Positions 1-20,648 of a stretch of 20,648 nt of DNA are shown here, piece after piece. How positions within the stretch are numbered: position 1 is the first letter of the stretch; every line of letters starts with the position of its first letter. The stretch comes from Methanobacterium sp. (lineage in GTDB: Archaea > Methanobacteriota > Methanobacteria > Methanobacteriales > Methanobacteriaceae). The stretch spans positions 845 to 21,492 of the forward strand of contig PMWA01000091.1 in the NCBI GenBank assembly GCA_003166335.1, written 5' to 3'. The notes below the pieces were generated by a model. The model saw only the letters and a program-made list of their open reading frames with translations, was not told the origin of the DNA and made no database searches. Made by a program: the position numbers and the translations under genes.

Positions 1-106
1 GAATAATACCGTCATGATGGCAGTAAAAACATCGGATATTACAGCGATTTGTTATGGAGATGCGGAGTGATAGTACCGGCCGCTGGAAATTATCAGTTTT
101 CACCAT
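1..106 (-). CDS. moaA: GTP 3',8-cyclase MoaA, 5' part only (runs off the window); absent from the ORF track
   Basis: Manual translation from ATG at 106 gives [35 protein letters not shown]. This has the MoaA-type LRISIT-x-RCNxxCxYC radical SAM motif. It overlaps the end of mobB by 14 nt. Confidence 0.9.
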
Positions 107-797
107 TTCTTATAATCAACTCCACATTTTCTTGAATAGGTTCTTTACCATGGGTTTTGAGTGAATTTATCATACCCAAAACGCTTTTTTTTATAAAATC
201 CTGGACAAATGGATTTAAATGAATGGGTTCATCTCCAATGTAAAGTTCCACTTCCATTATTTTTTTCATTTTACATTCTTTTTCAGATGTTTCGCCCCTA
301 ATAATGGCCCGAGCCATATCCAGACAGTTATCGAAACCACACTCTCCGCAATTTCCATAAGGAATTATACCGTAAGTTCTTTCTTCCAATAAATCCACCA
401 GTGGAGGTATATCTTCCTCATGTATTTGAAACACATTTATATTAGTTATAGTAAACTCGTCTTTAACATCATCGGTTGATATTTTAGGATAATTAGCGAA
501 TTTAAATCCTTCTATGATAAGATAATCAAGTTCTTTCATGCTGTTGATTATTTTAAGGATTTTATCCAATTTTAATTCATCTTTAATTAGAAAAAAAGTA
601 GTCTCTCCAGATCCTACCACTAACTCAGATCCTGCTTCGCGATGCTTCCAAGTGTCTTTACCTTCCAAGTCTAAATCGTGATGAGTATGCTTGACGGTTC
701 CTACACGGTAACCTCTTCTAACCAGTTCACTGACTATTAAAGTGACTAATGTGGTTTTACCCGTGTTTTTAGTACCTGCAACTCCTATTATCTTCAT
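93..797 (-). CDS. mobB: Molybdopterin-guanine dinucleotide biosynthesis protein MobB with C-terminal Fe-S domain
   Basis: P-loop [15 protein letters not shown], DxxGKDTWKH and IIEGFK motifs; C-terminal CGECGFDNC...C cluster; GGAGGAG RBS; next to moaA. Confidence 0.92.
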
Positions 798-1106
798 AAA
801 AGCTCCTCCTACAATTATCTATGTGGATCATATAATAATAATGTATAATATTTTGAAGGAATTCTCAGTTTAAGTATAATTTATTAGAATTGGTAAATTT
901 TTATTCTGACTTTAGTTAATGAAATGAGTTTGTAAATTCTAATTTTTTTTAATTTTTTATTTTTATTACTTAACCTTTAAAACTGGAGGATAGAATAATC
1001 ACAAGTATTTTATAATTTAACATCCTTTAATTATTAATTATACTCTGATATCATTTGCTAAAGATTTAAATGATGAACAGGAGTCTTATATATGATAATT
1101 AATTAG

Positions 1107-1121
1107 TGTGTTAAATACACA
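1107..1121. promoter_or_regulatory. Palindromic putative operator 1 upstream of the fwd operon (TGTGT-N5-ACACA)
   Basis: TGTGTtaaatACACA is a perfect 5-bp inverted repeat; a second related copy lies at 1182-1196. Confidence 0.6.
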
Positions 1122-1154
1122 TCAGTATTTATATTTTTTGGTTAAGTTTTATTA

Positions 1155-1170
1155 GAAATATATATATTAA
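1155..1170 (+). promoter_or_regulatory. Putative BRE/TATA box of the fwd operon
   Basis: GAAA followed by TATATATATTAA about 40-50 nt upstream of the fwdH ATG. Confidence 0.55.
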
Positions 1171-1181
1171 ATAAGAAGTTA

Positions 1182-1196
1182 AGTGTAATCAACACA
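1182..1196. promoter_or_regulatory. Palindromic putative operator 2 (GTGT-N5-ACAC) near the predicted fwd transcription start
   Basis: aGTGTaatcaACACa; its extended reverse complement GTGTGTTGATTACAC matches site 1 (GTGTGTTAAATACAC) at 13 of 15 positions. Confidence 0.6.
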
Positions 1197-1208
1197 CATG
1201 GTGTCCAA

Positions 1209-1670
1209 ATGCCAAAACATATAGTTTCAGGATTAAAGTATCTGACAGCAGTGGAGCTAATAAGAGACGGATTCAGTCAAAAAGATGTGGCTAATATACT
1301 TGAAATGGATAGATCAACCGTTTCACACTACTTGAATGGTAGAAACCTGTCATGGAACTCCATAGAAGTAGCAGAAATCATAACCAATTTTTGCTCTAGA
1401 GATTTCCTAACTTTGACTTACGCCCTTTTAAATGATTCTGAAAAGACAAGAATCATAATAAAAACTTGTTCAAAAAAAAAATATCAGGCAAAAGTTGAAG
1501 ATTCATGCATAGGCTGTGGACTTTGCGCAGATACTTGTCTGATGAACGCTATCATACTAGATGATCTAAAAGCAGAGATTGATGCTGAATGGTGCTGTGG
1601 ATGTCTAATGTGTGGGGATGTTTGTCCCACTAACTCAATAAAAATTTCGGAGGAAAAAAATGGTAGCTAA
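1209..1670 (+). CDS. fwdH: FwdH: N-terminal helix-turn-helix fused to a 2x[4Fe-4S] ferredoxin domain
   Basis: HTH-like [33 protein letters not shown] and [12 protein letters not shown] motifs; first gene of the fwd operon. Confidence 0.85.
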
Positions 1671-2721
1671 TGTTAAGGAAGTTAAAGCTAAAGAAGTTAC
1701 TGTAAAACGCGCTTCACCAGAAGAAAAGCGAGAACTCTCCTTTAAAGATGAAATCTGCGTTGGCTGTGGCATATGTGAAAAAATCTGCCCAGTACAAGCA
1801 ATAGAGCTAGGCCCTATCAATGCGATAGAAAGAACAGGCGTAGAAGAGTCTAAAATATCAATAGACGAAACTAAATGTGTACTTTGCGGTATGTGCAGTT
1901 CAGTATGCCCAGTAGATGCTTTAGAATTTGATATAGACGAAAAATCCATAAAAGAAATAGAAGGATATCCAAAACTAATCAAATCTGCAGAAATCAGCGA
2001 TGAAGACTGTATTTACTGTAAAGCATGTGAAACAGCCTGCCCCCGTGACGCCATAACCATAGCCAGAGTACTGCCAGATAGATCTAAACTCGTGACTGGT
2101 GAAATCGAAATTGACAAAGAAACCTGCGTAAGTTGTGGTATTTGTGAAGAAATGTGCCCAGCAGATGCTATAACTATGGAACATCATGAACCAACATCCG
2201 CAGAACCCACCGTATCCACCGATATTAATGTGGATAAGGAAAAATGTGTGTACTGTCTAATTTGTAAAAAATCTTGTCCAGTAGATGCTATAAAAGCCGT
2301 ATGTAGAAGCTGCTCTTACGGAGAATACGACCTCAACCCAGAAGACACTGAAATTAAAGGAAGTTCATTCATAGATGAAGAAGCCTGCGTAGACTGTGGA
2401 TGGTGTCAAGAAATCTGCCCTGTAGATGCAGCCCACGTTGAAAAAGCATTTGAAGGTGAACTTTTAATAGATCAAGAAAAATGTGAAGCATGCGGAGCCT
2501 GCCTTGAAATCTGCCCTTGCAATGTCCTATCATTCCCTAAAGAAGAGTTTGGAAAACAAGGCGCTGAAAATGTTAGAGCAGAAGAAAAATACTGCATATA
2601 CTGCGGAGCATGTGAAAAAGCATGTCCAGTAGAAGCTATAGAAGTTAAACGTACAGCAGTTAAACATACTCCCACCAAATCTAAATCATGGGAGAAAAAG
2701 ATGGAATCACTTAAAACCTAG
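1660..2721 (+). CDS. fwdF: Formylmethanofuran dehydrogenase subunit F (polyferredoxin)
   Basis: Eight CxxCxxCxxxCP motifs plus an extra CRSC; position in the operon. Confidence 0.93.
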
Positions 2722-2738
2722 AATCGAGGTGGACAATT

Positions 2739-2972
2739 ATGGTAGAATTAAAAGTAGATCAGGATAAATGTCTGGGATGCGGTAATTGTGTGGTTTCATG
2801 CCCTGTAAACGGAGCAATCAGCCCTGAATCAGCTGGCGGACACGGACCTAAAACAGAAGAAGTAATAATGATGGTGGAAAACGGGTTAGTTAAACTATTT
2901 AATGTGGATAAATGTACTCAGTGTGGAACCTGCCCACTTTTCTGTCCAACCGATGCGATATATCTGGAATGA
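2739..2972 (+). CDS. fwdG: Formylmethanofuran dehydrogenase subunit G (2x[4Fe-4S])
   Basis: [14 protein letters not shown]...GGHGP and [12 protein letters not shown] motifs; GAGGTG RBS. Confidence 0.9.
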
Positions 2973-2982
2973 GGTGTTATTC

Positions 2983-3471
2983 ATGACTTATATAGACAAA
3001 CCCAGTATTTCAAATGTTATAAAATTTGATGAACTCAACGTGGCTAAGGTTGATCAATTAAAGGTAATGCTCAATACAGGAACCGATATCTACCAGGGAG
3101 CTTGTAAAAAAAGAGGATCTACTCTAAAAGACGAGTACCGGAAAGTAGCCGGTGTAGCCTATATGGATCCTAAAGACATGGCTAAATTAGGTGTAGGTAA
3201 TTGGGACAGTGTATTAGTAAAATCTGATTGGGGTGCAGTAGTAGTTTACTCAGCCCATTCAAGGGACGCTCCCCATGAAGGAATGATATTCATTCCAAAA
3301 GGCCCCTGGGCTAATGTAATTGTTAGTAATGAAACATACTGTTGCAGTGACCCCACTTACAAAGGAATTGAAGCCACAGTAGAAAAATCGGATAAAGAAG
3401 TACTATTAATGGCTGATTTAATGAAAGAAGTGTACCAAAAATATACCAAGAAAGTTAAGGAGGTGGATTAA
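2983..3471 (+). CDS. fwdD: Formylmethanofuran dehydrogenase subunit D; start reassigned to ATG 2983
   Basis: [20 protein letters not shown] and PTYKG motifs (molybdopterin dinucleotide-binding domain). GAGGTG RBS at 2971-2976 supports 2983 over the ORF-track start at 2902. Confidence 0.9.
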
Positions 3472-3472
3472 G

Positions 3473-4813
3473 GTGGGATACGAAGAACCGGTAACTGACT
3501 ATGATAAAATCGTTGAAAACTGTACCTGCGCATTTTGCGGGAGTAACTGTGATGATTTAGATTGTCTCGTCAAAGACAATCATGTTGTTGCAGTAAGACA
3601 TGCCTGCCGACTCGGTGCTAGTAAAATCATGGAAGATGAAGACCAGAGACTTAAGGTCCCTATGATGCGAAATGAAAACGGTGAACTGGTGGAAGTAGAA
3701 TGGGAAACAGCTTTGGATGCAGCAGCTGAACTCATTGCTAACTCTGTAAGACCATTATTCTATGGTTGGAGTGAAACATCCATAGAAGCCATGAAACCAG
3801 GTCTTGAACTTACAGAACTGGTGGGAGCAGTTATAGACAACCAGGCCACCATTTGTCACGGACCAACTGTCCAGGCCGTTCAAAACGTGGGTTATCCCCT
3901 CATGACTCTCGGTGAAGTAAAAAACAGGGCGGATATGGTGGTTTATACTGGAAGTAACCCTATGAATGCTCACCCCCGACACTTATCTCGTTACACTACT
4001 TTCCCTAAAGGTTGGTTCAGGAAAAGGGGAAGATATGATAGAACATTGGTTACTTGGGATCCTAAATACAGTGACACTGCTAAACTCTCAGATATCTGGA
4101 TACCTTTCGAAGAAAACGGTGATTATGAATTTGTAAATGCAATAAGAGCTGTTTTAAAGGGTAAAAAACTTAAAAAAGATGTTATAGCCGGCATTCCTAC
4201 AGAAGATATTTATGAATTAACCGAAAAAATGAAGAACACTCAATTTGGTGCTCTCTTCTTCGGACTTGGTTTAACTCACACTTTATCTAAACAGAGAAAC
4301 ATTGACATAGCTATTCAACTTGTACAAGACCTTAATAAATACACTAAATGGGTGCTTCTACCAATGAGGGGCCACTTCAACGTTAATGGTTTTAACATTT
4401 TCATGTCCTATGAAATGGGATTCCCTTATGGTGTTGATTTCTGCAGAGGATACCCTCGATACATGATTGGAGAAACAACCACTATAGATCTTTTAAACAG
4501 AAAAGAAGCTGATGTATTCCTGGTAATTGCAGCAGATCCTGGTGCACACTTCCCAAGCGGAGCCAACATGCACCTGGTAGACATTCCCGTAATCCAGATC
4601 GATATACATTGGGGACCCACCACTGAACTGGCGGATATTGTTCTACCTGGAACATTCATTGGTGTGGAAACTGCAGGAACCAGCTACCGAATGGATTCAG
4701 TCCCACTTAACATGAAAAAGGCTATAGATCCACCTGAAACCTGTAGAGAAGATGAATGGATCGTAACCGAATTACTTAACAGGGTTAAAAAGATAAAAGA
4801 AGCTAGTAAATAG
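3473..4813 (+). CDS. fwdB: Formylmethanofuran dehydrogenase subunit B (W/Mo-bis-PGD catalytic subunit, Cys ligand)
   Basis: [11 protein letters not shown]e-S motif, ACRLG, ICHGP metal-ligand motif, [24 protein letters not shown]. Confidence 0.95.
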
Positions 4814-4823
4814 GTGATTTTCA

Positions 4824-6533
4824 ATGGAATACATATTAAAAAATGGTATTGTATACGATCCTATCAATGAAGTAAACGGAGAAAAAAAGGACGTAATGTT
4901 CAAGGATGGAAAAATAGTTGACAATGTATCAGACAGTGCTAAAGTACTAGACGTTACTGACAAGTTAGTGATGCCTGCGGGAGTAGACGTGCATTGTCAC
5001 CTTGCCGGTCCAAAACTTTGTTTGGGAAGATTATACAGACCAGAAGATGAAAGAAGAGGAGTAAAACCTAAAACTGATATTACCAGGGCAGAAACAGGAT
5101 TTTCCATACCAAGTTGTCCTGCCACAGGATATAGGTACTCTAGAATGGGCTACGGGACTGTAGTGGAAGCTGCGGTACCTCCATTAGAAGCAAAACATAC
5201 TCATGAGGAGATAATTGCTATCCCTAATATCGACATTCCAACACTACCACTGTTTGGAAATAACTGGTTTGTATTGCAATTCGTTAAAGAAGGTAATATA
5301 GAGGATTTAGCTGCATTTGTATCGGCATGGTTAAAGATAACCAAGGGATACGGTGTAAAACTTGTTAACCCCTGTGGAAGTGAAGCATGGGGTTGGGGTA
5401 TGAATGTGCATGGAATAGATGATCCCGCACCATATTGGGATGTAACAGCCAGAGAAGTAATAAGAGGATTGGCTGAGGCAAATGAGATGTTGGGATTACC
5501 ACATTCTATACATGTCCATCCTAACGACTTGGGTCATCCAGGAAACTTCCCTACTACCTTAAATACTATTGATTGCATGAAGGATATTAAAAAGAACAGT
5601 GAATACAGAAATCAGACCATCCATTTAACGCACGCACAGTTTCACTGTTATGATGGTACTAGTTGGAGGGATGTTACTTCCGGTGTCGAACCAGTTGCAG
5701 ATTACATAAACAAGCATGATCATGTAACCATGGATATGGGGCAGGTAACTCTTGATGAAACCACCACTATGACTGCTGATGGACCTATGGAGTACGATCT
5801 ATATGAGCTCACTGGTTTGAAATGGGCTAACAAGGATATTGAATTGGAAACAGCATCTGGGCTTGTTCCTTTCATTTACTCTGGAAGAAACCCGGTTCAC
5901 TCCCTCCAATGGGCTATTGGACTGGAATTAGCTCTTACGATTAAAGACACATGGAAAGTTGCCTTAACCACTGACAGTCCCAACGCTGGTCCATTTATCA
6001 GATATCCAAGAGTCATCTCTTGGTTGATGAGTAACCAGAGAAGAATGGAAATGATGGATAACAAGGAAGTTCACTCTTGGGCAGCGAGAAAATCATCTTT
6101 AGCAACTCTTGACAGAGATTATGATTTCTACGATATTGCAACCATCACTAGAGCTGGACCATCTAAAATCTACGGATTTGAAGATAGAGGTCACTTGGGT
6201 GTAGGAGCGCTGGCAGATATTGCAGTTTACGATCTGGAACCAAACAACTTCGATCCTTCAATAAACGCAGCGGCAGTGGAACAAGCCTTTGGAAATGCTT
6301 TGTACACCATCAAAGATGGTGAAGTACTGGTTAAAGATGGTGAAATCGTTAAAGTAGTATCTAGTAGACATGTTTGGTCTAATGTACAGGGCTTTGAAGA
6401 CGAAGAGAAAAGAGTAATCGAGCAGATCATGCCCATGTTCAATAAATACTATACGGTCAAATTCGAGAACTACAAAGTACATGACCACTACGCAGAACCA
6501 TCATGTGAATATAAAATTAATGCAAGTAAATAG
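4824..6533 (+). CDS. fwdA: Formylmethanofuran dehydrogenase subunit A (amidohydrolase fold)
   Basis: DVHCH metal motif, GVKLVNP (carboxylated Lys), [35 protein letters not shown]. Confidence 0.96.
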
Positions 6534-6544
6534 GGGTGTTAACT

Positions 6545-7354
6545 GTGAAACAAATAACCTTAACTCCAAAAAAGTTTTCCAGCATTGCCCTGGAATTTGA
6601 TGAACTTATTCTAGATGAAATATACAACTGGGATAAAGCAGACTTCGATAAGTATATGGTGCCTATTGGAAACTCTCGTTTCCCACTCAATGACTATTTT
6701 AACATAGAGGTAAAAGGTTCCGCTCAAGGACCTGAAGATGTTAAAATGGTTATAGATGGAGACGCAGGCAGAGTAAAATATATCGGATGTAAAATGAGTG
6801 CCGGAGAAATAATTGTTAACGGCGACGCAGATCTCCAAGCCGGTGCAGAGATGACCGGAGGTTCTTTAACTATAAATGGTAACGCTGAAAGCTACGCGGG
6901 TAGAGAAATGAGGGGCGGAGAATTAACCATAAAGGGTAATGTTAAAGAATACGCTGGAACATCTTATATTGGTGAGTGGAGAGGTATGAGTGGAGGAGTT
7001 ATAAATATCCACGGAAATGCCGGTAAACAACTTGCCGATGCCATGTCCGGTGGTGAAATCTACGTTAAAGGAAACTGTGACATACTGGCCGGTATCCATA
7101 TGACAAAAGGATACATTCAGATAGATGGTGACGTCACTCGCTGGCCTGGCGGCCAGATGAAAAACGGCACTATAGTTATCAACGGAAAACTCGGCAGACT
7201 CCTAGAAGGTTTTGAATCTGAAGGAATTGTAGCCGACCCTGAAGTTGATGGAAGACAGTTAACTGGTAGATACATTAAATACAAAGGGGACATCGGTGTT
7301 AACGGAAAAGGAACTTTATTGCTCAACGCAGAGAAAAACAGAAGTTTACTCTAA
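6545..7354 (+). CDS. fwdC: Formylmethanofuran dehydrogenase subunit C (beta-helix)
   Basis: Repeated GxxMxGGxIxIxGNA motifs and GEWRGMSGG. The GGGGTG RBS at 6533-6538 favours GTG 6545 (alternative start 6536). Confidence 0.93.
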
Positions 7355-7382
7355 AAACGTTGAACTTATAAAGATTTCTAAA

Positions 7383-7392
7383 TTTTTTTTTT
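7383..7392 (+). terminator. Oligo-T tract, probable archaeal terminator of the fwd operon
   Basis: Run of T about 30 nt after the fwdC stop; a second T run follows at about 7408-7416. Confidence 0.45.
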
Positions 7393-7499
7393 AGACATTG
7401 GAAATAAATTTTTTTTAATAGGATGCATTCTAAATAATACTTAAAATTTAATGAAAAATTGAATTAAATAAAGATTAAACAAAAGTTTAGTTGATACAC

Positions 7500-7784
7500 A
7501 TGGAAAAAGAACTAAATCTGAAAAGCGATGAAGCCCTAGATTATATCAAAAATAACGTTGAAAATTATGATACCTTAGAGATATCCTTTAACAGAATATT
7601 TGTTCCAGGAGAAGTATTAGATATAGATGCGGATGAAGAAGAAAGTTTAAAACTTTTAATTCAAATGAATGGTGAATTAGTTAACGACACAGTTCAAATA
7701 GACTTGGTACGTATAAAAGACGATATACTGGAAATAAGACACATAAAAGATGATAAGTCTATTCTAATTGTAGTAGATGCTTAA
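7500..7784 (+). CDS. DUF2097-like conserved archaeal protein, paralog 1
   Basis: Acidic ~94-aa protein with the EALDYIKNNV..YDTLEISFNRIFVPGEV signature; clearly homologous to the next ORF. The family assignment is from memory. Confidence 0.7.
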   Translation: MEKELNLKSDEALDYIKNNVENYDTLEISFNRIFVPGEVLDIDADEEESLKLLIQMNGELVNDTVQIDLVRIKDDILEIRHIKDDKSILIVVDA

Positions 7785-7919
7785 AAAGAATTCAGTAAAC
7801 AAAAAACCTATTGTATTTTTCATTTAATTAATAAATTTAATATATTATAAACATCATAATCTATTATTACAAAAAAAGAACTTATTTATGTAATGCTTAT
7901 CCCCTGAAGGTTTGATATT

Positions 7920-8240
7920 ATGGAGAAAATGTTAACAATGGATTGTGATGAGGCCATAGACTATATCCGGAAAAATGTGAAAATTTATGATAATCTAGAA
8001 TTATCTTACCATAGAGTTTTCACTCCCGGTGAAGTTATCAATATTGAAGAATATGACTGCGATGAAGACCGGAAAAGCTGTCGAGTCATAGTACAAATTC
8101 AAGGAGAAAATGTGGGTCAAAGCGTGGAGGTTGACTTAGAATCAATAAAGGATGATTTAATTGAAATCAGACATCTACCCACAGGTGAAGAATACCCCAC
8201 CACTATTGTTATAGAAAAATGTGAATCAGAACTGGAATAA
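7920..8240 (+). CDS. DUF2097-like conserved archaeal protein, paralog 2
   Basis: EAIDYIRKNV..YDNLELSYHRVFTPGEV...IKDDLIEIRH aligns along its length with 7500-7784. Confidence 0.7.
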   Translation: MEKMLTMDCDEAIDYIRKNVKIYDNLELSYHRVFTPGEVINIEEYDCDEDRKSCRVIVQIQGENVGQSVEVDLESIKDDLIEIRHLPTGEEYPTTIVIEKCESELE

Positions 8241-8270
8241 ATTTTTTTTAATTTTAATATTATTTTTATT

Positions 8271-9317
8271 TTAAAATAAGTGCACCGCAGTAGCCTTGAA
8301 ATAAGTCCAAACCATCTTCCCTATATTCAATTCCATGTCTAAGAATGACTGACGAGTTAAGAAAACCACTAACGGTTCTCCTACATCGATATTTAATTTA
8401 ATTAAAGCACCCTGATCAATTATTTCTTTAACCTGACCCTTGAACACGTTTCGAGCGCTGGTGGTAACTTTTTCCATTGATAAAGTGATGTCTTCAGGCC
8501 TCACTGTCATATGAACGTTACCTTCCTTCTGTTCAACGGAGTAAATCAATATATTCCCCGTGTTTATCACCGTCAGCTTCTCACCACCTTCCCGTGCAGT
8601 ACCTGCAATTATATTCTCAACTCCCACAAAATCGGCTACGAATTTATCCTTGGGATGTCTGAAGATTTCAGTGGTATCACCCACCTGTGATATCTCACCA
8701 TGTCTCAATATAGCGATGCGATCTGCAAGAGCTAAGGCTTCATCAAAGTTATGGGTTACATGTATAATGGTTGTATCAAATTTTTTATTTATTCCTTTCA
8801 TTTCTATTATTAACTCTTCTCTGGTAATCCTATCCAACGCACTCAAAGGTTCATCCATAAGTAGAAGCTTAGGATATATAATAAGAGCACGTGCTAAAGC
8901 TGTTCTCTGCTGTTCACCACCGCTTAAAGTTCGAGGCATGCGATTAGCCAGATGAGATATGCCGAAGAGATCCATAATTCCTTCGACTTCGGTTTTTATC
9001 TCCTCTTTCTTCCGTTTTCTTATGCTCAATCCGAAGGCTATATTCTCAAAAACGTTTTTATGCGGAAATAGCATATAATTTTGGTAAACAAAACCCACTC
9101 CTCTCTGTTCTGGCGGAAGTAAAGTAACTTCCTTGTCATTCATATAGATTTTACCAGAATCAGGATACCAAATTCCGGCAATTAACTCCAGAAGCATGGT
9201 TTTACCAGACCCACTGGGGCCTAAAATAACGAAGTACTCATCATCTTCCACTTCTAGGTTGATGTTCATTAATTTAAATTCTTTCCAATCCCTGGAAATG
9301 TTTTCAATCCGTATCAT
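8271..9317 (-). CDS. wtpC: Tungstate/molybdate ABC transporter ATP-binding subunit with C-terminal TOBE domains
   Basis: Walker [17 protein letters not shown] signature, LLMDEP, HVTH, TSARN TOBE motif. The GGGGTG RBS favours ATG 9317. Confidence 0.88.
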
Positions 9318-10095
9318 AGACACCCCATCCCCTTATAAGCAATCTAACCACTACAAAAAGAGCTAAACATAAAGATATTAGTATAACGGAAATCGATGTT
9401 GCACCGGATAAACTAAAATTCTCGAATTGCTGGTAAATAATGGTGGGTGCAGCCAAGGGATAATAAGCTAAAATTACAATTGATCCAAATTCACTTATCG
9501 CTCTTGCCCAGCACATTATGGATCCCACCACAATGCTCCGTAAAGATAAAGGTAGTGATATAACGAAAAAAGTTCTCATTGAACCAGAACCCAGTGTTCT
9601 AGCAACCTTTTCCATACGAGGATCAACATTTTCAAATCCTTCCCGGGCAGAGTTTACAACAAAAGAAGAACTTACAAATAGCATGCATATAACCACTCCG
9701 GGGAGCGCATTTACAAAAGTGATGCCCAAATTATTAAATGGTGCTCCCAGTATACCACTGGAAGTGAAGACCAGTAGTAAAGCAATACCACTCACAGTAT
9801 GGGGTATAACAATCGGCACATCAATTATTGATTCTATAAATCCCTTTCCAGCGAAATCATGTCTTGCCAGGATATATGCCAGAGGCACTCCAAATATAAC
9901 TGCTAGAATAGTTGCAATTAGAGCAGAATATACACTAACCCATATAGCGCCAAGTACTGCACTATTTTGAAGATTTGAAATGATGGAATTAAGATTCGAC
10001 GATACCATTAGGTTGGCTATGGGGATTAGAATGAACAAAACCAGGAAAGACCCCATAAAAACAAAGAAGATAGTAGTATGATCTAATTTTCTCAT
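9304..10095 (-). CDS. wtpB: Tungstate/molybdate ABC transporter permease
   Basis: [15 protein letters not shown]-like EKVARTLG and WARAISEFG motifs; multiple hydrophobic segments. Confidence 0.88.
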
Positions 10096-10243
10096 TTTGG
10101 ATAATCCCGAGTTATAATGAATCTATTATATATTGAAGAATCTTTTAGATTTCTAATTGTTTAAAGTTTTAGTAAAAGTTTGATATCCAGTATTTAAAAA
10201 AAATAGAAAAAAGTGGAATTTTAATTTTTATTTACTATATAAT

Positions 10244-11308
10244 CTATGGTAAGTTAGTGGCGGAACTGTTAACGACGTATGATTGTAGTATGCTGGGAAC
10301 GTTTGTGGAAATGTTGGTTAATATTGCTGGTGTTATTGGAATAAGATAATTACTTTGAGTTATATTTATTCCAGTAGAACTTAACATTAGTTGTACGTAC
10401 TCTTCTGCTATTTGTTTATCTGGAGCGTTGTTAAGTATGGTGATACCATATATTATTGGCGCCATTTTCACTACTGAGCTGTTATTAGCATCGCTGAATT
10501 GTTTTAATTGTATAGTGTTATAATTTGATTGATATGTTGCGTTAGTTAGTGCTAATTCCTCGGGGAGTGTTACATAGGTAAGATTTGCTGACTGGGCTAA
10601 ACTTTTATATGTGATAAGATAGTCGATGGAGTCGGTTTGTACAAGAGGTGTTAATGCTGCAGCGTCTGCTCCAATCGTTAAGTTACCATGAGGATTCTCG
10701 TTGGTTGGAACATTTATTGTGAAGTTTGTGCCGTTTGCAACAGATGTGATTGCAGAGTTATTGGCGATGAGATTACTGAAGATGGTGCTATTATTGTAGT
10801 ATGAGTTTGCAAGTTGTAACATCATCACAGAGTAGGCTCCTGCTGGATCAGAATTAGGATCACTGACAGCATATTTTACGCCGGGTTGTGATAATATTTG
10901 ATACCAGTTGTTACTATTAATCTGCCTAGCATTTTTACTTTTATTAGTATAGGCGACTACTAATTCGTTAGCAGCGTACTGTATGTTATAACTACTGTAA
11001 TTAGGTATTAACTTCGTGTTGATGAGAACTGCATTAGCTGATATCATAATATCAGGGGTCTTGTTAAGTTGGGTTATCTGGCTAATTAAAGCTGAGCTTC
11101 CCTGGTAAGTTGGTTGAATGTTTACATGGGGGTATTTAGAGTTGAATTGAGCATTAGTTTGATTTATGGGTGTCGCTAAACTATCAGCAGCGTATATAAC
11201 TAGAGTACCATTCTGTGAAGAACCACTATAGGCACTATATCCGTATACGCCGATTCCTACAATGATAATCGCTATGATAACTAATAATGCGATCATTGTC
11301 CTTTTCAT
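10244..11308 (-). CDS. wtpA: Tungstate/molybdate ABC transporter substrate-binding protein (WtpA/ModA family), with N-terminal membrane anchor
   Basis: N-terminal hydrophobic anchor; AADSL, GSS, SDPNSDPAG, DYLITYKS and PIIYGITI motifs; upstream of the permease and ATPase. Confidence 0.8.
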   Translation of the reverse strand: MKRTMIALLVIIAIIIVGIGVYGYSAYSGSSQNGTLVIYAADSLATPINQTNAQFNSKYPHVNIQPTYQGSSALISQITQLNKTPDIMISANAVLINTKLIPNYSSYNIQYAANELVVAYTNKSKNARQINSNNWYQILSQPGVKYAVSDPNSDPAGAYSVMMLQLANSYYNNSTIFSNLIANNSAITSVANGTNFTINVPTNENPHGNLTIGADAAALTPLVQTDSIDYLITYKSLAQSANLTYVTLPEELALTNATYQSNYNTIQLKQFSDANNSSVVKMAPIIYGITILNNAPDKQIAEEYVQLMLSSTGINITQSNYLIPITPAILTNISTNVPSILQSYVVNSSATNLP

Positions 11309-11473
11309 ATATTTTTTCCTCCTAAAAATTTAATTTTTAACAACAATTACTATAGTGAATTACATATTTATACGCATCGATAATTTATTATATACGATTG
11401 ATAAATATTTAATAATAAGTTATAAGGAATTAAAATTCACATTTAAGGGATATTAATCTATCAATAAAAAAAT

Positions 11474-12523
11474 TTATATAAACTTGCATAAAAACAATTC
11501 ATCAAAAAATGGACATCTTCCCCTACATTCAGAGATTACTGTACATCCCCTGCACTCTGATTTACAATTCGCATATATATTACTCCGATAATTGGCAAAT
11601 AAATCATGCCATACATATTCAAAATTAAATTGTTTTAAATTATAACTGTACACATTACTATTACAAAAGGAGCAGGGCTTTACATTCATCTTCTCATCTA
11701 TATATACACTGAAAAATCCACATTCACAACTATCCAAAAACTCCTTATCCAACTTAGTATTTTTCATTAAAACCGGAACAAAACAAGCATCAAAACCTAT
11801 ATTTAAACATGTAAACGGATTTTGAACCAAGTCTAGAAATAATTTCAATTTATCAGTGGATTTAATAACATCACCATTTACAGCACGTCCAGTGGGTTTA
11901 TAAGTTAAAAATATGATAGAATTGAAAGATTTTAAGTATTCATCATATTTCCCACTTAAAATTTCAATTGATTGGGGTAATGTTTTCTCTGAAACAACAT
12001 AATGAATATTAGTGCGAATTTTTTCATTTAAAAGACTTGATCCAAGTGTTGAAAGCTCTTCCAATGATAAACTCTCCCGATGGGGATCCCAGGATATGGC
12101 GACGGCACCACAATACTTCCTAGTTGCATCTAGGTTCTCCCTGTTGAAAAATCTACCGCAGGTAGTGTAATTAGGTATTATTCCAAATTCTTCCCGTGTT
12201 ATCTGAAGTATATTGTTAAATTCTGGGTGGAGTAACGGTTCACCACCACCCAATGCCACCTGGAATACTTTTCCATAGTTTGTACTGCTCAATTCGTTTA
12301 GAACATATCTATAATCTTCAACGGACATGAAATCTCCATTTTCATCACTCGACCTGTAACAGTGTTCACATCCATTAGTGCAGTAATTAGATATAGATAT
12401 ATCCGCAATCTCTGGCCAAGGTGCTGAATAGGGATTTTCAGAAAAACTATCACCCCACCTGAAGGTTACACCAGTTTCAGGAATACCCACAAAATTATAT
12501 CCATTAAAATGCTTTCTAATCAT
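11474..12523 (-). CDS. Radical SAM enzyme with C-terminal SPASM domain, function unknown
   Basis: CTNGCEHC (CxxxCxxC) and GGGEPLLHP; SPASM cysteines in CECG...VKPCSF and CKSECRGC...CRGRCP. Confidence 0.9.
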   Translation of the reverse strand: MIRKHFNGYNFVGIPETGVTFRWGDSFSENPYSAPWPEIADISISNYCTNGCEHCYRSSDENGDFMSVEDYRYVLNELSSTNYGKVFQVALGGGEPLLHPEFNNILQITREEFGIIPNYTTCGRFFNRENLDATRKYCGAVAISWDPHRESLSLEELSTLGSSLLNEKIRTNIHYVVSEKTLPQSIEILSGKYDEYLKSFNSIIFLTYKPTGRAVNGDVIKSTDKLKLFLDLVQNPFTCLNIGFDACFVPVLMKNTKLDKEFLDSCECGFFSVYIDEKMNVKPCSFCNSNVYSYNLKQFNFEYVWHDLFANYRSNIYANCKSECRGCTVISECRGRCPFFDELFLCKFI

Positions 12524-12585
12524 GATTATATTAAAAAAAATAATTTAGAGTACATAATTCTAAAAAATTTTTAATTTAAGAAGTT

Positions 12586-12987
12586 TTAATCGCAGGTACA
12601 TTTAGGGTCAATAGTTTGGGTAGCACCTACGCCATAAAGATCTCGACCTTTACCTTTAACCACTATCCAATTAATTAAATTCCACATCTCCTCATCCGAC
12701 AATTTACTTAAATCCATGCTGGCAATATCATCTGGATTAATATCATCTAACATGATGGATTTACCAATTTTAAATTTTTTCACAGTAAATAATACTTCAT
12801 CACTACCAATCTTAGTTTTATTACCTTCTGTTTCAAGTTCATCTCTCAAAAATGCTAGTAACTGTACTATCCCCTTTTCACCAGTTTTCTGGAAGTGCTC
12901 AATATTTGCCTTAAAAATATCTTCCTTAGCTGTTAAAATGAAACTGGTTGAACTACTATTAGTTACAAAATCCCCTCTAATTTTCAT
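12586..12987 (-). CDS. Hypothetical 133-aa protein with N-terminal MKIRGDFVTNSSSTSF motif; putative substrate or partner of the rSAM enzyme
   Basis: GGAGG RBS at 12998-13002 places the start at ATG 12987; co-oriented with and 62 nt upstream of the rSAM gene; ends in CTCD. Confidence 0.8.
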   Translation of the reverse strand: MKIRGDFVTNSSSTSFILTAKEDIFKANIEHFQKTGEKGIVQLLAFLRDELETEGNKTKIGSDEVLFTVKKFKIGKSIMLDDINPDDIASMDLSKLSDEEMWNLINWIVVKGKGRDLYGVGATQTIDPKCTCD

Positions 12988-13160
12988 AAAACCAAAACCT
13001 CCCATTATTAATATCAAAAAATAATTACTTTTTTCCAGTTAATTCTTTAATTTTATATTGTTTATTTTTTTCCTAAAATTTATTCAAAAAAAATTAATTT
13101 TATAAAAAGACAAAAATCTGTTCATGAATATTATTAATTTAATTCAATTATTTATTAATA

Positions 13161-13414
13161 TTAAATAAATCTTTTTTTCTCTAAGGGAATAACCGCTTTA
13201 AGATGAGTTTCTCCATCTAAAATCTTAACATCTATTCCATAGGCTTTCCTCATTTTCCTAAGTCATAACTTCCTCTGGTACTCCTTTAGCCATGATAGTA
13301 CCATTATTAGGATAATTATCTGATTGGATGAGATATGAATGTATGATCTGGGAAATGAGAAGTCATTATAACTGACAACTATTCCTTTGCTAAATTATCA
13401 TATTTTTTTCAATA
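13161..13414 (-). pseudogene. Degraded 3' remnant of a FepC/BtuD-type (iron/cobalamin-chelate) ABC ATPase; absent from the ORF track
   Basis: Minus-strand translation across frameshifts and stops: DNLAKE*LSVIMTSHFPDHTF / SNQIII / NNGTIMAKGVPEEVMT*EN / RKAYGIDVKILDGETHLKAVIP. This includes the H-loop and the GxPEEV...YG C-terminus typical of this ATPase class. Confidence 0.75.
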
Positions 13415-13416
13415 TA

Positions 13417-13830
13417 TTATTTTTTCCTCCATAGTAAGACCCATCGGGGGTTAGTGGTAGGGTGTTTTAGTGTTTCATTGTCTTTTTTGATTAAATTCTT
13501 TCTAAGAAAATTTTCGAGTTTTATTTTATCTTCTTTTTTAATTTCATTTACATTCCAGCCGTTTTTCCATAGGTAACGTGTCATGGCATCTTCAATGTTA
13601 TTATACACTGGAGGGGTCTGATTTTTAAACATTTCCACATTAGCGTATATATCTATTTGATAGAGCATGTTTAAGGCGTAGATGAAATTGGGGTGTTGAT
13701 GATATTCAACCTCCATGTATTCAGCTACTTCTTTATCAAATTGATCGGATATTGTTCCACATTTCATTCCAGTCAATATCCTCAATTTTTGAGATTGTAT
13801 TGTTTATATTACTATCCCTATCAGAACTAT
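13417..13830 (-). pseudogene. Class I SAM methyltransferase-like gene with the catalytic core deleted
   Basis: An N-terminal IEDIDWNEMW segment (IDWNEMW at 13757-13777) is joined out of frame to a C-terminal part (HPNFIYALNMLYQIDIYANVE...WVLLWRKK). No GxGxG motif lies between them. The 5' boundary is approximate. Confidence 0.6.
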
Positions 13831-13995
13831 CATAAAATTTTATTCGAAAATGTTTATTTTAACATATCTAATAATAATTGGATATAATATTTTTTCAATT
13901 AACCTAAACCCAAAGGAATCTTGAAAATTTTTTAATGAATGCAAAAAAAGTTATTTCAAATACTTCTAGTTGAAAATAGAAAATAACTAATAATA

Positions 13996-14148
13996 TTATA
14001 GTATTCCTTTCAATTTATTTTTTCTAATATAATCGTTTATGGATCTTCTAATTAGATTACCAATAGGTTTATTCCCTTTTTTCGCTGAGATTTCCTTTAA
14101 ATCCTGGTACATTTCTTCAGGTATTTTCATGGTTATTTGTTTATCCAT
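13996..14148 (-). CDS. Ribbon-helix-helix (CopG/MetJ/Arc-like) DNA-binding protein
   Basis: MDKQITMKIPEEMYQDLKEIS...IGNLIRRSINDYI has the beta-alpha-alpha RHH pattern; GAGG upstream of ATG 14148. Confidence 0.75.
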   Translation of the reverse strand: MDKQITMKIPEEMYQDLKEISAKKGNKPIGNLIRRSINDYIRKNKLKGIL

Positions 14149-14214
14149 TTTTGGGAATTCCTCTACAGAATTTATTAGCATAATTTTTTCAAAAATAATA
14201 ATTTTGGTAAATAG

Positions 14215-14796
14215 TTATTCATTTTCTGGGTTTATACACCATTTGCAGATGGTTTCGTTTTCATCTTGTACAAAGGATTCACCGCAAATGTTGCATATTG
14301 TCACTTTCTTTTTATGTTTTATGGGAAGGGGTAGATCGATTAAGTACCAGCTATAAACATCTGCATCTGCTTTTATGAGTTCGTTTATACCATCTTCATG
14401 GGAAACTTTAGCTTCGTTCATATACCATGCGTGGAATATGGGATAATCAACGGTTTTTTCAGGGTCTAGAACGATTCTGACACTTTTAACAGTTTCTTCT
14501 CCCGGTGGGGCTGCTTTGTTTATAGTTACAGCCATCTTTCCATGATCTATAATTTTCAAGCCTTTATTTCCTATGGTACTGCTGCATAGTATTTGGAATG
14601 TGTCTGGAAGGCAATTCTGGGTTTCGCAGGTTACGAAAATTCGATCACCCTCTTTTATGTCCAGTAATCTTCTGGCTAGGTTGAGCATTTGCAGACCTAT
14701 GAATGCTCCAGTACTCAGGTATCCGTGAAAGGGGATAATTTTCTCTATTTCTTCCCGTAAATCGGGGTCATCTATTTTTTCTATAATTTCATCCAT
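14215..14796 (-). CDS. fmdE: FmdE-family protein with C-terminal zinc finger
   Basis: FHGYLSTG, ETQNCLPD.FQ...STIGNKGL and GKMAVT motifs; C-terminal CNICGE...CKWC. The GGGTG RBS favours ATG 14796. Confidence 0.82.
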   Translation of the reverse strand: MDEIIEKIDDPDLREEIEKIIPFHGYLSTGAFIGLQMLNLARRLLDIKEGDRIFVTCETQNCLPDTFQILCSSTIGNKGLKIIDHGKMAVTINKAAPPGEETVKSVRIVLDPEKTVDYPIFHAWYMNEAKVSHEDGINELIKADADVYSWYLIDLPLPIKHKKKVTICNICGESFVQDENETICKWCINPENE

Positions 14797-15027
14797 TATT
14801 TTTACACCCAATTAAAATCGTTAAATATTAAGTAAAGAGGTTTTTTTAATTTTCCGATAAATTGTATAATGAAATTAAAAACTTTTAGTAAAAGTAGGAG
14901 TCTATTTCATCGTAAAATATTTATGAACAAGTTTTGAGTTTAGTATTATAGTATAGTTTATGAAATCAATTTACAGTATAATTTTAAGTTTGGTTTATTT
15001 TTTACTAGAAACTAATTTTTTTTAATG

Positions 15028-15158
15028 TGGATGCTAGGGCTCACACTTATCTTAGAATATCCCCTTTTTTTAATTTCCCAATTGGTTTGGTGATCTAACT
15101 GATCATTAAGGAGATAAATTCTTTTGGGTGTAAGCCCTTTTTAGGTAAAATGCATCCA
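15028..15158 (-). ncRNA. Putative structured RNA element (nested multi-stem) between the fwdF-like gene and fmdE; family unrecognised
   Basis: Nested complementary segments 15028-15034/15152-15158, 15036-15046/15128-15138 and 15054-15066/15108-15122, plus a hairpin at 15091-15105. The mismatches read as G-U pairs only on the minus strand. Confidence 0.5.
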
Positions 15159-15222
15159 TTTTTAAATATATTTTCCTGTAAGTAATTCAAAAAAATTTTA
15201 AAAAATAATAAATAAGTTAATT

Positions 15223-16239
15223 TTATTTGGATGTGGCTTCAACTAGTTTGTTCATTTGTTTTTGCCAGGATGCGCTGCGTACATTTTCGAGGTTAATTTT
15301 TTCTCTTTTTACGATTATGCCTTTTTGAGGGCAGGCTTTAGCACATGCTCCGCAGAGAATGCAGAATCTCTCATCAACTACGGATTTACCATCGACGATG
15401 GATACTGCATTGCAGGGGCAAATATCAACACAGGCATGGCAGGAATCTCCTTTACATTCGAAATCTTCTTTGAAGATTATTTCCCCTTCAAATGGTTTGG
15501 TAACGGTTGTTGCATCTACGGGGCAGACTTCTTGGCACCATCCACAGTTTATACATGTTTCTTCATCGATGAAAGCGTTTCCAGTAATTTCAGCGTCTTC
15601 AGGATGTATTTCATACGCTCCGTAGGAGCATGATCTGCACGCGGCTTTTATTGCTTTAACTGGGCAACTGCGTTTGCATATGAGACAATAAACACATTTA
15701 TCTTCATCAACCGTGATTTCAGGTTCTTCAGGATTTTCTTTGTTCATGGTTATTGCTTCTGCGGGGCACATTTCTTCACAGATTCCACAGTATATGCAAG
15801 TATCTTTATTTATATCTATTTCACCAGAAACCAGTTTAGTTCTTTCTGGTAGTTTTCTAGTGACGGTTATGGCTTCTGTGGGGCATGCAGTTTCGCATGC
15901 TTTACAGTATATGCAGGTTTCTTCGTCGATGTTTGCTTTCTGCTCCCATTTTGGATAGGCTTCGAGTTCTTTAATGTTTACGTCATCTATCTTGAATTCC
16001 ATAGCTTCAAATGGACATGAAGCTGCGCATAATCCACATAATGCGCATTTTTCTTTATCTACTTTCACGTAATCCATGTCTAGTAAGCCTCTAGCTATGG
16101 GTACTAGGGGACCTAATTTCAATGCTTCGGTTGGGCAAATGTCTGTACATATGCCACATCCTACACATTTTTCTTTTTTGTAGCTAAGAGAGCGTTTTTG
16201 GCTTCCTTCTCTTTCTACGGTGGGTTTTACCTCAGACAT
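15223..16239 (-). CDS. fwdF: Second FwdF-like polyferredoxin (paralog of 1660-2721)
   Basis: Eight ferredoxin motifs plus CRSCSYG; shares blocks such as [31 protein letters not shown] and CGWCQE with fwdF. Confidence 0.85.
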   Translation of the reverse strand: MSEVKPTVEREGSQKRSLSYKKEKCVGCGICTDICPTEALKLGPLVPIARGLLDMDYVKVDKEKCALCGLCAASCPFEAMEFKIDDVNIKELEAYPKWEQKANIDEETCIYCKACETACPTEAITVTRKLPERTKLVSGEIDINKDTCIYCGICEEMCPAEAITMNKENPEEPEITVDEDKCVYCLICKRSCPVKAIKAACRSCSYGAYEIHPEDAEITGNAFIDEETCINCGWCQEVCPVDATTVTKPFEGEIIFKEDFECKGDSCHACVDICPCNAVSIVDGKSVVDERFCILCGACAKACPQKGIIVKREKINLENVRSASWQKQMNKLVEATSK

Positions 16240-16258
16240 TTTTTATCACTTCCACTTT

Positions 16259-16452
16259 TTATGTTTTCTTGGATATTGCCTGGTTTGGACAGCTTTGAAT
16301 ACATATATCGCAATCATCACAGTTTTCTGGGACTAATACTATTTCATCGTCTTCTTCTATTAATGCTCCTTGTTCACATACCTTTATGCATAATCCTTCT
16401 CGGGGTAGTCTCTGATTTTTCCACATTTTTCCATGTCTATTACTATTGGCAT
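16259..16452 (-). pseudogene. Small 2x[4Fe-4S]-type ferredoxin, frameshifted (1-nt deletion)
   Basis: GTGAT RBS, then ATG 16452 MPIVIDMEKCGKIRDYP, continuing in another frame as EGLCIKVCEQGAL...CDDCDICIQSCPNQAI. The span is 194 nt, one short of 65 codons; the shift is near 16399-16405. Confidence 0.75.
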
Positions 16453-16499
16453 CGTTTATCACATTTTGAAAATTTATTTGAGTATAATAACCCCATATA

Positions 16500-16523
16500 C
16501 GATATGGATATATAAACATATCG
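16500..16523. promoter_or_regulatory. 24-bp palindromic operator (ModE-box-like) enclosing the minus-strand TATA box of the ferredoxin/fwdF-like unit
   Basis: CGATATG-N10-CATATCG with perfect 7-bp arms; the spacer reads TTTATATATC on the minus strand; about 50-70 nt upstream of ATG 16452. Confidence 0.6.
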
Positions 16524-16919
16524 ATTTAATTTTTAGGACTATAAACAAAGTATTCGACTAAAAAGATATTTACAAGGTCATAAACGAAGAATTGATAGCA
16601 GATAGCATGATTTCACTAATAAAGAATAAAATAAAATTGTAAATATGCAATCCTTTTTGGATATACAAAATATAATCTGTTATAAGCCTAGTTAAAACTG
16701 TATAATATAATGTTCTGGAAAATGAGTAATTGCATGTTGCATAAAATGTTTATCGTTTCAAAGTCTATAAAAAGGATTTTTTTTTAGCTCAAAGATTAAT
16801 AAATTAGTTCAAAAGAAGTTTTAATTTGTTATTTAGAATTATAATTATTTAAAAATAAGTAGAAAAATATTTAAAAAAAATTCAATAAAATAATTTTGGA
16901 GAAGAAATAATAATCAGTT

Positions 16920-17129
16920 TTATTCTTTTCCAACCATTATTTCAGTTGATTTTATTATTGCGGTGGCTTTGTCACCTTTTTTTAGACCTAGATTTTGTGC
17001 GGATTCTTTGGTGATTAATGCAGTTATAAGTCCTGGTGATTCTACTTTTATTTTAATGCTGGCCATAACCGCTCCTAATTCAACGTTTTCAATTGTACCT
17101 TCTAACATATTTCTAGCACTAATTTTCAA
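16920..17129 (-). CDS. mop: Molbindin / Mop (TOBE domain) molybdate/tungstate-binding protein
   Basis: MKISARN...G.I...LITKES...LGLKKGD...IIKSTEIMV; TTG start with GAGGTGA RBS. Confidence 0.9.
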   Translation of the reverse strand: MKISARNMLEGTIENVELGAVMASIKIKVESPGLITALITKESAQNLGLKKGDKATAIIKSTEIMVGKE

Positions 17130-17245
17130 CTATATCACCTCGTTTTAATATTTAATTTATATGTAATTAATTTCATTAAAACATTTTGATCATGTCATGT
17201 TCTTAATTACAGATCGAATATTTAATATTTGAAAATATTTTAAAG

Positions 17246-17746
17246 GTGAAAAAATTGGATTTAATTAAGTACAAACCAATCGGGATTATAAAATCCCCAT
17301 TTAAAAACTTAGAAGGCATGCCTATACAACCAATCGGTGCTTGCGGTGTTACTGGAGAAATACATATTGAAGACGAGTATAAGGAGGGACTTACTGATCT
17401 AGAGGAATTTTCCCATATAATGCTCATTTACCATCTTCACTTGTCAAGAGGATATTCCTTAAGTGTTAAACCTTTTTAGGATAATAAGATGCATGGTGTG
17501 TTTGCAACTAGGGCTCCAAAACGCCCTAATCCTATAGGATTATCAGTGGTTCGTCTTATAAAAGTGGAGGGTAATGTATTACATATTTCAAATGTTGATA
17601 TTGTGGATGATACACCTTTACTTGATATAAAACCGTATATTCCTCATTTTGATAAAGATGAGGGTGAAGAACTATGTATCGGGTGGTTTGAGGATAAGTA
17701 TCATGAAGCGGTTAATAAAAAGTCAGATAATAGATATTCAAATTAA
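17246..17746 (+). pseudogene. tsaA: tRNA m6t6A37 methyltransferase TsaA/TrmO family, interrupted by an in-frame TAG at 17477-17479
   Basis: The two ORF-track pieces are in the same frame (KPF*DNKMHGVFATRAPKRPNPIGLS); PIGIIKSPF, LEEFSH and DTPLLDIKPY motifs. Confidence 0.8.
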
Positions 17747-17776
17747 AAAAAAATAAATTTTTTGATAATTAAATTT

Positions 17777-19480
17777 TTAGAATTCTTCCATTTGGTTTAA
17801 ATCCATCAGTGTTTCCACTGCTTTAGCTTCCACATGAATATCCGCCTCTCTAATTGCTGCGATGGGATTTAAGCCTCCTGGAGTTACTATGCCTGCGTGA
17901 TATCGCTCTACTATGGCATTATAAATAAATTCGCTGGGTTTACCTACTTTTAGAATTGAGAATCCTGCTTCCTCGATTTTTTTTAATATATCTAATGCAT
18001 CGGGTCGTGCGATGTATGGTATTTCCTTTAAACTAGCTAATATTCTTCCTTTAGTTTTTAATGCATCTAAGACGGAAGTCATGCCTTTAGATAAATATAT
18101 TTCATGAGGATCTAATGAAGATCCACTATAAGCGGTGAGTTCTATAAATCGGGGTGTTTTGATGTCGGTTTCCAGAATTCCTCCATATTGGGGTGCGGCG
18201 GGTATACTATTTTTATTTAATATGCCATCTATGGTTAAACTGCAAACAGTGACGATGCTGGTTTTACCTTCTTCAAGGTGGGGTATGGTTTGATAATATT
18301 TACTTATACTGTATTCTGGTTTAGAATTCATTACTTGGCTGAAAATATTTAATGCATCTTCCAAATCTTCAGTTTTTACATGGGAGATATTAGTGATAAC
18401 TTTACCTTGATGGGTTTCCAGATCGAAATCCACTTTATAGATGAGATTCCACGCTTTTGAGAGAAAAAATTTAACTTTAGCTGTAGTTTCAGGGCCTGTT
18501 GTTTTTAATATAGGTTGTGGTTGAGTGATGCTTTTCATAGTTGAGAATTCTACCGTATTCTCGGCTAACTTTATATTTACTTGAAATCCAGCTTCTTTTG
18601 CAGCGCAAAGTGGACTGATGCCACCTATAACAGCGATACCTACCATATCATCGGCGACTGGAATTCCCAATACGGATTCTCCACTTTCACCTATTTTAAT
18701 CAAGCCTGATACACCGATTTTATTCATATCCTGGAAGGTTGCTATAGCTTTTAATCGAGCGCTTTGGGGGATTAAACGGAAGTTTGCGGGTATAAGTCCA
18801 TTTCCTTCACGCACTACTTGGAGTACTGAAGTCATTTCTCTATCAGTGAATGCTTCTAAAGGTGTAATAGACGTTTTTTTATAAGCTATAAGCTCCGTGA
18901 ATCTGATGGGAGTATATTCTTCAATTTCCACTAATCCACCATACTGTGGAATAACCGGTATTCCTTGTTTGAGTAACATTCCATCTATGGTGGTTCCGCA
19001 GATGGTATCTAATTTCACATAGTCCTGTTCTTTGTTTTCACCCTGTGGAGTATTGATTCTTACATAGGGACTTACAGCTATACCATGCCCGAAAACTTCT
19101 TTGATGATGTCTATGATTTCTACATTGTAAGGGAAAGTGGATGAGTTGACTACTACGTTTCCTTTGGCGTTTTGAGGGTTGAGGGTGGTTTTATAGATCA
19201 TATCCTCAAATTTGCTGAATATGAAGTCAACTTGATCATAAATGAGGCCTTTATCTAATTCTTTTAATCCTTTTTCGGTTATTTCCCTACCTGCATATCC
19301 TTGGCGTTCGGTGAAGCCTTTTTCATCTAGGATACGCATATGGTATCTTACGGCTCTTTCTCCGAGGTCGTAACCTTTCCTTTTGAGTTCTTCGGCAATG
19401 GTTTTGGCTCCGAGAATTTCTTCACGGTCGGCTAGAATTCTCAAAATCTCAATCATTTTACGATCGGTTTCTTCAGGCAT
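17777..19480 (-). CDS. nrpR: Global nitrogen repressor NrpR (wHTH plus two NRD/DUF128 domains)
   Basis: N-terminal wHTH (IEILRIL...GAKTIA...LGERAVRYH), two repeated NRD domains (TICGTTIDG / TVCSLTIDG, PQYGG, RFxEL); adjacent to glnA. Confidence 0.92.
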   Translation of the reverse strand: MPEETDRKMIEILRILADREEILGAKTIAEELKRKGYDLGERAVRYHMRILDEKGFTERQGYAGREITEKGLKELDKGLIYDQVDFIFSKFEDMIYKTTLNPQNAKGNVVVNSSTFPYNVEIIDIIKEVFGHGIAVSPYVRINTPQGENKEQDYVKLDTICGTTIDGMLLKQGIPVIPQYGGLVEIEEYTPIRFTELIAYKKTSITPLEAFTDREMTSVLQVVREGNGLIPANFRLIPQSARLKAIATFQDMNKIGVSGLIKIGESGESVLGIPVADDMVGIAVIGGISPLCAAKEAGFQVNIKLAENTVEFSTMKSITQPQPILKTTGPETTAKVKFFLSKAWNLIYKVDFDLETHQGKVITNISHVKTEDLEDALNIFSQVMNSKPEYSISKYYQTIPHLEEGKTSIVTVCSLTIDGILNKNSIPAAPQYGGILETDIKTPRFIELTAYSGSSLDPHEIYLSKGMTSVLDALKTKGRILASLKEIPYIARPDALDILKKIEEAGFSILKVGKPSEFIYNAIVERYHAGIVTPGGLNPIAAIREADIHVEAKAVETLMDLNQMEEF

Positions 19481-19580
19481 TTATTCACCTTAGAAAAAAT
19501 AATTTTCTGAATAAAATATTAATTTTTTTTATGGATTAAAGGGTTATTTTTAAAGTTGAAAAATAAATAAATAATGGTAG

Positions 19581-19610
19581 TGGAACACAAAATTTTTATT
19601 TGGTGTCCCA
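19581..19610 (-). terminator. Stem-loop followed by a U-rich tract downstream of glnA (terminator or 3' stabiliser)
   Basis: On the minus strand, UGGGACAC...GUGUUCCA forms 8 bp with one G-U pair, 21 nt after the glnA stop, followed by AUUAUUUAUUUAUUUUU. Confidence 0.45.
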
Positions 19611-19631
19611 TAACTGATTTTTTTTATATCT

Positions 19632-20648
19632 TTATAGGATGTGATAATATTTCTCGAGTTCCCAGGGGGTTACTTGTAGTTTGTATTCTTCGCATTCCTT
19701 TTTCTTAAGGGCGATGAATCTTTCGAAGCTGTGTGAACCGAGTGTTTCTTTAACTAGTTCGGATTTTTCTGTCCGGGCTATTGCTTCTTCTAAGGAACCT
19801 GGTAAAGCATCAACTCCTTTGGCTTTCCTCTGTTCTTCATTCAAGTCGTAGAGGTTTAATTCCATGGGGTTGGGCATTTCATTACCTTCTTCTATTCCTT
19901 TAAGTCCGGCTGTGAGCATGACGGCTAATTGTAGATAAGGGTTACCTGATGGGTCGGGACATCTTAATTCCATTCTAGTTGCAACTTCTTTTCCTGGTTG
20001 GTAAAGTGGTACACGGATTAGTGCGGAACGATTTCTTCGTGACCATGCGATGTATACTGGTGCTTCGAATCCTGGTACTAGTCGTTTGAAAGAGTTAACC
20101 CAGGGTGCTAGTAGGGAGACTATTTCAGGTGAATATTTTAAAATTCCTCCAATGTAGGCTTTTGCATCGTCAGAGAGATTGTACTCATCTTCTGCATTGA
20201 AGAAAGCGTTATTTTTTCCTTTAAATAGTGATTGGTGGACGTGCATTCCGGACCCGTTTTCTCCAAATAGTGGTTTGGGCATGAAGGTTGCGTATAATCC
20301 GTATTTAGTGGCGACTTCTTTAACGGTTAATCTGTAGGTTACCATGTTGTCGGCCATTTTGAGTGCATCATCGTATCTCATATCAATTTCATGTTGGGAT
20401 GGTGCTACTTCGTGGTGGGAGTATTCTACACCTATTCCCATTTGTTTAAGTGATATTACTGTTTCTCTTCTTAGGTCGGAGGCCATGTCTAATGGTGTGA
20501 GGTCGAAGTATCCGCCTTGATCTATGGGTTCAGGGCATTTTGGTGAGGCGAAGTAGAAGTATTCGAGTTCAGGTCCGACATAGAAGTGGTCGAAGCCCAT
20601 TTTCTCCATTTTTGTTAGGGCTCTTCTTAGAATGTAACGTGGATCTCC
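19632..20648 (-). CDS. glnA: Glutamine synthetase type I, 5' end outside the window
   Basis: The frame stays open to the window edge (GDPRYILRRALTKM...). Motifs: GPELEY, HHEVAPSQHEID, ATFMPKPLFGENGSGMHVHQS, KRLVPGFEAP, NRSALIRVP, RMELRCPD. Confidence 0.96.
   Translation of the reverse strand, partial: GDPRYILRRALTKMEKMGFDHFYVGPELEYFYFASPKCPEPIDQGGYFDLTPLDMASDLRRETVISLKQMGIGVEYSHHEVAPSQHEIDMRYDDALKMADNMVTYRLTVKEVATKYGLYATFMPKPLFGENGSGMHVHQSLFKGKNNAFFNAEDEYNLSDDAKAYIGGILKYSPEIVSLLAPWVNSFKRLVPGFEAPVYIAWSRRNRSALIRVPLYQPGKEVATRMELRCPDPSGNPYLQLAVMLTAGLKGIEEGNEMPNPMELNLYDLNEEQRKAKGVDALPGSLEEAIARTEKSELVKETLGSHSFERFIALKKKECEEYKLQVTPWELEKYYHIL

Follow-up and report, generated by a model that had tools for sequence, protein, structure and literature searches.

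Two adjacent genes in a 20,648-nucleotide stretch of DNA from Methanobacterium sp. (the whole stretch that was analysed, hereafter the window) encode a small protein with a 16-residue N-terminal tag and, directly downstream, a radical SAM enzyme, and it is likely that the small protein is the substrate of this enzyme. The system is real and widespread, and no description of either the tag or the enzyme-tag pair was found in the literature searched (most subscription papers being outside its scope). It works like the known radical SAM maturases of proteins and peptides, yet lies within none of their families. We consider it probable that the enzyme covalently modifies the tag segment Asn10-Ser13.

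Both genes lie on the minus strand. The partner, 133 aa long (12586-12987), is preceded by a Shine-Dalgarno GGAGG (12998-13002) placed 10 nt before the ATG, its C-terminus reads CTCD in the translation of 12586-12987, and 62 nt separate it from the downstream radical SAM gene (349 aa, 11474-12523), in agreement with the coordinates and content given to this unit by the first-pass annotation. The tag comprises residues 1-16 (12940-12987), with residues 1-11 as the predicted enzyme-binding segment. In the structure model of the free partner, residues 1-10 are disordered (pLDDT <50), the first strand begins at Ser12 and a folded alpha/beta body follows, which supports the earlier expectation of a folded protein rather than a secreted peptide. 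The C-terminal CxC (12592-12600), typical of the methanogen branch and present in 63/66 of its homologues with an intact C-terminus, is a candidate metal ligand. Profile searches matched the partner to no Pfam or NCBIfam family. The genome holds one tag gene (tag HMM E 2e-12, the next match being at 0.19), which differs from a near relative at 28 synonymous and 7 non-synonymous codons; judging from the sequences, the tag gene is under purifying selection and both genes of the pair are intact. Contigs from RNA libraries (four peat studies) were considered as a sign of expression and set aside, since they cover both genes but also the decayed remnants nearby.

The neighbours of the pair had been described as decaying, and this is true upstream, whereas downstream the tungstate/molybdate ABC transporter wtpABC (8271-11308, minus strand), which directly follows the pair, is intact, with WtpA above the TIGR03730 cut-off. 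The upstream remnants (13173-13785, minus strand) are those of a metal-uptake cluster with an iron-type ABC ATPase and a methyltransferase, and comparison with the cluster of a relative, where it is intact (L180), places the ATPase remnant at 13173-13399 and the C-terminal half of the methyltransferase at 13420-13758. The context further includes an FmdE-family gene (14215-14811, minus strand; family profile match). Elsewhere, the window carries a full fwd-type formylmethanofuran dehydrogenase operon followed by two DUF2097 genes (1209-7354, plus strand), another FwdF-like polyferredoxin gene (15223-16239, minus strand) and a TrmO/TsaA-family gene broken into two ORFs (17246-17746, plus strand). 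No Rfam family matched in the window. A ModE-like box was looked for upstream of the tag genes and none was found; a palindrome upstream of wtpA (11378-11396, minus strand) is the window's sole match to the ModE-box pattern and presumably resembles such a box.

Among 369 distinct tags, which were gathered by the tag motif itself, K2, R4, N10, S11, S12 and S13 are 98-100% conserved, and in the fetched loci 279/280 motif matches start at the start codon. Since Ser11-13 are encoded by both TCN and AGY codons (352 genes), selection acts on the protein level. A 32-column profile detects the tag in at least 19,250 protein clusters at 50% identity, a lower bound because the first tag profile misses variant tags in 5/5 records, and none of the tagged protein clusters scanned belongs to a curated family. 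The tagged partners are 90-200 aa long. One fold common to all their bodies was considered and is not borne out, as profile comparison joined only 2 pairs among 13 groups; between the family of the window partner and the domain that is fused to the enzyme in a sister clade, the match is limited to the first 36 columns. Fold searches with the window partner gave nothing clear (best Z 3.5, rmsd 3.3, 63 aligned, loosely ferredoxin-like) and no BFVD match at E 0.001, while the fused-clade domain reached at best Z 3.4 (rmsd 10.1, 64 aligned) and retrieved only its own relatives from BFVD. Additionally, the ESM Atlas search gave unnamed clusters only, and a search for the window partner in longer or fused form found none, which is weak evidence.

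The tag is tightly linked to this radical SAM clade. Among 251 genomes of Methanobacteria, the enzyme is present in 24, the tag in 23 and neither in 227; the tag adjoins the enzyme in 23/23 tag-bearing genomes, and the 24th enzyme-positive genome holds only a C-terminal enzyme fragment. In loci selected by the enzyme, the tag lies within 10 kb in 74/80 viral, 72/80 metagenome and 7/7 GTDB cases (146/160 for viral and metagenome loci together) and tag genes are co-oriented with the enzyme in 287/287 and 76/76 instances, counts which lean upward because the enzyme profile derives from enzymes that adjoin tag genes; all the linkage counts include kin and are not independent. The tag is present in 37/38 enzyme clusters at 70% identity. 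The 14 tag-less loci among the 160 lie near contig ends, with tag-side sequence of at most 3.7 kb (viral, downstream) or at most 330 bases (metagenome, upstream). The linkage of the tag to this clade, the measurement of which had been put forward at the first reading as a check, is supported. Searches that used only the window enzyme as query carry less bias than the profile built from tag-adjacent enzymes, and these retrieved RB16 and KP15, with no tag within 6 kb and two tag genes each some 20-24 kb away, a Rhizobium plasmid with an adjoining tag gene, and a Methylobacterium plasmid in which a variant tag is fused to the enzyme. When loci were selected by the tag, no enzyme was found within 4 kb in 14/80 viral cases; five such records were searched whole, and the enzyme was elsewhere in three and absent from two (78-84% complete). 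Phage loci hold 1-8 tagged genes, mostly 3-6, and the laboratory coliphages RB16 and RB43 carry the enzyme-tag system, which makes it accessible to genetics. What had been taken for an archaeal system is mainly a phage and bacterial one, of patchy occurrence in Methanobacteriaceae (24/251 genomes).

The window enzyme belongs to the radical SAM superfamily (PF04055, 48.3 bits, cut-off 29.5) and carries the CxxxCxxC cluster motif at C48/C52/C55 (12359-12382, minus strand). Its top profile is phrog_7293, of unknown function (E 4e-28), and it passed no named NCBIfam family cut-off. For the tetrapyrrole enzymes of the NirJ/AhbC/AhbD type, the scores were 53.4 vs 500 (NirJ2), 31.5 vs 650 (NirJ1) and 27.6 vs 515 (NirJ), so the enzyme stays below the cut-offs of these small-molecule families, membership of which would have spoken against a protein modification system. 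Named RiPP maturases (WgkB, MftC, SkfB, AmcB, GeoRSP) gave at most 40 bits vs cut-offs of 265-650, the prokaryotic viperin profile NF038283 34.5 bits vs 180, and the tungsten oxidoreductase radical SAM maturase TIGR04317 31.9 bits vs 380. The nearest solved structures are, as weak matches, the peptide modifiers SkfB, SuiB and PqqE, and a Vagococcus plasmid matches the enzyme at 24% identity. The C-terminal region (11486-11785, minus strand) is of SPASM type, with eight cysteines from C247 to C346: the TIGR04085 SPASM profile scored 23.8 bits, below its cut-off of 27, and the seven-cysteine SPASM pattern is present, with C266, C284, C324, C327, C333, C337 and C346 conserved. Across 40 homologues, C247, C266, C284, C324, C327, C333 and C337 show no variation and C346 is retained in 97%, which confirms the full SPASM cysteine set first noticed; these eight cysteines would suffice to ligate two auxiliary clusters completely. 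C284 is followed by Ser. At the other end of the protein, an N-terminal beta-hairpin (residues 17-30, 12434-12475, minus strand) is the predicted docking site of tag residues 1-5, which would extend it by one strand, and the hairpin residues G18 and R22 are present in 149/151 enzyme homologues. Many phage-array enzymes (including those of loci L003, L005, L017 and L058) have an expanded cluster motif, its first and last cysteines being 7-14 residues further apart.

In a complex model run with SAM and three clusters included, the enzyme-partner pair scored 0.70, against 0.00 for the best of 3 controls, and passed a mark that is reached by 116/157 solved and 2/215 mismatched pairs, counts that are only roughly valid here. 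The runs agree in at least 46% of contacts, with a partner pLDDT of at least 42, and the confident contacts involve tag residues 1-11 only: residues 1-5 are placed antiparallel to enzyme residues 19-23, and the remaining contacts fall on barrel strands. Among the contacted enzyme residues, 21/35 are at least 90% conserved, vs 68/349 overall (p 2e-8). The partner fold is uncertain in this model, which is not used to name the residue next to SAM, and the pass may owe something to likeness with solved radical SAM-peptide complexes. The model, in which the complex-modelling check proposed at first reading came out in favour of docking through the tag, supports binding, not catalysis. Taken with the fusions, it points to the tag as the likely recognition and reaction site, as had been suggested.

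A sister clade of the enzyme carries variant tags. In 11/12 viral loci and in the Methylobacterium plasmid protein, a tag variant is fused to the enzyme N-terminus, and in RM378, Ma-LMM01, phiYS40 and Lak-A2, which hold unfused relatives, neighbouring genes bear variant tags, the tag type thus switching with the enzyme clade. The two enzyme clades are homologous (99.9%, with an alignment over 277 columns) and have D41, N118, T120, K209, D245, S272, Y274 and S285 in common, whereas C247, C266, C284 and the C-terminal cysteines are present in 0/12 fused enzymes. The analogy with SPASM enzymes on which the first-pass annotation relied is therefore weakened. If, as the shared Asn-Ser-Ser-Ser core suggests, the chemistry is the same in both clades, it would be independent of auxiliary clusters, and an oxidation of the anSME type is hard to square with a clade that lacks the auxiliary cysteines. 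The fused domain has invariant H18, D106 and H107 residues, which resemble a separate site. A triceptide-like aromatic crosslink is disfavoured, since the aromatic position varies in this second clade (F 68%, L 13%, H 8%). Two further observations concern the same clade: in Lak-A2 the enzyme gene is followed by five variant-tag genes in tandem (L372:5890-8400), readable with NCBI table 15, and two of the fused-clade enzymes (P0227 and P0241) have inteins inserted at the CxxxCxxC motif.

Based on these observations, we infer a mechanism in which tag residues 1-5 would bind as an extra strand on the N-terminal hairpin of the enzyme and residues 6-11 would be threaded into the barrel, hydrogen abstraction then taking place within Asn10-Ser13. 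Given modification, it is quite possible, if somewhat short of probable, that the product is a carbonyl derived from Ser11 or Ser12, whether formylglycine (by oxidation) or a pyruvoyl-type N-terminus. The latter route would proceed by radical dehydration, followed by loss of the 10-residue leader, and would fit both the clade without clusters and the absence of a protease gene. Precedents for the favoured chemistry exist in anSME, viperin and DesII. Once modified, the folded partner would be matured or activated. The same module serves different hosts: phages have arrays of up to 8 partners, bacteria a single partner next to NLR-like defence proteins, and the methanogen branch a single partner with a Cys-pair tail.

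Several known systems share parts of this arrangement. The anSME/AtsB enzymes have eight C-terminal cysteines, a target Ser near the N-terminus of a folded sulfatase and, in anSME, an Asp as catalytic base; the window enzyme shares the eight cysteines, and its putative target Ser likewise lies close to the start of a folded protein, but this partner has neither the C/SxPxR motif nor a sulfatase family match, Ser replaces the Asp after C284, a sister clade lacks auxiliary clusters, and one enzyme faces many dissimilar partners. In the RRE-dependent radical SAM maturases (SkfB, SuiB, PqqE), the leader is an added beta-strand and the core is threaded into the barrel, which is also what is predicted for the tag; a strand is likewise predicted on hairpin residues 17-30, yet a Pfam profile search gave no RRE family match, the leader is only about 5 residues long, the binding element is a short hairpin instead of a full RRE, the substrates are folded proteins, and no protease or exporter is adjacent. 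Finally, glycyl-radical activases act on a protein target and viperins perform a radical dehydration, auxiliary clusters being obligatory in neither, as also appears to hold for the present radical chemistry. In contrast to activases, there is no adjacent glycyl-radical enzyme and no glycine in the invariant tag core, and the scores are far under the cut-off.

A quick tree of 105 enzymes (SH-aLRT support only) splits a phage-array clade, a SMEK-NACHT-linked clade (12/80 metagenome loci) and a 58-row cellular clade. The cellular clade contains a 40-row, largely Avs2-linked group, Avs2 being adjacent in 36/80 metagenome loci, and a group of 14 rows in which the window enzyme stands together with those of other Methanobacteriaceae and of Syntrophomonas; the partners in this group carry a terminal cysteine pair, and this methanogen/syntroph branch spans six genera plus Syntrophomonas. 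No Avs2 match was obtained in the window, in its genome or in 5 other carriers (control positive in 3/14). A four-gene cassette of a SMEK-NACHT protein, an unknown protein of about 130 aa, a tagged protein and the radical SAM enzyme recurs in loci L323-L341 and L355, and looks like an undescribed defence operon. The methanogen setting is of another kind. Among 20 fetched regions, which come from 19/24 enzyme-positive genomes, 16 hold genes for FmdE, DUF364, XdhC, an Fe-type binding protein, ModA/WtpA or molybdopterin enzymes, 3 (whose tagged proteins lack the CxC) are in other surroundings and one is truncated at the end of its contig; as the carrier genomes are kin, we offer no statistical test on this metal context. 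The pair in Syntrophomonas comes directly after a binding-protein gene that has a Mo/W riboswitch in front of it, but a single such riboswitch is not specific, since S. wolfei has at least 15 Moco RNAs (PMC2408646). We tentatively propose, as a possibility below even likelihood, that the methanogen-branch partner with its Cys-pair tail helps to handle Mo/W or another trace metal. Separately, a Peptococcaceae genome has the pair after nitrogenase-like, homocitrate-synthase-like and AnfO genes (L183:30-6950), and in two Methanobacteriaceae genomes the tag gene is doubled in tandem, lacks the CxC and lies away from metal clusters (L408, L409, L415), one of these loci being near AIPR; in genome G277 the enzyme is broken by a stop.

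The nearest published analogue is the pair Avap1 (radical SAM) and Avap2 (DUF6375) of the KpAvs2 operon (PMC11564622), in which a radical SAM enzyme and a protein of about 135 aa serve an Avs2 receptor, the architecture also seen in our nearest sister clade. According to the accessible part of that paper (PMC11564622), Avap2 binds KpAvs2 and is required for defence, Avap1 is required against T2, an Avap2 deletion failed and the role of neither protein is known; no chemistry is reported there for them. By eye, Avap2 has an MK-led, Ser-containing leader, as in the tagged proteins, and Avap1 an N-terminal hairpin similar to that of the window enzyme. Unlike the tagged partners, Avap2 lacks the NSSS core, and unlike the KpAvs2 operon as described, the window has no Avs2. 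PF19902 (DUF6375) matched neither the window partner (E 0.1) nor the other tagged proteins scanned; DUF6375 locus searches found 0/151 and 0/401 genomes, with the control silent too, and motif scans gave nothing or one false match.

Covalent modification of the tag has to be weighed against other readings of the same evidence. It is unlikely, though worth serious attention, that the tag is a docking peptide only, with the partners as non-covalent subunits or regulators and a small molecule (a defence signal resembling a nucleotide, or the precursor of a metal cofactor) as the substrate of the enzyme. The fusions and the docked strand are compatible with this too, docking also suits a regulatory or scaffold subunit, and the invariant His/Asp residues of the fused domain (H18, D106, H107) look like a site of its own; the enzyme has weak viperin matches and a BtrN match, and Avap1 was at first likened to viperins (PMC11564622). 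The viperin scores are, however, far under the cut-off, the tag is modelled inside the barrel at the substrate position, against invariant residues, and one enzyme serves up to 8 partners whose bodies show no detectable relationship. We regard as improbable an activase that would put a stable backbone radical on a tag residue, the partners being small radical enzymes. Non-glycine backbone radicals exist, auxiliary clusters are dispensable in one clade and a flexible target segment enters the barrel in the complex model, but the target sits at the exposed N-terminus of proteins of 90-200 aa, the tag has no conserved relay cysteine, and aerobes are among the hosts (Rhizobium, Methylobacterium; Microcystis and Thermus phages).

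Two remaining readings give the enzyme or the pair little to do. In one, the tag would be the C-terminal piece of a split intein, and a very short one, or else a self-cleaving Asn|Ser site, with the enzyme as bystander or trigger: the invariant Asn followed by Ser resembles what we take to be an intein C-terminal junction, and the disorder boundary falls near Asn-Ser. The window genome (99.4% complete) contains no intein/Hint domain, with 0 matches where the control was positive in 6/14 genomes, the penultimate His is absent, and strict linkage and fusion to one enzyme family would be left unaccounted for, so that this reading was rejected as having hardly any probability. In the other, the pair is a relic of a defence operon which lost its Avs2 receptor and is without a current role here. 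That the nearest large sister clade is Avs2-linked (36/80 metagenome loci), that Avs2 was not found in the window genome or in 5 other carriers and that the upstream neighbours are decayed would agree with it; nevertheless, both genes are intact and the tag gene is under purifying selection, and the branch of six genera plus Syntrophomonas keeps the Cys-pair tail, repeatedly in metal clusters, which makes a relic a poor candidate. Covalent modification of the tag remains our preferred reading.

In its fullest form, this preferred reading takes the tag as a portable 16-residue address on tens of thousands of folded proteins, at which one radical SAM family, with no need of auxiliary clusters, would install a Ser-derived carbonyl or radically cut the leader; bacteria would use it to arm NLR-like immune receptors, large phages to mimic or counter such receptors by tagged arrays, and methanogens and syntrophs to mature a Mo/W-handling protein. 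That all of these parts should hold jointly is rather unlikely. The tag itself is found in phages as well as in the defences raised against them, and also in the metal metabolism of methanogens, and assigning a chemistry on the short tag peptide would cover all of the at least 19,250 tagged clusters. Such a chemistry might explain why receptors of the KpAvs2 type travel with a radical SAM enzyme, and a genetically encoded tag this short, with one enzyme to modify it, could find use in protein labelling.

What the first reader, a model, noticed from the sequence alone, without database searches (positions are those of the whole stretch)
15028..15158. Unannotated nested multi-stem element upstream of fmdE: candidate archaeal riboswitch-like leader or ncRNA in a Mo/W locus
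Seen: a comparatively GC-rich ~130-nt island sits inside a very AT-rich 400-nt spacer. Read on the minus strand (the direction of the flanking genes) it folds into nested helices. P1 is UGGAUGC/GCAUCCA (7 bp). P2 is AGGGCUUACAC/GUGUGAGCCCU (11 bp, one G-U). P3 is AGAAU-uu-AUCUCCUU/AAGGGGAUAUUCU (13 bp, one G-U, 2-nt bulge). These enclose a UGAUC-aguua-GAUCA hairpin and a possible CCAA/UUGG hairpin. Both imperfect pairs are G-U on the minus strand but A-C on the plus strand, which favours an RNA-level structure over a DNA palindrome. The P3 strand UUAUCU can alternatively pair with AGAUAA (15047-15052), a mutually exclusive fold. Inference: it could be a cis-regulatory RNA (metal or pterin-cofactor sensing, given fmdE, wtp, mop and moaA nearby), an independent ncRNA, or a folded MITE-like relic. 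I do not recognise it as a known family.
Basis: partly seen in the sequence, partly recalled or inferred. Interest (0 to 1): 0.8.

Follow-up and report, generated by a model that had tools for sequence, protein, structure and literature searches.

The report
RNA structure outliving its dead gene
This stretch is the remnant of a dead methyltransferase gene in a methane-making archaeon whose predicted RNA stems stayed paired while the rest of the gene decayed, probably in two separate lineages, so it is likely a working RNA element, possibly controlling the neighbouring fmdE gene.

Summary
The fold is real (z -5.4), single-copy and unmatched in Rfam. The element is the 5' coding part (codons 1-47) of a class I SAM methyltransferase gene that still lies, intact, directly before fmdE in sister genomes. 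In eight relic taxa 187 of 192 stem cells stay paired. None of 600 neutral simulations reached that, even at 0.3x the synonymous rate. A second non-coding copy in another genus, probably independent, keeps the same outline and loop and also precedes fmdE. Part of the structure already exists inside intact coding copies. Best reading: an RNA structure overlapping a coding sequence was kept and tightened after the gene died. It probably acts in cis on fmdE, perhaps by swapping the P1 3' strand onto the fmdE ribosome-binding site; support for that swap is suggestive only. No ligand is shown, and transcription evidence is weak.

The parts
15029..15176 (-). Relic of the first ~47 codons of a class I SAM-dependent methyltransferase gene; frameshifted, with the Gln codon of the loop changed to a stop
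   Evidence: Aligns to nt 2-141 of the G001 CDS, score 89.5 against shuffled 43.6+-6.4, max 65 of 200; Pfam Methyltransf_11/25 for the intact protein
15152..15159 (-). P1 5' strand (ex-codons Met-Asp-Ala)
15027..15034 (-). P1 3' strand (ex-codons Ala-Ser just after the SAM-binding glycine motif); predicted alternative partner of the fmdE ribosome-binding site
15128..15138 (-). P2 5' strand (ex-codons Gly-Ala-Phe-Ala-Pro, remodelled)
15036..15046 (-). P2 3' strand (ex-codons Val-Gly-Ala-Gly-Pro, remodelled)
15108..15122 (-). P3 5' strand; present in all relics but variable in sequence and register
15054..15066 (-). P3 3' strand
15078..15102 (-). P4 hairpin: 6-bp stem with a loop whose first 7 nt (15096-15090) are invariant in all non-coding copies found
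14794..14811 (-). Ribosome-binding region and ATG of fmdE; candidate target of the P1 3' strand (and in this genome a 10-bp match to the P2 5' strand)
14215..14796 (-). fmdE-family gene downstream of the element
   Evidence: PF02663 E 7e-29
15223..16239 (-). Second fwdF-like polyferredoxin gene upstream, followed by an oligo-T tract
   Evidence: NF042909 467 bits against cut-off 375; sequence

Best explanation
The element is the surviving 5' coding piece of a deleted SAM-methyltransferase gene whose predicted nested RNA stems stayed paired and were tightened after the gene died, and it likely acts in cis on the fmdE mRNA, where the P1 3' strand would either close P1 (fmdE translated) or pair with the fmdE ribosome-binding site (fmdE silenced). 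Shown by calls: descent from the gene, synteny, conservation of pairing beyond neutral expectation. Inferred: that it works as RNA on the minus strand (about 0.85), that it acts in cis on fmdE (about 0.5), that it does so by the P1/RBS swap (about 0.35). The trigger is unknown; my guess in order is a protein (FmdE itself), then SAM or a Mo/W-pterin species. In the intact ancestral operon (fmdE1-DUF364-methyltransferase-fmdE2) the same helix would have been an mRNA structure inside a coding sequence.
For: Descent; intact gene directly before fmdE in G001 and G016, and G016 shows the order fwdF2-fmdE1-DUF364-MTase-fmdE2. Only the folding part of the gene is recognisable (nhmmer: 8 of 10 spacers hit model nt 18-143 at E<=5e-4, G004 0.04, G163 0.31; nothing for the 3' half better than E 1.3). 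Selection: 187 of 192 stem cells paired, with no break at an interior pair; two double compensatory changes; 34 of 48 stem columns invariant against 38 of 93 fourfold sites of fwdF (Fisher p 0.001). Tree length 0.31 against 1.29; 0 of 600 simulations reach the observed pairing at 1x, 0.5x or 0.3x rate. 23 G-U cells against 3 terminal A-C cells favour the minus strand (counted). Second relic in G163: z -6.7, closer to coding copies (61.5, 57.5) than to the other relics (33.5-46.5), different upstream gene, still before fmdE (61 nt). Coding copies: P2 above the synonymous null (p<=0.022) in 10 of 26 family members and 0 of 16 distant homologs; mean z -1.43, the lowest of 25 window pairs. Switch: the P1 3' strand:RBS fold lies within -2.4 to +6.5 kcal/mol of the P1 fold and below the null mean in 8 of 8 leaders; it is the MFE fold in G163. 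RNA contigs run from fwdF into the element and from the spacer into fmdE.
Against: Only eight relic taxa of one genus plus one outsider, so few independent double changes; no R-scape test. P4 and the loop were picked after aligning. The antisense strand folds as well or better in G017, L109 and G004. P3 is poorly kept (72% paired). Synonymous conservation across codons 8-47 of coding copies is not raised (0.53 against 0.47, p 0.12), and much of the P1/P2 complementarity follows from the amino acids (null 10 of 14 pairs for the G001-type peptide). The RBS pairing was chosen among four parts tried; only 1 of 8 leaders beats all 35 controls; kin are not independent. In equilibrium folds 6 of 8 leaders do not use it. 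In the main clade the RBS is 167-230 nt away, and an internal fmdE promoter is not excluded. G163's fmdE is itself frameshifted, which fits poorly with an element kept to control it. Independence of the G163 copy rests on an unstarred branch (87/80) and alignment scores. RNA data are contigs from one study, without strand or ends, and no contig spans the element.
Confidence: 0.5

Rival explanations
1. The structure is a static mRNA stability or processing element (no switch): it protects or defines an end of the fwdF2-fmdE-wtp transcript, and did the same inside the ancestral operon.
For: All evidence for selected pairing fits equally. It sits just after the fwdF oligo-T tract. The P1-closed fold is the predicted ground state in most leaders. 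mRNA processing is widespread in a methanogen (PMC5499594, listing only).
Against: Does not by itself explain an invariant single-stranded loop or the RBS complementarity trend. No processing site could be mapped.
Confidence: 0.2
2. It is an independent trans-acting small RNA of the OxyS/StyR-3 type; the invariant loop resembles the anti-Shine-Dalgarno end of archaeal 16S rRNA (recalled, not in this assembly) and would pair with GGUGAU-type ribosome-binding sites.
For: Closed P1 boundaries and an invariant loop. GGTGA is the commonest of the SD motifs counted (160 of 1609 upstream regions). TATA-like boxes about 35 nt before P1 in G005 and G012. Precedent in bacteria.
Against: No promoter-like site at that place in 6 of 8 leaders. 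Both lineages keep it before fmdE. The loop is simply ex-Gln-Ile-Thr codons. Only 1 of 1609 sites has the full 8-nt complement.
Confidence: 0.15
3. A non-functional or DNA-level pseudogene remnant: the stems are a by-product of complementary codons and persist by chance, by hairpin-biased repair, or because a protein binds the DNA core.
For: The amino acids alone give most P2 pairs. The intact G001/G007 genes already fold this way. The antisense fold is as good in 3 of 9 relics. G163's fmdE is decaying.
Against: 0 of 600 neutral simulations match, even at 0.3x rate. G-U rather than perfect pairs accumulate on one strand. Linkers take many indels, while the stem strands take none in the eight taxa.
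Confidence: 0.12
4. A MITE or other mobile element.
For: 8-bp terminal inverted arms (P1); a copy in another genus.
Against: One copy in the genome; always before fmdE; the arms are explained by coding ancestry; the flanks are not conserved as duplications.
Confidence: 0.01

Closest known systems
OxyS, StyR-3 and STnc240: sRNAs derived from degraded protein-coding genes (bioRxiv 10.1101/2021.10.18.464853; passages read)
   Same: A non-coding RNA occupies the syntenic place of a lost gene and is homologous to one end of it; StyR-3 comes from a 5' end, as here.
   Different: Here the host is an archaeon; the piece is a four-helix nested structure bounded by its own closing stem; the helix is detectable inside living coding copies; the event probably happened twice; the likely action is in cis. 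Expression as a discrete RNA is not shown.
Moco/Wco riboswitch candidates and other Rfam riboswitches (features recalled; library searched)
   Same: Structured element ahead of Mo/W-related genes, with a possible RBS-sequestering alternative.
   Different: No covariance-model match at E<=5; narrow distribution (one archaeal family); coding origin; no ligand data.
Tfx control of fmdECB in Methanothermobacter (PMC3087415, passages read)
   Same: Regulation of an fmdE-containing unit in a related methanogen.
   Different: Tfx is a DNA-binding protein acting near a promoter. This fmdE is not followed by fmdCB, and the element is an RNA-type structure.

Membership tests
Any Rfam 15 family (incl. 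Moco, SAM, fluoride, TPP riboswitches) | Covariance-model match at gathering score | tested here: not met
   No hit over the element at E<=5 in the window or at E<=2 in 7 homologous loci
Riboswitch (general) | Conserved structure with compensatory changes and invariant nucleotides | tested here: met
   few independent changes, no R-scape
Riboswitch (general) | Lies in the leader of the controlled gene's transcript | tested here: inconclusive
   Always before fmdE; RNA contigs cover both sides but none spans it; internal promoter not excluded
Riboswitch (general) | Mutually exclusive expression platform | tested here: inconclusive
   P1 3' strand:RBS, below null mean in 8 of 8, individually clear in 1 of 8
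Riboswitch (general) | Direct, selective ligand binding | not testable with these tools
   Needs in-line probing
sRNA derived from a degraded protein gene (OxyS type) | Homology to a coding gene at the syntenic position | tested here: met
sRNA derived from a degraded protein gene (OxyS type) | Discrete transcript | tested here: inconclusive
   Only contigs available
sRNA derived from a degraded protein gene (OxyS type) | Trans targets | not tested
   Only SD motif counts
MITE | Many dispersed copies | tested here: not met
MITE | Target-site duplication | tested here: not met
   Flanks are A/T-rich ex-coding sequence and differ between homologs; judged by eye

The most novel reading that the evidence does not exclude
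A ligand- or protein-responsive translational switch for fmdE was born inside a methyltransferase coding sequence, was released from coding constraint by gene death in two archaeal lineages independently, and converged on the same four-helix fold with an invariant loop: a riboswitch-like element caught in the act of originating, in methanogens.
Probability: 0.2. Interest if true: 0.92.

Novelty: new variant of a known kind. Interest (0 to 1): 0.72.

Why it matters
How structured regulatory RNAs arise is an open question, and few cis-regulatory RNAs are known in archaea (own knowledge). Here close proxies of the ancestor (intact genes), a possible intermediate (a frameshifted gene with the helix intact) and two descendants are all in hand. 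One can put coding and liberated versions side by side in probing and reporter assays and ask when function appeared. It also suggests a search method: gene relics whose surviving part is exactly a closed fold point to RNA elements hidden in coding sequences. Ten literature searches (open-licence library only) showed no description of this element.

Tried and rejected
Rfam: nothing. Viral contigs: 0 matches to the core pattern. The 12-nt core alone is unspecific: of 30 loci read, 4 were the element and the rest lay in unrelated coding DNA. In metagenomes 5 of 92 matches were the element. Model searches over 150 and 32, 26, 40, 150 and 23 genomes (samples overlap) found only relics and copies of the same methyltransferase gene; seven weak hits (E 0.008-0.34) were inspected and are unrelated. 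None in 23 genomes of genus g19, whose gene copies lack P2. No second gene context (e.g. directly before wtpA) was found. P2 5' strand as anti-RBS: perfect 10 bp here, but costs +8 to +20 kcal/mol in 7 of 8 leaders. The loop pairs with its own fmdE RBS no better than controls. A loop pseudoknot with the P2 3' strand gives only about 4 conserved pairs (by eye). Region-wide synonymous conservation in coding copies: not significant. A 3' remnant of the gene in the spacer: weak, not significant. The promoter scan gave no consistent site. Missing RNA cover at about 15007-15100 proves nothing. The pair statistics come from a model-fitted alignment that includes weak hits and were given little weight. 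Four look-ups of earlier findings returned nothing. The one-clade (AU) test for the G163 copy was not run.

Full report
Observation. The minus strand folds to -42.3 kcal/mol (z -5.35, 0 of 200 shuffles), the plus strand to -39.4 (z -3.50). The element is 35.9% GC in a spacer that is otherwise 16.9% GC. It lies 64 nt after an fwdF-like gene and its oligo-T tract, and about 230 nt before an fmdE-family gene. Rfam has no match, and there is one copy in the genome. Record titles of related loci name Methanobacterium and Methanobacteriaceae.

Homologs. Of 16 close fmdE orthologs found in the 19 genomes of the genus, 6 have the element upstream (G000, G017, G005, G004, G002, G012). Five of 92 metagenome pattern matches are further copies, of which L096 and L151 duplicate genomes already held. 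P1, P2 and P3 recur.

What it is made of. A profile of the element also hit the first codons of a class I SAM-methyltransferase gene in G001 (E 4e-13) and G016 (E 8e-10), where that gene sits directly before fmdE. The window's spacer aligns to nt 2-141 of the G001 gene with score 89.5 against 43.6+-6.4 for 200 shuffles. For G005, G004, G002 and G012 this pairwise test alone was not significant; the gene-family profile recovers 8 of 10 spacers at E<=5e-4. P1 is ex-Met-Asp-Ala paired with ex-Ala-Ser, P2 is ex-Gly-Ala-Phe-Ala-Pro paired with the glycine motif of the SAM site, and the loop is ex-Gln-Ile-Thr. G016 keeps the order fwdF2-fmdE1-DUF364-methyltransferase-fmdE2. The relic clade has therefore lost fmdE1, DUF364 and most of the methyltransferase from this place; G012 and G002 carry a separate intact cassette downstream. 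The window's genome has no close intact copy (best 36% identity). The 3' half of the gene is no longer detectable.

Selection after gene death. I used eight taxa, leaving out L093 as a near duplicate of L145, and L096 and L151. In P1, P2 and P4, 187 of 192 cells pair; the five breaks are at the last or next-to-last pair of a helix. There are two double changes (G-C to A-U in P1, U-A to C-G in P2) and seven positions with one-sided changes through G-U. Invariant columns are 34 of 48, against 38 of 93 fourfold sites of fwdF (p 0.001). On the fwdF tree the fourfold sites have length 1.29 and the stems plus loop 0.31. Limits: few taxa, columns partly chosen after aligning, and the antisense strand folds as well or better in 3 of 9 copies. 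A methods review warns of misalignment and coding effects in such analyses (PMC11234323, passages); I therefore relied on ungapped stem strands rather than on the model-fitted counts.

A second relic. The covariance model found a non-coding copy in G163, another genus (E 8e-5). It follows a heavy-metal P-type ATPase gene and ends 61 nt before a frameshifted fmdE. It folds with z -6.7 and keeps P1, a rewritten perfect P2 and P4 with the same loop. It scores better against coding copies (61.5, 57.5) than against the other relics (33.5-46.5), and its fmdE groups with G001's (87/80, unstarred). The two lineages remove the P2 bulge and the C-A mismatch at the top of P4 by different changes. Independent origin is likely but not proven.

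Structure inside living genes. The G001 and G007 coding segments already form P1 and P2 and most of P3 (z -2.4 and -3.3 against synonymous recodings). P2 pairing exceeds the synonymous null at p<=0.022 in 10 of 26 family members and 0 of 16 distant homologs (4 more lacked the anchor motif). A register-free duplex test gave 10 of 27 against 1 of 17, with P2 the lowest of 25 window pairs. Two synonymous position pairs show different Watson-Crick pairs in different genera. Against this, kin are not independent, the peptide itself supplies most pairs, and synonymous conservation over the region is not raised (p 0.12). Still, Ala46 uses one codon throughout, and Ile27 is ATC in 19 of 26 against 60 of 438 elsewhere in the gene.

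How it may work. The element follows fmdE, not fwdF, which points to action in cis (inference). The P1 3' strand is complementary to the fmdE ribosome-binding region: it ranks in the top 0.8-7% of 400 control sites in 5 of 8 leaders and at 13-55% in the other three. The P1-open, RBS-paired fold is within -2.4 to +6.5 kcal/mol of the P1-closed fold and below the control mean in all 8, but beats all 35 controls in only one; in G163 it is the ground state. I therefore propose that P1 closed means fmdE on and P1 open means off, with something binding the P4 loop to tip the balance. That last step is a guess. FmdE proteins with a zinc finger have been suggested to bind RNA or sense metals (PMC2954224, abstract passage). 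DUF364 was linked to flavin or pterin chemistry (PMC2954201, start of abstract in a listing). The dead gene used SAM. None of these is tested. RNA-library contigs from one peat study run from fwdF through the T tract into the P2 5' strand (a related strain) and from the spacer into fmdE. They show no strand, start or end, and DNA carry-over is not excluded.

Comparison and verdict. It works like a structured leader and arose like OxyS or StyR-3 (bioRxiv 10.1101/2021.10.18.464853, passages). It is not a member of any Rfam family, not a MITE, and not shown to be a riboswitch. Ten searches of the open library found no description; no supplements were read, and motif tables there could bear on novelty. 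Relic origin about 0.97, selected RNA structure about 0.85, cis action on fmdE about 0.5, ligand- or protein-triggered switch about 0.2. Interest 0.72.

Noticed in passing
window 17246-17746 (+): The TrmO/TsaA-like gene is split by an in-frame stop into 77- and 85-aa ORFs; relatives have one 162-163-aa ORF.
   Followed up: partly
window 11474-13785 (-): A cassette of a radical SAM/SPASM gene (not MoaA), a 143-aa protein with a TNSSS motif and a 122-aa orphan lies between fmdE and wtpA here but not in G017, G005 or G004. A similar radical SAM/TNSSS pair lies beside the methyltransferase gene in L241.
   Followed up: partly
window 13996-14181 (-): 61-aa ORF right after fmdE, ribbon-helix-helix-like by eye, no Pfam hit; a possible small regulator.
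   Followed up: no
L208 / L288 (G220:C1): Methyltransferase gene with a broken frame in its first codons but P2 intact: a possible early stage of the same decay, or an assembly error.
   Followed up: partly
L264, L265 (G012, G002): These genomes carry both the relic and, downstream of fmdE, an intact fmdE1-DUF364-methyltransferase-ABC transporter cassette of a different gene lineage.
   Followed up: partly
L240: One homolog outside the family (record title: Halobacteriota) has a strong P2-region duplex in another register, 0 of 200 recodings as low.
   Followed up: no
window 1209-7354 (+) and 15223-16239 (-): Two fwdF-like polyferredoxin genes in the window: one in the fwd operon, whose first gene joins a helix-turn-helix to a ferredoxin domain, and one beside the mop and fmdE genes.
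   Followed up: no
window 7491-8240 (+): Two tandem DUF2097 genes between the fwd operon and the wtp transporter.
   Followed up: no
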